Assembly: GCA_964489065.1 (NCBI GenBank)
Contig: CAZAXH010000001.1
Span: 374,358 to 438,357, forward strand
Origin: an uncultured Planctomycetales bacterium
Lineage (GTDB): Bacteria > Omnitrophota > Gorgyraeia > Zapsychrales > JANLHA01
Direction: 5' to 3'
Length of the DNA: 64,000 nt
In this document: positions 1 to 64,000 of the stretch, piece by piece
Layout of the letters: each line of letters opens with the position of its first letter
How positions within the stretch are numbered: position 1 is the first letter of the stretch
Position numbers and translations under genes: made by a program
The notes under the pieces: generated by a model
Databases searched by the model: none
The model's input: only the letters and a program-made list of their open reading frames with translations
Told to the model about the DNA's origin: nothing

Positions 1-1503
1 TCTATTTCCCGGTGGAAATGAATACCCTCGGTATCATGATAATGTTTGCGTTTCAACTTCATGGCGCACATGTCCTGAATATGTTGCCTTGTTTTCGTCC
101 CGAATTTTTGTTCAATCATGCTTAAATACCTCTCGCTAGTGTGATATTCCTGAAACGCCTTGTCCCGGAAACGCAGGACCTCCCCACTGGAAAGGCACTT
201 CGTCGGAAGGGGCAGAGTGTCCTCGCTGAACTGCGCGTATCCAGCCCATGTCTCCGGCAACGGGAGCCCCTGGGCGATAGCTTCATCATAAAGATGGGAA
301 CCCGGGTACGCCATGGCGCAATAAAAATTGCCGTATTCGCAGTTCAGCTCTTTGGCTAGATCCAGCGTTTCCCGCATTGTCTCGAGGTCATCCTCCGGCA
401 GGCCGAAAATAAAATTCCCGACAATATGGATCCCCTCAGCGTGGGTCATATCGATGACCTTCTTAATCTGCTCCTGGCCAAACCGCCCCTTGGAAACCCC
501 TTCCCGGACTTTTACACTCCCCGACTCAATACCGTAAGCGATCCAATTGATGCCTGCCTGCTTCATCTTTTTAAACATGGGCTCCTTCACCGTGTCGATC
601 CGGCCATAGACCCAGAAGTTCAAATCATGCCCCAGGGCGATCAGCCGGTCACACAACTCTTCGACATGGCTGGCTTTCAAGGCGAACATTTCATCCAGAA
701 TTTTAATATGCCTGACCCCGTAATGCCTGACCAGGAAATCCACTTCTTCCACGACCTTCTCCGGCGGACGATACCGGATCCCGGGGCCGCCGAAGATGCT
801 GTTAATACAACAAAAACTGCAATGAAACGGGCACCCCAGACTGGTATAGATGACCGCGTACGGCTGGCGTTTGCCCACATCATCAAACGCGTGCCAATTA
901 TGCGCACGGTATTTCTGCATCGGCAAAAGATCCCACGCCGGCATCGGAAGCAGCCCCAAATCCGGGATATTCGCCGCCCGGGGGTTGGAAACAATCTGTT
1001 CGCCTTTTCTATACCACAACCCGTCGACAGCAAAATCATCCCCAACGGCCCTCCCTGACTTTAACAAATTCAGCAATTCCACATACGTGGAGAAACCTTC
1101 CCCTTCGCATAAAAAATCCACGCTCTCTTCCTGCATCGTCTGCGCCGGTAATGACGAAGGATGAAGTCCTGAAATCGCCGTGGGACACACGGGCCGGACA
1201 CGCCTCATCTCTTTGAGACATTCTCCAGCGCCGGGCATATTGATGGTCGACGCGGACGGATTGGTGCCAGACACGACCACCGCCACTAAAAGAGGCTCAT
1301 ACGCCAGGGCCCGCCGGACGGTTTCCCGGGCGTCAAAATTTTCCACCTCGGCATCGATCACCTGCACCTGAAACCCCTGTTCCCGGAGGAAAGCCGCAGT
1401 CAAAATAATCCACAACGGCGGTTCCAAACCCGTGAAATCTCGGCTGAGGTCCTGATACGCTTTTTTTTGATTATTCGCTTTGATCAATACGATATCCGTC
1501 ATA
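1..1503 (-). CDS. B12-binding domain radical SAM protein (partial, 3' end beyond window start)
   Basis: Minus-strand reading frame opens at ATG ~1501-1503 and has no stop before coordinate 1, so it is absent from the ORF track. My translation gives MTDIVLIKANNQKKAYQDLSRDFTGLEPPLWIILTAAFLREQGFQVQVIDAE... (Rossmann-like B12-binding N-domain) followed by the radical-SAM cluster motif SLGCPFHCSFCCINS (CxxxCxxC) around residue ~225. All plus-strand track ORFs at 141-1371 are shadows of this gene. Confidence 0.7.
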
Positions 1504-1793
1504 TACGCTCCCCGATTCTTTCATGGAGCCCCCGCCCATGGGCGTGGTCCCGATTAACAATTCGCTTCGCAGAATGATCTGACGTCTTAACACGCGTGCG
1601 AACATCCCGCAACAGAAGACCTTGTCAACCTCCCGCCTATATCCACGGGCCTACCCATGGTCTTCTTCGCATGTGGACAAACCGCGTGGTCATTATATGT
1701 TGAATCCGCGAGACGGTCAAGACTGGCCCTGTCACCGGCCTCAAGATTTCTCCACGGCACAAAAGGCACAAGGCCTTCAAAAACCACCGGCGG

Positions 1794-2726
1794 TCAAATG
1801 TTGGCAAACTGGTTTCTCTTAATAATCTGGTATCCCTTAATCAACTCCCCGATACCGGCCTGCAGGGAAATGTCGGGGAAATAGCCGGTTTTCTCGATCT
1901 TTTCGTTGGAGACCACATAATCCCGTTTATCCGGATCTTCCCCAATGGCAGACTCCAAGACATAAAACTCCGGGACCTGCTTGCGGATTTCATCACATAA
2001 TTCTTTCTTGGTCAGATTCGCGTCGCTTAACCCGACGTTATAGGGCTCGCCCTTCATGGACTCATAATTTTTTAAACCATGAAGAAACGCCTTGGCCACA
2101 TCCCGGACATGGATAAAATTCCGTTTGAAGTGCGCCTCAAACAGAATAATAAACCGGTCATTGACCGCCCGGTAAGTAAAATCATTCACCAAAAGATCCA
2201 GGCGCATGCGAGGGCTGATCCCGAAGGCCGTTGCTAGCCGCAGCGTGATGCCCTTCCCGGACGACAGCACAGCATCTTCCGCCTGAACTTTAAGCCGGCC
2301 ATATAAGGAAATCGGGTTCAACGGCGTTTCTTCCGTGCAGAAACAATCTTTCTGCCCCACTCCGTATCCGCTGTTTGTCGTCGGAAGAATGATCATCTGA
2401 TCCCGGCCGCTCACATCCAAAACCATACGCACCGCGTCCACCAGCACCGTCTGGGCCGCCCAAGGGTCTTTTTTGCATAACGGCGCCCCCGTCAGGCAGG
2501 CCAAAGGAAAAACAGCGTCCGCGGATTTCATCAGGCGCTCCACGAGGGCCTTGTCCCGGGCGTCGCCCCGCACAACCGTGAGCCGGGGGTCGCAACAGCA
2601 GTCCAACAACGGCGTCTGGTTATACATAAAATTATCCAGGACCACAACCTCATGCCCTTCAGACAACAAACGCGGCACCAGGACCGAACCGATATAACCG
2701 GCTCCACCGGTCACCAATATTTTCAT
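1794..2726 (-). CDS. NAD-dependent epimerase/dehydratase (extended SDR family)
   Basis: N-terminal MKILVTGGAGYIGS Rossmann GxxGxxG; SDR-like length (310 aa); nucleotide-sugar gene neighbourhood. Confidence 0.8.
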   Translation of the reverse strand: MKILVTGGAGYIGSVLVPRLLSEGHEVVVLDNFMYNQTPLLDCCCDPRLTVVRGDARDKALVERLMKSADAVFPLACLTGAPLCKKDPWAAQTVLVDAVRMVLDVSGRDQMIILPTTNSGYGVGQKDCFCTEETPLNPISLYGRLKVQAEDAVLSSGKGITLRLATAFGISPRMRLDLLVNDFTYRAVNDRFIILFEAHFKRNFIHVRDVAKAFLHGLKNYESMKGEPYNVGLSDANLTKKELCDEIRKQVPEFYVLESAIGEDPDKRDYVVSNEKIEKTGYFPDISLQAGIGELIKGYQIIKRNQFANI

Positions 2727-2786
2727 GATTCTCTCCTCTGTATATATTTAATCCGTTCACCGCCCGCCGGAAATCCAAAAACACCT

Positions 2787-3827
2787 TCAGGCCATCAGGC
2801 GTTCCGCCGCGGCAACAATATCAGCCACCCCGGGATAAAAGGCTTCCTCCAAGACATAACTGGCCGGAGTCGGGATATCGGGAAGACACACCCGCACTGG
2901 TGGCTTTTTCAAAAAGCTAAAGCCTTTTTCCGCGGCCAGAGCCACGACTTCCGCCGCGAATCCGCTGGTTTTCCAGTCGACATCCGCGACCATCAATTTC
3001 CCGGTCTTCTCCAGCGACTTAAGAAAAATTTCTTCATCAAAAGGGCACAAAGTTCTGGGATCAATGACCTCCAGGCTGATCCCTTTCTTCTCCAGTTGTT
3101 CCGCCGCCCGGAGAGACTCAATCACCATATGCGATATCGCAAGTACCGTGATGTCTCGTCCCAGGCGTTTAATCGTGCCCTGGCCGAACGGAACCGCGTA
3201 AACATCCTGAGGGACATATCCCTTGTGCTGATAAAGCCAGCGGTGTTCTATAAACAACACCGGATTCGGGTCTGCCACGCTGGCGATAAAAAGGCCCTTG
3301 GCGTCATAAGCCGTGCTGGGCATCACAATTTTCAAGCCCGGCACATGAGTAAAAAGCCCGTGCAAAGACTGGGAATGCTGGGCGGCCGAGCCCCAACCCC
3401 GGCCGATGCAGGCCCGGATCACGAGAGGAATCGGCACCTGCCCCGAGAACATATAACACCATTTCGAGGCGGCGTTAACAATCTGGTCCATAGCCATCAT
3501 CAGGAAATCCGGACGGTTATGAATGGACACCGGCCGTAATCCTGCCATAGCCGACCCGATGGCCATGCCGATCGTCGCTTCTTCGGCTAAGGGGGTGTCA
3601 AAAATCCGCCGCGGCCCGTATTTTTCCCGTAACCCAAGCGTCGTCCCGAAAATCCCCCCGGGGTCATCAATCCCCTGCCCCATGGCATACACGCGGGGAT
3701 CCCGGACCAGAGCCTGATCCAACGCTTCACGCAGGGCTTCCCCGAAACTCAACTTGCGGACATCCTGCCCGGCATTTTCGTCGAAAACAGGCTCTTCCCG
3801 TTCAATTTGTAATTTTGTCCAAGGCAT
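2787..3827 (-). CDS. Thiamine-diphosphate-dependent 2-oxoacid dehydrogenase E1 component beta subunit (transketolase-like C-terminal)
   Basis: 346 aa; the SFGEALREALDQALVRDPRVYAMGQGIDD... region and the ...PSTAYDAKGLF... motif are typical of PDH/acetoin-DH E1-beta; 4-bp spacing to the alpha subunit gene. Confidence 0.8.
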   Translation of the reverse strand: MPWTKLQIEREEPVFDENAGQDVRKLSFGEALREALDQALVRDPRVYAMGQGIDDPGGIFGTTLGLREKYGPRRIFDTPLAEEATIGMAIGSAMAGLRPVSIHNRPDFLMMAMDQIVNAASKWCYMFSGQVPIPLVIRACIGRGWGSAAQHSQSLHGLFTHVPGLKIVMPSTAYDAKGLFIASVADPNPVLFIEHRWLYQHKGYVPQDVYAVPFGQGTIKRLGRDITVLAISHMVIESLRAAEQLEKKGISLEVIDPRTLCPFDEEIFLKSLEKTGKLMVADVDWKTSGFAAEVVALAAEKGFSFLKKPPVRVCLPDIPTPASYVLEEAFYPGVADIVAAAERLMA

Positions 3828-3830
3828 GGC

Positions 3831-4841
3831 TTATGCAAATAAATATTTCTTTAAATCCTCTTTCCGGGGAAGAGGCCCGTTTTGAGCATAATGGAACGCT
3901 TCTTCAATTTCCCCGTTCAGCATCCCGGTTATTTCCTGAATCACCGTTTCCTTCACCGCCCGCTGGGAACGCAGGACCTGTTCCAGGTCAGCCAAAGGAT
4001 CCCGCATCCAATCCGGTTTTAAATCCTGCGGGTTGCGGTATTGCTCCCGCAATGGGTCCCCGGCTCCCGCATGCGCCCGCCAGCGCTGCACGCAACATTC
4101 CAACACATAAGGCCCGCTTCCCTGCCGGGCATGATGAATGGCATCCCCGGCTTTCATAAAAACCTGTTCCGCATCCATTCCGTCAACTTTTACGGCGGGG
4201 ATATCAAAGGCCCGGGCGCGCATGGCGATATCCGGATTCGGCTGCCGGGCGGAAATATGCGAGCATACGGAATAAAAATTGTTTTCACAGACAAAAACAA
4301 CCGGCAGGCGTTTCAAAGCCGCCAGGCTCATGCTCTCAAAAAAGACCCCCTCCTCGCTGGCCGCATCCCCCAGGAAAGAGACCGCGACGGATTTCTTGTC
4401 CTGCATCATAAAGGCCAATGCCGCGCCCACTGCATGAGGGATGCTCCCCCCCACGATGGCGGAGGACCCCAAGTGGCCGACGGAAACATCAATCAAATGC
4501 ATCGACCCTCCCCGGCCTTTGGCGCACCCGGTTTCTTTGCAATACAACTCGGCGATCATCGCTTTAAGATCCCCGCCTTTGGCCAGATAATGGGCGTGAC
4601 TGCGGTGGCTACTAAAAATCAAATCCTCCGGATGCAAGTGCGCACACACACCCGCCGCGACAGCTTCCTCTCCCAGAGAAAGATGAATAGGCGTTTTCAT
4701 TTCATCCAGATGATATAAAGACTCAATCTTTAATTCAACCAGCCGGATCCGGGCCATGACCCGGTAAAGATTTAGAAGCTGTTCTGTGCCGATCTGGATG
4801 CAATCACCGTATGACTGATATTCATTCATGATGTCCGTCAA
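3831..4841 (-). CDS. Thiamine-diphosphate-dependent 2-oxoacid dehydrogenase E1 component alpha subunit
   Basis: 336 aa; TPP-binding [33 protein letters not shown] motif (GDG-x-N-like) characteristic of E1-alpha; overlaps the next gene by 4 bp. Confidence 0.8.
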
Positions 4842-5785
4842 ATCTTTTGTTGTTTAAACCATTCTATCGTTTCGGCGAGCCCTTTTTCCAGAGAAACCCG
4901 GGGGCTCCATTTCAGCAGGCGTCTGGCCAGAGAAATATCCGGCCGCCGCTGTTGAGGATCATCTTTAGGAAGCGATTTTTTAACGATCCTGGATTTTGAC
5001 CGTGATAATGTTAACACCAGTTGCGCGGCCTGCAAAATAGTAAACTCTTCAGGATTCCCGATATTAACCGGACTGGTATACTCCGAATGGAGAAGACGGA
5101 CAATGCCATCCAAAAGGTCAGTATAAAAGCAAAACGATCGGGTTTGCCTCCCGGTGCCGTAAACCGTCAGAGGCTTATTATGAAGCGCCTGAAAAATAAA
5201 GTTAGGAACGACACGCCCGTCCTTAACTCTCATCCGCGGCCCGTAAGTATTAAAAATCCGCACAATCCGCGTATCCAGCTTGTGGTAGCGATGATACGCC
5301 AGGGTCATGGCTTCCGCAAAGCGCTTGGCCTCGTCATAAACACCGCGCGGCCCGATCGGGTTGACATGCCCCCAGTATGTTTCCTTTTGCGGGTGTTCCT
5401 GAGGGTCCCCGTAAACCTCCGATGTCGAGGCCAGCAGGTACCGGGATTTTTTCAGTTTCGCCAATCCCAGCGTATTGTATGTCCCCAGGGATCCTACTTT
5501 CAGCGTAGGGATCGGGAACAGCAGGTAATCAATCGGACTCGCCGGGGAGGCAAAATGCAGGATATAATCAACGGGCCCCGGCAGCCGGATGTCCTTGGAG
5601 ATATCGTGGCGGATCAGCCGAAAATATTTATTGTTTTGCAGATGCCGGATATTTTGTTCGCTGCCGGTAATAAAGTTATCTACGCAAAAAACACGGCAGC
5701 CTTCCTCAAGCAAACGGTCACAGAGATGGCTTCCCAGGAACCCGGCGCCTCCCGTAACAACGGCAACTTTTTTCCTTGACCCCAT
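4838..5785 (-). CDS. UDP-glucuronate decarboxylase (UDP-xylose synthase-like, SDR)
   Basis: [20 protein letters not shown] Rossmann motif; YDEAKR catalytic Y-x-x-x-K; 315 aa; strong resemblance to UXS/ArnA-C-terminal decarboxylases. Confidence 0.85.
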
Positions 5786-5809
5786 GGTTGACGCTCCTTC
5801 GCTATAAAT

Positions 5810-7111
5810 TTACAGTTTTACCACCTTGGCACCGGGGCTGTTTTTGTAAACATTCCGGATATCAAAAATCAGTTTCGCATGACGCCGGATCAAAGCATAA
5901 TCAACGCCCGTATGGTCCGTCGCTATTACGGCACAATCACAGGCTTTGACCGCTTTGGGCGTTAACGGCACAGCGGTCAGATGGATGCCCGGGAAATCCA
6001 GATAAGGGATAATCGGATCATGATAATCGACCTGGCATCCGGCCTCCTGCAAAAGCTGGATCAATTTCAGCGGCGGCGACTTGCGGAGATCCTTAACGTC
6101 TTTTTTATATGTCACCCCCAGGATAAGAACCCGGATGCCCTTCAATTCCTTCCCTTTCCCGGCGAGGATATCCCTCAGGCGCTCAACGGCGTATTGCGTC
6201 ATATATGAATTCGTGTCGGCGGATATCTTAATATATTTCGAGCTGAACCCGTATTGTTTGGCCCTCCAGTACAAATACAACGGGTCATCCGGGATGCAAT
6301 GGCCGCCCACGCCCAGGCCGGGATAAAAAGGCATAAAGCCAAAGGGCTTGGTCTTCGCGGCCTCAATCACTTCCCATATGTCAATGCCCAGCTTATGGCA
6401 CATAATCGCCAGTTCGTTAATCCAGCCGATATTAATAATGCGAAAAGAATTTTCCAGAAGTTTAGTCATTTCCGCCGCTTCTGCCGTCGCCACGCAATGG
6501 ACTTTACATATAATTTTTTCATAAAGGGCCTTTGTCAACTGCCCACTTTCCGGCGTAACCCCGCCCACGACCTTGGTAATTTTAGTCACATCGTACCGGT
6601 CATTCCCGGGATCGATTCTTTCCGGAGAAAAAGCCAGGAAAAAGTCCTTCCCGGCCTTTAGCCCGGCCTTTTCGAGTTCCGGCAGAATTAGCTCTTTGGT
6701 GGTGCCCGGGTAGGTCGTGCTTTCCAAAACGATCAGCGTATCTTTCCGCAAATAACGCCGGATCGTCCGCACGGCATCAACAATATACGAGATATCCGGC
6801 GTGTACTTGCTCTTGAGCGGCGTCGGCACGCAAATGATCAGGACATCCATGTCCGAAATCACGGAAAAGTCCATCCCGGCCTCCAGCCGGCCACAGCGAA
6901 CAGCATCCGCGACGTCCTTGGTCGGGATATCAGAGATATAACTGACGCTGTTCTGGATATGCTCGACCCGGTCTTGGTCTTTGTCCAGCCCATGAACGCT
7001 ATATCCTTTTTTGGCGAAATTGACGGCCAAGGGAAGCCCCACATACCCCAAGCCCAAGACAGCAATTTTCGCCTTTTTGGAATCAATTTTCTTCTTCAAC
7101 ACAGTAGACAT
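5810..7111 (-). CDS. Nucleotide-sugar dehydrogenase (UDP-N-acetyl-D-mannosamine / UDP-GlcNAc 6-dehydrogenase family)
   Basis: 433 aa; N-terminal KIAVLGLGYVGLPLA NAD-binding motif, catalytic GGHCIP Cys region, UDP-binding C-terminal domain. Confidence 0.8.
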   Translation of the reverse strand: MSTVLKKKIDSKKAKIAVLGLGYVGLPLAVNFAKKGYSVHGLDKDQDRVEHIQNSVSYISDIPTKDVADAVRCGRLEAGMDFSVISDMDVLIICVPTPLKSKYTPDISYIVDAVRTIRRYLRKDTLIVLESTTYPGTTKELILPELEKAGLKAGKDFFLAFSPERIDPGNDRYDVTKITKVVGGVTPESGQLTKALYEKIICKVHCVATAEAAEMTKLLENSFRIINIGWINELAIMCHKLGIDIWEVIEAAKTKPFGFMPFYPGLGVGGHCIPDDPLYLYWRAKQYGFSSKYIKISADTNSYMTQYAVERLRDILAGKGKELKGIRVLILGVTYKKDVKDLRKSPPLKLIQLLQEAGCQVDYHDPIIPYLDFPGIHLTAVPLTPKAVKACDCAVIATDHTGVDYALIRRHAKLIFDIRNVYKNSPGAKVVKL

Positions 7112-7135
7112 CCCTCATCCCTCTCTTTCAATTTC

Positions 7136-8446
7136 CTAAACAGAAATACCCCGGCCGATGCCGTAGTATTCGTATCCCAAGTCGCTCAACCGGTCAGCAT
7201 GGTACAAATTCCTGCCGTCAAACACAATCGCTTGCCGCATTAAGGTTTTAAGTTTTTTGAAATTTAATTTTTTAAACTCCGCCCATTCGGTCAAAAGCAA
7301 CAAACAATCACAGCCTTTAGCTAAGGCGTAAGGATCTTTACAGAAAATCACCTTCTTCAGTGTTTTTTTGGCCTGCCCCATCGCCTGAGGATCATACGCT
7401 TTCACTTTGGCCCCTTCTTTCTGTAAGGCCGCGATAATATCCAAAGCCGGGGCGTTGCGCATATCATCCGTGTCAGGTTTAAAAGCCAGCCCCAGGACAC
7501 CGATCACCTTATCTTTCAGAATCCACAACTTATCCTCAATCAAGTGAACGAAAAGGGCCTTCTGGTCCTCATTCACCTGCCGGACTTCCTTCAGAAGATT
7601 GAACTGATACCCGCTCTTTTCACTCAGACGGATAAAGGCGTCCACATCCTTGGGAAAGCAACTGCCGCCGTACCCGATCCCGGCCCTCAAAAAACTTTTC
7701 CCTATTCTCTTGTCGTAGCCCATGCCTTCCGCCACTTTAAGGATGTCCGCGCCCACACGGTCACAGATCTGCGCCAGGGCGTTGGCGAAAGAAATTTTTG
7801 TGGCCAAGAACGAGTTAGACGCATGCTTGATGATTTCCGCGGAATTAATATTCGTCACCACGATATGCGGGTTTAAAGGCTGATAAATCTCACGTAAAAT
7901 TTTCTCCGCCCGGGCCGACTCAACTCCGATCACCACCCGGTCCGGGTTCATAAAATCCTCGATCGCCGAACCTTCCCGCAAAAATTCCGGGTTAGACGCC
8001 ACGTCAAAGGACACCGCTTTGCTGCGTTTAGGCAAGTTCAACCGGATGGTGCGTTCAATGCGTTTTCCTGTTTCCGCCGGCACCGTGGACTTTTCAATAA
8101 TTAACTTATAAGAGGTCATGCTGACGGCAATCTGCCGGGCGACATTTTCGACATACGTTAAATCCGCCTCGCCGTTTTTCTTGGACGGCGTCCCGACGGC
8201 GATAAAAATAACGTCTGTTTTCTGGGTGGCCTCCCGGACCGATCCGCAAAAACTTAAATGTTTCTTCTTCATGGCCTCACGCAGCAAGACATCCAGGCCG
8301 GGTTCATAAATAGGAACCTGGCCCGCTTTTAATTTTTTGATTTTTTCCTGATCACTATCCACGCAAAGGACCCGGTGCCCGATGGAGGACAAACACACTC
8401 CCGTCACCAGCCCCACGTAGCCACATCCGATAATTGAAATATTCAT
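7136..8446 (-). CDS. ugd: UDP-glucose 6-dehydrogenase
   Basis: NISIIGCGYVGLVTGVCL NAD-binding motif, GGSCFPKD catalytic Cys, 436 aa from the internal ATG (MNISII...) preceded by an AAAGGA RBS. The track ORF extends 8 codons further to 8470. Together with the decarboxylase this gives the established UDP-Glc to UDP-GlcA to UDP-Xyl route. Confidence 0.8.
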   Translation of the reverse strand: MNISIIGCGYVGLVTGVCLSSIGHRVLCVDSDQEKIKKLKAGQVPIYEPGLDVLLREAMKKKHLSFCGSVREATQKTDVIFIAVGTPSKKNGEADLTYVENVARQIAVSMTSYKLIIEKSTVPAETGKRIERTIRLNLPKRSKAVSFDVASNPEFLREGSAIEDFMNPDRVVIGVESARAEKILREIYQPLNPHIVVTNINSAEIIKHASNSFLATKISFANALAQICDRVGADILKVAEGMGYDKRIGKSFLRAGIGYGGSCFPKDVDAFIRLSEKSGYQFNLLKEVRQVNEDQKALFVHLIEDKLWILKDKVIGVLGLAFKPDTDDMRNAPALDIIAALQKEGAKVKAYDPQAMGQAKKTLKKVIFCKDPYALAKGCDCLLLLTEWAEFKKLNFKKLKTLMRQAIVFDGRNLYHADRLSDLGYEYYGIGRGISV

Positions 8447-8475
8447 AAAAATCCTTTCTTGATGTAACACCGCCC

Positions 8476-10644
8476 CTAATTCTGGGACCCGGCTTTTCGG
8501 CGGTTAAAACTCGTACCCACGTCAAATCCGATTTCAGGGAAAGCCTTCATCGTCATGACAACCCAAATTTCCGTGCCTTCCCCGCGGGTTTCGTTAAATG
8601 TCAGCGCCATCGTCCAAGCATGAAGGTCGCGCTCGAACCCGTATTGCTGCTCTTTCAAAGTCCCGGTATCGAGGTCAAACCGCTGATACACATTAAAAGT
8701 CCATTTCGGGTTCACCCTCCAGCCCACCTCCGTGGTGATCTGGTCATCCACCTCCCGGTTAAAACGCTTCCCAAATTTCCAGTACCACCGGGCGCCGTCA
8801 TCGTTAATATAAAAATCAACATTGGCGGTATCCAAATGCTCCTCAATCGTATCGTACCCGGCATCAAAAGACAGGGACCACCAATTGTAAGGGTTAAGTT
8901 CCAGATCCCCGGAAACGCTGTTAAAGCCCCCCTTCCCCGGATCCTCTTTTAAAAGAAAATTTGTCCCCACAATCATCCGGGCGAGATCAACGCTCTTGCC
9001 TCGCCGCTTGGTCTGCAGTTTGTTTTCCAGGTTAAAATTCAGGGAATGCGCCCGCGTCTGGGAGTCAACGCTGTCAAACTGGTCAAAGACGCTGTTATCC
9101 AAGGTGGGGTCATGGCGGTAAAGATAAGCCACCGACGGGGTCACAACGTGCCGCAACCGTTTAATGTCCAGCCCCCAGCGGTCAATGGTTGTTTCGTAAA
9201 TCTTATAGAATTTCGTGCTCAAATCCGACCCCGTGAAGAAGAGACCCCGGATGGAATTATAATCAGCCGGGTCTTTAGTCCGGCTGTAATATGTCTGCCG
9301 GGTGCCGACATAAGGCTTTAACTCGATAAAACTGACTTTCATAGGGTACGACAATTCGTTTTCTGAATCCATGCGCATGGTTTTGAGCGCATCTTCTGAC
9401 GGGCTGGCCGGCTTCAGCGAAAGGTTGGAGTAGGTAGAGGTCTCCTTAAAATAAAAACCGGTGTCCCCCAGTTCCTGGTTCGGCAAAGTATAACTGATTT
9501 CTGGAAGCCTCTCCACAATACTGGTAAAACGGTTCACCCGGACATCGCTCCTGAAACTGAACGTCCCGGCCGGGAAATTTCTGCTCAAAAGAAAATACGT
9601 AGAAGGGCTGGAATCCTCTTCATTATCTTTCTCAAAATAATCCTTTAAAAACGCCGCGTCACTGAGCCGGGAATACTGTAAGACCGCACTCGTATCCCGG
9701 TCTACGTTCCATTTATGCCGCCACTCTACTTTATAACGCTCCCGTTCAAGCGTGGGCTCGGTCCGTTCTTCAAAAAAATAATCCGCCTTGACGTCCCGTT
9801 CGTTCATATAATACGTGCGGAGAAGGCCGTAGCCGTAGCGGTCGGTTTTATAATCCGAGTCTACGCCCCACGCCACATCCTTTTTTTGCCGATAATCCAC
9901 GTGCACGGTCCCTTTAACCTTGGGAGACAATTCATACCGCCATCGGCTAAGCAAAAAAGGCCCCCAATCTTTATCATATCCCGGCGTGATTAAGAAAGCC
10001 GGTTTCCGTCCGGTCAAATCCTGTGTATATTTAGGAAGATAAAAGATTGGCACCTGCCCGATCTGCAGCCGCACATTTCTGGCCACGGCTTTGTCCCCCG
10101 GATAAATGTCCACCCTTCGGGACACAAAACGGAAATGAGGATCATCCAGATCACACGTTGTAATAAAGCCGCGATCAAGGACCATGTGATTCTCGTTGAT
10201 CCTGGTGACTTTCTCCCCGGCCCCGTAAAACGGTTCCGCGGCAATCCGTGTCTCTGCGAAATCGCCTTTCATGGTCAAAAAATTAAATTCCAGGCTGTCC
10301 CCGGTCAGCCGCTGGCTGCCGCGGATCAAAACAACATTACCTTCGGCATACACCATGTTGGATTGGTTGGAAAACTCCATGGAATCACAGAGCAGCGTCA
10401 CGTCCTCTTTTTTTACCGAGACGTTCCCTTCGGCGATGACTTTATTTTCGTGAATCAAATATTCCACCCGGTCTCCGTTAATTTCAACGGGGGAAACATC
10501 CTCTGCCGCAAGGGCGGACAAGGAAAAAGCAAACCCCACGGCCCAAACAATCACCCCACACCCCAATATCAAAACCGGGCTTTTTTTTATCCGCGGGACT
10601 TTTAAATAGACCAAAAACTTCATCCTTATTATCAACCGCCGCAA
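8476..10644 (-). CDS. lptD: LPS-assembly protein LptD (OstA family outer-membrane beta-barrel)
   Basis: 722 aa, signal peptide / TM at the N-terminus, OstA-like N-domain (INGDRVEYLIHENKVIAEGNVSVKKEDVTLLCDSMEF...AEGNVVLIRGSQRLTGDSLEFNF), aromatic-rich beta-barrel C-terminal half. Confidence 0.75.
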   Translation of the reverse strand: MRRLIIRMKFLVYLKVPRIKKSPVLILGCGVIVWAVGFAFSLSALAAEDVSPVEINGDRVEYLIHENKVIAEGNVSVKKEDVTLLCDSMEFSNQSNMVYAEGNVVLIRGSQRLTGDSLEFNFLTMKGDFAETRIAAEPFYGAGEKVTRINENHMVLDRGFITTCDLDDPHFRFVSRRVDIYPGDKAVARNVRLQIGQVPIFYLPKYTQDLTGRKPAFLITPGYDKDWGPFLLSRWRYELSPKVKGTVHVDYRQKKDVAWGVDSDYKTDRYGYGLLRTYYMNERDVKADYFFEERTEPTLERERYKVEWRHKWNVDRDTSAVLQYSRLSDAAFLKDYFEKDNEEDSSPSTYFLLSRNFPAGTFSFRSDVRVNRFTSIVERLPEISYTLPNQELGDTGFYFKETSTYSNLSLKPASPSEDALKTMRMDSENELSYPMKVSFIELKPYVGTRQTYYSRTKDPADYNSIRGLFFTGSDLSTKFYKIYETTIDRWGLDIKRLRHVVTPSVAYLYRHDPTLDNSVFDQFDSVDSQTRAHSLNFNLENKLQTKRRGKSVDLARMIVGTNFLLKEDPGKGGFNSVSGDLELNPYNWWSLSFDAGYDTIEEHLDTANVDFYINDDGARWYWKFGKRFNREVDDQITTEVGWRVNPKWTFNVYQRFDLDTGTLKEQQYGFERDLHAWTMALTFNETRGEGTEIWVVMTMKAFPEIGFDVGTSFNRRKAGSQN

Positions 10645-11571
10645 TTAAAAATCCGGGTTATCAACGAGTACGCGGGCCCCAAGCAGACCAGCATCATCCC
10701 CCAAATGGGCCCTCTTGATCTTAAACATCTCGCCCTGAACGGTCATCGCCCGGGCCCGAATCGTGTCAGAGATTGTTTTAAACAAAAACCGGTGAGCGTT
10801 TGCCACCCCTCCCCCGATAATGATCATCTTCGGATTAAGCAAATTAACGACTCCGGTTAAAGCATCCCCGATCATAACCGCCGTTTCGCGCCAAAACGCG
10901 AGGGCCTTCGGGTCTTTGCAGGAGGCCAAGCAGGAAACCTGTTCCAGGGTCATCGTTTTGTCCCGAAAGAGCTTCCTGGCGTTTTTCAGCAAAACGGTGT
11001 TCCCTACATAACGCTCGAAGCAGGCATATCCTCCGCAATTGCACGGGGGCCCTTTCCTTCCAAGCGGCATGTGCCCGATCTCTCCTGCCGCAAAACCCTC
11101 CCCCCGGTATAAGCGGTTATCCAAAATCAAACCGCTGCCGACACCCGTGCCCAACGTCATGCACACCAGATTCCGGCAACCGATTCCGGCGCCATATTTC
11201 CACTCGCCCAACGTAATCAGGTTCACATCATTCTCGATGCGTGCCGGCAGGCCCAACGTATCTTCCATCATGCGTTTCAAAGGAACATTCCGCCATCCGG
11301 GGATATTCGGCAAGATTTTCACCACCCCTTTTTCGGTGTCGATCAATCCCGGCAGGCCCATACCTACGCCCAGAATATCAGCCCGGCCACCCGGGCTCTT
11401 CTGAATAAGGCTCAAAACAGTATCCACAATAGCCGAAAACAGCAAACTCTTTTTTGATATATACTTACGGGTCTCCACGCGGGCTCTTGCAAGGATCTGT
11501 CCCTGCATATCAACAAGGCCGCATTTCGTGTTTGTACCGCCGACGTCAATTCCTATAATAATCTTATTCAT
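10645..11571 (-). CDS. ROK family sugar kinase (glucokinase-like)
   Basis: GIDVGGTNTKCGLV ATP-binding start, zinc motif CNCGGYAC typical of ROK kinases; 308 aa. Confidence 0.8.
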   Translation of the reverse strand: MNKIIIGIDVGGTNTKCGLVDMQGQILARARVETRKYISKKSLLFSAIVDTVLSLIQKSPGGRADILGVGMGLPGLIDTEKGVVKILPNIPGWRNVPLKRMMEDTLGLPARIENDVNLITLGEWKYGAGIGCRNLVCMTLGTGVGSGLILDNRLYRGEGFAAGEIGHMPLGRKGPPCNCGGYACFERYVGNTVLLKNARKLFRDKTMTLEQVSCLASCKDPKALAFWRETAVMIGDALTGVVNLLNPKMIIIGGGVANAHRFLFKTISDTIRARAMTVQGEMFKIKRAHLGDDAGLLGARVLVDNPDF

Positions 11572-11762
11572 AGTAATATTTTATAATAAGAAAAATTGCC
11601 TTCATTCTACACGATTTCTAAAAGGGATTCAAGGTGAAAAGCAAGGAAGGATAAATATCTCCGTGCCGATTATCCCTGGCAAACCAGGCGGGACAACCGG
11701 AAAAGGCGGCACCGAAAGACAAGGCCCCCGGCCAAATAACCGGAACCCGAGACTTTTCCGCG

Positions 11763-12806
11763 TCACTCTTTTTCATCATAAATCCCGAAAACACAAACCT
11801 TGTTCCGCCCCATTTTCTTGGCCCGGTAAAGCGCCCAGTCCGCCTTGTCGATCAACTCCGGCACGTTCTTCCCATCGGCCGGATAACAAGCAACACCGAT
11901 GCTGACCGTTAATCGTACTTTTGTATCATACGCTTTGACCACTGTTTTTTCAACCGCCTGCCGCATACGTTCCGCCACATATTGCGCCCCGCTGCCATCC
12001 GCATCCGGAAGCACCACACAAAATTCCTCCCCCCCATACCGTCCGACAATATCAATCTCACGGATATTCTCCTGAATAATCCCGGCCACATTTCTTAATA
12101 TCTGATCTCCGGTCAAATGTCCGTATTGATCATTAAAGTGTTTAAAATAATCCACATCAATCATCAGGAACGCAATCGGGATCTTCTGCGTACGAGCCCG
12201 GAGAAGCTCCTCCCGAAACCGCTCCAAAATATACCGGCGCGTATGCACCCCGGTTAAACTGTCTGTTATGGCCAGGGACTCCACCTGCCGGTACAAACGG
12301 TCCCGCCGAATCACCATGGCTAACTGATGCGCCAGGATTGTCGCTTTTTCAAGCCCTTCCGTAGAACATCCTTTAAGAAGCAAATACCCCAAAAGCTGCT
12401 GCTGAGCCATCAGGGGGATAACGGACACGCCTGGTGTTTCCCGGATATGATTCATATCTTCCGCCTCCGGGAGCACAAACCGGCAATCTTCGCAAGGGAC
12501 ACTGTCCGACAATTTACCCTTAAAAATACGGATGGAATCCTCTTCGCTGAAATTCTTGGTCAGCTCCTTCGTCATATCATACAAAGTAAAAATCTCCTGG
12601 GCTTCCTCGGCAAAATTCACTTTTTCCTCATCAATCTCCCTCTTTTTCTGCTGCAAAGAATTGAAATAACGCCGGGCTTCCAGGACATCGATCGTGCATT
12701 TATGCTGAAAAGACTCATGCATACGCCGCAGGACGAACAAAACAAAGGCAAAATATACCACGGCAGAAAACGACTCTATGTAAGTAAAAGGCATCATCAC
12801 GATCAC
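11763..12806 (-). CDS. Membrane-anchored diguanylate cyclase (GGDEF domain, with RxxD I-site)
   Basis: N-terminal TM helix; C-terminal GGDEF domain with REIDIVGRYGGEEFCVVLPD (I-site RxxD plus GGEEF active site). Confidence 0.85.
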   Translation of the reverse strand: MIVMMPFTYIESFSAVVYFAFVLFVLRRMHESFQHKCTIDVLEARRYFNSLQQKKREIDEEKVNFAEEAQEIFTLYDMTKELTKNFSEEDSIRIFKGKLSDSVPCEDCRFVLPEAEDMNHIRETPGVSVIPLMAQQQLLGYLLLKGCSTEGLEKATILAHQLAMVIRRDRLYRQVESLAITDSLTGVHTRRYILERFREELLRARTQKIPIAFLMIDVDYFKHFNDQYGHLTGDQILRNVAGIIQENIREIDIVGRYGGEEFCVVLPDADGSGAQYVAERMRQAVEKTVVKAYDTKVRLTVSIGVACYPADGKNVPELIDKADWALYRAKKMGRNKVCVFGIYDEKE

Positions 12807-12821
12807 CTCGATCCACAGAAT

Positions 12822-14123
12822 TTAAAGGGCCGAAGGGCAAACACGGTTCCGTCCCAGGGCCTTGGCCCTATACATGGCCATATCCGCCTTCCCCACAAGG
12901 TCTTCCTTCAGTTGAGCGTCATCCGGGAATGTTGCCACGCCAATGGAAACCGTCATATGGGTTTTTTCCCGGCGCAACACGACCGGATGATTTTGAACCC
13001 TTTCCCGGAATGTCTCCGCTAAAGCCACCGCTTCGTCCTTCGGGCAATCAGGCAACAGCACCGCGAACTCCTCCCCGCCATACCGGCAGATAAAATACTT
13101 CGGCGAGGCAAAAATCTCCCTCAAAATCTGACCTATCGTTTTCAGCACAATGTCCCCGGCCGGGTGGCCGTAGCGGTCATTATATTGTTTGAATTCATCG
13201 AGGTCCACCATCAGAAACGAAAGCGGTTGCTGGCGCTTCAGTTGCCTGGATATCTCCTGTCCGATCCTATCCAAAAAATGCCGCCGCAAAAACAACCCTG
13301 TCAGGCTGTCCCGGATGGCCAAGTCTTCAATCCGTTCATACAACTGGGCGTTTTCAACCGCCATGGCCCCCAGGTCTGCGATCGTGTTCAGTAGCCGGAC
13401 ATCCTCCGTCGTAAAATAATTCTCACGCGTGCTGTCCACCCGTAAAATACCGACCGCTTTGGCCCCCAGGCACAGCGGGACGCTCATCAAAGACCGGACC
13501 GCCCGGGAACGGTCTCCTTCCAGTTTATCCGCATCAAACCTGAAATCTGTCCTGGTATCCTCGATCAACAACGGCTTTAAAGTCTTAACAACCCACTGGT
13601 CATAGAGATCGCCTTTTTTCGCTTCAATGTTAACGCTCATTTCGCCTTTTTGAGAGGACGACAGGCCTAATTCACCGGTTCGGGAATGAAAAAGATACAA
13701 AATAACAGTCGCGTCCTTGTCTCCGAAAAATTTATTAACTTCCGAAGAGAGGACCGAGGATGTTTCCTGCAACGTAAAGCTGACACATAATTTCTCGGTA
13801 AGCCCCTTCAACTGGGAATAGTTCAGGATCTTCTTGCAATAAGATTCAATACTGATCCATTCCCGGTTCATGTCCTCCTCCAGAAGATTAGCCTTCTCCG
13901 TCATGTCCTGTTTCTGAAGGTCAACACTGGCGCGGCGATGCGTCATGTCTTGGTAAATGTAGAAGAGATACAGCAGGCTTGCCAACAGGCCCGCAACCAG
14001 GAGGTAAAAGAAAGCGGGATGATACAGAGCAGCATAGACAAAAAAACCTATAAGAGGCAGGGATACTGAGGTAAGATAAAAAAACCGTTGATTATATAAT
14101 TGTTTCTTCAGTGTCCTTATCAA
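12822..14123 (-). CDS. Membrane-anchored GAF-GGDEF diguanylate cyclase
   Basis: Two N-terminal TM helices, central GAF-like region, C-terminal RYGGEEFAVLLPD GGDEF active site; tandem with the preceding GGDEF gene. Confidence 0.85.
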   Translation of the reverse strand: MIRTLKKQLYNQRFFYLTSVSLPLIGFFVYAALYHPAFFYLLVAGLLASLLYLFYIYQDMTHRRASVDLQKQDMTEKANLLEEDMNREWISIESYCKKILNYSQLKGLTEKLCVSFTLQETSSVLSSEVNKFFGDKDATVILYLFHSRTGELGLSSSQKGEMSVNIEAKKGDLYDQWVVKTLKPLLIEDTRTDFRFDADKLEGDRSRAVRSLMSVPLCLGAKAVGILRVDSTRENYFTTEDVRLLNTIADLGAMAVENAQLYERIEDLAIRDSLTGLFLRRHFLDRIGQEISRQLKRQQPLSFLMVDLDEFKQYNDRYGHPAGDIVLKTIGQILREIFASPKYFICRYGGEEFAVLLPDCPKDEAVALAETFRERVQNHPVVLRREKTHMTVSIGVATFPDDAQLKEDLVGKADMAMYRAKALGRNRVCPSAL

Positions 14124-15195
14124 AAAAGTGCACCTTGCTCATATCAAAAACCAGATCCATATCACGGTTGACCTCTGGGCGGTCATGAGCGCCGACCCGG
14201 GCGAGAAACGTATTTTTCCCGGAATTAAGATACAAATACACTTCCGAGCCCATCGGTTCAACCACTTCACAGGTTGCCTTGATCGTGTTCTCGGGAGACG
14301 CTTCAGATACAAACAGTTTATCATAAATATCTTCCGCCCGTATCCCGAAAACAACATTTTTGCCCTGATACGGAGCGATAGACTTATGCATCTCTTCCAC
14401 AATTTTAATATGGAACTTCCCTTCGTCAAAATAATACCGGCGATCCTTTTTGATAATACGGCCTTCCATCAAATTAATCGGCGGCGACCCGATGAAACTG
14501 GCCACAAATTTATTGGCCGGTTTGTCATAAATCGTTATCGGATCCGCGCACTGCTGAATTTTACCTTTACGCATAACGGCAATCCGGTCCCCCAGGGTCA
14601 TGGCTTCAACCTGATCATGCGTGACATAAACAAACGTGGTCTGCAGCCGCATCCGCAGCTTATGTATTTCCGTGCGCATCAAAACCCGCATTTTGGCGTC
14701 TAAGTTGCTAAGAGGTTCGTCAAACAAAAACACTTCCGGCTTACGGACAATCGCCCGGCCCAAGGCCACGCGCTGCCGCTCCCCGCCGGAAAGCTGGCGC
14801 GGCTTGCGTTCCAGATAGGTTTTGATCCCTAATATTTCCGCCGCTTCGTGAACCCGGCGGGTAATTTCAGTCTTGGGATATTTTCTTAACCGGAGGCCAA
14901 AAGCCATATTTTCAAAAACCGTCATATGCGGATAAAGGGCATAATTCTGAAAAACCATAGCAATATTGCGGTCTTTCGCCGGGACATCATTGACAAGCCG
15001 GTCTCCAATCCAAATATTCCCTTCAGAGATATCTTCCAGTCCCGCGATCATCCGCAGGGTCGTGGACTTCCCGCATCCCGAAGGCCCCACCAGAACAAGA
15101 AACTCCTTGTTTTCGATACCCAGGGAAACATTATCAACGGCTTTGACCCCGCCTTTATATATTTTGCTAACATCTTTAATGCTAATCTGTGCCAT
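14092..15195 (-). CDS. Sugar ABC transporter ATP-binding protein (MalK/MsmX/UgpC type), orphan
   Basis: Walker A GPSGCGKST, ABC signature LSGGERQRVALGRA, Walker B VFLFDEPLSNLD, C-terminal TOBE/MalK regulatory domain; no permease or SBP genes adjacent; 3' end overlaps the GGDEF gene start by ~32 nt. Confidence 0.85.
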   Translation of the reverse strand: MAQISIKDVSKIYKGGVKAVDNVSLGIENKEFLVLVGPSGCGKSTTLRMIAGLEDISEGNIWIGDRLVNDVPAKDRNIAMVFQNYALYPHMTVFENMAFGLRLRKYPKTEITRRVHEAAEILGIKTYLERKPRQLSGGERQRVALGRAIVRKPEVFLFDEPLSNLDAKMRVLMRTEIHKLRMRLQTTFVYVTHDQVEAMTLGDRIAVMRKGKIQQCADPITIYDKPANKFVASFIGSPPINLMEGRIIKKDRRYYFDEGKFHIKIVEEMHKSIAPYQGKNVVFGIRAEDIYDKLFVSEASPENTIKATCEVVEPMGSEVYLYLNSGKNTFLARVGAHDRPEVNRDMDLVFDMSKVHFFDKDTEETII

Positions 15196-15276
15196 GACAT
15201 AATCCTTTTAAGTTAAAGACGTGGTTCCTATTCTATTAAAAAAAATAAAATCTTGCAACTTTTTATTTTAGAAGAG

Positions 15277-16125
15277 TTAAGAATCATTCCGGCAGTACTG
15301 AATCAACTGGGTCAGAACCTGTTTCATATCTTTGCGGTCGGTAATCATATCAATCAACCCGTGTTCCAAAAGAAATTCCGATCGCTGAAATCCCTCAGGA
15401 AGTTTTTGCCGAATTGTCTGCTCAATAACTCTGGGGCCGGTAAACCCTATCAGGGCCTTAGGTTCCGCTATAATAACATCGCCGATCCCCGCGAAAGAGG
15501 CCATTATTCCTGCCATCGTCGGGTTCGTCAGCACGGAGACATACAACAAACCCGCTTCATGATGCTTCGCCAGGGCCGCGCAGGTCTTGGCCATCTGCAT
15601 CAAAGAATACAGTCCTTCATACATCCTGGCCCCGCCGCCGGAACCGGACACAATAACCACTGGCAGTCGCTGGCGCGTGCCATACTCAATCGCGCGCGTA
15701 ATCCGTTCTCCCACCACCGACCCCATGGACCCCATGATAAAACGGGAATCGGTCACGCAAAGAACCAGAGGTTGCCCGTTCATATCTCCGGTCCCCGTAA
15801 TCACGGCGTCTTTAAGGCCCGTGCTCTTAGTATCGCTCGCCAGCTTTTCCAAATAGGTCTTGGGTCCCTTGAATTCTAAGGGGTCCATGGAAAGAAGCTG
15901 CGAGTCAAATTCCTGAAATGTTCCGGTGTCTGTTAAAAGATCTATACGTTGCTGAGCTGTTAGAGGGAAATGGTGGCGACATTTTGGGCACACGTTCAAA
16001 TTATCCTGAAGGGCTTTGACATAGGTAGGAGACTGGCATTCCGGGCATTTCGACCAAATCCCTTCCGGAATATTTTTTTTCTTCACACTGATGAGAGTGT
16101 ATCGCTTTTTGCCGAACAAGGACAT
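15277..16125 (-). CDS. accD: Acetyl-CoA carboxylase carboxyltransferase subunit beta
   Basis: N-terminal zinc ribbon CPECQSPTYVKALQDNLNVCPKCRHH, carboxyltransferase domain; the likely start is the internal ATG (MSLFGKKRY...) and the track ORF begins 7 codons upstream at an alternative start. Confidence 0.85.
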   Translation of the reverse strand: MSLFGKKRYTLISVKKKNIPEGIWSKCPECQSPTYVKALQDNLNVCPKCRHHFPLTAQQRIDLLTDTGTFQEFDSQLLSMDPLEFKGPKTYLEKLASDTKSTGLKDAVITGTGDMNGQPLVLCVTDSRFIMGSMGSVVGERITRAIEYGTRQRLPVVIVSGSGGGARMYEGLYSLMQMAKTCAALAKHHEAGLLYVSVLTNPTMAGIMASFAGIGDVIIAEPKALIGFTGPRVIEQTIRQKLPEGFQRSEFLLEHGLIDMITDRKDMKQVLTQLIQYCRNDS

Positions 16126-16151
16126 AATATCTGCTCTGCTTCCCACATCAA

Positions 16152-17417
16152 TTAATGAATTTTATGGATCGTTAGCCCGGACAGCACTTTGGGGTAGAAA
16201 TACGTTGTTTTAGGAGGCATTTTTTCGCCCTGAAGCGCAATAGCTTTCAGTTGCTGAATCTTAACCGGATTCATAATAAAACTCGCCTCGGCCAGCCTCG
16301 CATCCACATCATGAGTCGCGCGGGCCAGATCATGGGTGTACACAATATCTTCCGAAGCCACTCCCGCCCGGTCAAGTATAAAATGCTTTAGGATCGTGGC
16401 GTCCAAACGGCGGAATTCCTCGGACCCGTCCTGAATATATTTATCGATAAGCGACGGATTCCTCAAACGTAACAACCTGATGTTGTCGGCGGTATACAAA
16501 CCGAACGCATGTTCATTCTTCCCGGCTTTCGCCAGTCGGATACTCAAATCTTCCTTAGTCTTGAATTTGTCAATGCGAAACAGTTCTTCCAGGCATTCTG
16601 TTTTCAGGGATATTTTTTTGATAATCCGATGCATCGGAAAAATTTTCAGATCCCGGGAACCGATATCCGTTAAATACGTCATCACGAAATTAAAAGGCTC
16701 TTCCCCGGTATAATGCGGCACCTTTTCCCTCATTTGCTTCCGCAGCTCTTTCGCCACCTCATAACGATGATGGCCGTCAGCGATAAACAACGGCTGGCCC
16801 GACAAGGCCTCAACGATCTTCTGAACTAGGCCGGGTTCGCTCAACCGCCATACCGTATGATGAACGCCATCGTCATCTTCAACGTCAATCATCGGTTCAG
16901 TAGAAGCCACTTTCTCGAGAAAAATTGTGTTGACTCTTTTTGTTCTATCGGAAAAACACACAAAAATCGGGCTAAGATTTGCTGAGAGGCTCTTCCACAG
17001 CTTCAAACGGTCTTCTTTGGCTTTCGAATGGGTATTTTCGTGCGGGAATATCTTGGCGTCCTGGTCATCATGGATTCTCATCAGGGCAATAAAACCCAGC
17101 CGGCTGTGTTTTTCCCCCATGACTCTATATTCTTGCTTATAATAATAAATACTGGGGTGCTCATCTTCAATCAAAATGCCGTCCTGTTGCCATTGCTGAA
17201 AAAGGTCCTTCGCCCGGCTGTATTTATTGGAATTCCGATCGTCCTCCGGTTGGTCCTTCCCCAGGATAATGCGGACAAAATTGTACTCACTTTCGTTACA
17301 ATACGCTGTCTGTTGTTCCGGGGAAATCACATCATAAGGCGGGCATACGACTTTTGATAAATCCCCCAATTTTATTTTGTTGTAATAAAGGGCTTTAAAA
17401 GGTTGTATTTCACTCAT
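16152..17417 (-). CDS. DUF1015 family protein
   Basis: 421 aa; N-terminal FKALYYN and central IADGHHRYE motifs characteristic of the DUF1015 family. Confidence 0.7.
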   Translation of the reverse strand: MSEIQPFKALYYNKIKLGDLSKVVCPPYDVISPEQQTAYCNESEYNFVRIILGKDQPEDDRNSNKYSRAKDLFQQWQQDGILIEDEHPSIYYYKQEYRVMGEKHSRLGFIALMRIHDDQDAKIFPHENTHSKAKEDRLKLWKSLSANLSPIFVCFSDRTKRVNTIFLEKVASTEPMIDVEDDDGVHHTVWRLSEPGLVQKIVEALSGQPLFIADGHHRYEVAKELRKQMREKVPHYTGEEPFNFVMTYLTDIGSRDLKIFPMHRIIKKISLKTECLEELFRIDKFKTKEDLSIRLAKAGKNEHAFGLYTADNIRLLRLRNPSLIDKYIQDGSEEFRRLDATILKHFILDRAGVASEDIVYTHDLARATHDVDARLAEASFIMNPVKIQQLKAIALQGEKMPPKTTYFYPKVLSGLTIHKIH

Positions 17418-17741
17418 AGGTATTTAAAAAACATCCTTCTTAAAAGGAGCATCTCCTTTCTTCCATTTAAATAGAGATACCGCTTGTTTTTTTTAGCAGA
17501 ACTAACATGTCATAATAGCAAAATAACGCCTTTATGGGAATTGATTTCTATGAAATTTCGTTGTCGTTGCTTATGGAAAAAATTGTTACCGGATGCAATA
17601 GGCCAGCCCTGTTTATACACCAGGGGATTAAGTGGAAACATGGGGGAGCCATGGGATCAGCGGTGGGCCATCCCATCATAACATATTATCATTCTTGGAG
17701 TTAAGAGAATATCGTCCTTTCTCCACCAAATTCCAAAAAGG

Positions 17742-18002
17742 CTAGCAGGCTCCATCGCACGGACAGGAACACGAAGAGGTTTTTCCGCCCTCAACCGGAC
17801 ATTTTTTTTGGGCGGGTTGCCGCTTATAATCCGTTTCAAAAAAGCCGTTTCCCTTGAAAATAATTCCGCTGCCGGCTCCAATCAAGCGCTGGAGGGAGTC
17901 TTGCCCGCATTGAGGACACCGCGTCAGCTTAGCATCGGTAATCGCCTGCATGATTTCCATCCGTTCTCCACAATGGGCGCATTCATACTGGTACGTTGGC
18001 AT
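17742..18002 (-). CDS. FmdB-family zinc-ribbon protein
   Basis: 86 aa; MPTYQYECAHCGE...RCPQCG CxxC pairs typical of the FmdB putative regulatory zinc ribbon; Cys-rich C-terminus; lies at the end of the dnaJ operon. Confidence 0.6.
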   Translation of the reverse strand: MPTYQYECAHCGERMEIMQAITDAKLTRCPQCGQDSLQRLIGAGSGIIFKGNGFFETDYKRQPAQKKCPVEGGKTSSCSCPCDGAC

Positions 18003-18018
18003 AATTTTTCACCTCATG

Positions 18019-19170
18019 TTATTTAAACACGCTTTTAATTTTTTCCTTTAATGAATCATTTCCCTTGGGCATATCATGCCCGCTTATGCGCGCGTACTCT
18101 TCCAGTAAACGACGCTGCTCCGCGTTCAAACGAGTCGGGACCTGAATCATCACCTTGACAAACTGGTCTCCCGGCGACCCGCCATGCACATCAGGCATGC
18201 CTTTTCCCTTTAAACGAAAAATCTTGCCGCTCTGCGTCCCCGCTGGAATTTTCATCACGACCTGGCCATTCAGGGTCGGCACGTCCTCTTCTCCCCCGAG
18301 GGCTGCGGTCACGAAGCTGATAGGGAGCTGGCAATAAATATCCCGACCGTCTCTTTCAAAATCCGGGTGCGGCTTAACGGCAATATATAAATAAAGATCT
18401 CCCGCCCCGGCACTGCCCACCTCTCCTTCTCCACGCACCCGCAAACGGCTGTCATTATCCACACCCGCAGGGATATTAACATCAATGTTTCTTGTGACGC
18501 GGATCGTCGTGCGCCCCTGGCATTGCGGGCAGACCGTTTCAATGATTTTCCCCTGCCCCCGGCAGGTGCCGCATGTTTGGGCCATACGGAAAAAACCGCT
18601 GGTCATAAACACCTGGCCCTGGCCACCGCAGGTCGGGCAGGATTTAGGCTGCGTTCCTGGCTTGGCGCCGCTGCCGTTACAATGCGTACAAATTTCTTCC
18701 CGGGGAACCTGAATTTTTTTATGAACACCGCTAAAGGCCTCCTCAAGGGAAATATTCACTTCGTACTGGATATCCCGGCCCCGCCTGGCCCGCCCCCGGC
18801 GGCCCCCAGATCCCGCCCCCCCGAAAATATCTCCAAAAAGGGACTCCCCGAAAAACTGGCCGAAAACATCACCCAGCCCACCTTCGCCAAAAATACTGCT
18901 AAAGTCCGCGCCGCGGAAAATATCTTCAGTGGTGTACCGCTGGTCAATCCCCGCATGGCCATACTGATCATACATCTGCCGTTTCTGCGGATCGGACAAA
19001 ACCGCGTAGGCCTCGGAAATTTCCTTGAATTTTTCTTCGGCCTCTTTTTTCTTTTCCTGCGGCACGCGGTCCGGATGGTTCCGCAACGCCAATGACCGGT
19101 AAGCCTTCTTCACCTGTTGAGGGCTGGCATCTTTGGGTATTCCAAGAATTTCATAATAATCTTTTTTCAT
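18019..19170 (-). CDS. dnaJ: Molecular chaperone DnaJ
   Basis: J-domain with HPD ([12 protein letters not shown]), G/F-rich linker, four CxxCxG zinc-finger repeats, C-terminal domains; likely start at the internal [14 protein letters not shown] with a GAGG RBS, and the track ORF begins 7 codons upstream. Confidence 0.9.
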
Positions 19171-19294
19171 AATAACCTCAAAATAATTCACGGGAGAACC
19201 GCTGAGACGCCAAAAGCAAAACGCCTTCTTCCCTAATAAAATAACTCAAAAAACTCTCTAAGCAACCCCGGCAAGATCAAAACCGGCACACGCT

Positions 19295-21223
19295 TTATTT
19301 GCTATCATCTTCCGCTTTAAAATCAGCATCAATGACATCATCCTTGCTCCCGCCAGCAGACCCCTCTTTTTGAGAAGAACCGCCCTGGCCCCGGGGCTTC
19401 GCTTCAGGCTGGGGCTCCTCCGTCCCTTGAGCCGCCTGCTGGGACGCCGTGGCCTTATAAATTTCTTCCGCCAGCTTATGACTCACCTTCTGCAAGGATT
19501 CCATCCCCGCCTTGATTTTCTCCAAGTCGTGACTCTTCACGGATTCCTTAAGCCGGCCAATTTCCTTTTCAATATTCTCCTTATCCCCGGCCGGAATTTT
19601 CTCGCCGTAATCCTTCAAAGACTTCTCCGTCGAATAAATCAGGCTGTTCGCCTGATTGACCACCTCGACCTCTTCTTTCTTCTTCTTGTCTTCTCCCGCG
19701 TACTTCTCGGCTTCTTTGACCATGCGGTCGATCTCGTCCTCTGATAATTTCGTCGGGGCGGTAATCCGGATCGACTGTTCCTTACCGGTGCCTTTATCCT
19801 TGGCCGACACGTGAACGATCCCGTCCGTATCAATGTCAAACGTCACTTCCACCTGAGGCACCCCTCGGGGAGCCGGAGGTATCCCGACCAGATCAAAACG
19901 GCCCAGTTCCGTATTATCATTGGCCATCTGCCGTTCTCCCTGCAGGACGCGAATGGTGACCGCCGGCTGATTATCTTCCGCCGTAGAAAAAACCTGGCTC
20001 TTTTTCGTAGGGATGGTGGTGTTACGTTCAATCAGTTTCGTAAAAACGCCCCCCAGGGTTTCAATCCCCAGCGAAAGGGGCGTCACGTCCAATAACAACA
20101 CTTCCTTAGCCTCGCCTCTCACAATACCTGCCTGGATCGCCGCGCCCAAAGCCACGCATTCCATCGGATCAATCCCACGCTCGATCTTCTGGCCCACTTC
20201 TTTCTCAACGAACTGCTGAATGATCGGCATACGGGTCGGTCCACCGACAAGGATAATCCGGTCAATTTTCACCTGTTCCCCCAGCTTGCCGCTGGCATCC
20301 TTAAGCGCCTGGATAATAGGACCGCGGCAGCGCTCAACGATGCTGCTGATCAGGCTCTCGAGCTTCGCCCGCTCAATGGTCATGTTCAAATGTTTCGGGC
20401 CTGTCTGATCCGCCGTGATGAACGGCAAATTGATATCCGTAGAAATCGTGCTGGACAACTCGACCTTGGCTTTTTCCGCCGCTTCCCGCAGCCGCTGAAA
20501 AGCCATCTTATCTTTGCCCAGATCAATCCCGGATTCCTTCTTAAATTCTCCCGTAATATAGTCAATAAGCAGGTTATCCATGTCCGTCCCGCCCAGATTG
20601 TTATCTCCGCTGGTGGACAAAACCTCGAACGTCGCGGCCTTGCTCTCTTCATCCCACCCCATCTCCAGCACCGTAACATCCAGCGTTCCTCCGCCGAAAT
20701 CAAAGACCATGATCTTCTGCTCTTTACCGGCTTTATCCAGGCCGTACGCCAGGCAGGCTGCTGTAGGCTCATTAATGATCCGCAGTACTTTCAGACCGGC
20801 GATTTCCCCGGCATCCTTCGTAGCTTGACGCTGATTATCATTAAAGTACGCCGGAACGGTGATCACCGCTTCTTCAACAGGTTCACCAAGATATTTCTCG
20901 GCATCGACCTTAATTTTCTGCAGGATAAACGCGCTGATCTGCTGGGCGGTAAACTCTTTATCCCACACCTTAAATTTATGATTGGTCCCCATTTTGCGTT
21001 TGGCCGCGTAAATCGTCCCCTCTGAATTAATCGGAGCCTGCCGCCGGGCAGGTTCGCCCACCAGCCGCTGACCTTCTTTCGTGAATGCGACAAAAGACGG
21101 GAACGCTTTGCCCGAGGCCACCCCGGCCCCCTCCGCAGATGGGATAATCGCCGGACGCCCACCTTCCAAAACGGCTGCCGCCGAATTAGATGTACCCAAA
21201 TCAATTCCAATTGCTTTTGCCAT
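19295..21223 (-). CDS. dnaK: Molecular chaperone DnaK (Hsp70)
   Basis: [19 protein letters not shown] and [11 protein letters not shown] Hsp70 signatures; 642 aa with an acidic C-terminal tail. Confidence 0.95.
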
Positions 21224-21240
21224 AATATCGTCCCTCCGTA

Positions 21241-21900
21241 TTACGTTAAATCTTCGTTATTTTCTGAAATCTTCCCTTCGGCCTCTTCCGCCGGCCGCTC
21301 TTCCGGAACATCCGGCCGGGCGGTTTTTTCGACCGCAACCTTAACCTTGGCGGTCCGGATCACCCGGTCCCCCAAGGAATACCCTTTTTGAAATTCCTCA
21401 ACCACCTGAACGCCTTTCACCTCATCGCTTTCCACCTGCATAAGGATTTCATGGTAATGCGGGTCGAATTTCTGGCCAACCGCTTCCATCGGCTTGACGG
21501 AATAATTCTTTAACATATCCCGCACCCTGGCCATAACCATTTCGACCCCTTTAAGAAAGGCTTTATAATCCTGATGCTGCGCACGCGCCGCGTCAACGGT
21601 CCGGTCCAGGTCATCGAGGATCGACAGAAAATCAACAAGAAGCCGCTCATTGGCATATTTCACATACTCGATCCGCTCCCTTTCATACCGTTTACGCGTA
21701 TTTTCAAATTCCGCGCAAAGGCGGATATATTTGTCCCGAGTCTCCTGCAGCTGCGCCTTTAACAACGCGCTGTTATCCGCCGCTGCCGCTTCTATTTTCG
21801 TATCTTGCGCTGTTTCCCCTTGGGCCTTTTCAGGGGACGGGTTTTCCTGACCTACAGGGTGATCAGCCGAAGCTTGACTTTTCTTTTTATTTTCAAACAT
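21241..21900 (-). CDS. grpE: Nucleotide exchange factor GrpE
   Basis: Coiled-coil region and C-terminal beta-domain; GrpE-typical [16 protein letters not shown] motif; likely ATG start at MFENKKK, and the track start at 21924 is a GTG overlapping the hrcA stop. Confidence 0.85.
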
Positions 21901-21920
21901 ATTTCCAATCCCTTTAGAAA

Positions 21921-22655
21921 TCACATTATTTCTTCAATCACGCTTTTTAAATAATCCAAAGCCGAAACGACACGCGCATAATCCATTCGCTGGGGCCCCA
22001 AGACAGCAATGCGGCCACAGGCACCGAGTGAAGTTCTGAAGCTCGAAACCGCCAAGGCACAGGAATCAGAAATACTTTCACATGCAATTTCGCTTCCGAT
22101 TAAAATTTTCACCTTTTTTTCCAATTCCTGATTGATAATCGACAGCAACCGCTCTTTTTCTTCCAAAATAACCAAAATCCCCCGGATTTTCTGGATATCC
22201 TGGTATTCCGGATATGTCACGACATAATTTGTGCCACGGCAAAACAGTCGCCCCTGCCAGCAATCTACGGACACAATACTGGTATAATGCGTCATATCTG
22301 AAAGCAGTTGCGACGTTTTCTCCAGCAATGCTTCCAAATCCTTGACGCCCTGGTCATATTCCTCCTTAATGCGGGCTTTTTCCTCCTCGAGAAGCTTTAT
22401 TTCAAACATTAAATTGTCCACATAAAACCGGTACCCATCCTGGGTGGGAATCCTCCCGGCAGAAACATGAGGGTGTGTCAGGAAGCCTTCCTCTTCCAGT
22501 TCAGCGAGGATATTCCGGATTGTCGCAGAACTTAAATCCGGCAAATATTCATGAGCGATAAATGAAGAACTGACCGGAGACACGGTTTTGATATATTCAT
22601 TGACAACAATCCCCAAAACCCTTTCTTTCCTGATCTGGTAGTCAACATTTTTCAT
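21921..22655 (-). CDS. hrcA: Heat-inducible transcription repressor HrcA
   Basis: N-terminal winged-helix with LSSATIRNILAELEEEGFLTHPHVSAGRIPTQDGYRFYVD, diagnostic for HrcA; first gene of the hrcA-grpE-dnaK operon; a CIRCE-like element lies immediately upstream. Confidence 0.8.
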   Translation of the reverse strand: MKNVDYQIRKERVLGIVVNEYIKTVSPVSSSFIAHEYLPDLSSATIRNILAELEEEGFLTHPHVSAGRIPTQDGYRFYVDNLMFEIKLLEEEKARIKEEYDQGVKDLEALLEKTSQLLSDMTHYTSIVSVDCWQGRLFCRGTNYVVTYPEYQDIQKIRGILVILEEKERLLSIINQELEKKVKILIGSEIACESISDSCALAVSSFRTSLGACGRIAVLGPQRMDYARVVSALDYLKSVIEEIM

Positions 22656-22710
22656 GGCAATACCGGTTCCTCAAAATTGTAACTACTTGATATTAATTAA
22701 ATTTTAACTT

Positions 22711-22737
22711 TTAGCACTCAGCCTGTGGGATTGCTAG
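22711..22737. promoter_or_regulatory. CIRCE-like HrcA operator upstream of hrcA (TTAGCACTC-N9-GATTGCTAG)
   Basis: The left arm matches the CIRCE consensus TTAGCACTC exactly; the right arm has 2 mismatches to GAGTGCTAA, with 9-nt spacing; it lies ~55-80 bp upstream of the hrcA start. Confidence 0.6.
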
Positions 22738-22846
22738 GCGGATATTATAACAAAATTACCATCATTGTCAATAATGTTTTTCTCTCCCCAACCCCCGGTT
22801 TTCGGCACATAGAAATTTCTGAAAACCGGGGACAAGAGGACGTCTA

Positions 22847-23464
22847 TCACGTGTTCTTTCGGGTTTTCAAAAGGCTGTCAATAAGGTGGCTGGAACCGAC
22901 TCCACAGCTAATAATAGACCGCATGGCTTCTTCAACCGAAACCTGAGTCACGAAGACCGTACCTGCCGGAAGATGAAAAATCAGACCGGTTGTGGGATTG
23001 GGAGCGGTGGGAACAAAAACCGTGTAGCTCCCGTCCTGGTGTTCATCGGTCACAAAAGCCGTCATTAAGACTCCCGACCCGCCGATGTCCACCAGCGCTA
23101 CTTTTGAGAAAAAATGCTTCTTCCCTCCCAGTATTTGCAGGACTGTTTCCTTAATCAAATTATACCCAGGGGCAATTTTAAGGAATTTTTCTTCAATCAA
23201 GGAATGAACGATCCGCCCCACTCCGGTGCGGACCACGACCCCGACCACAAAACACAAAAGCACGATAACAAGCAGGCCCAGGAAGTCCGCGAGAAGCTCC
23301 TTCACGCGAGAATGCGCCACGATCAGATTCGTTATCGGCTGCAATAAACCCGTGATGAAATTAAACAGCCAGCTGAAAACCGTGAACAAAATCGCGACCG
23401 GGAGAATCACGGTCAACCCGCCGATAACTGAAGTTTTAAAAAAACGTTTCAATCTGGCAACCAT
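22847..23464 (-). CDS. DUF502 family membrane protein
   Basis: 205 aa, two N-terminal TM helices followed by a conserved soluble domain with the pattern typical of DUF502; unknown function. Confidence 0.55.
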   Translation of the reverse strand: MVARLKRFFKTSVIGGLTVILPVAILFTVFSWLFNFITGLLQPITNLIVAHSRVKELLADFLGLLVIVLLCFVVGVVVRTGVGRIVHSLIEEKFLKIAPGYNLIKETVLQILGGKKHFFSKVALVDIGGSGVLMTAFVTDEHQDGSYTVFVPTAPNPTTGLIFHLPAGTVFVTQVSVEEAMRSIISCGVGSSHLIDSLLKTRKNT

Positions 23465-23473
23465 AAGTGGAAA

Positions 23474-24148
23474 CTATGTCCTTGCCTTCATTTCCGTCAA
23501 TTTAACAATCAAAGGAAGGATCTTTTTTATGTACTCTTCAATAGAAGACACATTCAACTGCAAATTAAGCAGACTGGGTTTAAGCCCCCCACCCGGAGGA
23601 TGAAAATGCAGGATAACAAAACCTTCAACAACTTCCAGCGACATAACGGGATGCCCTACGGAGTCCCTGTTTTTAAAAGATTCAAATATCTTCTGTATTT
23701 TATCGTCGTTTAACACTTCAACCGCCTTAAGCCCGTCATTCGTACTCAATTCAAAATCGCCCAACCCTTTCGGCAAGGGAATACGCGTCAGCGCCTGCGG
23801 GTTGGCGACATCCAGGAGAGAATCCAGGCTGGCCCGCATGGACTGCCGGCTGCGTTCTGTAAAATTCAGCGTCAGCGGAAGGGGAGTTTGCGCTTTAAGA
23901 CAGGCGCGGTGAAGCCTTTTTCCTCCAGAAACGGTTTCCTCAATGTGCTCAAAAACAAAAGGCTTCCCCTCGTATGTGAAATCAATCCGTTGCGGATAGG
24001 CGTCATCACCTTGCAACTCTTTTCCCTGACCCAAAAATTTCGCCATAGCTTTAAGATATTTCTTGGCATCATTGGATTTACTAGTATCTTTCTTAATGAA
24101 AATAAAAATCACCAGACCGATGATCCCCAGAACAATCAAATTGTTCAT
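23474..24148 (-). CDS. Hypothetical N-terminally anchored membrane protein
   Basis: 224 aa; single N-terminal TM (LIVLGIIGLVIFIFI); no recognisable domain. Confidence 0.4.
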   Translation of the reverse strand: MNNLIVLGIIGLVIFIFIKKDTSKSNDAKKYLKAMAKFLGQGKELQGDDAYPQRIDFTYEGKPFVFEHIEETVSGGKRLHRACLKAQTPLPLTLNFTERSRQSMRASLDSLLDVANPQALTRIPLPKGLGDFELSTNDGLKAVEVLNDDKIQKIFESFKNRDSVGHPVMSLEVVEGFVILHFHPPGGGLKPSLLNLQLNVSSIEEYIKKILPLIVKLTEMKART

Positions 24149-24368
24149 ACCCTATCCTTTGCCCGTTAAACCACGCCCCAAGCCATACAGGGCGCCGCGC
24201 CTAATTTTAAGGGAGATCCACGGGAAAAACAGCCCGGGCGGCCATCCTTAAGCCTTGAAATAATCCAGTTTATGAACGCAAAAAATAACGCGCAAAACGA
24301 CCACTTTATAAGTATTCCTATTCTATCAAATCATTATAATTTCTCAATATATTATCTAAGGAATCCTG

Positions 24369-26951
24369 TCACTGTCTTTTAATCACCAGCTCACTCCCAT
24401 CCGGAGCGACATCCATGTTTACACAATCGCCCTCGGCAACGCCTCCCTTAAGAACCAAGAGGGCTATAGGATCCTGCGCGTATTTCTGCACCACCCGCTT
24501 TAAGGGCCTAGCGCCATAAACCGGGTCATATCCTTTCCTGCCCAGCCAGGACAAAGCATCCGGGGTCAGAACAAGTTCAATGCCTTTCCGCGATAATCTT
24601 TCCTTGAGAACGCGAATTTGAATATCCACAATCTGCCGGATATCCTCTTTTTTAAGGCGGTTAAAAATAATCTTCTCATCCACTCGGTTCAAAAATTCCG
24701 GACGGAACACCGCTTTAAGCGCGTCGTTCATACGGGATTCAATCGCGGAGCTGTTATCAGCGTCGGCAAAAAGCTCGGCCCCGATGTTAGATGTCATGAT
24801 AATGATCGTATTCCTGAAATTAACGACCCGGCCCTGCCCATCGGTCAGCCGCCCGTCATCCAGGATCTGCAGCAAAGCGTTGAAAACATCATGGTGAGCT
24901 TTTTCGATTTCATCAAAAAGCACAACCGTATACGGCCGGCGCCGAACCGCTTCCGTGAGTTGCCCTCCTTCATCGTAACCGACATACCCCGGCGGGGCCC
25001 CGATCAGCCTGGACACGCTGTGCTTTTCCATATATTCGCTCATATCAATCCGGATCAGCGCCTCCGGGTCGTCGAACAAAAACCACGCCAGCGATTTGGC
25101 CAGTTCAGTTTTTCCGACGCCCGTGGGTCCCGCAAAAATAAACGAGCCAAGCGGACGGTGCGGGTCACTCAGGCCCGTGCGGGAGCGACGGATGGCTGCT
25201 GCGACCAAATCCACCGCCTGTTCCTGCCCCACAATCCGGGATCGCAGACTCTCTTCCATATGGATTAATTTTTCCGTCTCTCCTTCCATCAGCTTGGAGA
25301 GAGGGATATTGGTCCAATGGGACACAATTTCCGCGATATCCTGATCATCCACCTCTTCCTTTAAAAGCGCGCCGTTCGCCTGCATGGCGGACAAAGCACG
25401 GTTTTCTTCCTGTAATCTTTTCTCCAGATCCACGATAATCCCATAACGGATTTCCGCGACTTTCCCCAAATTCCCCTCTTTTTCAAAACGGACTTCCTCG
25501 CTCTTCTGCCGGTCGATTTCCGCTTTAATCGACTGAATTTTATGGATGGATTCTTTTTCGGCTTCCCAGCGCAACCGCAACTTTTTATTCCCCTCTTTCA
25601 GGCCGGCCAAGTCTTCATCCAGCGCCTGCAGGCGTTTGACCGAGGCCTCATCCTTCTCCTTCTTTAACGCCTGCCGTTCTATTTCCAGCTGCCGGATGCG
25701 GCGCTCATTGACGTCAAGTTCCTGAGGCATGCTGTCGATTTCGATACGCAGCCGCGACGCCGCCTCATCGATAAGATCGATGGCTTTGTCCGGCAAAAAC
25801 CGTTCCGTGATATACCGCTGAGATAAATTCGCGGAGGCAATCAAAGCCGCGTCCTGAATACGGACCCCGTGATGGACCTCGTAACGTTCTTTCAGCCCCC
25901 GCAAAATCGCGATCGTGTCTTCCACAGACGGCTCATTAACAATCACGGGCTGAAACCGTCGCTCCAAGGCCGCGTCTTTCTCAATATATTTACGATATTC
26001 ATCCAGGGTAGTTGCCCCCACGCAACGCAGAGCCCCCCGGGCCAACGCGGGTTTTAATAAATTGGAGGCGTCAATGGCCCCTTCCGCCTTCCCGGTTCCG
26101 ACAATGGTGTGAAGTTCATCAATAAAGAGGACCACCTCGCCATTACGGTTCTCCACGTCTTTCAATACGGCTTTTAACCGGTCTTCGAATTCTCCCCGGT
26201 ATTTAGCCCCGGCGATCAACGCCCCCATATCGAGGGTAATCACTTTTTTGTTTTTTAAGCCCTCCGGAACGTCCCCGGAAAAAATCCTCTGCGCCAGCCC
26301 CTCGGCGATAGCGGTCTTACCCACGCCCGGCTCACCAATCAGGACAGGGTTATTCTTCGTTCTCCGGGATAAAACCTGGATCACCCGCCGTATCTCCGCA
26401 TCACGCCCGATCACCGGGTCCAATTTCCTTTCCCTCGCTAAAGCCGTTAGGTCCCGCCCATAGCGCTCCAATGCCTGATATTTCTCCTCGGGATTGGCAT
26501 CCGTGACCTGCTGTCCTCCCCGGATCTCCCGCAAAACACGCAGGATGTCATCCTCTGAAACGCCGTGTTTCCTCAGTGCCCGGGCCAGGGAATTATTTCC
26601 CTCCCGGTACAGCACAAGCAGAATATGCTCCTGAGAAGCATACTCATCTTTCATCTGCCCCGCGGCCTTAACGGCCTGAGACAAAATTTTGTTCATCTCG
26701 GCTGACAAAAAAGGCGGCTGTCCTTCCACCCGGGGCTTTTTGCTTAATTCCTTCTCACAGGTTTCCGACACGGCGTCCGGCGGAACACTCAACCGTTTAA
26801 GGATTGCAGGGACGACCCCATCCTTTTCCTGCAGAAAGGCCATAATCACATGCTCGGCGTCAATCTGCTGATGCTGCAATTCTCCAGCCAGCTCAACCGC
26901 CTTTTGCAAAGATTCCTGATTTTTAATCGTAAATTTGTTTAAGGGCAACAT
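24369..26951 (-). CDS. clpB: ATP-dependent chaperone ClpB (Hsp100 disaggregase)
   Basis: 860 aa; Clp N-domain, two AAA+ modules ([10 protein letters not shown] and [12 protein letters not shown] Walker A), long coiled-coil middle domain between them. Confidence 0.9.
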
Positions 26952-26975
26952 GTCCGCCTCATTTCTTTAAAATCA

Positions 26976-27113
26976 GAAGGATCAATTCGCATTTCTAGTT
27001 TACACTCCCTCTGGTCGTGTATTAAAACCAACATCCTTCGGCTCGTTCGCTTGGGCTCTCTCGCACCGAAGGATCAATTCGCATTTCTAGTTTACACTCC
27101 CTCTGGTCGTGTA
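26976..27113. repeat. Two identical 46-bp direct repeats separated by a 46-bp spacer (92-bp period) in the clpB upstream region
   Basis: GAAGGATCAATTCGCATTTCTAGTTTACACTCCCTCTGGTCGTGTA occurs at ~26976-27021 and ~27068-27113. The spacer contains an 8-bp-stem hairpin (TCCTTCGG...CCGAAGGA). Confidence 0.6.
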
Positions 27114-27200
27114 AACTAAATGCTCATTGAAATACTGCCGGCGGCCTGGGAATGACCGGGCCATTCCCAGGATCACCTTTGCATGAAAATTAACACCTTA

Positions 27201-27650
27201 TCATTCTTTAATTTCCACGCGCCGCTCTTTAGACTCCTTCGATTTCGGGAGCACAATTTCAAGCACTCCTTCCTTATATTTCGCCTCAACGCCAGCGGCG
27301 TCGACATCCGAATCTAAAACAATCCGGCGCTCAAAGGCTCCGCAAAAGCGCTCGATTCTCCGGTAGACTTCCTCTTCGAGAGACTTTTCCTGCTTTCGTT
27401 CTCCGCTGACCGTTAACACATTGCGGTCCAAAAATATCTGAATATCTTCCTTCTTCAGTCCAGGGATATCCGCTTTAACAATGACTTTTTCGTTATTTTT
27501 TATGACATCCAAAGCCGGAGAAACGTTCCCGTTCCCTGCGTCGCCTTCCTTTATTAAAGGAAAAAATGACAGGCCGAAAAACGGGTGCCCCCAGTCAAAG
27601 ACGTCATTCCCGAGTTCTGATTGTAATTTTCTCCATTTTATAAGTGACAT
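27201..27650 (-). CDS. Hsp20/alpha-crystallin family small heat-shock protein
   Basis: 149 aa; alpha-crystallin domain with AxxxxGVLTV-like C-terminal pattern (KEGVLEIVLPK); AAGGAGG RBS. Confidence 0.85.
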   Translation of the reverse strand: MSLIKWRKLQSELGNDVFDWGHPFFGLSFFPLIKEGDAGNGNVSPALDVIKNNEKVIVKADIPGLKKEDIQIFLDRNVLTVSGERKQEKSLEEEVYRRIERFCGAFERRIVLDSDVDAAGVEAKYKEGVLEIVLPKSKESKERRVEIKE

Positions 27651-27676
27651 GGCAACCTCCTTTGTTTATTGATTTG

Positions 27677-27703
27677 TTAGCACACTCGCCCCAAGAGTGC
27701 TAT
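27677..27703. promoter_or_regulatory. CIRCE-like HrcA operator upstream of hsp20 (TTAGCACAC-N9-GAGTGCTAT)
   Basis: One mismatch in each arm relative to TTAGCACTC-N9-GAGTGCTAA; located in the 70-bp gap between the MerR-type gene and hsp20, ~25 bp upstream of the hsp20 RBS. Confidence 0.6.
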
Positions 27704-27720
27704 TTTAAAAACAAAAAAAA

Positions 27721-27999
27721 TTATTCTTCTTTATCCCGGTCTAAAATAATTTGTATTCCGCTGATATTAACTTTTTTAATAAACAATAAATATCGAATAT
27801 AATTCAATTTCTTTATCTGCTCCTTGGAATAACAGCGGGTCTTTTTTCCAATCCTCTCCGGGCAAACGATTCCTCTTTCATCCAGTTTTCTTAATGTCCA
27901 TATAGGGATATGAACCATTTCACTGACTACGCTGATGATAAATAACGGCTCGGTGGGATTAATTTCAACATCAAAATTATCAGGATAGCTTTTATCCAT
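27721..27999 (-). CDS. Small MerR-family transcriptional regulator (HspR-like heat-shock regulator candidate)
   Basis: HTH region FIISVVSEMVHIPIWTLRKLDERGIVCPERIGKKTRCYSKEQIKKLNYIRYL matches the MerR N-terminal DNA-binding fold; the likely start is the ATG of MDKSYPD preceded by GGAGG, and the track ORF extends to 28050 into the promoter; ~92 aa, lacking a long effector domain. Confidence 0.65.
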   Translation of the reverse strand: MDKSYPDNFDVEINPTEPLFIISVVSEMVHIPIWTLRKLDERGIVCPERIGKKTRCYSKEQIKKLNYIRYLLFIKKVNISGIQIILDRDKEE

Positions 28000-28026
28000 T
28001 TTTACCCCTCCGTTAATCTCGCAAAA

Positions 28027-28055
28027 AATATAACATGATCTAATTATCATGTCAA
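28027..28055 (-). promoter_or_regulatory. Consensus sigma70-type promoter (TTGACA-N17-TATATT) with embedded 7-6-7 dyad ACATGAT-CTAATT-ATCATGT
   Basis: Read on the minus strand: TTGACATGATAATTAGATCATGTTATATT, located ~30 bp upstream of the MerR-type gene RBS. The perfect inverted repeat fills the -35/-10 spacer, the typical geometry of a repressor operator overlapping a promoter. Confidence 0.5.
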
Positions 28056-28122
28056 GAATATATAACTAAAATAATTATATTTTCTAACCAGCTATAACAT
28101 CTTATATGGTAAAGACTTATTT

Positions 28123-29388
28123 CTATTCTTTGCCGGGGATCTGACTATTATAATAAACAGAGGCTATTTTGGATGGAATAGACGCGCGAAGATAAATAAC
28201 TTCATTATAATATTTCACTGCAAAAACTTGACCTTCGGCATAAGCCCGATGCACCAGGTCCATGCGGGATATAGGCAAAGTGACCTCAACTTCCGTGACA
28301 AAATCTCCGAGCAGTCGCTGCACCGTCCTCAACAGTTCCTCCACCTGTTCTCCTGTCCTAGCTGAAATCGCGACAGGATGCTGACAACTGCTCTTCAATT
28401 CACTCAACCACGCCCGGTCGTCAATAAGGTCAATCTTGTTCAATACCGTTATAATCGGCTTTTGGTCCGCCCCCAGTTCTTTTAAAACATCCAACACGGC
28501 ATTATGCCGGTTCCGAAAATGAACATCGCCGACATCCAGGACCAAAAGAAGCATGTCGGCAAAAAACACCTCTTCAAGCGTGGCCTTAAAAGATTCAATC
28601 AAATTGTGCGGCAAATTATGCATAAACCCAACGGTGTCGGAAAGGATCACCTTCTGCCGGTTGGGCAGGACACATTGCCGGGACAGCGAATCCAGCGTCG
28701 TGAACAGCCCGTCCCTGACGACCTGCTGGGCGCCGGTCAATCGGTTTAACAGCGTTGACTTCCCGGCGTTGGTATACCCCACAAGCGATATGAGAGGCAG
28801 AGACTGATCCCTCCGCTTCTTTCTCTTAGTCGCACGGTTAAGAGAGACTTCCTTTAAATTTTTCTTTAGTTTTACAATCCGTTCCCCGATACGGCGACGA
28901 TCCACTTCCAATTTGGTTTCTCCCGGCCCCAGCGTTCCGATGCCACCTCCCAGCCGGGAAAGAGCGATTCCTTTACCGACAAGCCGGGGAAGCAGATACT
29001 CCAGTTGCGCCAGTTCCACCTGCATTTTGCCTTCCTGGCTCGTGGCATGGCGCGCGAAAATATCAAGGATCAATTGGGTACGATCAATGGTTTTAACCTT
29101 AAGAATCTCCTCCAGGTTGCGCTGCTGACTCCCTTTCAAATCATGGCTGAACACGATCGTATCCACCTCAAGCTGAGCGCAAAGCGCGGCCAATTCCTGA
29201 ACTTTCCCCTCCCCCAAAAAATAAGCTGCCGTCGGTCTTTCCAGCCTGCAAAGCAAGGTCTCCACAACATCCCCGTAACAGGCCAACACCAGTTCTTCCA
29301 TTTCCCGGGCCACCTCATGGATCTGCCACCCCCGGGTCAGTTCATAATCGATCACGACCAAAAAAACTCTTTCTTTTCCGCCAGCCAT
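28123..29388 (-). CDS. hflX: GTPase HflX
   Basis: 421 aa; N-terminal HflX domain, G-domain GYTNAGKSTLLNRLT (G1), DTVGF (G3), NKID (G4). Confidence 0.85.
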   Translation of the reverse strand: MAGGKERVFLVVIDYELTRGWQIHEVAREMEELVLACYGDVVETLLCRLERPTAAYFLGEGKVQELAALCAQLEVDTIVFSHDLKGSQQRNLEEILKVKTIDRTQLILDIFARHATSQEGKMQVELAQLEYLLPRLVGKGIALSRLGGGIGTLGPGETKLEVDRRRIGERIVKLKKNLKEVSLNRATKRKKRRDQSLPLISLVGYTNAGKSTLLNRLTGAQQVVRDGLFTTLDSLSRQCVLPNRQKVILSDTVGFMHNLPHNLIESFKATLEEVFFADMLLLVLDVGDVHFRNRHNAVLDVLKELGADQKPIITVLNKIDLIDDRAWLSELKSSCQHPVAISARTGEQVEELLRTVQRLLGDFVTEVEVTLPISRMDLVHRAYAEGQVFAVKYYNEVIYLRASIPSKIASVYYNSQIPGKE

Positions 29389-29416
29389 ATACCCACACCT
29401 CTGTTTTATGATTCTT

Positions 29417-30364
29417 TCAATTTCCGGCCTTCCATCCGTCCGGCGGACAAACAGCCGTCCTGATATGCTCCGCCACGTCTCCCGCCGTCATGCCCTCGCG
29501 GATATCAACCCACTGAAGCCGCCTTTCCTTGCGAAACCACGTCAGCTGGCGTTTGGCGTAATGCCGGGTATGGAGTTTCATTAAATACCGGGCCCGGTCT
29601 TCCCCGTACTCCCGGTTCAAATACCCGGCGACTTCGCTAACACCGATAATCCGTCTCGCCGTTGGGCTTAAAGAACGCCGCAGCAAACGGCGGATTTCCT
29701 CAACCAGACCCTCTTCGAACATCTCGTCGGTTCTGGCATGGATACGGCCGTACAATGCCTCCCGAGAGCGATTAAGCGCGACCAATGTCATGCCATGACG
29801 CCCCCAGAGACCCGCCCTTTCTTGTTGAAGTTGTGAAAAAGGTTTAGCCATCGACCGGCAGATTTCCAGGGCGCGGATGATCCTTCGCACATCATGCGGA
29901 TGAATTTTCCGGGCGGCAACCGGATCCCGCTCCTCTAATTCCTTAAAAAGCACCCCGGCCCCCTCGGATTCCAAACACTGCCACAGTTCGTCCCTCAGGT
30001 ATTGTTGTTTCGGCGCCCCCAGGAAAATACCATCCAATAAAACCTGCATGTACATTCCGCTGCCGCCGGTAACAATCGCTGTTTTGTGCCGGGAATGAAT
30101 ATCCCGAATCGCCCGCCCCGCCAGGTCGTTATAAGCAGCGACATCAAACTCCTCTTCGACATCCCGGATATCAATCAGGTGATGCGGAATGCGGGCCAGG
30201 ATATCCCGCGAAGGCTTGTTTGTGGCGATATTGACATCCCGGTAAACCTGCATGGCGTCGCAAGACACGATTTCCGCCCCTAATTGCTCCGCCAGCAAGC
30301 AGGCTACGTCTGTTTTCCCGACCGCCGTCGGGCCGACAATAAAAATAACGTGCTCACAGGACAT
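29417..30364 (-). CDS. miaA: tRNA dimethylallyltransferase
   Basis: P-loop GPTAVGKT at the N-terminus, MiaA-typical length and motifs; classical miaA-hflX adjacency. Confidence 0.9.
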   Translation of the reverse strand: MSCEHVIFIVGPTAVGKTDVACLLAEQLGAEIVSCDAMQVYRDVNIATNKPSRDILARIPHHLIDIRDVEEEFDVAAYNDLAGRAIRDIHSRHKTAIVTGGSGMYMQVLLDGIFLGAPKQQYLRDELWQCLESEGAGVLFKELEERDPVAARKIHPHDVRRIIRALEICRSMAKPFSQLQQERAGLWGRHGMTLVALNRSREALYGRIHARTDEMFEEGLVEEIRRLLRRSLSPTARRIIGVSEVAGYLNREYGEDRARYLMKLHTRHYAKRQLTWFRKERRLQWVDIREGMTAGDVAEHIRTAVCPPDGWKAGN

Positions 30365-30365
30365 G

Positions 30366-31142
30366 CTAAGGATAGATTAAGGCAGGATAGCCCCAGTCGG
30401 CTAATTTTGTTTTTAAATTTTTGGCCTCGGGAAGCGTTGTGAAACGCCCTACCCGTACGCGGTAAAAACCGGTGCCGTCCTTGTCAACTGTTTCAACGAT
30501 ATACGCGTATTCCCCCCGGCCCCTCAGTTCCGCGACCAGGGTTTCGGCATGGCCCCTCTGCAGGAAAGATCCGCACTGAACAGAAAAAAACTGTTTTTCC
30601 TCTAAAAGCTGCCGGGCGGTCATGGCCTCCATGCTTCCGGGAGCAATTATAATGATCTTATCCAAAGCCCGGCGGGAATCTTCCCATCGGCCCAGTCTCA
30701 GGTTCGCCCGGGCGATCTTCAAATAGATCAGCGCTTCCAAATCCCCCCGCGGCTTGTCCCGCAATAAGGCCTCGGCTTTATGCAAAGCCACTTCATACTT
30801 TTCCTGAAAAAAATAGGCGTCAACCTCTCCGATCAGAACCCGGCCTTGCAAATGAGGGTCCGGGCTATTATTCAGAATCCGCATGAATATTTCCCGGGCC
30901 TTTTCAGGTTGTCCCAGGAACAGTTCACTCAACCCCAAGAAATACATCGCCTCATTTTTCTGAGCGAGCCCAGGTCCAGCGTCCAGGAACTCCTGGGCCA
31001 GGACTTTTGCCTCAGCGTAATCTCTCTCAATCACCGCGGTTTCAATGTCCTCCAGCGTGGCGGGAGAAAAGCCGCACAGGGCCACCCCAAAGACGCCTAA
31101 AGGCAAAATACACCGGAACACATACAGAAGTAATCGCTTCAT
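30366..31142 (-). CDS. TPR-repeat protein with C-terminal SPOR (peptidoglycan-binding) domain, secreted/periplasmic
   Basis: Signal peptide MKRLLLYVFRCILPLGVFGVALCG; TPR-like helical repeats; C-terminal FSVQCGSF...AELRGRGEYAYIVE...YRVRVGRFTTLPEAKNLKTKLADWGY resembles a SPOR domain. Confidence 0.6.
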   Translation of the reverse strand: MKRLLLYVFRCILPLGVFGVALCGFSPATLEDIETAVIERDYAEAKVLAQEFLDAGPGLAQKNEAMYFLGLSELFLGQPEKAREIFMRILNNSPDPHLQGRVLIGEVDAYFFQEKYEVALHKAEALLRDKPRGDLEALIYLKIARANLRLGRWEDSRRALDKIIIIAPGSMEAMTARQLLEEKQFFSVQCGSFLQRGHAETLVAELRGRGEYAYIVETVDKDGTGFYRVRVGRFTTLPEAKNLKTKLADWGYPALIYP

Positions 31143-31194
31143 GGCGTTTATATTAACAGAAACTCAACGACTTTGCCATTAAAAACAGCATAGA

Positions 31195-34100
31195 TCATGT
31201 GTCCGGGCAGGTTTTCCAAGAAGACGGGACTTCCAAACGATTCCGCCTTCGCTGCCGCCACCTCAGCCACAGAACAAACACCCCCCCTACAATCCAGGCT
31301 GAAGGCGCCGGGGTGTCAAAATCGTCTTCAAATTCCAGCCCCGCCGCGCTGGCCATTTTCTGCCGCTCCTTCATGCCCAACGTTTTCCATTGAGAACTGC
31401 GTTCAACCACGATATGGGACGTCGACGGGATCATGACCCCCCTGGCCTTGCTGTCCCGCACCAAAGCCGGGAGGGCCGACGACAGCCTAGCCGGATTTCT
31501 CATCATAAGGGCGTTGTTGACAAAAAGCCCCAGGGCCTCTGCGTAATCAGATTCGAAAGGAATGTTGAGAGATTGTAACGGCATAAATTTATCTTCCAAA
31601 GGAGCATAGACCTCATAAGCGGCATGCGGCGTTTGTCCCAAATTCGTGGCTAAGCGCCATTGCGGATCAGCAAAGACCGGAACCCAGGCAATATGCGGGC
31701 CATGCTTAACCACAATAATTTCCTTTGTGGCTGCCTCGTTAGCCGGGAAGCCGAGGGAGAAATTTTTTACCCCCGGATCCGGGCCCAAGACATAATACCG
31801 GGACTGCTCCGGAATCAAGCCCTGATAAAACGCCATTTCCTCCGGCCCTAAAAGATGGTCTTCCCGGTCTGTTATCACCACAAAAACAGGATACCATTGC
31901 CATGTGTTAGGAATCCCGGCCGTCAGCTTAGCCCGGTACATCAATAAAATGTGCTTCATGGCCCGGGTCAGGTCCAGACTTCCCCGGCGGGGGAGCCGGG
32001 CCTGTTGAATGACCTGCCGGATCAACGCTGTATCGCCCGGGATAATATAATCCGGGCTTAAAAGTTCAACTTCCAAATTAGCCGCGCTGACCTGAATCAA
32101 GTCCGCTCCGGGGAAAACAGCCCCCGCCTTAAGGATTCTCTCCAGGGCGGTGTCCGCGGTCAGCGTTGAACCGGCAGAGAAATCGAGGATAAAATGCAAA
32201 TAAGGTTTCCGCTGGAAAAACAAAGGGGAATAGGCGGGGTGGGTGAGAAGCATAGCATAATCCCCTCCGGGGCCGCTGCCTGTCAAGGCCATCGGCAGCC
32301 TGCCATTATGCACGGGTTCGTCCTGCAAAAAAATCGGGTACTGGCCGATCTTGATAACCGGGACCATCCCCCGGGGATAAGTCAACTCCAGCTCGGCAAG
32401 ACGGACTTCGTTGTGCCGAAAAGGAAAAATACTCATCTCTATGCGGGTCGGCGACGTATATACAAGCAGCCCCGGGTCGCGGCGCGTCCAGTCCCGAATC
32501 ATATGATAGACCCAGGTGGCGGTTTCCCTTTCGAACAACCGGCCCGGCACCATTTCCTTGTCCACCTGCAGGCGGAAACCCGTGATCAAGACCCCGGCGG
32601 GGATCTCGCATTCCTGAAAAAATTCGGCCGCATCATCCTCGCTGGTGTTTCTCATGGACAACTGCAATCTGGTTACAGTCGTAAATTCTTTCTCTTCACT
32701 GGTCCTCTTGAATGAAGACAATATCACCTCCCGGTTGCGCTGTATCTGACGGCGTTGTCCCCCGCCCCGGGAAGACCGGACACGGCCCCACCGGCCGGAG
32801 AACGAGGCGGACGCAGGCAACTCCGGCACAGATTCCCCCGTAAAAAGCCTGAACATATATTCAATCTTGTCGTCCGGCAAAACCATGCCGTTAAAAACCA
32901 CCTGATTATAAAAAGCGGAAATATACGGCAGCCGGGCACCGGCTTTCATCTTCTTCATTTTGATTAAAATTTCTTTTACCGTACGAACAGATCCTTTAAA
33001 ACGTTGTGGCCGTTCATAATCAGCGCAATACACATAATCCAATGCCCGCTGGATAGCACCCCGGTCCCTCCCCGCCTCCAGGATCAAATACCCCGGCAAT
33101 ATCAGGCAGGCAAGCAACACCAGGGTTGCCGCTTGTGTCCGCCCTGCCTGAAGCGACCATAACCGGACATCGTCCACAAGGATCTTCGTGTGAATTAAAA
33201 ATAGCATTAACGGAATCAGAAAAAGGAAACCCAGACCCATCGCGCAAATCGCCAAGAGGGATAAAGGCAAAAAGGGGAGAAAAACAAGAAAAAAATAAAC
33301 CGTAAAAGGATAGGTCGCGGCCCGGGAGAACACCAGCCAGCCCCGGCGCCGCATCCTCACAAGAGACGGGACAAGCAACACAAGCCCATTAAGGACCGCC
33401 AGGACATAAATTCCCCGAGCCTGGAAATCCGCCGGGAACGGGACATGATAATTCAGGAGCAACCCAGCCAAAGGGCCGACGACCGCCACCAGGGCGATCA
33501 CGGTGTTGTGGATCCACGGGTCTTTTTTTTGATACCAGCCGTAAAATAAAACGCTCAGCCGGATCAGGGCGATGAGTGTGACTAGCGTGATCCCGACGAA
33601 AAAAATAATCCCCACAACCGGCGGGAACCAGCCCCATGTCCACCGGACGCACGTCGACAATCCCAGCATGGCCGTGTACCATAAGGCTGGCGCAGCCACC
33701 GCGACCAGCAGACTGCGCCCGATATCCGCCCCCCGGTTCAGCCGGGTTTCGAAACACGCCAGCCGCATCGCCGCATAAAACAAACCCGGCATCATAAACG
33801 TATATTGCCACAGGATCACCTGCCCTTGATCCAAGGCCCAAGATTCTACCGCACCAGGTATAATATATGTGATCTCCGCTGTCGCAAACCACAAATAAGC
33901 GATATGAGACAAAAGAAAAACCCAATTCCATACCCAGGGGACCTCAAGGTATCCGCTCCGTTTCCAAGAAAAAAGCAGAGCTCCGCATAACACGATCAAC
34001 AATATTTCACTGCCCCCCAGCATCGCTGCCGCCGCCAGATTTTGAGGGAGGACTTCTTCCCGGATGATCCAAAAGGAAAAACAATTCAGCACAAACAATA

Positions 34101-34197
34101 TGCTCTGGGGAAGGATAAAAACCCAAAAGAGCATCATGATTTTCTTAAAAGGGCCTGGTAAAACAGATTCCCGGGCGTCATTGTTCATAAAAACCAA
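31195..34197 (-). CDS. Large (1000 aa) polytopic membrane protein with big extracytoplasmic C-terminal domain and PEP-CTERM-like C-terminal tail (MSEP-CTERM-like family candidate)
   Basis: The N-terminal ~400 aa contain >10 predicted TM helices, followed by a ~550-aa soluble region. The extreme C-terminus DTPAPSAWIVGGVFVLWLRWRQRRRNRL has a short Pro-containing motif, a TM helix and an Arg cluster, the architecture of exosortase sorting signals. Confidence 0.5.
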   Translation of the reverse strand: MVFMNNDARESVLPGPFKKIMMLFWVFILPQSILFVLNCFSFWIIREEVLPQNLAAAAMLGGSEILLIVLCGALLFSWKRSGYLEVPWVWNWVFLLSHIAYLWFATAEITYIIPGAVESWALDQGQVILWQYTFMMPGLFYAAMRLACFETRLNRGADIGRSLLVAVAAPALWYTAMLGLSTCVRWTWGWFPPVVGIIFFVGITLVTLIALIRLSVLFYGWYQKKDPWIHNTVIALVAVVGPLAGLLLNYHVPFPADFQARGIYVLAVLNGLVLLVPSLVRMRRRGWLVFSRAATYPFTVYFFLVFLPFLPLSLLAICAMGLGFLFLIPLMLFLIHTKILVDDVRLWSLQAGRTQAATLVLLACLILPGYLILEAGRDRGAIQRALDYVYCADYERPQRFKGSVRTVKEILIKMKKMKAGARLPYISAFYNQVVFNGMVLPDDKIEYMFRLFTGESVPELPASASFSGRWGRVRSSRGGGQRRQIQRNREVILSSFKRTSEEKEFTTVTRLQLSMRNTSEDDAAEFFQECEIPAGVLITGFRLQVDKEMVPGRLFERETATWVYHMIRDWTRRDPGLLVYTSPTRIEMSIFPFRHNEVRLAELELTYPRGMVPVIKIGQYPIFLQDEPVHNGRLPMALTGSGPGGDYAMLLTHPAYSPLFFQRKPYLHFILDFSAGSTLTADTALERILKAGAVFPGADLIQVSAANLEVELLSPDYIIPGDTALIRQVIQQARLPRRGSLDLTRAMKHILLMYRAKLTAGIPNTWQWYPVFVVITDREDHLLGPEEMAFYQGLIPEQSRYYVLGPDPGVKNFSLGFPANEAATKEIIVVKHGPHIAWVPVFADPQWRLATNLGQTPHAAYEVYAPLEDKFMPLQSLNIPFESDYAEALGLFVNNALMMRNPARLSSALPALVRDSKARGVMIPSTSHIVVERSSQWKTLGMKERQKMASAAGLEFEDDFDTPAPSAWIVGGVFVLWLRWRQRRRNRLEVPSSWKTCPDT

Positions 34198-34621
34198 ACC
34201 TTTCCGTCACTAAATGACTCAAAATAAGGACACCTAAAAAAACAGCGATTCCAACCGCCATGTGGATCACCGGCTGAAAATAAGCCGGGAAAAGCGCCCG
34301 GCTCAGACACGCAACATGGTAGGCACACGTCATCCGGGCGGCGTTGGCAAAAATGGTCGTCAGATAAACCATGGGGATCACCCAAAAGGCCGCTTTCCAG
34401 GCCCGGCGCCGGGGACCGCCCCGGGCAATAACCATCAGCGTATAAAAACCCAGCAACGCAAAAAACCCAAACCCGCTACAACCCTGCGTCACATGAATCG
34501 GGCAGGGTTCCAGGAGAATCCATACTTCCCCACCCTGATCCGGCGTAATCCCGGCGCCATGAAACACGGCGGTCAGCCAAGCCGACGGGTAAGCGAATAA
34601 ATTGTAAATCAAATGTATCAA
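34178..34621 (-). CDS. Small polytopic membrane protein with conserved-looking Cys-Ser-Gly and Arg residues (exosortase-like candidate, very tentative)
   Basis: 147 aa, ~4 TM helices; motif VTQGCSGFGFF in a TM helix plus downstream Arg residues (ANAARM, LSRAL); overlaps the start of the 1000-aa gene by 20 nt and lies 15 nt downstream of PrsW. Confidence 0.35.
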   Translation of the reverse strand: MIHLIYNLFAYPSAWLTAVFHGAGITPDQGGEVWILLEPCPIHVTQGCSGFGFFALLGFYTLMVIARGGPRRRAWKAAFWVIPMVYLTTIFANAARMTCAYHVACLSRALFPAYFQPVIHMAVGIAVFLGVLILSHLVTERFGFYEQ

Positions 34622-34636
34622 ACAGCCGTCCTCTCT

Positions 34637-35326
34637 TTAAATTCCGGACCCCGGCCCGATCATTTTCATCTTTTTTTTGAGTTCCAGGTAATACCACAAA
34701 ACAAGCGGGATCGTAAACAGCGCGAAAACAGACCCTAATATCGGAGATAAAAAAAGAAGAAAATCATAACATCCGTGGATCAAAACAGCTTCCCATAATC
34801 CTTGATTCATACATTTTTTTTCTTCCTCAAGGCGGGTTAAAGTCCTAGCACGCTTGGCCCGCCCAATATAATATCCCATGACGCCCGAACACACGGCATG
34901 CATAGGCACCGCCGTAAACCCCCGGGCCAGAGCCATACTCCAGGAATGATTGACCACATAAAGGATGTTCTCCATACAGGCAAAGCCCATGCTCGCCACG
35001 ACAGTGAAAACAATGCCGTCCCGTTCCCCCCGAAAAAAATCAGCGCTATAAATATATTTTTTAATAATCCTTAATTTAATATATTCCTCGCACAATCCGG
35101 CGACGATAAAAGCTTCAAAAAAATAATACAGGATAAAAGACCAGGGCGGAAAAATATTATACTGGGCCAAAATCACTTCCAAAATATAAACTGGAAGTGT
35201 GTAAATAATTCCCAAAAGAAACACTTTGATTATAGACCTTTTCGGCGCAGGGTGGGCTTTATAGAAATACCGCACCAGCAGTAAAGCCGGCAGCACCGCC
35301 GACACGAAAGAAAAAAGTGTATGCAT
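34637..35326 (-). CDS. PrsW-family intramembrane metalloprotease
   Basis: 229 aa polytopic; diagnostic motifs CEEYIKL (EExxK), GFACMENILY (FxxxEN) and HGCYDF (HxxxD). Confidence 0.7.
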   Translation of the reverse strand: MHTLFSFVSAVLPALLLVRYFYKAHPAPKRSIIKVFLLGIIYTLPVYILEVILAQYNIFPPWSFILYYFFEAFIVAGLCEEYIKLRIIKKYIYSADFFRGERDGIVFTVVASMGFACMENILYVVNHSWSMALARGFTAVPMHAVCSGVMGYYIGRAKRARTLTRLEEEKKCMNQGLWEAVLIHGCYDFLLFLSPILGSVFALFTIPLVLWYYLELKKKMKMIGPGSGI

Positions 35327-35424
35327 AGCGATCTGGCCTTTAAAAGATGGGGCCCCAAAAGGGAGCCCGAAGGTTCTCGTCTCCCGATATCCATATCATC
35401 CGTTTGTCTCCCGCCTGCTCCCTT

Positions 35425-36237
35425 TCAGGAGAAGAGACCCGAGGTCCAAAGCTCCAAGATAACGACCCCTGCCCCCACGCTGACCGCGGCCCAGGCGTGC
35501 CGCCAACGGACGTCCAGCCGAGGGTAAGCGCCCCTAAATAAACACCGGCTCAGCTCACCCGACAACCAGCCCCCCACGAGAGCCATCCCCAGAATCCCCG
35601 CCATAAAGATACAGTAACGCATCAGGCGCGAAAAATCATAAATGCTATTATAAACAACAATCCCTGCCAGATACGGGAACACTCCGCCGAGCAGGACTCC
35701 GGCTCGTCTTAGATGAGTCATGTCCGGAGAAAGTCCCGTCAAAGGGAGGGAACGCATAAACGCCCAACCTCCCGCGGCCAGACAATATATTCCCGCCGCA
35801 AAAAGTCCTTCCGCCGGGCAGCCCAGCGCAATCATCCGGCCCGGATCACCGAACCCTTTTAAAATGGAACTGCCCAAGACAAGATACAAGCCATTTCCAA
35901 CCAAGGAGGCAACCCCCGCCATCGCCAGCGGCAGCGCATAAGGACTCCGGCTTGTTTTCAAGGACGCCAAAAAGGCTGCGCCCCCCAGTATCCCCAGAAA
36001 GATACCCGCAACGGAAATTGCAAAATGCGGCGCCGTAACCGGAATATTGTATATCACCACCGACCTCGTAAACGGCTGCAATTGAATTTTCGTCACCTCT
36101 CCTCCGCACCCCAGGATAACCAGAACATGACCCGCTTCGTGCAAAGCGATCGCCGCGACGCATCCAAATGCCAAGGACCCGGCTAAATGCAACGCGAGTT
36201 TTAGACATTCCCGGAACTTATGCCGCACTCTCTTCAT
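35425..36237 (-). CDS. Polytopic membrane protein with HExxH (HEAGH) motif in a TM helix - putative site-2-protease-like (M50-like) metalloprotease
   Basis: Likely start MKRVRHKF (ATG ~36237); the track ORF 35425..36447 extends upstream through a low-complexity Arg/Gly-rich stretch and is probably over-called; HEAGH sits within the first TM helix. Confidence 0.5.
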   Translation of the reverse strand: MKRVRHKFRECLKLALHLAGSLAFGCVAAIALHEAGHVLVILGCGGEVTKIQLQPFTRSVVIYNIPVTAPHFAISVAGIFLGILGGAAFLASLKTSRSPYALPLAMAGVASLVGNGLYLVLGSSILKGFGDPGRMIALGCPAEGLFAAGIYCLAAGGWAFMRSLPLTGLSPDMTHLRRAGVLLGGVFPYLAGIVVYNSIYDFSRLMRYCIFMAGILGMALVGGWLSGELSRCLFRGAYPRLDVRWRHAWAAVSVGAGVVILELWTSGLFS

Positions 36238-36317
36238 TTCACCTTTGCCCCGAAGCCTTTGTGGGTACGGGCTCATCCGCACACTAAAAAAACCAGGCGG
36301 CCGCCTGTTGAAAAACA

Positions 36318-36527
36318 TTATGCCTCTTTGCGGATAAGCAACGTGTAGCTGACCAACCCTCCGGCTACCAAAACCGCCCCGGCAATAAAAGGCAAACTGG
36401 CGGCAGCGGTCAAAACCACCTGAGTGCCGGCGATAAACGGCACACACAACATCATACCGTAAGCGCCTGCCGCGACAGAAACCAAAGCAGCCGCTTTACA
36501 TAAACTTCGAATGGCTTCCGGTGTCAT
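36318..36527 (-). CDS. Small (69 aa) two-TM hydrophobic protein
   Basis: MTPEAIRSLCKAAALVSVAAGAYGMMLCVPFIAGTQVVLTAAASLPFIAGAVLVAGGLVSYTLLIRKEA; strong AGGAGGG RBS 6 nt upstream of the ATG; the track ORF (36318..36566) starts 13 codons further up. Confidence 0.45.
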   Translation of the reverse strand: MTPEAIRSLCKAAALVSVAAGAYGMMLCVPFIAGTQVVLTAAASLPFIAGAVLVAGGLVSYTLLIRKEA

Positions 36528-36605
36528 AGGTGACCCTCCTTTCTTTATATTTTTTCCCTTTAACACGATCCCGGCCTTCCGGGGCCATGGGCCTCCCCGG
36601 CGATC

Positions 36606-37994
36606 CTAGCTGAATTCGGCCTCACACCATTTCCGATAACCGCTCTTCAAAAACATATAGACACCCAGCCAGCAAACCAGGCTCACCCCTAAATTGGTTA
36701 CGCCGTAAAAATGTCCGCTGACCATAAATAACACCTGGGCGAGGGCGCACAAAAGGCTTCCGTGAATGATGACAAACCACGGCCGCGCAGAATAGCAACT
36801 CATAAAGACAACCCAGGATAACGTCAACAACGCGAAACTTCCCGTCAGTAAAAGGTACCCCCAAAAACGCGGCAGGACCAGTTCCGCCGGTTTAAAAACC
36901 AAATGCGGAATCAAGATCAGGTACAAAACAAAAAGGGACCAATAAAGGCCTAATCCCCCCAACAAAACCAGCCCCTGCTCCTGAAGGAAATCCTCCTTGC
37001 GCACAGGCTTCAAGATATCGTAACCCCAGGTAGTCATATTACGGTGATTCGCACACAGCACCAGCAAGACCGGGGCGACAGTATATAGCAGAAAATTATT
37101 ATACGGGTCATCAAAAAGGCCATGACCCCAAGAGAAACGGCTGATAGCGGCCATATAGGCCGGAGTTAAAACCAATAACGCCATCCACACACTCTTTAAT
37201 TCAGCGAAATCGATCCGGTGCCAATGAAGCGCCCGGCGCCATAGCGCGGCCCGCCGGGGGTATGGGGGAAGAGCCGGAACCACAGACCGAAGCCCCAAAC
37301 GTTTCCGGAGAGTGCGCACGCCGCGGGTATACAGCTCGCCCGCCTTAATCTGATTATGCAAAAATTCTTTCTGCGGCCAGGACATCATATACCCGTACTC
37401 AAAGGATTCCTCTTGGAGAGACATCGTCCTGCTGGCCAAAATCAACATCAAAGCGGCGCTCGCCAAGCCTAAGACAGGTTGCCAAACAATGTTTTCCGTC
37501 AAGAAAACAACAAGATTATACGCCTGCCAGGAAAGCACCAGCAGGAAAAAATAGGATAGATAAACAAGCATATTAATTGACAAATACCCCACCCAAATAA
37601 CCAAAGAAATCACCAAAGCGCACAAGACAAAAACTGACCAGACCGCGGCCGCTTTCACGATAATAATGGGGTACAGACTAACCAGCCAATACCCAAAAAC
37701 AATGACAAAAAATGCGAAGAACGTAAAAGGGACGATAATATGTGCGGCACGGTAATGGGGGAGCAACGAAGCCCTGTGCTGGGCCATCTGCCTTTTTAAA
37801 AGAACGCCGGCGGTGAAGGCCAGCCACACGCTCACAACGACAAAAAACGTAAAAAAGTCATCCGCAATGGCCACGAGTCTATGCTCCAGGGAAAACCTGG
37901 AAAGCACCGCGGTCCCTAATAAACTCAACGCCAAAATCCGATAAGGCAAATACCGGACGTAAAGAAGAACGACCTGATAATAACGGTTTTTCAT
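36606..37994 (-). CDS. Polytopic membrane protein, putative ABC-2-type permease partner of the upstream ATPase
   Basis: 462 aa, ~10-12 TM helices, start overlaps the ABC ATPase stop by 4 nt (ATGA); no recognisable motif beyond topology. Confidence 0.5.
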   Translation of the reverse strand: MKNRYYQVVLLYVRYLPYRILALSLLGTAVLSRFSLEHRLVAIADDFFTFFVVVSVWLAFTAGVLLKRQMAQHRASLLPHYRAAHIIVPFTFFAFFVIVFGYWLVSLYPIIIVKAAAVWSVFVLCALVISLVIWVGYLSINMLVYLSYFFLLVLSWQAYNLVVFLTENIVWQPVLGLASAALMLILASRTMSLQEESFEYGYMMSWPQKEFLHNQIKAGELYTRGVRTLRKRLGLRSVVPALPPYPRRAALWRRALHWHRIDFAELKSVWMALLVLTPAYMAAISRFSWGHGLFDDPYNNFLLYTVAPVLLVLCANHRNMTTWGYDILKPVRKEDFLQEQGLVLLGGLGLYWSLFVLYLILIPHLVFKPAELVLPRFWGYLLLTGSFALLTLSWVVFMSCYSARPWFVIIHGSLLCALAQVLFMVSGHFYGVTNLGVSLVCWLGVYMFLKSGYRKWCEAEFS

Positions 37995-38870
37995 GCGTGC
38001 AGCTCCAGAAATATCTCTTCCAGGTTTAAATCCTCCACTTCAATTTTGGCGTTAAGACGCCGCTCCATCTGGGATTTCATCCCGGCATTAAACCCCCGCA
38101 CAGACAAAACCGCCTCATATTGAGACAACTCGCAGTGCAGGACCCCGTCCAGCGGGATATCCCGGGACAAAGGAACAGAAGAAACAATCCTCAACCGTTT
38201 CACTTCATCTTTCAGGACATCCAGTTCTCCGCAGAAATCGATAGCCCCGTTTTTAAGCAAGGCCACCCGGTCTGCCACGCGTTCCAAATCGGTCGTAATA
38301 TGCGTGGAAAAAAATATCGTGCATTCGCGGTCCGCGACAATGTTTAAAATCGTTTTCAAAAATTTCCGCCGGGCCGCCGGGTCCAGGCTCGCCACCGGCT
38401 CGTCAAAAACCAGCAATTCAGGCTCATGCCCCAAGGCGAGGATAATCGCGAGTTTCTGCGCCTGCCCCTCGGAAAGCAGGCCGACTTTTTCCTCCTCGTC
38501 CAGTTCCCAGTCCTGAAGCAGCTTACCGACCAGCGGCATCTTCCACCGGGGATAAAAAGACGCCGTATACGCGACAAGTTGCCGGACGGTGAGCCAGGGA
38601 TACGGCCGGTCAGATTGCGGGACATATCCTATGCGCTCTTTGGTGCTTTCCAGAAAATTTCCCGGGTTGTCCCCCAGCACCGATATCCGCCCCTCCTGGG
38701 GATACATGAGGCCTAATACGCATTTTATAAGCGTCGTTTTCCCGGCCCCGTTCTTCCCTAAAAGGCCTAAGACCGATCCCCTGGGAACCGCTAAAGACAA
38801 ATCGTCAAGAACCGGTTTACTCTTATACCGTTTCGTGACATGCTGGATTTGGATCACGGGATCATTCATG
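37991..38870 (-). CDS. ABC transporter ATP-binding protein (ABC-2 / YtrB-like)
   Basis: Walker A GKNGAGKTT, signature LSEGQAQKLAIILA, Walker B LLVFDEPVASLD; likely start MNDPVIQIQHV, and the track ORF extends 18 codons upstream to 38923 into the GntR gene. Confidence 0.85.
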
Positions 38871-39266
38871 AGCACTCTCCTTCCATAAACGTTCAAGCAT
38901 CGCCGTAACAGTTTCCGGGTCAACAGATAACTGGCAGGCCTGTATTATGACCTGCTTTAAAATCGGGACCAGGGCCTCTTCTCGTTCTTTCATGTCTTTT
39001 TTGGAAATACGGCCTTCTTTAACCCGCATCCCCTGGCCCCGGACATATTCAAGGACCCCCTCCTTCTCAAGCCAGGAATACGCCTTGGAAACTGTCATCG
39101 GATTAATCTCAAGTTCCTGAGCCACCTGCCGCACGGAAGGCAGAAAATCTCCGGGGATGATCCGTTGGGAAGCCGATAAAGTCTTGACCTGATCAATAAT
39201 CTGCCGGTAAATCGGCACCCCGGATGTTGCCGCGATATGGAAATAAAACCTGGCTTTTTCGGTCAT
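38862..39266 (-). CDS. GntR-family transcriptional regulator (YtrA subfamily, short)
   Basis: 134 aa; winged-HTH GDFLPSVRQVAQELEINPMTVSKAYSWLEKEGVLEYVRGQG; short C-terminal helical region typical of YtrA-like regulators that sit in front of ABC-2 cassettes. Confidence 0.8.
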   Translation of the reverse strand: MTEKARFYFHIAATSGVPIYRQIIDQVKTLSASQRIIPGDFLPSVRQVAQELEINPMTVSKAYSWLEKEGVLEYVRGQGMRVKEGRISKKDMKEREEALVPILKQVIIQACQLSVDPETVTAMLERLWKESAHE

Positions 39267-39443
39267 AATGATTCTCCCAAATTCATGCTATGTTTGTGTA
39301 TTATAAGCATAATACAGTAATACACCAAAGTCAAGCGCCGAAAAAAAGAATCCTAATTTCTGCCTGGATAACAATATTTAAGGAAGAGATTTTGAAGCGG
39401 AATGAATTGGCTTCTTAAAATACGTACGAACCTCCCCGAAACC

Positions 39444-39471
39444 GAAGACCGCGGGCATACCCGCGGTCTTC
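39444..39471 (-). terminator. Perfect 12-bp GC-rich hairpin (GAAGACCGCGGG-CATA-CCCGCGGTCTTC) ~120 bp downstream of the giant Cys-repeat gene
   Basis: Seen directly in sequence; no clear U-tract follows on the minus strand, so intrinsic-terminator status is uncertain. Confidence 0.35.
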
Positions 39472-39592
39472 AACGAAAACGGATAAAGGACGTAAACTTC
39501 GGGTTAAATTAAAAGAAGAAAGGTCACGAGCCCCGCCTGTAAAAATTATAAGGCCACAGAATACGGGGCGCGCGGACAAAATCATAAAAAAC

Positions 39593-42500
39593 TTACAAAC
39601 AAATACCGCTCCAGTTCCCGCAGCTTGTGCAGGACTCTGTCCCGGGAATAATAAAATATTTCAGACAGGAGCGAGTCTGCCCAGGCGTACAGTCACTATA
39701 AGGAAGCTCACAGTTTCCGTCGAACGCTCCGGTGACATCGTTACAGTACACGACCCCGGACGTACAGCCGGACGTGGTCGTACAGGTTTTTGTCGATCCG
39801 CTGATACAAACACAGGTCTCGTAAAGGCCGCTGGAAGTATTACAAGTCTGTGTCCCCAAGACACCGTCAATATAACAATACACCACGCCGGGCAAACATC
39901 GGCAATCCTCATAATCATCCCCGCAGGAAACGCACTCCTCCACGCCCGGGTTCCCATCGCCCAAAGTACAGTCCCGGGTGCTGCCGGGCGCGCAGGTCGG
40001 GTTGCTCTGTTCACACGCCGTCCACCCTCCGCCGGAACAGGTCCCAATCCCCGGACAAGAAGACGATGTCGTGCAGCTTTGGGTTTCCTGCGGGTCACAC
40101 CAGCACAGACCCCAGCCCGTCCCGCAGGCATTACATGTTTTCTTGGAAATAAAGCCGTCGGCATTAGGCTCGCAATTCACAACTTCGCCCGGCGTACAGA
40201 CCGGATTGGCCTGCTGACAGGAACTCCAGGTTCCGCCCACGCACAGGCGATGATACGGGCAGCCTCCGACCGGAGGGCATTCCAATGTTTCTCCCGAAGA
40301 ACACGTCGTACACGAGGTGTTATACGAACACGTTTTCTGCACCGGGCAAGCGCTGTTGACAGGGGTGGTCACAATCAACCTCTTGTCATAAGTACAGGTC
40401 AACCCGTCATACGTTGCCCCGCAGCCCAAATCCTCGGTTGTGCCGGTTGTGTACCCGCAGCAAATTTCCGCATAATTCACTTGATTCACCTTGACGACCG
40501 GGCAGCTTTTCCCACCGCCGGGCTCTTTCACAGTGACGTAGTGAGTTGCCGGGACATTTAAAGGCGACCCATACCCGCAATAATAATTCGTCGTATACTC
40601 ACAGCACGTGTCGTGGTAAGGATAGGGATTCCGGGACCTGACCGGACATTCGGTCAGGACCGGTTCTTTAATTTCGACTCGAGTCGTTTCCGGATATCCT
40701 AAAGGTGCGTATCCGCACACCACCGTATAAGTCGCTGGGTAGCCGCAACAAGTGTTATCATTATGAATCTGGCTGATCACTTTAATCGGACAGTCCGCAT
40801 GAACAATCCCCGGCTCCTGCCAAGTCACGTAGTCCGTGACCGGGAACATCACCCCGTCCCCGCACCCCTGCTGCAGAGCCCCGTATTGACAGCACGTTTC
40901 ATCATAAGCCGGGACTCCGACAATCTGAACTTCGCAGGTGGGGTTCGTGGGCGACTCCAGATAAGACACCAAATACGTAACAGGATACCCCAAAGCCCCG
41001 CATTCCGTCGTAGGGGACGCCGGATAATCGCAACAGCTCTGGTGGTTTGTCTGTTCGGTCACTATCGGGTCACACCCGGTGGACGACGTCTGCGTCGTGA
41101 TCCAGGAACTCGTCGGGTACGTCACGCCGTCGCCGCATGCCGAAGTCGCGGCCCCATAAGCACAACATGTGTATTCATAAGGAACCACATTCTGAAACAG
41201 TGGATCACAGCCGGGTAACGCGTTCCCCGGCTCATTGACCTGCAATTGGGTATGATCCGGGTACCAGCCCGAGTACCCGCATTGGGACGCCTGAAACCCG
41301 CCGTAATTACAGCAGAATGGATCATTGGCGATTTCGTTCTGTACCACCGTCGGGCATTCCGCGAAATTCTGCGTCGGAGTCTGGACCTCGACCGAGGTTG
41401 TCTCGGGGCGGCCGTCATACCCGCAGAGTCGCGTGAATCCCCCATATCCGCAGCATCCGTCAGCCGTCGGACGGTCAACAATAACGTCACAGCTGGGGTT
41501 ATTCGGCGTCAATGTCTCAAACAGCGTTGTCACCGGATAGGTCACGCCGTCCCCGCAATGGGCACTGGTCACCTCGTAATCGCAGCAATAATCACACATT
41601 TCTTCCGTGCTCCCGTAGATGTCCGGGCAATTCGAATTACCCGGTTTCTTAGCGCCATAAATACATGTGGTTTCGGGATAAACAACGCCATCCCATGTGC
41701 CGCCGCACTGCACGCTCGGATCCGGATAATTGCAGCACACATCCTCATACGGACCGCACACATCCCCGAATATCGGGCTGCAGAGAGGATTGGTCGGTTC
41801 CCGGAAATCAACAAGATAAGTATCATCATAATATCCTGGATACCCGCATTGATCATACTGCCACGGGCCGTACCCGCAGCACGCCTCATTAAAAGGATCT
41901 TCCGTAATTTCCGTCGGACACGCCGGGTTGCAGCTCGGGGTAGAGGAAACAACCATACTGGAAGTCGGATAGGTCACGCCATCACCGCAGGCTGACGAGG
42001 AAGTGTAACAGCAGCAGCTGTCGGCGTTTTCAACATGATTCCGGTACTCGGTCGGGCACGCCGCATCGACCAACCCCGGGACATTATATTCGATCCAGTC
42101 CGTATCCGGATAAGACCCATACCCGCAACTGCCGATGAACCCGCTGTAGTAACAACAGTATTTGGTCGGGTCATCCTCAATATCGACTTGCTGGACAATC
42201 TTGTGGTCGCAATTCGAGTTCGCCGGGGTCCTGAACTGAAGAAAAGTAGTGGGCGGGAAGACGACCATTTCTCCGTTGACTTTTAAAGTCGCCCCGCAGC
42301 TCGGCGGAACTTCAATGTCTCCGTAATCACAGCAGTCATCCGCATTGGGCGTAATCGTGATATCCGCGGCGCAGTTGGTATTTCCCGCGCTGCGGTAGGT
42401 GATCAGGGTAGAATCCGGATAGACCACACCCTCGACTTCACCGCCGCAGGAACTGCTCTGCGGACCGTAATCACAGCAGTTCGCTTTTGAAACAGGGTCA

Positions 42501-43414
42501 TCCGCCGGATAAATCGTGCCAAACTCCGGCTCGCACGCCGGATTAGCCGGGATATTGACTTCCAGCCACTGGGTGTCAGGATAAAGGATGTCATAACCGC
42601 ACTGCCAGACCAAACCCGCATAATCACAGCAAGATTTAAGCTCCGCGCACTGGAAACGCTCCGGACAATCCTCGACGCCTGTCGCGGAACGCTGAATCTG
42701 CTGCATAGCGGTCGGATCGCACTCGCCTCCGCCGCAAAGATAATCCTCCCACGGGCCATAATTACAGCAGGCGTCGTAAGCGGTGACGCATTCGACCAGG
42801 TCCAGGCAGCCTTCTTCCGGGGCTGTCTTTGTCCTCATAATTTCGTTCGGTTCACAGGGCGACACGCCGCAGCCCATAATAACCCAATCCGTATAGGTGC
42901 AGGCCCCGCAGTCGACCGGGCAATTCGCCAAATCTTCATAAGGAGGATTGCATTCTCCATCCCCGCAGCAGCTAACCACTTCAAGGGACGTCCGCAACTC
43001 ATAAATATGGGACGCCTGAATCGCGGCATCCGCCGGGATATCCGTTTCCAGCACCACGTCTTCCGGAAGAGGCCGGGCCGGGGGCAGGTCGTAAATGTCC
43101 TTCAGCGTTTGGCGCAGTTCCTCAATATGCTGAGCCCGGATAGGGGTAACCTTGGAAATGAGGTTCGGGTTTTCCCAAACAGGAGCGGACATGCCGCACA
43201 GCATGCGTTTGTTATAAATAGCTCTCCTCAACTCCCGGATATGAATCGGTTTTACAGGCCGTTGCAAAGTCACCAGATCATCGTCTGTCCACGTCTGGGC
43301 CGACGCCTGTTGCAACCCCAACAGGCACACCGCCACGGCCACCATCGCGGTCACCGCAAAAAAACATCCCCCTCTTCCGCAGAAAAACCCGTCGTTCCTT
43401 GCCATATCCCCCAT
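39593..43414 (-). CDS. Giant secreted cysteine-rich tandem-repeat protein (1273 aa), novel, no recognisable family
   Basis: Signal peptide (…AVTAMVAVAVCLLGLQQASAQT); N-terminal region with three IxxxHIxELRxxL repeats. About 17 tandem ~45-50-aa modules follow, each starting CC-x-Y-G/S/P and containing four Cys (e.g. CCDYGPQSSSCGGEVEGVVYPDSTLITYRSAGNTNC, CCGYGGFTRLCGYDGRPETTSVEVQTPTQNFAEC). The C-terminal ~230 aa form a Cys/Thr/Gly-rich stalk with two duplicated C-x-G-x-C...NP-x-C-x-PG modules. There is no C-terminal anchor. A strong single frame is maintained across 3.8 kb of repetitive DNA. Confidence 0.8.
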   Translation of the reverse strand: MGDMARNDGFFCGRGGCFFAVTAMVAVAVCLLGLQQASAQTWTDDDLVTLQRPVKPIHIRELRRAIYNKRMLCGMSAPVWENPNLISKVTPIRAQHIEELRQTLKDIYDLPPARPLPEDVVLETDIPADAAIQASHIYELRTSLEVVSCCGDGECNPPYEDLANCPVDCGACTYTDWVIMGCGVSPCEPNEIMRTKTAPEEGCLDLVECVTAYDACCNYGPWEDYLCGGGECDPTAMQQIQRSATGVEDCPERFQCAELKSCCDYAGLVWQCGYDILYPDTQWLEVNIPANPACEPEFGTIYPADDPVSKANCCDYGPQSSSCGGEVEGVVYPDSTLITYRSAGNTNCAADITITPNADDCCDYGDIEVPPSCGATLKVNGEMVVFPPTTFLQFRTPANSNCDHKIVQQVDIEDDPTKYCCYYSGFIGSCGYGSYPDTDWIEYNVPGLVDAACPTEYRNHVENADSCCCYTSSSACGDGVTYPTSSMVVSSTPSCNPACPTEITEDPFNEACCGYGPWQYDQCGYPGYYDDTYLVDFREPTNPLCSPIFGDVCGPYEDVCCNYPDPSVQCGGTWDGVVYPETTCIYGAKKPGNSNCPDIYGSTEEMCDYCCDYEVTSAHCGDGVTYPVTTLFETLTPNNPSCDVIVDRPTADGCCGYGGFTRLCGYDGRPETTSVEVQTPTQNFAECPTVVQNEIANDPFCCNYGGFQASQCGYSGWYPDHTQLQVNEPGNALPGCDPLFQNVVPYEYTCCAYGAATSACGDGVTYPTSSWITTQTSSTGCDPIVTEQTNHQSCCDYPASPTTECGALGYPVTYLVSYLESPTNPTCEVQIVGVPAYDETCCQYGALQQGCGDGVMFPVTDYVTWQEPGIVHADCPIKVISQIHNDNTCCGYPATYTVVCGYAPLGYPETTRVEIKEPVLTECPVRSRNPYPYHDTCCEYTTNYYCGYGSPLNVPATHYVTVKEPGGGKSCPVVKVNQVNYAEICCGYTTGTTEDLGCGATYDGLTCTYDKRLIVTTPVNSACPVQKTCSYNTSCTTCSSGETLECPPVGGCPYHRLCVGGTWSSCQQANPVCTPGEVVNCEPNADGFISKKTCNACGTGWGLCWCDPQETQSCTTSSSCPGIGTCSGGGWTACEQSNPTCAPGSTRDCTLGDGNPGVEECVSCGDDYEDCRCLPGVVYCYIDGVLGTQTCNTSSGLYETCVCISGSTKTCTTTSGCTSGVVYCNDVTGAFDGNCELPYSDCTPGQTRSCLKYFIIPGTESCTSCGNWSGICL

Positions 43415-43429
43415 CTCCTTTTTGAAATA

Positions 43430-44290
43430 TTACGGCGCATACATCGCATAATATCCCGACGTGCTCGGGTCCCCGGTATCAATATACCGCAGTTTTATTT
43501 CCCCGACCGGGTCACTGCCGAGCTTAACTTCAATCGGCCCGTTAATGCGCAGCTTCCCGCTGGGCAGCAAAACAAGTTCCGTCGTGGCACCAACGGCGGT
43601 CCCGTAGTTAATCTTAAAATAATTATCCGCAGCATCAAGCCCCATCGTCACAAACGTCGTCCCCCGGGAAAACGTCACCTGGCTGTCCTGACCGGCGTCG
43701 ACCGTGATCTCCACTTTTCCCTTAACGACCAATTCATGGGTAGGATTGGTCATATTCACCCCCACGTTCCCCTGGGGCGTGATATGAATCCGGGTTGTAT
43801 TATTCGTATTAATTTGAAGAGACGTATTGCTGGAGGTTCCGATGGAGGAGTTCGTGGCCTGACTTCGCACAACATAAGCGCTGCCGCCCATCTGGTCGAC
43901 TTTAAAAGTAGCGTCGGCCCCCTGCGCTTCAACCTGCAGCAGGCTGTCAGGATTAATGGTCCCGATCCCGACTTTCAGGGAGCTGTAATTCGTCACATCC
44001 GTCAGGAAAACCGCGTCCCCATCCTGAGTCCACGCGGTCGGTAAAAGCCCGTACGTTGAATCGTTCCGGCAATACATTAAAAGACCTGTGGTTTCATCCA
44101 CGTACATGCTCCCGACATCACAGGCGCCGCTTATAGCGGCGCGAGGAACAAGGCGAAACTGGGAGTAGGAACCAAACGGCGCGGGATAATAGGTCGTTAA
44201 CGTCAACGTCCCCGCGCGAACAGGAGAAACGGAAAGCCCTAAAAACATGATCCCCGACAACAAGACAAAAAATTTCTTTTTCTGTTTCAT
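43430..44290 (-). CDS. Secreted beta-rich protein (287 aa) with tail-fibre-like repeats, co-transcribed with the giant Cys-repeat protein
   Basis: Likely start MKQKKKFFVLLSGIMFLGLSVSPVRAG (signal peptide) with a GAGGAG RBS; the track ORF 43430..44491 has a 67-codon upstream extension that is probably not translated. Ser/Thr/Gly/Asn-rich with repeated units of the form LKVGIGTINPDSLLQVEAQG and GNVGVNMTNPTHELVVKG, resembling beta-helical tail-fibre/collar motifs. Only 15 nt separate its stop from the giant gene start. Confidence 0.55.
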   Translation of the reverse strand: MKQKKKFFVLLSGIMFLGLSVSPVRAGTLTLTTYYPAPFGSYSQFRLVPRAAISGACDVGSMYVDETTGLLMYCRNDSTYGLLPTAWTQDGDAVFLTDVTNYSSLKVGIGTINPDSLLQVEAQGADATFKVDQMGGSAYVVRSQATNSSIGTSSNTSLQINTNNTTRIHITPQGNVGVNMTNPTHELVVKGKVEITVDAGQDSQVTFSRGTTFVTMGLDAADNYFKINYGTAVGATTELVLLPSGKLRINGPIEVKLGSDPVGEIKLRYIDTGDPSTSGYYAMYAP

Positions 44291-44766
44291 TCTGAGTCTC
44301 CTCACGGCAAGGCAAATAAGCTTGCCAGGCTTCTTTTCATCGCTGTTATAAAAAGTATACAATAATATTTTAATAAATGGCCACAATCTCCCGGTGCCCC
44401 CGGCAGCCCCAGACGCATTCTCCCGTCGGGGGAAATCCGCAGGAAACAGTAAAAGTCCGTGACCCCATCCGAGATAGACGGGAAAAGGCATGAAGAAAGC
44501 GCTTTCTCCCCGGATGCACGTCCCTCCTCTTTTGAAAAACAGCTCCCGGGAAAGTGGCTCAAAATAATTATATCCTCAGCCACGGGTTATTCTAGACATA
44601 ATTCATATTTTATCTTTTAAAACAGAAGGGCAGAACTTTAGCGAGGCCGTTTCTGCAGAAGCCGAATCAGGACATAAATCACCACCACAATCCCCACGGT
44701 GACAAACCCCGCGGCCATATCGGATAATCCCGGAAGGGTTTCTTCTCCCATAACGTTTTCCCTCTA

Positions 44767-45699
44767 TTAATAAGTTCCGTTCAAGTAGTCCTGAAGGACG
44801 CTCTTGTGGTCAAACGCAAACGTGTAAGACAAAATGGCCTCTTTAGGAATCACTTTCAGGCCCTTGGCATCATCCCCGAATTGGGGGATGCCGCGCCCCC
44901 GCGCCACAAACACCGTGGTGACTGTGTGGAACCTCGGATCCCGGTCAGGGTCGGAATATGTGTGGAACTGCCGCAACCCGTCCAGCGCCAACCCGGTTTC
45001 CTCTCTGGCTTCCCTCCGGGCTGCCGCCTCCAGAGACTCGCCGGGATCCACAAATCCTCCCGGCAAGGCCAAACCAAAAGGAGGATTTGACCGCTCAATA
45101 ACGACAAGGCCATCCGGTTGTTCAATAATAATATCCACGGTCACATACGGACCGAGACCCAATTCGTCCTGAATATGATTAATATATCCGCTCATTTCCC
45201 GAAGATAAAGGTCATAATCTCCGGCATTGTCAAGGCAAACGACGATCCTCTTCACCCCGCCCGGATCCGTGCGGGCAAATCTTAGAATTTCCTGGGCCAG
45301 GATCTTAACCGCCCCGCGGGAAGGGAAGTCCACCCCCGCCGGGAAAAGCGGCGGGAATGCCAAAATTTCCGCTTCCCGGGAACGGGCAAGCGCCAAAGCG
45401 TTCCGGCAGGCCTGACGCAGGATATTTTCATCCGTTCGTCCGTCCTCCACGAACAGAGCATGAATCACCAAACGGTTCGGAAAACTATCCTCCATCGTCC
45501 AGGCGACCGAGCCCGGCCCAGGCAATCCGGGCAAATCTTCCCCTGTGCTCCCCTTCAAAAACCCCTCCCGCACCTTGATCCCGCCCAAAACACCGGCAAG
45601 GGAACCGCGGGCATCACAAGGGTTAACAAACGCGTCTGCCCGCGCCTCCCCGACGTGCCCCCGGACAATATCCACCTCGAGATTTTTTATTTTCAACAT
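44767..45699 (-). CDS. Macro-domain / NUDIX hydrolase fusion protein (ADP-ribose processing)
   Basis: N-terminal macro-like region (EVDIVRGHVGEARADAFVNPCDARGSLAGVLG). C-terminal Nudix box GGFVDPGESLEAAARREAREETGL (Gx5Ex7REUxEExGU). The annotated start overlaps the 3' end of the CCA-enzyme gene by ~77 nt, so the true start may be further downstream. Confidence 0.7.
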   Translation of the reverse strand: MLKIKNLEVDIVRGHVGEARADAFVNPCDARGSLAGVLGGIKVREGFLKGSTGEDLPGLPGPGSVAWTMEDSFPNRLVIHALFVEDGRTDENILRQACRNALALARSREAEILAFPPLFPAGVDFPSRGAVKILAQEILRFARTDPGGVKRIVVCLDNAGDYDLYLREMSGYINHIQDELGLGPYVTVDIIIEQPDGLVVIERSNPPFGLALPGGFVDPGESLEAAARREAREETGLALDGLRQFHTYSDPDRDPRFHTVTTVFVARGRGIPQFGDDAKGLKVIPKEAILSYTFAFDHKSVLQDYLNGTY

Positions 45700-47224
45700 C
45701 CGTGCTTTTCTCCTTGTAGATCCCCGCAGGCATGCCCGTGGAACTCAAAACAGTTCCTGGGAAACGGGCCGCGATACGCTCCGCCAGCGCCAGCGCCTCC
45801 GGCTTGGACGTCACCGCGCCCAAGGCCTGCTGTTCTTCAATTTCCCGCAGAATAACCGAAAACATCGGAGACGGCGGGAGCTTCAGCGTTTCGATAAGAT
45901 CGTCTCCGGTTAACAGCCGCGCGGCCGGGATTTTTTTTCTGTTTTCAAAATAAGCGTGAACAAGCCGCCAGCATATCTCCTCGTGGTGCCTCTGATCTTC
46001 CTCTGTGGTTAACGGCCCCCGTGTCGACTTTTGATCCGCGAGAGAAATCAGCGCGACGCTGACCGCCTCCTCTTTCGTGTCACGGAAATAACGAAAAATA
46101 GCTTTCGCGCTCGGGCACTTAAAATTGGAAAGGTATCCCGGCCGCAGGTGACACGCCACCATATCCATAAGGGCGTGGCGTTCCCGCGTTGAAAGTTTCA
46201 GCATACGGGCGACATGATTAACGATTTGACTTCCGATCCGTTCATGCCCGTGAAAAAGCGTTCGGTTATCCTGTTTTCGTTTTGATTCAGGCTTGCCGAT
46301 ATCGTGCAGCAGCGATCCCAGCTTCATCAAAGCCCGGCGGGACCGGTCCGCCCCCAGGGATTCCGCTAAATATCCGGCAAGCGCGGGATCCGTGGCCACC
46401 TGAGCCAAAATATTATCCAGTTGAACAACCGTTTCCAGGGAATGAGGCCAGACATCCAGATGATGATAAGTGCCCTGTTTCACACGATACATCACCCTGA
46501 CCTGCGGAATCACCTGTTCCAAAATTTTGAGCCGGTCCATTTCCTTCAGAATGCGTGCCGCCGCGCCCGTCTCTAATATTTTAAAAAGCTCGTCCCTGAC
46601 TCTTTCCGGAGACACGTCCCGCAGGCGTTCTTTATCCAGGCAAATCTGCTGCCGGGTACGCGCATCCATATCAAACCCCAGGGCTGCCTTTAAGCTGAAG
46701 GCCCGCAGAATGCGCAACGGATCCTCACGGAACACTTTGACGGACGCCATGCGGATCCTCTGTCCGCGTATATCCGGCCAGGCTTTCCTGTAATCCTGAA
46801 TAACGTCCTTCAGCTCGGCATCAACGGGGCAGGCGGCCAGATTCACGACCAAAGTATTGATCGTGAAATCCCGGTGACCCAAATCTTTCCGGAGAGTCTC
46901 CGCCCGATAATCGGCAAAATCATAAGTCAGCCGTCCTCCCCGCTCCTTTTTAACCACCCGGGCGCACCCGTGTTCTTCGTCCAGGAGAACAAATGCGCCT
47001 TTCACGGTTCGGGCAAAAACCCGGGCCAGCGCGACCGCATTGCGGCTGACGGCAAAATCAAAATCATCACAAGGCCGGCCGAGGGCGAAATCACGCAAAA
47101 ATCCCCCCACTAAAAACACCTCTAGACGGCGTTTCCTGGCTAAATCCCGGATCATTTTTAAAAACGGATATTGATTAAGGAAAGGCACGGGGGCATGTCC
47201 TTGTTTTTCCGGACAACACGTCAT
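45623..47224 (-). CDS. cca: CCA tRNA nucleotidyltransferase / poly(A) polymerase family with C-terminal HD domain
   Basis: Pol-beta nucleotidyltransferase head FLVGGFLRDFALGRPCDDFDFAV; HD motif LLHDIGKP in the C-terminal half; 533 aa. Confidence 0.8.
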   Translation of the reverse strand: MTCCPEKQGHAPVPFLNQYPFLKMIRDLARKRRLEVFLVGGFLRDFALGRPCDDFDFAVSRNAVALARVFARTVKGAFVLLDEEHGCARVVKKERGGRLTYDFADYRAETLRKDLGHRDFTINTLVVNLAACPVDAELKDVIQDYRKAWPDIRGQRIRMASVKVFREDPLRILRAFSLKAALGFDMDARTRQQICLDKERLRDVSPERVRDELFKILETGAAARILKEMDRLKILEQVIPQVRVMYRVKQGTYHHLDVWPHSLETVVQLDNILAQVATDPALAGYLAESLGADRSRRALMKLGSLLHDIGKPESKRKQDNRTLFHGHERIGSQIVNHVARMLKLSTRERHALMDMVACHLRPGYLSNFKCPSAKAIFRYFRDTKEEAVSVALISLADQKSTRGPLTTEEDQRHHEEICWRLVHAYFENRKKIPAARLLTGDDLIETLKLPPSPMFSVILREIEEQQALGAVTSKPEALALAERIAARFPGTVLSSTGMPAGIYKEKSTDVENKKSRGGYCPGARRGGAGRRVC

Positions 47225-47262
47225 TCTTGAACGCCAGACGCCCGTTTCTGTGACAATCCGGG

Positions 47263-47715
47263 CTAATCCAGCTTAAAAAACGAGGCTTTCTGCAAAACTT
47301 CTTCTTCCACAAAAATCGGCGCATGCGCCCGGACCGCCAAAGCGATGCCATCGGAAGGCCGGGAATCAATGATCCGCTCTTCCCCGTCCCGGGTCCGAAG
47401 CGCAAGTTTAGCGTGAAAGGTGTTTTCGACAAGCTTATCGATCACCAGTCTCTCCATTTTGGCCTCCAACGCCTGAATCGTGGCCAACAAGAGGTCATGA
47501 GTCATCGGCCGGGGGACCGCAATCCCCGACAACTTCATTTTGATCGTCGACGCTTCCATAAAGCCGATGACAATCGGGAATTGCCGCTCTCCCTTGCGTT
47601 CTTTCAGGACAATCACCTGGTCCTGACGCCGCTCATCAATAATAATTTTCGTTAAATCAACCTGAACCATACCTCTATTCTTTCTTCCCTCGCCATGCCG
47701 GCCCCAAGCCGGCAA
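47263..47715 (-). CDS. DUF151 bifunctional-nuclease-family protein
   Basis: Core MVQVDLTKIIIDERRQDQVIVLKERKGERQFPIVIG...THDLL matches the DUF151/BFN domain pattern; the track start is a non-ATG codon 15 codons upstream of the MVQV ATG. Confidence 0.6.
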   Translation of the reverse strand: MPAWGRHGEGRKNRGMVQVDLTKIIIDERRQDQVIVLKERKGERQFPIVIGFMEASTIKMKLSGIAVPRPMTHDLLLATIQALEAKMERLVIDKLVENTFHAKLALRTRDGEERIIDSRPSDGIALAVRAHAPIFVEEEVLQKASFFKLD

Positions 47716-47719
47716 GCGT

Positions 47720-48196
47720 TCATTTCCGGCGAACCGGCGCCTTATCTTTTTCCAAAATATATTTAATCTCCGTCATAAAATGGTTCACATCCCGGAATGG
47801 CCGGTAGACCGACGCAAACCGGACATAAGCGACCTGATCCAGGGCCGCCAGCTTTTCCATGATAATTTCCCCGATATCGCTGTAAAGGACTTCCCGGTCG
47901 TATTTTTTCTGGATGGCGCGCTCGACATCCAGGGTCAGTTCTTCGATCTTGTCAACGCTCACCGGTCTTTTTTCGCACGCTTTCACCAGCCCGGCAATAA
48001 TTTTCTTGCGGTCAAAAGGCTGGCGGCGCCCATCTTTTTTAATAACCATCAACGGCGTCTGTTCAATATATTCATACGTCGTGAACCTCTTTTCGCATTT
48101 CAGACATTCCCGGCGGCGGCGTATCACGCAATTATCCCCGCTCATGCGGGAATCGACGACTTTGGTTTCCTTATGGCCACAGGCCGGACATTTCAT
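47720..48196 (-). CDS. nrdR: Transcriptional repressor NrdR
   Basis: MKCPACGHKETKVVDSR...CLKCEKRFTTYE zinc ribbon followed by an ATP-cone domain; 158 aa. Confidence 0.9.
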   Translation of the reverse strand: MKCPACGHKETKVVDSRMSGDNCVIRRRRECLKCEKRFTTYEYIEQTPLMVIKKDGRRQPFDRKKIIAGLVKACEKRPVSVDKIEELTLDVERAIQKKYDREVLYSDIGEIIMEKLAALDQVAYVRFASVYRPFRDVNHFMTEIKYILEKDKAPVRRK

Positions 48197-48219
48197 AACT
48201 GCTCACCCGCCTTCCCATG

Positions 48220-49467
48220 TTATTCCGTCAACCGTTCATAAACCGGGAACGTATCCGTCAACGCTTTCACTCCGTCCCGGACCCGTGACAACACGACTTC
48301 ATCGTCTTTATGCGTAAGCGCCTCATCGATCAGTTCAGCCACCCGCTTCATCTGCGGTTCCTTCATCCCGCGCGTTGTCAGCGCCGGAGTGCCGACCCTG
48401 ATCCCGCTGGTGACCATGGGACTCTGCGGGTCATGCGGGATCAAATTTTTATTGACCGTAATATGCACGCTGTCCAGAATGGAAGACGCCTCTTTGCCCG
48501 TCACCTGTTTGGAGCGCAGGTCGACCATGAACAAATGATTGTCGGTCCCGCCGGCCACAATACGAAATCCGCGTTCCGCCAAACTGGCCGCCAGGCTTTT
48601 GGCGTTGGCAACAATCTGTTTTTGATACTGTTTAAACTCTTGCGAAAGCGCCTCCTGGAACGCCACGGCCTTAGCCGCGATCACATGCATTAAAGGTCCC
48701 CCCTGCAAACCGGGGAAAACAGCCGTGTCAATTTTCTTCCCGAATTCCTGACGGCATAAAATCATCCCTCCGCGGGGGCCGCGCAAGGTTTTATGCGTCG
48801 TGGTGGTAACGAATTCGGCGTACGGGACCGGGCTGGGATGCAGGCCGGCCGCCACGAGGCCGGCGATATGCGCCATGTCAACAAACAGAACTGCCCCGAC
48901 GGCGTCACAAATTTTGCGAAATTTTTCAAAATCAATAAAACGAGAATAGGCAGAAGCACCAGCCACAATCATTTTCGGTTTGTGCTGGCGGGCCAGGCGT
49001 TCAATCTCATCATAGTCCAGCATTTCGGTCTCGGGATGGACCGTATAAGGGACCATATGGTACGTCTTCCCGGAAAAATTCAGTTTATGGCCGTGGGTCA
49101 GATGCCCGCCGCAGGCCAGATCCAAAGCCAAAACCGTGTCCTGCGGCTGCACAGCCACCTGATAAACCGCCTGATTAGCCTGGGAACCCGAATGCGGCTG
49201 GACATTAACGTGCTCGGCCCCGAATAAGGTCTTGGCCCTTTCAATCGCCAGCTGTTCTGCCACATCGATATATTGGCATCCGCCATACCACCGGCGGTCA
49301 GGATACCCTTCCGCATATTTATTAGTCATAACGCATCCCTGGGCTTCCAAGACCGCCTCGGACACGATATTCTCAGAAGCAATCAACTCCAAATTGTTCC
49401 GCTGCCGTTTTAATTCCTGAATAATGGCCTGATAGATCTCGGGATCTGTCTTTTTTATGTGCTCCAT
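48220..49467 (-). CDS. glyA: Serine hydroxymethyltransferase
   Basis: 415 aa; PLP-lysine region [14 protein letters not shown]; classic SHMT N-terminus [11 protein letters not shown]. Confidence 0.95.
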
Positions 49468-49545
49468 TGTATTCCCCTTTACTCATATGCCCCGCTATAA
49501 AAACCCGGGCCGGGCTTAAAATGAAAATCCCCTCTTCCGGGGCGG

Positions 49546-50001
49546 CTATGTCTTTAAAAATCTTTTTTCTATCTCCTGTATCTTCTCCACCCGCTGCAGA
49601 TGACGCCCGCCTTCAAACTTGGTCTGCAACCAGGTTAAAACAATATCCAGAATTTCAGATTCCGGCACAAACTTGGCACCCAGGACCAGAATATTGGCAT
49701 TATTATGCTCACGGGATAAAACAGCGGCTTCCTTATTGTAACACAAAGCGGCGTAAGCCCCGGGAACTTTATTGGCGGCGATGACATGGCCAATGCCGGT
49801 CATGCAAACCAGAATCCCCCGGGTTCCGGGATTTTGGCTGACAGCGCAAGCCACCTTACAAGAAAGTTCCGGATAATCGCATGGAACGCCCTCGTCATAA
49901 CAGCCCTCATCGCAAACCTCAAACTCTTGGCTTTGAAGAAATTTTTTAATTGCCTGCTTCAGGTGAAAACCCCGGTGATCCGCAGCAATAAAAATTTTCA
50001 T
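49546..50001 (-). CDS. rpiB: Ribose-5-phosphate isomerase B (RpiB/LacAB family)
   Basis: Likely start MKIFIAADHRGF (RpiB hallmark); catalytic Cys region; the track ORF begins 13 codons upstream. Confidence 0.85.
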   Translation of the reverse strand: MKIFIAADHRGFHLKQAIKKFLQSQEFEVCDEGCYDEGVPCDYPELSCKVACAVSQNPGTRGILVCMTGIGHVIAANKVPGAYAALCYNKEAAVLSREHNNANILVLGAKFVPESEILDIVLTWLQTKFEGGRHLQRVEKIQEIEKRFLKT

Positions 50002-50052
50002 AATCTTCCTTTTCCTGCGAAGCCGTGTCTCTCCCCACAACCCCGCCGTTCC

Positions 50053-51117
50053 TTATATTAACTTAACCAGTTTCTTCACAGACTCCTGAATTAACAAAAG
50101 ACATCCCTCATACGCGTCCGCCGGCTTCCCGATAGGATCAGGGATATCCGGGCCTGTTTGCCGGGCCGCAGGGTCATCATTAAATTCACCCAAAAGGTAC
50201 ACCCGGTTCTCCACGGCCGGCAACCGTTCCAGAATCTGCTGGCGGTGCGTCCGGGTCATCACAAGAATCAAGTCCGCCTGATTCAGCAAAATATTGGTCA
50301 CCGGCTGGGAAACATGCATCGATGCATCAATCCCCCGTCGGGCAAGCACATGCATGGTTTCCTGGCTGGCAGACGACCGCAGAAAAACCCCGGTCCCGGC
50401 CGATTGAATTTCCACATCATCGCGGTCTTGCAGGGCATGCCGCAATAAATATTCCGCCATCACCGAACGGCAGCTGTTTCCCGTACAAATAAACAAAATC
50501 GTCTTCTTACCCGTAATGCGATCCACATCCTCCTGGGAAATGGCGCCCTGCCGCACAACCTTCGGGGCCTCGCCGGTAAAATCCACGACCGAGGAAGACT
50601 TGCCCAGCGAAGCCGGTCCGCCGTCGATCGCGATATCGATCAGCCCGTCCAAGTCACGCAAGGCGTCCTCACAGGTAGAAGGAGCCGGCTTCCCGGCCAG
50701 GTTCGCTGAAGGAGCCGCGACCGTGCATTGGGATTCCTGCACGAGCATGAGAGCGATATTATTCTGGGGCATACGTATGCCGATCGTTTTATTCCCGGTC
50801 CGATCCGGGACAATCACGGTAACAGGGCCGGGCCAGCAGGTGTCAATGAGCTTATACAATTTCGGGTCCGTCATGGACGTATAGTTGTAAACCAGACTCT
50901 TCTGCCAAATATGAATAGAAAACGGCTTATCTTCCGCCCGCTGTTTCACCTCCCGGAGGCGGGCCATCGCCTTAGGATGATTGTAATCCGCCGCAATGCC
51001 GTATACAGTATCCGTCGGAAAAATGACCAGGCCACCCTGCCGGATCATTTTGGCGCAGGATGCGATTTTCTCCAGCTCCGGATATTCCGGATCAATAGAG
51101 ATAATCCGAGTCTTCAA
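50053..51117 (-). CDS. Fusion: L-threonylcarbamoyladenylate synthase (TsaC/YrdC/Sua5 family) plus low-molecular-weight protein tyrosine phosphatase
   Basis: N-terminal YrdC-like domain (GGLVIFPTDTVYGIAAD, SANLAGKP); C-terminal LMW-PTP with the P-loop CTGNSCRS (CX5R) and downstream DP Asp loop. The order glyA-rpiB-tsaC/PTP mirrors the B. subtilis ywlC-ywlE-ywlF...glyA neighbourhood. Confidence 0.75.
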   Translation of the reverse strand: MKTRIISIDPEYPELEKIASCAKMIRQGGLVIFPTDTVYGIAADYNHPKAMARLREVKQRAEDKPFSIHIWQKSLVYNYTSMTDPKLYKLIDTCWPGPVTVIVPDRTGNKTIGIRMPQNNIALMLVQESQCTVAAPSANLAGKPAPSTCEDALRDLDGLIDIAIDGGPASLGKSSSVVDFTGEAPKVVRQGAISQEDVDRITGKKTILFICTGNSCRSVMAEYLLRHALQDRDDVEIQSAGTGVFLRSSASQETMHVLARRGIDASMHVSQPVTNILLNQADLILVMTRTHRQQILERLPAVENRVYLLGEFNDDPAARQTGPDIPDPIGKPADAYEGCLLLIQESVKKLVKLI

Positions 51118-51599
51118 AAATCCACCTTTTGTTGCAGAATTCTTTGTTTTTGCCGCTCCTGGAAATCCAGCAATTTCTGCCTGATATCCGGCCGTTGCAG
51201 GGCCAAAATCCTTAAAGCCAACAGCGCGGCATTTTTGGCTCCGGCTTTCCCAATGGCGACTCCCCCGACCGGAACTCCCGGCGGCATTTGAACGGTCGAC
51301 AACAGGGAATCCATCCCCTGCAGCACGGATTCAATCGGGACCCCGATCACCGGCAAGGATGTGTGGGCGGCAACGACACCGGCCAAAGCGGCAGAACCGC
51401 CCGCCCCGCAGATCACCACCTGCACCCCCCGCGTCATGAGCTCTTCAGCATAAGCGGCGGTCTCTCTGGGCGTGCGATGCGCAGATAAAATCTTAACTTC
51501 ACATTCCACTCCGAATTCCCGGAGCATTTTGACCGTTTCTTCCATCGTTGGCCAGTCCGACTGGCTCCCCATCATGACCGCGACTTGAATTGACTCCAT
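51114..51599 (-). CDS. purE: N5-carboxyaminoimidazole ribonucleotide mutase
   Basis: VAVMMGSQSDW and AGGSAALAG PurE signatures; 161 aa. Confidence 0.9.
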   Translation of the reverse strand: MESIQVAVMMGSQSDWPTMEETVKMLREFGVECEVKILSAHRTPRETAAYAEELMTRGVQVVICGAGGSAALAGVVAAHTSLPVIGVPIESVLQGMDSLLSTVQMPPGVPVGGVAIGKAGAKNAALLALRILALQRPDIRQKLLDFQERQKQRILQQKVDF

Positions 51600-51619
51600 C
51601 CTCGTGTCCTCTCATGTAG

Positions 51620-52921
51620 TTAAGAGTTGTATTCGGGCACCCGTGCCGCGCACCGCCGCAGTGCCCGGGCGCCGATATCCCGGCGGAAAAAACACCGTTC
51701 GAAATAAATCTCTTCAACCGCCTGATAAGCTTTCTGAACCGCAGTTTCTATATTATCACCCAAAGCGGTCACGCCCAGAACCCGTCCGCCGGAAGTAATC
51801 ACCTGTCCCTGGGCTTCTTTCGTCCCGGCGTGAAAAACCCACACATCCGCCCTGTCCGCCAGACGGTCCAGTCCCTTAATCGCTTTCCCTTTCTCATAAG
51901 CACCGGGGTAACCGCCGGAACTCATCACGACACAAACACAACTGCGGGCATCCCATTGCAAAGCCTTGTCGCCCAATTGCCCTTCACTCGCCGCCAACAA
52001 AATATCTAAAAGATCCGTTTTAAGCCGCGGGATGACGACCTGCGCTTCCGGGTCCCCAAAGCGAACGTTATACTCCAAAACTTTCGGGCCGTCCGGCGTT
52101 ATCATCAACCCGGCATAAAGGACCCCCCGGAACGGGCACCCCTCCTGCGCCATACCCCGGATCGTCGGGGCGAGAATATACCGGTCAATGTCATACACGC
52201 AACTTTTCGTCGCCACGGGTGCCGGAGAATACGCCCCCATCCCCCCGGTATTCGGGCCCAAATCATCATCAAAAATCCTTTTATGATCCTGGGACGTCTC
52301 CAAAACCGCATAATTCATACCGTCGCTCACCGCCAAAATCGACACTTCTTCCCCCGTCAAACATTCTTCAATAATCACCTGGTTGCCGGCCGCCTGAAAC
52401 GCTTTGGCCACCATCGTCTGCTCAACGGCCTCTAACCCCTCCTCAAGGTTCTGGCAAACGAAAACGCCCTTACCCGCCGCTAGTCCATCAGCTTTGACAA
52501 CAACCGGAAACCGCGTTTTATGAAGGAACATTCGCGCCTTTTCCGCATCATGAAAGATCTTGAACTCTGCGGTCGGGATTTTATAACGCTGCATAAATTG
52601 TTTGGCAAAGACCTTGCTCCCCTCCAATTGGGCCGCCTGGCGGCTCGGGCCGAAAACCTTCAGGCCGTTCAGTTGAAAAACATCCACCAGCCCGGCGACA
52701 AGCGGCGTTTCCGGTCCGACAATCGTTAAATCGATATTTTTTTCTTTGGCAAGCTTCACCAAACCGCTGATATCATCCGCCTCCACCGGACAACAGACGG
52801 CAATGCCGGCAAGACCGCCGTTCCCCGGCGCGCAAAAAACCTGTTTCACCTTCGGGCTTTGCCGCAATTTCCAGGCCAGCACATGCTCCCGGCCTCCGGA
52901 TCCCACGACCAAAATATTCAT
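51620..52921 (-). CDS. purD: Phosphoribosylamine--glycine ligase
   Basis: MNILVVGSGGREHVLAWKL start; ATP-grasp; 433 aa. Confidence 0.9.
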   Translation of the reverse strand: MNILVVGSGGREHVLAWKLRQSPKVKQVFCAPGNGGLAGIAVCCPVEADDISGLVKLAKEKNIDLTIVGPETPLVAGLVDVFQLNGLKVFGPSRQAAQLEGSKVFAKQFMQRYKIPTAEFKIFHDAEKARMFLHKTRFPVVVKADGLAAGKGVFVCQNLEEGLEAVEQTMVAKAFQAAGNQVIIEECLTGEEVSILAVSDGMNYAVLETSQDHKRIFDDDLGPNTGGMGAYSPAPVATKSCVYDIDRYILAPTIRGMAQEGCPFRGVLYAGLMITPDGPKVLEYNVRFGDPEAQVVIPRLKTDLLDILLAASEGQLGDKALQWDARSCVCVVMSSGGYPGAYEKGKAIKGLDRLADRADVWVFHAGTKEAQGQVITSGGRVLGVTALGDNIETAVQKAYQAVEEIYFERCFFRRDIGARALRRCAARVPEYNS

Positions 52922-52951
52922 GCTGACTCCCTTAAGTCGATATCTGCTGGA

Positions 52952-53959
52952 TTAATTTAAAAACCTCAATTTACGTTTGGTGTCCTTGGCGACCTCACCT
53001 ATAACATACGTTTTCAACCGGCGGCGGGCCAAAAAGTTTTTAACCGGCACGACGTCCTGAGGCCGCACCACCAGAACCATCCCAATGCCCATATTAAACG
53101 TTTTATACATGTCTTCTCGGGGAACCCGCCCCTGGTCTTGCACTCTGCCGAAAATCTCCGGAACAGGCCAGCTTTTACGATCCACGATAAAGCACATCCC
53201 CGGGGGAAGAATTTTTGTGAGTTTCTCATAATAAGCGCCGCCCGTAATATGAGCGATCCCTTTCAGGGAAAAATTTTCCAGACACGCCAGGACCTCCCGG
53301 ACATAAATCCGTGTGGGCTTAAGAAGTTCCCCGGCCAGCCGCTTCTGTTCCGCGGGAGAGAATACCTTCCGCACAAGACTAAACCCGTTGGAATGCAACC
53401 CGCTGGAGGCCAACCCGATCATCTGATCCCCGGGCCTTATATCCGAACCATCAACACATTTCTGCTTTTCAACGACGCCTACGGCAAAACCCGCCAGGTC
53501 ATATTCCTCAGACCCGTACATGCCCGGCATTTCTGCAGTTTCCCCGCCGATCAGGCCGCATCCGGACTGCCGGCAGCCCTTCACAATCCCGGCCACAACG
53601 TTTTTTAACACCTCCTGATGAAGCTTCCCGCAGGCGATATAATCCAGGAAAAACAGCGGCCTGGCCCCCACGCATAAAATGTCATTCACGTTCATCGCCA
53701 CGCAATCAATCCCAATCGTATCATGCTTCCCAACGGCCTGGGCAATGAGAAGTTTCGTGCCCACACCATCGGTCGAAGAAACCAGGACTGGTTCATGATA
53801 CTTTTCCCGGGAAAAATCAAATAAACCGCCGAAGCCTCCGCGGGTGCGTATAACGGCCGGAGAACAGGAGGACCCCATCATGTTCTGAATAGAACGGACA
53901 AAACTATTAGCGCCGTCGATGTCAACGCCACTGGACTGATACGTCACGATTCTTCTCAT
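52952..53959 (-). CDS. purM: Phosphoribosylformylglycinamidine cyclo-ligase
   Basis: AIR synthase (PurM) N- and C-domains; 335 aa; the DGVGTKL motif is present. Confidence 0.9.
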   Translation of the reverse strand: MRRIVTYQSSGVDIDGANSFVRSIQNMMGSSCSPAVIRTRGGFGGLFDFSREKYHEPVLVSSTDGVGTKLLIAQAVGKHDTIGIDCVAMNVNDILCVGARPLFFLDYIACGKLHQEVLKNVVAGIVKGCRQSGCGLIGGETAEMPGMYGSEEYDLAGFAVGVVEKQKCVDGSDIRPGDQMIGLASSGLHSNGFSLVRKVFSPAEQKRLAGELLKPTRIYVREVLACLENFSLKGIAHITGGAYYEKLTKILPPGMCFIVDRKSWPVPEIFGRVQDQGRVPREDMYKTFNMGIGMVLVVRPQDVVPVKNFLARRRLKTYVIGEVAKDTKRKLRFLN

Positions 53960-53973
53960 AATCCTCCCTCACT

Positions 53974-54786
53974 TTACACCAAATTTTTTTTCGCGTACGC
54001 GACACCGTTCTGAAAAATCCCGGCCCCGTCCCCGTACTCCGATTTCTTTTCCAAACGCGTCCAGGCCGGATGCTGGGTCCACACAAAATGCCGTTCCGGA
54101 TGAGGCATCAGCCCCAGCACGCGCCCGGTACGGTCCGCGATCCCGGCGATATGGTCCATGGATCCGTTAGGATTCTCCGGATAAGACACGGGCCGCCCGC
54201 CTTCCGAACAATAGCGGAAGACCACCTGTCCGTTACTTTGCAGGGAATGTAAAACCCCCTCATCCTGGGTCACGAATTTTCCTTCCGCATGCGCGACCGG
54301 GAATAAAACAGTATCCGGAAGACCTTCCGTCCACACTGACCGTCCGCACACCTTTAACCGGACCCACCGGTCTTCAAATTTCCCGGAATCATTATAGGTC
54401 AGGCTTACGGCCTGAGGCACTCCGGGATGCCACACGGGATCGCCATTCAGCGGCCCCGGCAATATGCCGGCCCGGACCAAAACCTGAAACCCGTTGCAGA
54501 TCCCGATCACAAGTTTACCGGAGACGATAAAGGCCTCGATGTCCTGCCCCAAATTTAACCGCAGTTCGTTGGCCAGAATCCGCCCCGAGATAATATCGTC
54601 CCCATAGGTAAACCCCCCGGGAACCGCAAGGATATGATAATCCCGCAAAGACACGCTCCCGTTCATCAGCCGGTTAATATGAACCAGATCAACCGCGGCG
54701 CCGCAGCGCCCAAAAGCATAAGCGGTTTCTCCGTCACAGTTTGTTCCGGCTGTCCTCAACACAATAACCCGAACACCTTGAGCCAT
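53974..54786 (-). CDS. purQ: Phosphoribosylformylglycinamidine synthase glutaminase subunit
   Basis: Class-I GATase with the nucleophile GICNGFQ and a His/Glu pair near the C-terminus; likely start MAQGVRVIVLRTAG, and the track ORF extends 55 codons upstream into the LOG gene. Confidence 0.8.
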   Translation of the reverse strand: MAQGVRVIVLRTAGTNCDGETAYAFGRCGAAVDLVHINRLMNGSVSLRDYHILAVPGGFTYGDDIISGRILANELRLNLGQDIEAFIVSGKLVIGICNGFQVLVRAGILPGPLNGDPVWHPGVPQAVSLTYNDSGKFEDRWVRLKVCGRSVWTEGLPDTVLFPVAHAEGKFVTQDEGVLHSLQSNGQVVFRYCSEGGRPVSYPENPNGSMDHIAGIADRTGRVLGLMPHPERHFVWTQHPAWTRLEKKSEYGDGAGIFQNGVAYAKKNLV

Positions 54787-54787
54787 A

Positions 54788-55447
54788 TCATCTCTTTTTG
54801 TAAAAAGCCCTGATTGCGGCCACAACTTCTTCCGGCTTGTCAACGATTGTAAAAATATCGAGGTCTTTTCCTTGAATATTCCCTTCCGCCAGCATTGACT
54901 CCTTGAGCCAGCCGATAAGGCCTCCCCAATAAGCGGATCCGAATAACACAACGGGAAACCTGTCGATACGTCCCGTTTGAATCAACGTGACGCTTTCAAA
55001 AAATTCATCCAGCGTCCCAAACCCGCCAGGAAAAATAACAAAAGCTTTGGCATACTTCACAAACATAACCTTCCGGCAGAAAAAATAATGAAATTTGATC
55101 AAATGAGAAATATATCTGTTCGGTTTCTGCTCAAACGGAAGCTCAATATTCAGCCCAATGGATTGGTCCGGCTTGATGAACGCCCCCCGATTGGCTGCTT
55201 CCATAATCCCGGGCCCGCCGCCGGTGATCACGCTATAGCCTTCCTTCACCAAAAGCTGGGCGGTTTTCTGGGCATTTTTATACATCTTATGCTTCACCCC
55301 TGTACGGGCAGAACCAAAAATTGTCACCGCGTCCCCGACCTGAGACAACTGGTCAAATCCGTCAACGAATTCCGCCATAATTCGGAACACGCGCCATGGG
55401 TCTTCCATATTATTGATTTCATCCGTAATTTTACGTCCTTTGGCCAT
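54788..55447 (-). CDS. LOG-family protein (cytokinin riboside 5'-monophosphate phosphoribohydrolase-like)
   Basis: GGGPGIMEA and PGGFGTLDEFFE LOG/TIGR00730 signatures; 219 aa; embedded inside the pur operon. Confidence 0.75.
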   Translation of the reverse strand: MAKGRKITDEINNMEDPWRVFRIMAEFVDGFDQLSQVGDAVTIFGSARTGVKHKMYKNAQKTAQLLVKEGYSVITGGGPGIMEAANRGAFIKPDQSIGLNIELPFEQKPNRYISHLIKFHYFFCRKVMFVKYAKAFVIFPGGFGTLDEFFESVTLIQTGRIDRFPVVLFGSAYWGGLIGWLKESMLAEGNIQGKDLDIFTIVDKPEEVVAAIRAFYKKR

Positions 55448-55512
55448 ACCTCACCGCTTTCTTAGCATTTGTTGGACATTGTCCTAAAATTTTTCATCCC
55501 CCGCAAGCCCCG

Positions 55513-58482
55513 TTACCAGCGCAAAGGCTGCTGCCAGGCCTCTTTTAAATCACGGAGCATCACGTTTACGCAGACCTTGTTATCCCGACCGTAAATTACA
55601 AATTCCGGACTTTCTTCAACCCGGCCGATGCAGCGGCAGGGAACCGGCCCCATCGCTTTTTCAAACGCCTTTTGCTGCTGCGGGCTAACTTCCGCGACGA
55701 ATCTTGACGTTGATTCCGAGAACAAAATAATATCATCACGCGCCCCCGTCCCCTTAAAAGAGACGTCTTTCAAGGTCACCGTGGCTCCCCACCCGCCGCC
55801 GAACGCCATTTCCGCCAAAGCCACGCCCAATCCTCCTTCCGAACAGTCATGGAGGGAGCGGATACGCCCCTGCCGGATCGCCTGATAGAGGCAGTTAAAA
55901 ATCATCTTCCCCGTCTTAAAACGCACCCGCGGAACATCCGCGCCCAGGCATCCCAACGTGTCATAATAAATCGAGCCTCCCATTTCGTCATACGTCTCCC
56001 CAATAAGATAAATCAACGACCCGGGGGTTTTAAAATCCATGGTCACGCAGCGGCCCACATCATCAATAATCCCAATGGCGGAAATCAGAAGGGTGCCAGG
56101 GATAGCGATAGACTTTTTATTCAGCGTGTACTCATTATAAAGGCTGTCTTTCCCGGAAATAAAAGGCACGCCGTAGGCGACAGCCGCCTTATAACACCCT
56201 TGAGCGGCCCGCACCAGGCCCCCCAGGCGGTCTGGCTTGTCCGGATTCCCCCAGCAAAAATTATCCAGAATCGCGATCCGATCCGGATTCCCGCCCACGG
56301 CAACAACCTGCCGGACAGCCTCATCGATGCAGGCCGCCGCCATCCAATAAGGATCGATCTTGCCGTAAAGGACGTTAATGCCGTTGGCGACCGCCAAACC
56401 TTGATCGGAATGGAGCCGCGGCCGGATCACGCTGGCGTCAGAAGGGCCGTCAAACCCCGCCCCGCATAGCGGTTTAATCACGCTGCCGCCCTGGACCTCA
56501 TGATCATACTGACGGATAACCCATTCCTTGGAACACACATTATAATGCGAAAGCACATCCAGAAGAACCGTCGTTACATCAGCCGGGCATGGAACACGCG
56601 GCGTTTTAAGCCGGGGCGTTTTCCACACGGCCTTTTTCGTGATGTCCGGGATACCGTCGTGCATGAAAGACATTTGAAGATCGCAGACCTGCCGCCCGTG
56701 GAAAAACAGCTCCAGCTTTCCCGTACCGGGGAAAGAGCCGATCACGGTCGCTTCGACATTCTCCGCGCGAAAAACATCAAGCAGGGCCTCCGCCTCCTGA
56801 GGGCCGACCGCCAGAACCATGCGCTCCTGGGACTCGGAAATCCATATTTCCATGTAAGAAAGCCCCTGATACTTCAAAGGCACTTTCTCCAGGTCAACGC
56901 GCGCGCCCAGGGTTTCCCCCATCTCCCCCACCGCCGAAGAAAGCCCGCCCGCGCCGCAATCCGTGATCGCGTGATACAAATTCCGGTCCCGCGCCTGCAT
57001 CAGGCAGTCCAAGACTTTCTTTTCCTGTATCGGATCCCCGATCTGCACCGCCCCGGAAGAAACCACCTCCGAGGCATCGGTGAGCTCGGCGGAAGAGAAC
57101 GTGGCCCCGTGAATGCCGTCCCGCCCGGTCCGGCCTCCCGCGACGACAATAAGGTCCCCTTTCAGCACCTTTTTAAATTCTTTGCCCTTCGGGATAATCC
57201 CGACATTGCCGCAGTACACCAACGGATTCCCGACAAACCCGTCGTCAAACAGGATCGCCCCATTCACTGTCGGGATCCCCATTTTGTTGCCGTAATCACG
57301 AACCCCGGACACCACCCCTTTCATAATCCGCTTGGGATGAAGCGTCCCGGCAGGCAGTTCCTCCCGGGGGAAATCAGGCGAAGCAAAACAAAAAATGTCC
57401 GTGTTGCAGACCGGCTTGGCGCCCAGCCCCGTGCCCAGAACGTCCCGGATCACCCCGCCGATACCGGTATTCGCCCCCCCGAAAGGTTCCAGAGCGGAAG
57501 GATGGTTATGCGTTTCTACTTTAAAACACACATTCGTTTCTTTATCAAAACGGATCACCCCGGCGTTGTCATGAAAAACCGAAACGCACCAAGGTTTGGC
57601 CAAGTGCCTCGTGGCTTTGGCAATCGTCGACTTCAGCAAATTATTAATCACCCGTACTTTTTTCCGGCCGCGTTCCTCAAACTCATAACGGATTTTGCCT
57701 CGAAACGTTTTGTGATGACAATGCTCACTCCAGGTCTGGGCAATCGTTTCCAGTTCGCAGTCGGTCGGGTTACGTCCAAGAGCCAGAAAATATTTCTGGA
57801 TGGTCCGCATTTCTTCCCGGTTCAAAAACAACTGGCCGTCGGCGCTGAGCTTCAATAGCTCTTTGCCGGAGGCCGAAAGAATCGGGACCGTGTACACCTC
57901 TTCCGGGGACAATCGAACCGCCGGGGCGTCCCCGTAAGAAGACCTGGGGACCTGAACGGCATGCTGAATCAATTTATTAGACAGGACTTTCTCGATAATC
58001 AAAGTCACCTGGCGCTTCGACAAGCTCCCGTATAAATAATATTTCTTTGCCGTCCTCACCCATTCCACCGGCCCCAAGCCAAGGTCCTTTATCCCCTTCA
58101 TCGTCGAGGCCTCGGCCGGATCCATCACCCCTGGATTATGCGCCACTTCAATTTCCGTGCAGGCCGATGATGACGGGCTATCCACAGCGCGCTCTAAAAG
58201 GCTGCACGAATAATCCTGGGTCACCGGGTCCGCCAAAAGCCGGGAAGCGATGGCGACGACTTGTTCTTCTGATAAAGACGCCTTAATCGTATAAAACTGA
58301 GAAACGTCTACGCGACTTAGCGAGGTTATCCCCAAGTCGGCAATATCACGCAACAGGCCAGGCCCCGCCGGGCCTGTCATTCCTGGTTTTTCTTTAATCT
58401 CAATACGCCAAATCATCGAGGATAACATGGTATCATGAAAAAAGTTGTCTTCGCTGTGTGCTGTTCCCCTGAGGGGTTCCAA
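55513..58482 (-). CDS. purL: Phosphoribosylformylglycinamidine synthase PurL, long form with N-terminal PurS-like domain(s) (PurSL fusion)
   Basis: The C-terminal ~740 aa are a typical small-PurL (PurM-like duplicated domains). The N-terminal ~190 aa contain two PurS-like segments (…IEIKEKPGMTGPAGPGLLRDIADLGI… and …IEVAHNPGVMDPAEASTMKGIKDLGLGPVEWVRTAKKYYLYG…). The true start is probably one of the internal Met residues (MLSS/MIWR) rather than the first track codon. Confidence 0.85.
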   Translation of the reverse strand: MEPLRGTAHSEDNFFHDTMLSSMIWRIEIKEKPGMTGPAGPGLLRDIADLGITSLSRVDVSQFYTIKASLSEEQVVAIASRLLADPVTQDYSCSLLERAVDSPSSSACTEIEVAHNPGVMDPAEASTMKGIKDLGLGPVEWVRTAKKYYLYGSLSKRQVTLIIEKVLSNKLIQHAVQVPRSSYGDAPAVRLSPEEVYTVPILSASGKELLKLSADGQLFLNREEMRTIQKYFLALGRNPTDCELETIAQTWSEHCHHKTFRGKIRYEFEERGRKKVRVINNLLKSTIAKATRHLAKPWCVSVFHDNAGVIRFDKETNVCFKVETHNHPSALEPFGGANTGIGGVIRDVLGTGLGAKPVCNTDIFCFASPDFPREELPAGTLHPKRIMKGVVSGVRDYGNKMGIPTVNGAILFDDGFVGNPLVYCGNVGIIPKGKEFKKVLKGDLIVVAGGRTGRDGIHGATFSSAELTDASEVVSSGAVQIGDPIQEKKVLDCLMQARDRNLYHAITDCGAGGLSSAVGEMGETLGARVDLEKVPLKYQGLSYMEIWISESQERMVLAVGPQEAEALLDVFRAENVEATVIGSFPGTGKLELFFHGRQVCDLQMSFMHDGIPDITKKAVWKTPRLKTPRVPCPADVTTVLLDVLSHYNVCSKEWVIRQYDHEVQGGSVIKPLCGAGFDGPSDASVIRPRLHSDQGLAVANGINVLYGKIDPYWMAAACIDEAVRQVVAVGGNPDRIAILDNFCWGNPDKPDRLGGLVRAAQGCYKAAVAYGVPFISGKDSLYNEYTLNKKSIAIPGTLLISAIGIIDDVGRCVTMDFKTPGSLIYLIGETYDEMGGSIYYDTLGCLGADVPRVRFKTGKMIFNCLYQAIRQGRIRSLHDCSEGGLGVALAEMAFGGGWGATVTLKDVSFKGTGARDDIILFSESTSRFVAEVSPQQQKAFEKAMGPVPCRCIGRVEESPEFVIYGRDNKVCVNVMLRDLKEAWQQPLRW

Positions 58483-58555
58483 AGGGCAAAGCCATGAAGC
58501 GGAGGAACTTGGTTAATTGTTCAGAAGCACGGGAAGGTTTTCAGAAAAACACGCC

Positions 58556-59260
58556 CTAACGGCTGACCCGGCACAAAACTTCCTGGTAAGCCTCTTCAAT
58601 CTCACCCAGGTCTTTCCGGAAACGGTCTTTATCCAGCTTACGCCCCGACCCCACCTCCCACAGCCGGCAGGTGTCCGGTGAAATTTCATCCGCGAGTATG
58701 ATTTGTCCTTTATAACGGCCGAACTCCAGTTTAAAATCAACCAGCGTGATGTTCAAGGATTTAAAAAACCTCGTCATGACATCGTTAATCCGGAACGTCA
58801 AATCCTTAATAACCGTCATTTCGTCATCCGTGGCTAAGCCCAAAGCCCGGATATGATATTCATTGATCATGGGGTCGTTTAAACGGTCTTCCTTGTAGCT
58901 AAACTCCAGGGTCGGACACCGCAAAGCCATCCCTTCCTCCAGTCCCAGAAGGCGGCAAAGGCTGCCGGCGGCGACATTGCGGACAATCACTTCCAACGGA
59001 ACGATCTCCACCCGTTTAACAAGCATCTCCCGGTCGCTGAGAAGTTTCTCAAAATGCGTGGGAATGCCTTCCGACTTCAGAAGCTCAAAAACCTTAGCGG
59101 AAATTTTGTTGTTGACCACCCCTTTATCGCGGATCGTCCCCTTCTTGGCCGCGTTAAACGCCGTTGCATCATCTTTAAAATATTGGATGATGTAATCCGA
59201 AGAATCGGTCTCATAAAGAATTTTAGCCTTCCCTTCGTAAATCTTTTTTCCTTTTTCCAT
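58556..59260 (-). CDS. purC: Phosphoribosylaminoimidazole-succinocarboxamide synthase
   Basis: MEKGKKIYEGKAKILYET start typical of SAICAR synthetase; 234 aa. Confidence 0.9.
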   Translation of the reverse strand: MEKGKKIYEGKAKILYETDSSDYIIQYFKDDATAFNAAKKGTIRDKGVVNNKISAKVFELLKSEGIPTHFEKLLSDREMLVKRVEIVPLEVIVRNVAAGSLCRLLGLEEGMALRCPTLEFSYKEDRLNDPMINEYHIRALGLATDDEMTVIKDLTFRINDVMTRFFKSLNITLVDFKLEFGRYKGQIILADEISPDTCRLWEVGSGRKLDKDRFRKDLGEIEEAYQEVLCRVSR

Positions 59261-59303
59261 TGGAATAAGCCCTCAATAAAAATTATTGAAAAACAAGTGT
59301 CCC

Positions 59304-60599
59304 TTATTTTAACCCAACGCGTTTATAGATCATATCCCGGTAACGGGCATAGTACTTAATGTCAAAACACGCGTCTATCTCCGCGGTGCTGAGATGTTTA
59401 CGCACTCTACGGTCCCGGTAAAGCACGTCTTTGAATTCGGAGGTCTCTTTCCAAACCTGCATAGCACAATACTGAATAATCTCATAAGCGTCTTCCCGGG
59501 TGAGCCCCTTCTTCATAAGTTCCAGAAGAACCCGCTGGGAATAAATCAGCCCCTTGGTCTTACTGAGGCTGATGACCATATTTTTTGGATAGACCAGAAG
59601 ACCGTCTATGATGGGAATTAATTTATGCAGCATGTAGTGCAAAGCGATCGTGCTATCCGGCAGAATGACCCGCTCCACGGAGGAATGGCTGATATCTCTT
59701 TCATGCCAAAGGCAAATATTTTCAAAAGCGGCCTGCGCATTCGCGCGGAGGATCCGGGAAAGCCCGGAAATCCTTTCGCAGGTCACGGGGTTCCGTTTAT
59801 GTGGCATGGCGGACGAACCGATTTGTCCCTTAAAAAACGGCTCCTCAACTTCAAGCACTTCTGTTTTCTGAAGCAGCCGGATTTCGGTCGCAAATTTATT
59901 CAGGGACGATCCAACCAGCGCCAGCGTCGTCACAAATTGGCAATGAACGTCGCGCTGAATAATCTGCGTGGCGATATTAGCCGGCTTCAGCGCCAGCTTC
60001 TCGCATACATATTCCTCGACAGAAGGGTCAATATTGGCAAACGTACCGACCGCGCCCGACAACTTGCCGATGCGCATCGCTTCCCTGGCCTGTTCCATGC
60101 GCTCAATATTCCGCTTCGTTTCATCATACCAGACAGCCAGTTTCAAACCAAACGTAATGGGTTCGGCATGCACGCCATGAGTCCGGGCGATACAAAAGGT
60201 GTCCTTATATTTCTTCGCCTTGACTTTTAACGCGGCCAAAAGTTTTTTCAAATCACCGATCAGAATATCGCTGGCTTCAACGCACTGTACAGAAAGCGAG
60301 GTATCCAAAAGATCCGATGAGGTCAAGCCCATGTGCAAATACCGGGCTTCCGGGCCGAGATACTGCCCGACATTATTGATAAAAGCGACAATATCGTGCT
60401 TTGTCCTTTCTTCCAGGCGCTGAACCTCATCGATATCAAATTTGGCATTTTTCTTTATTTTTTCCATGGCTTTCTTCGGAATAATCCCCAGCTTCGTCAA
60501 TGCTTCACAGGCCAAGACTTCTATTTGAAGCATGATAGAAAATTTGTGCTCATCCGTCCAGATATTCCCCATCTTGGATAAAGTATAACGATCTATCAT
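59304..60599 (-). CDS. purB: Adenylosuccinate lyase
   Basis: Fumarase/ASL family; SSAMPHKRNP signature; 431 aa. Confidence 0.9.
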   Translation of the reverse strand: MIDRYTLSKMGNIWTDEHKFSIMLQIEVLACEALTKLGIIPKKAMEKIKKNAKFDIDEVQRLEERTKHDIVAFINNVGQYLGPEARYLHMGLTSSDLLDTSLSVQCVEASDILIGDLKKLLAALKVKAKKYKDTFCIARTHGVHAEPITFGLKLAVWYDETKRNIERMEQAREAMRIGKLSGAVGTFANIDPSVEEYVCEKLALKPANIATQIIQRDVHCQFVTTLALVGSSLNKFATEIRLLQKTEVLEVEEPFFKGQIGSSAMPHKRNPVTCERISGLSRILRANAQAAFENICLWHERDISHSSVERVILPDSTIALHYMLHKLIPIIDGLLVYPKNMVISLSKTKGLIYSQRVLLELMKKGLTREDAYEIIQYCAMQVWKETSEFKDVLYRDRRVRKHLSTAEIDACFDIKYYARYRDMIYKRVGLK

Positions 60600-60688
60600 A
60601 AAATTACTCCTTTTTTTTGGATTATAAACGCATGTAATATAGCAAATTATGGTTTATTGGTCAATGGGTTTCGCAACAAAATTTAGTA

Positions 60689-60722
60689 TATAGAATATTA
60701 ATATTAATATTAATATTCTATA
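60689..60722. repeat. 34-bp perfect AT-rich palindrome TATAGAATATT(AATATT)2AATATTCTATA containing four tandem AATATT hexamers
   Basis: Seen directly; it lies in the 160-bp AT-rich gap between the PilZ gene stop and the purB start, i.e. the pur operon promoter region. Confidence 0.5.
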
Positions 60723-60762
60723 AATAATAATTTTATTTGCCTTTTCTGTTGTAAAAGTGAAA

Positions 60763-61125
60763 TTAAAATATAAAGGAAGGTTTGCGTACAAGCCGGTACA
60801 TTCTCTGAATTTGCATAAAATTATCTTTATGAAATTTCAGCCCGACATCCCAAAGATGGGGGGACTTTTCTTCAATCCACATAACACGGCCGTTCAAAGA
60901 CAGAGGACTCCCCCCGTCAGGCAGCTTAACCAGCAGGGACACACTGTCCTTCACGTACACACGCTCCGAAGTGGAAAATTTCGCTCCCTGGGCAGAAGCG
61001 TCGCGGAGGAAAATGTTGGTTCCATAATCCTGAGGAGAATGTTGGTACTTGACAGGGAACCGCGCCGGAAAACGTTCGAACAACCGGTTATCGTTTTCCA
61101 AGGGGGACATAAGATTCTTCTTCAT
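60763..61125 (-). CDS. PilZ-domain protein (c-di-GMP receptor candidate)
   Basis: 120 aa; RLFER (RxxxR) near the N-terminus and DASAQG (D/NxSxxG) motifs of PilZ domains. Confidence 0.65.
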   Translation of the reverse strand: MKKNLMSPLENDNRLFERFPARFPVKYQHSPQDYGTNIFLRDASAQGAKFSTSERVYVKDSVSLLVKLPDGGSPLSLNGRVMWIEEKSPHLWDVGLKFHKDNFMQIQRMYRLVRKPSFIF

Positions 61126-61134
61126 AAGGCTCGA

Positions 61135-61560
61135 TTATTTGGAATACCGGGAAGGTTCCATTTTGAAATAATTCTTTAACCGGGACCGCGATCCGGAACC
61201 GACTTCCTCGCAGAAAGACATCCCCAATCGGTAATAATCCGCATGCTGGGCTTTCTCAATCCACTTGACTTCCCCCAACACCAGCACCGGCTGTTCCTCC
61301 GGGCCCAGGTCTATTTGCACAACGATCTTCTCATTGACAGGTATCGCCTTATTAGAAATCAACCCCACGCCACCCTGACAAATATCCACAGTGCGGATCC
61401 CCTCAAAAGCACCGCCCTCTTTCCCGTCAACAGGAACGGCACACAGCTGTCTCGACATCCTTCTTTGTTCAGTTTTTTTTCTCATAAGGCTTTCCTTGTG
61501 ACCGCGGTGATTAAGATTAATATCCAAATTAATTTTATGCTTTACCTTCTTAATAATCAA
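61135..61560 (-). CDS. PilZ-domain protein (second, tandem)
   Basis: QRRMSR (RxxxR) and DICQGGVG (DxSxxG-like) motifs; likely start at MRKKTEQRR; 10-nt gap to the next PilZ gene. Confidence 0.55.
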   Translation of the reverse strand: MIIKKVKHKINLDINLNHRGHKESLMRKKTEQRRMSRQLCAVPVDGKEGGAFEGIRTVDICQGGVGLISNKAIPVNEKIVVQIDLGPEEQPVLVLGEVKWIEKAQHADYYRLGMSFCEEVGSGSRSRLKNYFKMEPSRYSK

Positions 61561-61695
61561 TAGAATTATTTGATAATTTCAGGAAACACGTGAGGGATTC
61601 CCCATCCCGGAAAATTTTTAAAAAGTCCCCAAGAGCCCGCCGCTTGTAAGACCTTCGCGCCGGGTGTTATTCCGACAAATTTATTTATAAAATAT

Positions 61696-61724
61696 TGAAC
61701 CCGCCATGGTTCCATGTTATAGTC
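61696..61724 (+). promoter_or_regulatory. Near-consensus sigma70 promoter TTGAAC-N17-TATAGT for the only plus-strand genes
   Basis: TTGAACCCGCCATGGTTCCATGTTATAGT followed by a GAGG RBS and the ATG at ~61744. Confidence 0.5.
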
Positions 61725-61743
61725 GAGCCGAGGCTTAAACATT

Positions 61744-62100
61744 ATGGAAGAACAAGGCAAAAAAGTCCCGAACCAGGAGAGCGAACGGCTCCCGGAAGAA
61801 CGCCAGCACCTTGAGGAAGAATATAAAAAGCGCGGAGCGCAATCTATTTCCTACAAAGATTATATTGCGCAGAGGGACAAGAAAAGAAACCGGAAAAAAA
61901 TCGTAATCCCTTTGCATATTAAATTTATCCTGGGAACCCCGTTTCTTATCCTCTTCGGTTATGGCATTTTTTTTATCCCCTGGATTATTTACGTCGTTCT
62001 TACGAACCCGGAAGAAAAAACGGCCGACAGCAAAAAAGACGAAACGAGCATCGCCGACAAAAAAGACCGCACAGCGAAAGATAAAACGTCCCGACGGTAA
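61744..62100 (+). CDS. Small membrane protein, Lys/Glu-rich termini (hypothetical)
   Basis: 118 aa; charged N-terminus, one or two central TM helices (ILGTPFLILFGYGIFFIPWIIYVVL), Lys-rich C-terminus; preferred over the F-rich antisense track ORF 61735..62154. Confidence 0.45.
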   Translation: MEEQGKKVPNQESERLPEERQHLEEEYKKRGAQSISYKDYIAQRDKKRNRKKIVIPLHIKFILGTPFLILFGYGIFFIPWIIYVVLTNPEEKTADSKKDETSIADKKDRTAKDKTSRR

Positions 62101-62143
62101 AAAACCTTGATGGACGCGGGTATTCTCATAAAAGGGAGAGACG

Positions 62144-62878
62144 ATGACATACACAGATTACGGAGTCGCGGCGACAGGGCTCCTTCTTTTCTTCAGCGGG
62201 TTCAGGAAGGGATTATGCCGCACCCTCAGCGGCCCGGTGGCCTTCCTCCTTTGTTGCGTCGGAGCCGTCATCTATTACGATATCACAGGGAACATCCTCC
62301 ACGCATTGATGATCACCTCTATCGGAACAATCCTGCTGTCCCTTGCCTTCCGGCTGGTCCTGATGATCGGAAAATCCACCATCGGAAAAACCGGGGACGA
62401 CACGACCCTTCTCTTAAGCCGTATTTTGGGCGGGCTTGTGAACCTCGCCTGGAAATGGAGCATTCTGTTCGGGATTCTTTTTCTGATAACCCTCATCCCT
62501 TTTAACGCGCTCAATCTGGGGACGATTAAAAACGACATCAACGGATCCGTTTCTTTCTCTCTTCTGAACCGGTTTGTTTTAAGCCGTATCCCCCAGACAA
62601 AAAAAATCAAGCAGGCCTTCCGCGTCCTCGAAAACCCCAAAAAGCTGCAGACCTTATCAACGAACCCGGAGTATAAAGCCCTTTTATCCGACCCCAAAGT
62701 AAAAGACATCACGGAGGATCAGGAAATACAGGAGCTGATAAACAAACAGGATTACATAAAACTGCTTTCACACCCGAAAATCAAATCTCTTATAAAGGAT
62801 GACAAGCTATTAGAGAAACTGACGCGGTTGAGCGAATCTTTGACGCGGGAACCCCCTGACGAGAAGCCAGCCCCTTAA
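62144..62878 (+). CDS. Polytopic membrane protein with C-terminal helical repeats (hypothetical, CvpA-like topology)
   Basis: 244 aa; four N-terminal TM helices, then a soluble tail with repeated x-P-K-[VI]-K-x-[LI] units (NPEYKALLSDPKVKDI / DYIKLLSHPKIKSLI). Confidence 0.5.
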   Translation: MTYTDYGVAATGLLLFFSGFRKGLCRTLSGPVAFLLCCVGAVIYYDITGNILHALMITSIGTILLSLAFRLVLMIGKSTIGKTGDDTTLLLSRILGGLVNLAWKWSILFGILFLITLIPFNALNLGTIKNDINGSVSFSLLNRFVLSRIPQTKKIKQAFRVLENPKKLQTLSTNPEYKALLSDPKVKDITEDQEIQELINKQDYIKLLSHPKIKSLIKDDKLLEKLTRLSESLTREPPDEKPAP

Positions 62879-62919
62879 TATCCGCAGCAATCCTGATACC
62901 ATTCCCGGAACGGGCGGGC

Positions 62920-64000
62920 TTATTTCCCGATACAAAATTCCGAAAAAATTTTATCCAACAACTCCTCACTGGCGTCCCGTCCTGTAATCTGATCCAGGGC
63001 CCGGACGGCGGCCTTAATATTTTCCGAAACAAATTCCCAGGACAACCCCGACTTCAGATGAACACATGCTTCCAGCAAAAAATCTTCGGCCTGACGAAGC
63101 GATTCCACATGCCGCGTGTTGCTGACCACGACGTTCCGACAGTAATGCGCCTCATCCGGGACAGCGGCCTGCAACATCCTTTCCCCAAGCAACGAAACCC
63201 CTTCTCCGGTAAGGGCAGAAACACAAACAACAGCCCGATCCGGGAAAAACTGTCTCACGCCGGGGTCATTCTGGCTCGGCAGATCGCATTTATTCAAGAC
63301 AACCAGAACATTTTTATCCTGAACAGCAGGGATCAAATCCTTGTCTTCCGCAGTCAGCTCCGCAGAACCGTCGACGACAAACAAAATCAAATCCGCGCTT
63401 TCCACGCAGAGGCGGCTGCGCCGGACAGCTTCCTCTTCAATGGAACTTCGCGGGCGAAGGATTCCCGCCGTATCAACAAGTTGAAAAGGAATTCCGTTGA
63501 TAGAAACAGTTTCTTCGATGGTGTCCCGCGTGGTCCCTTCAACAGGGCTGACAATCGCTCTCGGCTGCCGCAGAAGCCGGTTCAAAAGCGATGATTTCCC
63601 GACATTCGGCTTTCCGCAAATGACCGCTTTCACCCCGTCTTTTAAAACGCGCCCCTGGTTTGATGTGGCGACCAACTCCTGGATTTTTCCGCAAGCCTGT
63701 TCTACCGAGGCCAGCGGACCGGCCGACAGGCCACTCCCGCCGCCCCGGGCATGGCCGTCCGGACGATGGGCGCGGTCCAGCTGCGGGATATCATCTTCCG
63801 GGAAATTCACTGCGGCCTCCAACCGGGCATAAACATCCATCAGCTGTTCCCGGATTGTTCCCAACGCAACAGTCAGGTCCCCTTTCAATTGCTGTGCACT
63901 GACTTTCACGAACGCTTCGGTTTTAGAACGGATAATATCCAGAACCGCCTCCGCCTGTGTCAAATCAATCCGGCCCTTTAAAAACGCCCTCTTCGTGAAT
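62920..64000 (-). CDS. mnmE: tRNA modification GTPase MnmE (TrmE), 5' end beyond window
   Basis: C-terminal CIGK tetrapeptide and G-domain GKPNVGKSSLLN / DTAG / NKCD. The frame stays open upstream of the track start codon to the window edge (…KGRIDLTQAEAVLDII is the MnmE N-domain motif), so the track start is an internal alternative codon. Confidence 0.85.
   Translation of the reverse strand, partial: FTKRAFLKGRIDLTQAEAVLDIIRSKTEAFVKVSAQQLKGDLTVALGTIREQLMDVYARLEAAVNFPEDDIPQLDRAHRPDGHARGGGSGLSAGPLASVEQACGKIQELVATSNQGRVLKDGVKAVICGKPNVGKSSLLNRLLRQPRAIVSPVEGTTRDTIEETVSINGIPFQLVDTAGILRPRSSIEEEAVRRSRLCVESADLILFVVDGSAELTAEDKDLIPAVQDKNVLVVLNKCDLPSQNDPGVRQFFPDRAVVCVSALTGEGVSLLGERMLQAAVPDEAHYCRNVVVSNTRHVESLRQAEDFLLEACVHLKSGLSWEFVSENIKAAVRALDQITGRDASEELLDKIFSEFCIGK

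Follow-up and report, generated by a model that had tools for sequence, protein, structure and literature searches.

The Omnitrophota, ultra-small and so far uncultured, are an abundant group of bacteria believed to live on other cells or at their expense; to our knowledge, their means of making contact has not been described, and annotation is lacking for most of the large proteins on their surface. The locus described here raises the question of what is built by the product of a gene for a long, exported, cysteine-rich repeat protein (the rod) together with that of the gene directly upstream of it, which encodes an exported, fibre-like protein (the partner). Both genes lie within the 64,000-nt stretch of DNA that was analysed, referred to below as the window.

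Two coupled genes

The initial annotation had placed the partner gene 15 nt upstream of the rod gene, and re-measurement of the gap gave the same distance (Table 1). The partner, annotated there as 287 aa, was shortened to 286 aa: its open reading frame spans 43430..44491 (minus strand), and homologues place the start at 44290, backed by 286-aa orthologues and a GGAG ribosome-binding site. A consensus scan hinted at a candidate sigma-70-type promoter in the ~370 nt of intergenic DNA that precede the partner gene. The rod reading frame runs uninterrupted over 1,273 aa, and comparison with three orthologues gave dN/dS values of 0.06–0.11 for the rod and 0.08–0.13 for the partner; together with the invariance of the rod's core cysteines, this bears out the original view of a single unbroken frame and a real gene. 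Two other descriptions were too strong: the DNA, called GC-rich, is only mildly enriched (0.55 vs about 0.51 for the window), and "giant" overstates a protein that is large, but not exceptionally so by Omnitrophota standards.

Table 1 Features of the rod–partner cassette (window coordinates).
Feature	Position	Strand	Description and basis
Candidate sigma-70-type promoter	44354..44383	−	TGGCCA-18-TATACT; consensus scan, 9/12 matches
Partner gene	43430..44290	−	286-aa exported, short, non-S74 MAT-like (tail-fibre-like) protein
Partner signal peptide	44213..44290	−	Residues 1–26, predicted cleavage VRA|G; sequence reading, same layout in all orthologues
Partner N-terminal domain	43976..44212	−	Residues ~27–105, TLTTYYPAPFGxY..RLVPR, two invariant Cys, invariant Trp; invariant columns
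Partner shaft repeats	43691..43975	−	Residues ~106–200, ...G.VGIGT..P...L.V.G...; aligned to Bdellovibrio MAT fibre-fragment repeats and PHROG tail-fibre families
Partner-specific C-terminal domain	43433..43690	−	Residues ~201–286, ending ...GE[IV]K[LV].Y[IV]..GYYA.YAP; full-length alignment
Intergenic spacer	43415..43429	−	15 nt, AAGGAG ribosome-binding site
Rod gene	39593..43414	−	1,273-aa exported cysteine-rich modular protein, 126 Cys
Rod signal peptide	43298..43414	−	Residues 1–39, predicted cleavage ASA|Q after h-region; sequence reading
Rod N-terminal three-repeat helical domain	42971..43297	−	Residues 40–148, 3 x [W/F]TD..L..G.T.I.A.HI.ELR.AI
CCGDGxC..E...CPxDC motif and module 1	42770..42970	−	Single-Cys start, CxYxxW..GCG..C....Q/R.K/RT.P..GC....C
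17 tandem CC modules	40325..42769	−	Residues 216–1030; three beta-strands each, CC pair on one-turn helix at module junction
Rod C-terminal Cys/Thr/Gly-rich region	39596..40324	−	Residues 1031–1273; invariant Cys, Gly, Trp columns

A partner gene with the motif TYYPAP[FY]G lies directly upstream of a gene for CC modules (repeat units opening with a vicinal cysteine pair) in 14 loci, namely the window and L001–L010, L012, L013 and L014, so that the two-gene unit proposed from the sequence is genuine. The coupling is kept down to 28% identity and across at least four unrelated genomic contexts; in L011, where the paralogues carry no CC modules, the partner motif is absent. Rod orthologues are 28–93% identical, and partner orthologues 32–77% where measured (97% in L007). 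Rod and partner diverge at similar rates, with respective identities of 77% and 77%, 41% and 37%, and 28% and 32% in three comparisons. The two genes are strictly coupled, real and under constraint.

The flanks of the cassette encode NrdR, a CCA-adding enzyme, SHMT, purine biosynthesis and GntR-ABC proteins. The GntR-ABC genes (named by the Pfam families of their L001 orthologues) and the genes for PrsW and M50B-like proteins are indeed found downstream in the window, as had been noted, but their assignment to the same system failed: L002, L004, L005, L006, L012, L013 and L014 hold the cassette in quite different neighbourhoods, and because these genes are not syntenic with it in the distant loci, we rejected them as parts of the system.

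An exhaustive search with a trimmed rod profile returned 3,312 matches; with modules looked for in the best 150 of these, the rod family comprised about a dozen representatives among 1.8 billion. Every rod-family locus with assignable taxonomy belongs to Omnitrophota. A word-index homology search with a single-module profile, a method ill-suited to so short a module, gave no match among 26 candidates, and we found no earlier description of the family in the literature on Omnitrophota giant proteins, MAT fibres or cysteine-rich repeats.

Architecture of the rod

The rod consists, in order, of a signal peptide, a three-helix domain, the CCGDGxC motif, 17 CC modules and a tail of eight-Cys repeats. 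Signal peptides, read from the sequence by eye, are present in all orthologues of both genes, those of the rod orthologues being equivalent and preceding the conserved WTD motif. The rod had been described as lacking an anchor; likewise, we saw no anchor motif at its C-terminus and no anchor or sorting motif in its sequence. The best conserved parts are the N-terminal domain, the CGDG motif, modules 1–2 and the first C-terminal sub-modules, and the most variable are the central part of the array and the final ~100 aa, the latter being least conserved.

The N-terminal ~110 aa form a separate domain, which the exhaustive search located in more than 3,000 cluster representatives, placed N- or C-terminally on diverse extracellular proteins. 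It was matched by no Pfam or NCBIfam model, and the cluster names of the proteins that carry it were uninformative. The domain also occurs on proteins in other contexts without such a partner, so its ligand may be something general and not the partner. The CCGDGxC motif-plus-module unit recurs in the cysteine-rich proteins P0068–P0070 and in Ca. Zapsychrus paralogues, where the same base carries different cysteine-rich cargo.

We then located the vicinal cysteines, which occupy 18 positions, 44–67 aa apart. The first pair (residue 149) belongs to the CCGDGEC motif and is followed by a single-Cys version of the module, whereas the other 17 (residues 216–985) open CC-x-Y ... C-G ... [Y/C]-P-x-T ... 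C-P units of 44–59 aa, in agreement with the ~17 modules counted at first. Twelve of the 17 contain four cysteines, four contain six and one contains five. Identity among them averages 30% (maximum 49%), and TRF detected no DNA-level tandem repeat in the array, which is therefore old, as the initial annotation had held. Using non-overlapping three-module tiles as the repeat alignment, AlphaFold modelled residues 651–795 (three modules) as regular beta-beta-beta-helix units (pLDDT 95, pTM 0.69).

Searches of Pfam, NCBIfam, PHROGs, PDB sequences and PDB folds revealed no significant match to the CC module, nor any recurrent Pfam family, and membership among the TSR, Sushi, EGF, SLH or chlamydial OMP families was rejected for want of profile support. 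The CC module is a new domain, and the assertion that it belongs to no known family stood.

The C-terminal region (~240 aa) was first read as a stalk with a duplicated sub-module. The repeats are present, but they form an array of about 3–4 copies of a ~60–70-aa eight-Cys sub-module (C..GCPG..TC..G.W..C....C.PG....C...C..CG..W..C.C), and not simply a stalk. A repeat related to this sub-module occurs in the otherwise unrelated protein P0148 (E 4e-16).

The partner is a relative of MAT fibres

The signal peptide of the partner is followed by a conserved ~80–95-aa domain (two Cys, one Trp) common to many Omnitrophota fibre proteins, and it is this domain that the partner has in common with Omnitrophota proteins carrying PF13884 (S74) or PF05658 (YadA head). 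A profile of 12 partner orthologues and relatives, searched against the PDB, matched fragments of the Bdellovibrio MAT fibres Bd2133 (8ond, E 4.4e-17, with three repeats covered), Bd1334 (8oml, 3.5e-11), Bd3182 (8ojn, 1e-9) and Bd2439 (8ol4, 1.7e-7); its shaft units are thus homologous to solved MAT fibres. PHROG tail-fibre families also matched (E 1e-7 and 1e-5), and the earlier description of a tail-fibre-like protein was borne out on both counts. Other fibre relatives align to the partner mostly over its N-terminal ~120–200 residues, and one of them ends in what reads as a tail-collar-like domain; the C-terminal domain aligns over full length in the cassette orthologues and a few other matches.

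A Pfam scan found no PF13884 in the partner, which has its own conserved C-terminal domain instead, and on these grounds we class it as NS74-type, that is, with the alternative to the S74 tip found in MAT proteins. It is clearly related to the Bdellovibrio MAT fibres (E down to 4e-17) and to Omnitrophota S74-type tail-fibre-like proteins, so that "no recognisable family", as first stated for the locus, holds for the CC module and not for the partner.

A proposed contact appendage

We consider it somewhat better than an even chance (about 0.55) that the cassette is a conserved two-gene Omnitrophota unit for an extracellular or cell-surface appendage, in which a disulfide-stapled rod and a fibre serve contact or adhesion; the cassette probably represents a new type of appendage for contact at the cell surface. 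The rod would be exported by the Sec pathway and fold in the oxidising periplasm into a long rod, with a pseudo-threefold three-helix domain and then the CGDG motif at its base, and a shaft of 17 three-stranded modules, each with two or three disulfides. A vicinal CC pair would mark each module junction, and the far end would be a variable eight-Cys knob. The partner would contribute its conserved N-terminal presentation domain after the signal peptide, a few VGIGT shaft repeats and its C-terminal domain. The rod may dock by its conserved base onto the partner fibre, or beside the partner on the envelope, so that its variable distal end would project tens of nanometres from the cell and contact other cells (host or prey) or surfaces.

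LptD is present in the window, indicating a diderm envelope; no means of crossing the outer membrane was recognised among the genes of the window. We infer export beyond the periplasm, interaction of rod and partner, trimerisation of the partner, the rod length and, by analogy, the adhesive or contact role. Published proposals hold that Omnitrophota depend on hosts or are predators, and that large proteins serve them in adhesion (PMC10066038; bioRxiv 10.1101/2023.11.21.568195).

More tentatively, the appendage might be built of two specific components: a short trimeric MAT-type fibre serving as a surface socket, and a monomeric rod that plugs into it via the three-helix base, with the fast-evolving eight-Cys knob recognising host or prey. 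The rod would then be, as a rough estimate, some 50 nm long, and the CC pairs at the junctions would possibly cross-brace neighbouring modules; the CC module would represent an extracellular fold not known before, and the base a new surface-docking domain of very wide distribution.

Alternative readings

Rod and fibre could instead form a static, S-layer-like coat cross-linked by disulfides, analogous to the cysteine-rich outer-membrane complex of Chlamydiae. We regard this as rather unlikely: no Pfam match to SLH or chlamydial OMP families was obtained, the partner comes from a fibre family used for recognising other cells, and the distal end of the rod is variable, as in adhesins. The rarity of the family points the same way, the number of representatives recovered by the exhaustive search being far below that of Omnitrophota species.

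The initial annotation had also suggested metal binding, and a metal- or sulfide-binding rod (metallothionein-like, an Fe/Zn/Cu store or detoxifier) would use its cysteines, ~10% of its residues, as ligands. Many Omnitrophota are anaerobes, often of anoxic habitats, where disulfides are harder to maintain, and a MopE-type putative metal-binding motif occurs in P0148, whose relationship to the rod is confined to the C-terminal repeat; neither MopE nor any other metal-binding Pfam model, however, matched the window rod. We therefore followed the cysteines across 122 modules from nine homologues. The four core columns are invariant in 121–122 of the 122, and the optional cysteines appear and disappear in strict pairs: two optional columns are both filled in 48 modules and both empty in 72, with each filled alone in a single module, and a third optional pair co-occurs likewise. 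The cysteine count is even in 115 of the 122 modules. This covariation is disulfide-like and tells against the metal-binding role. Furthermore, the modules hold four or six cysteines with beta-strands between them, rather than the CxC/CxxC clusters and scant regular secondary structure of metallothioneins and metal-cluster proteins, and AlphaFold predicts their fold at pLDDT 95 without ligand. The mature rod of this genome has an odd number of cysteines (123), at least one of which is consequently unpaired. A DsbA-family gene lies 3–4 kb from the cassette in the related loci L005, L012 and L013, the only ones in which it was seen. Taken together, metal binding appears improbable, and the disulfide-stapled appendage remains our preferred reading.

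A remnant prophage or tailocin receptor-binding module (tail fibre plus accessory protein) is still harder to sustain. The partner has PHROG tail-fibre matches and relatives with S74 intramolecular-chaperone domains, typical of phage fibres; against this, the rod regions have no PHROG match, no other phage genes are nearby, and vertical conservation of the cassette, with housekeeping flanks in synteny, is seen in several genomes. Each protein also starts with a Sec signal peptide, a feature normally absent from phage virion fibres. We rejected a prophage origin on genomic context.

Least credible of all is that the rod is a radical-SAM-modified, ranthipeptide/SCIFF-like product matured by a B12-binding radical SAM enzyme. 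The gene for such an enzyme, of 480–494 aa, directly follows the cassette in L002 and L003 and lies ~5 kb beyond it in L001. We dismissed this link on gene distribution, since no radical SAM gene lies in the window from the cassette to the PrsW gene, or near the cassette in L004, L005, L006, L012, L013 and L014. The rod also differs from leader-peptide substrates in its Sec signal peptide and its folded beta-modules.

Comparison with known systems

In architecture, the CC module resembles TSP type-1 repeats, Sushi and other small disulfide-stapled modules in its size (~45–60 aa), its 4–6 cysteines, its small beta-sheet core, a conserved aromatic residue or Trp near its start (ancestral CxYxxW...CG..C....Q.R) and a head-to-tail repetition that yields rod-like proteins outside the cell. 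The combination of TSP_1 profile, WxxW/CSxxCG motif and three-stranded TSR fold that marks TSP type-1 repeats was not found in it. The N-terminal domain, with three tandem repeats of one helix each in a pseudo-threefold bundle, has structural analogues in SLH trimers and Beclin BARA; the SLH profile and the TRAE-type motif were not found in it. Other bacterial cysteine-rich repeat proteins, P0068–P0070 and four tandem paralogues of Ca. Zapsychrus exili (L011), have the same three-repeat helical domain and CCGDGxC..E..CPxDC motif; the ancestral six-Cys module is common to the rod and P0068–P0070. Their cargo, unlike the rod's, consists of other repeats (CGNG..D.GE.CDG-type) with no long CC-module array, and L011 has no TYYPAP partner gene.

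Two unannotated domain families emerge: one is the rare rod module of four or six cysteines, which matches no solved PDB fold, the other the three-helix terminal domain carried by thousands of extracellular proteins. Being small, confidently modelled and predicted to be disulfide-stapled, the CC module is a tractable structural target, and it might offer a rigid, modular scaffold.

We know of no experimentally characterised prey-recognition fibre system of a predatory bacterium other than the MAT proteins of Bdellovibrio. The accessible text of PMC10769870 describes the MAT (mosaic adhesive trimer) fibres of Bdellovibrio bacteriovorus as surface-displayed and active in prey recognition. The partner resembles them in layout, with a signal peptide, a conserved N-terminal domain, G.VGIGT..P...L.V shaft units and a variable C-terminal tip in turn, and the shaft repeats share sequence homology with solved MAT fragments (E 4e-17 to 1e-4); a trimeric, surface-displayed state of the partner is a prediction. 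In MAT proteins, a beta-rich N-terminal domain of ~130 aa, conserved throughout the family, comes directly after the signal peptide; the conserved domain in this place in the partner measures ~80–95 aa. As in the Bdellovibrio set, its Omnitrophota relatives split into S74 and non-S74 types, and members of both groups are small and believed to need contact with other cells. The partner differs in length, at 286 aa against 626–627 aa for the shortest MAT proteins named in the accessible text of PMC10769870, which mentions no cysteine-rich rod gene coupled to a MAT gene. On our analysis, the kind of system would be a known one, its domain new and its function a prediction. The cassette ties Omnitrophota to the prey-recognition fibres of Bdellovibrio by real sequence homology, and adds to the MAT-type fibre a partner component not described before.

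Organisation and conservation of the two-gene cassette

The gene for the rod, an exported Cys-rich protein with 17 CC modules, follows that for its 286-aa exported fibre partner after 15 nt, and is preceded by an AAGGAG ribosome-binding site. We set the partner start at 44290 according to its 286-aa homologues, which begin with MKQKKK or MKHKRK; the ~370-nt intergenic region further upstream holds a weak promoter-like site. Inspection of the sequences revealed a typical Sec signal peptide on each protein, with cleavage between ASA and Q after residue 39 of the rod, and between VRA and G after residue 26 of the partner. Local GC content is 0.55, versus ~0.51 window-wide. The ORFs that overlap the cassette genes (see the table), either antisense to them or in alternative frames of their own strand, are most likely by-products of coding-strand composition bias rather than genes.

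The window as a whole encodes core housekeeping functions (purine biosynthesis, DnaK/DnaJ, ClpB, LptD, NrdR, MnmE), and because LptD is present, the host is diderm. All genuine-looking ORFs of at least 250 aa are encoded on the minus strand, and the GC skew stays negative from end to end (cumulative −4.8), so the stretch is consistent with a single replichore with strong gene co-orientation.

Coordinates of the cassette, its domains and neighbouring features
Feature	Locus	Position	Strand	Description
Rod gene	window	39593..43414	-	uninterrupted ORF, 1,273 aa
Partner ORF	window	43430..44491	-	directly upstream of rod gene
N-terminal three-repeat domain	window	42971-43297 (rod residues 40-148)	-	three ~35-aa repeats, [W/F]TD..L..G.T.I.A.HI.ELR.AI
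Eight-Cys sub-module	window	rod residues 1031-1273		~3-4 copies of ~60-70 aa, C..GCPG..TC..G.W..C....C.PG....C...C..CG..W..C.C
Long ORF overlapping both cassette genes	window	43007-44044	+
Several ORFs overlapping rod gene	window	39661-42759	both	83-249 aa
M50B-like peptidase gene	window	35425-36447		340 aa
VIT-match gene	window	31195-34197	-	1,000 aa
ECF sigma-70, zf-HC2 anti-sigma gene, two small ORFs	L001	13901-15882		between rod gene and GntR-ABC
B12-binding radical SAM gene	L002	14010-15494
B12-binding radical SAM gene	L003	6262-7746
B12-binding radical SAM gene	L001	18826-20268
DsbA-family thioredoxin-fold gene	L005	11097-11960		3-4 kb from cassette
DsbA-family thioredoxin-fold gene	L012	13441-14316		3-4 kb from cassette
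DsbA-family thioredoxin-fold gene	L013	516-1373		3-4 kb from cassette
P0061, second shorter CC protein	L006 (= L015 4001-6184)	6572-8755		727 aa, immediately upstream of partner gene
Four tandem paralogues	L011, Candidatus Zapsychrus exili JAVCCJ010000113.1	7683-15230	+	474-627 aa

A word-index search of 5.8 billion proteins identified six rod homologues, and an exhaustive search added a few module-bearing proteins (P0061-P0067), giving a CC-module family of about a dozen 50%-identity representatives. All taxonomically labelled rod loci belong to Candidatus Omnitrophota, including the 3.36-Mb chromosome OY759724 and a metagenome-assembled genome with 93% identity. Directly upstream of the CC-module gene, a partner orthologue was present at every such locus (the window, L001-L010, L012, L013 and L014). 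These orthologues (283-333 aa) carry TYYPAP[FY]G close to their N-terminal end and ...GYYA.YAP at the C-terminus, with full-length identities of 32-77% where measured (97% in L007). Rod and partner diverge at similar rates, and dN/dS values of 0.06-0.13 for both genes point to strong purifying selection; the cassette is a conserved, constrained two-gene unit.

On the L006 contig, one partner gene is flanked by two rod genes, encoding P0061 and the 1,342-aa P0006. The rod gene of L004 (ERZ25039459 contig_38025) is broken into ORFs of 517 and 787 aa, and the breaks extend to several housekeeping genes there (SHMT, NrdR, CCA-adding enzyme); these look like indel errors of long-read assembly, not pseudogenes.

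The CC module is a new domain

The rod contains 126 Cys (9.9%), with Thr, Gly and Pro also abundant, and 18 CC dipeptides spaced 44-67 residues apart. The first CC (residue 149) starts the motif CCGDGECNPPYEDLANCPVDC, after which comes a single-Cys version of the module (CTYTDWVIMGCGVSPCEPNEIMRTKTAPEEGCLDLVEC), and each of the other 17 pairs, between residues 216 and 985, starts a repeat unit. This 17-fold repeat, the uninterrupted frame and the partner 15 nt away are as the initial annotation had described them from the sequence.

We aligned 112-122 modules of the window rod and its homologues and obtained the consensus CC.Y..(W)..CG...[Y/C]P.TT.V.V..P.N..CP..., with four Cys columns invariant in 121-122 of 122 modules. 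Another two Cys columns are optional, one substituting for the Tyr of 'YP' and one lying ~10 residues past the fourth Cys. Both are occupied in 48 modules and neither in 72, each occurring alone in a single module; a third optional pair (seven modules) follows the same co-occurrence pattern, and 115 of the 122 modules hold 4 or 6 Cys. Since optional Cys are gained and lost in pairs, the module Cys covary like disulfide partners, unlike metal-ligand sets.

We modelled the array with AlphaFold using in-register, non-overlapping three-module tiles and a 26-sequence alignment. The model of rod residues 651-795 (mean pLDDT 95, pTM 0.69) places three beta-strands in each unit, and the CC pair on a one-turn helix at the junction to the next; the modules are thus confidently predicted to be regular small beta-modules. 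A metal-binding protein is disfavoured both by this predicted fold and by the pairwise gain and loss of Cys. No Pfam, NCBIfam or PHROGs model matched anywhere on the rod, and when 36 three-module tiles were scanned against Pfam at E <= 10, the matches were scattered and non-recurrent, none in more than four members. The view that the CC module is an unassigned domain was upheld in every test run, and the rod is built from a new domain.

The modules of the window rod share a mean identity of 30% (maximum 49%), TRF found no tandem repeat in the DNA of the rod gene, and about half of the modules match best to the same-index module of P0003, a 41%-identical orthologue. The array in this lineage is therefore old, as initially proposed. 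The arrays of the homologues P0005 and P0006 are more homogenised, with maximum inter-module identities of 77-81%.

The rod base (N-terminal domain, CGDG motif and modules 1-2) is the most conserved part, at 38-53% identity to distant orthologues, and the first C-terminal sub-modules are also among the best conserved; the mid-array and last 100 aa are least conserved (13-29%). No sorting or anchor motif was conserved at the C-terminus of the orthologues compared.

The N-terminal domain is shared with other extracellular proteins

We ran the trimmed family profile through HMMER against 1.84 billion representatives in an exhaustive search, and 3,312 cluster representatives matched at E <= 0.001. 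Among the best 150, nearly all matched profile positions ~2-112, and the domain mostly occupied the very C- or N-terminal end of extracellular proteins, among them LRR, subtilase and Ig-like architectures. No Pfam model matched this stretch in these proteins (P0071-P0205), and neither an NCBIfam model nor a PDB relative was found for the ~105-aa domain. We regard it as a separate, widespread, unannotated module and putative terminal docking or anchoring domain, which merits its own family definition; in this respect the initial annotation needs correcting.

The four paralogues of L011 have a signal peptide, a shortened N-terminal domain, a CCGDGTC..EN..NC..DC motif and different Cys-rich repeats as cargo (CGDG..E.CD.G..NG type). 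They form a mosaic family with the rod's base and without its modules; no partner gene was found in L011.

The partner is a MAT-like fibre

We searched the PDB with a profile of twelve partner orthologues and relatives. The profile matched Bd2133 (8ond; E 4.4e-17, three repeat units aligned), Bd1334 (8oml; E 3.5e-11), Bd3182 (8ojn; E 1e-9) and Bd2439 (8ol4; E 1.7e-7), the other matches being two marginal ones to myelin regulatory factor (E 0.08, 0.47). PMC10769870 describes these four Bdellovibrio bacteriovorus proteins as mosaic adhesive trimers (MAT), surface-displayed fibres for prey recognition with a signal peptide, conserved N-terminal domain, beta-prism shaft and variable tips, either terminated by S74 or lacking it. 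The central region of the partner also matches PHROG tail-fibre families (E 1e-7 and 1e-5). The housekeeping gene context and the signal peptides on both proteins argue against a prophage remnant.

The first ~120 residues of the partner are common to many Omnitrophota proteins with S74 (PF13884) or YadA-head (PF05658) domains, and one relative carries, by sequence reading, a tail-collar-like domain at its C-terminal end. Over the last ~85 residues, the cassette orthologues align in full, as do a few other matches. Because of the PDB and PHROG fibre matches and the S74/YadA-head relatives, we assign the partner as a short, non-S74, MAT-like fibre, a membership that rests on shaft/central homology. 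The initial description of 'no recognisable family' does not hold for this protein.

Neighbouring genes vary between loci

Cassette flanks vary widely: NrdR, CCA-adding enzyme, NUDIX, then GntR-ABC in the window, L001 and L004; aconitase and ApbE in L002; pyrR, ATCase, glmS, L27 and DsbA in L005, L012 and L013; comEC and leuS in L014. The downstream GntR-ABC, M50B-like and PrsW genes are syntenic in close relatives only; the regulator, ABC and protease genes, which the initial annotation had drawn into the system, lie outside it. The L001 chromosome is 76% identical, and its ECF sigma-70/zf-HC2 insertion is absent from the window.

The B12-binding radical SAM gene (480-494 aa) adjoins the cassette only in L002 and L003; in L001 it is found ~5 kb downstream, and the equivalent place in the window is taken by the M50B-like peptidase gene. 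This association is patchy, and such a distribution disfavours radical SAM maturation of the rod. The loci with a nearby DsbA-family gene are distantly related and have a common pyrR/ATCase ... TP_methylase/glmS/L27 synteny; the gene may have a part in the rod's oxidative folding, or its position may reflect clade synteny and nothing more.

The 1,000-aa protein, whose sole match is a weak VIT-domain hit (E 2e-5), is encoded after the gene for the PrsW protease and an ORF of 147 aa. L001, L007 and L008 also have ORFs of comparable length downstream of their cassettes. We count it as a further large unannotated protein, probably associated with the envelope.

Proposed role

The rod would be oxidised in the periplasm, with DsbA-family genes 3-4 kb away in L005, L012 and L013, and would then be exported across the outer membrane. 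Its base would hold it at the surface, either on the putative partner trimer or jointly with it, and its variable distal knob could then contact other cells or surfaces. The main rival is a static, disulfide-cross-linked component of the envelope. For the surface-contact reading, the partner is, by profile comparison, homologous to cell-surface recognition fibres. The rod family has no description in PMC10066038, bioRxiv 10.1101/2023.11.21.568195 or the other literature searched. Large extracellular proteins for host or prey adhesion have been proposed in Omnitrophota (PMC10066038; bioRxiv 10.1101/2023.11.21.568195), and the surface-contact reading fits these proposals. We infer that the cassette functions as a bacterial surface fibre/adhesin system, of a known kind but built from a new domain.
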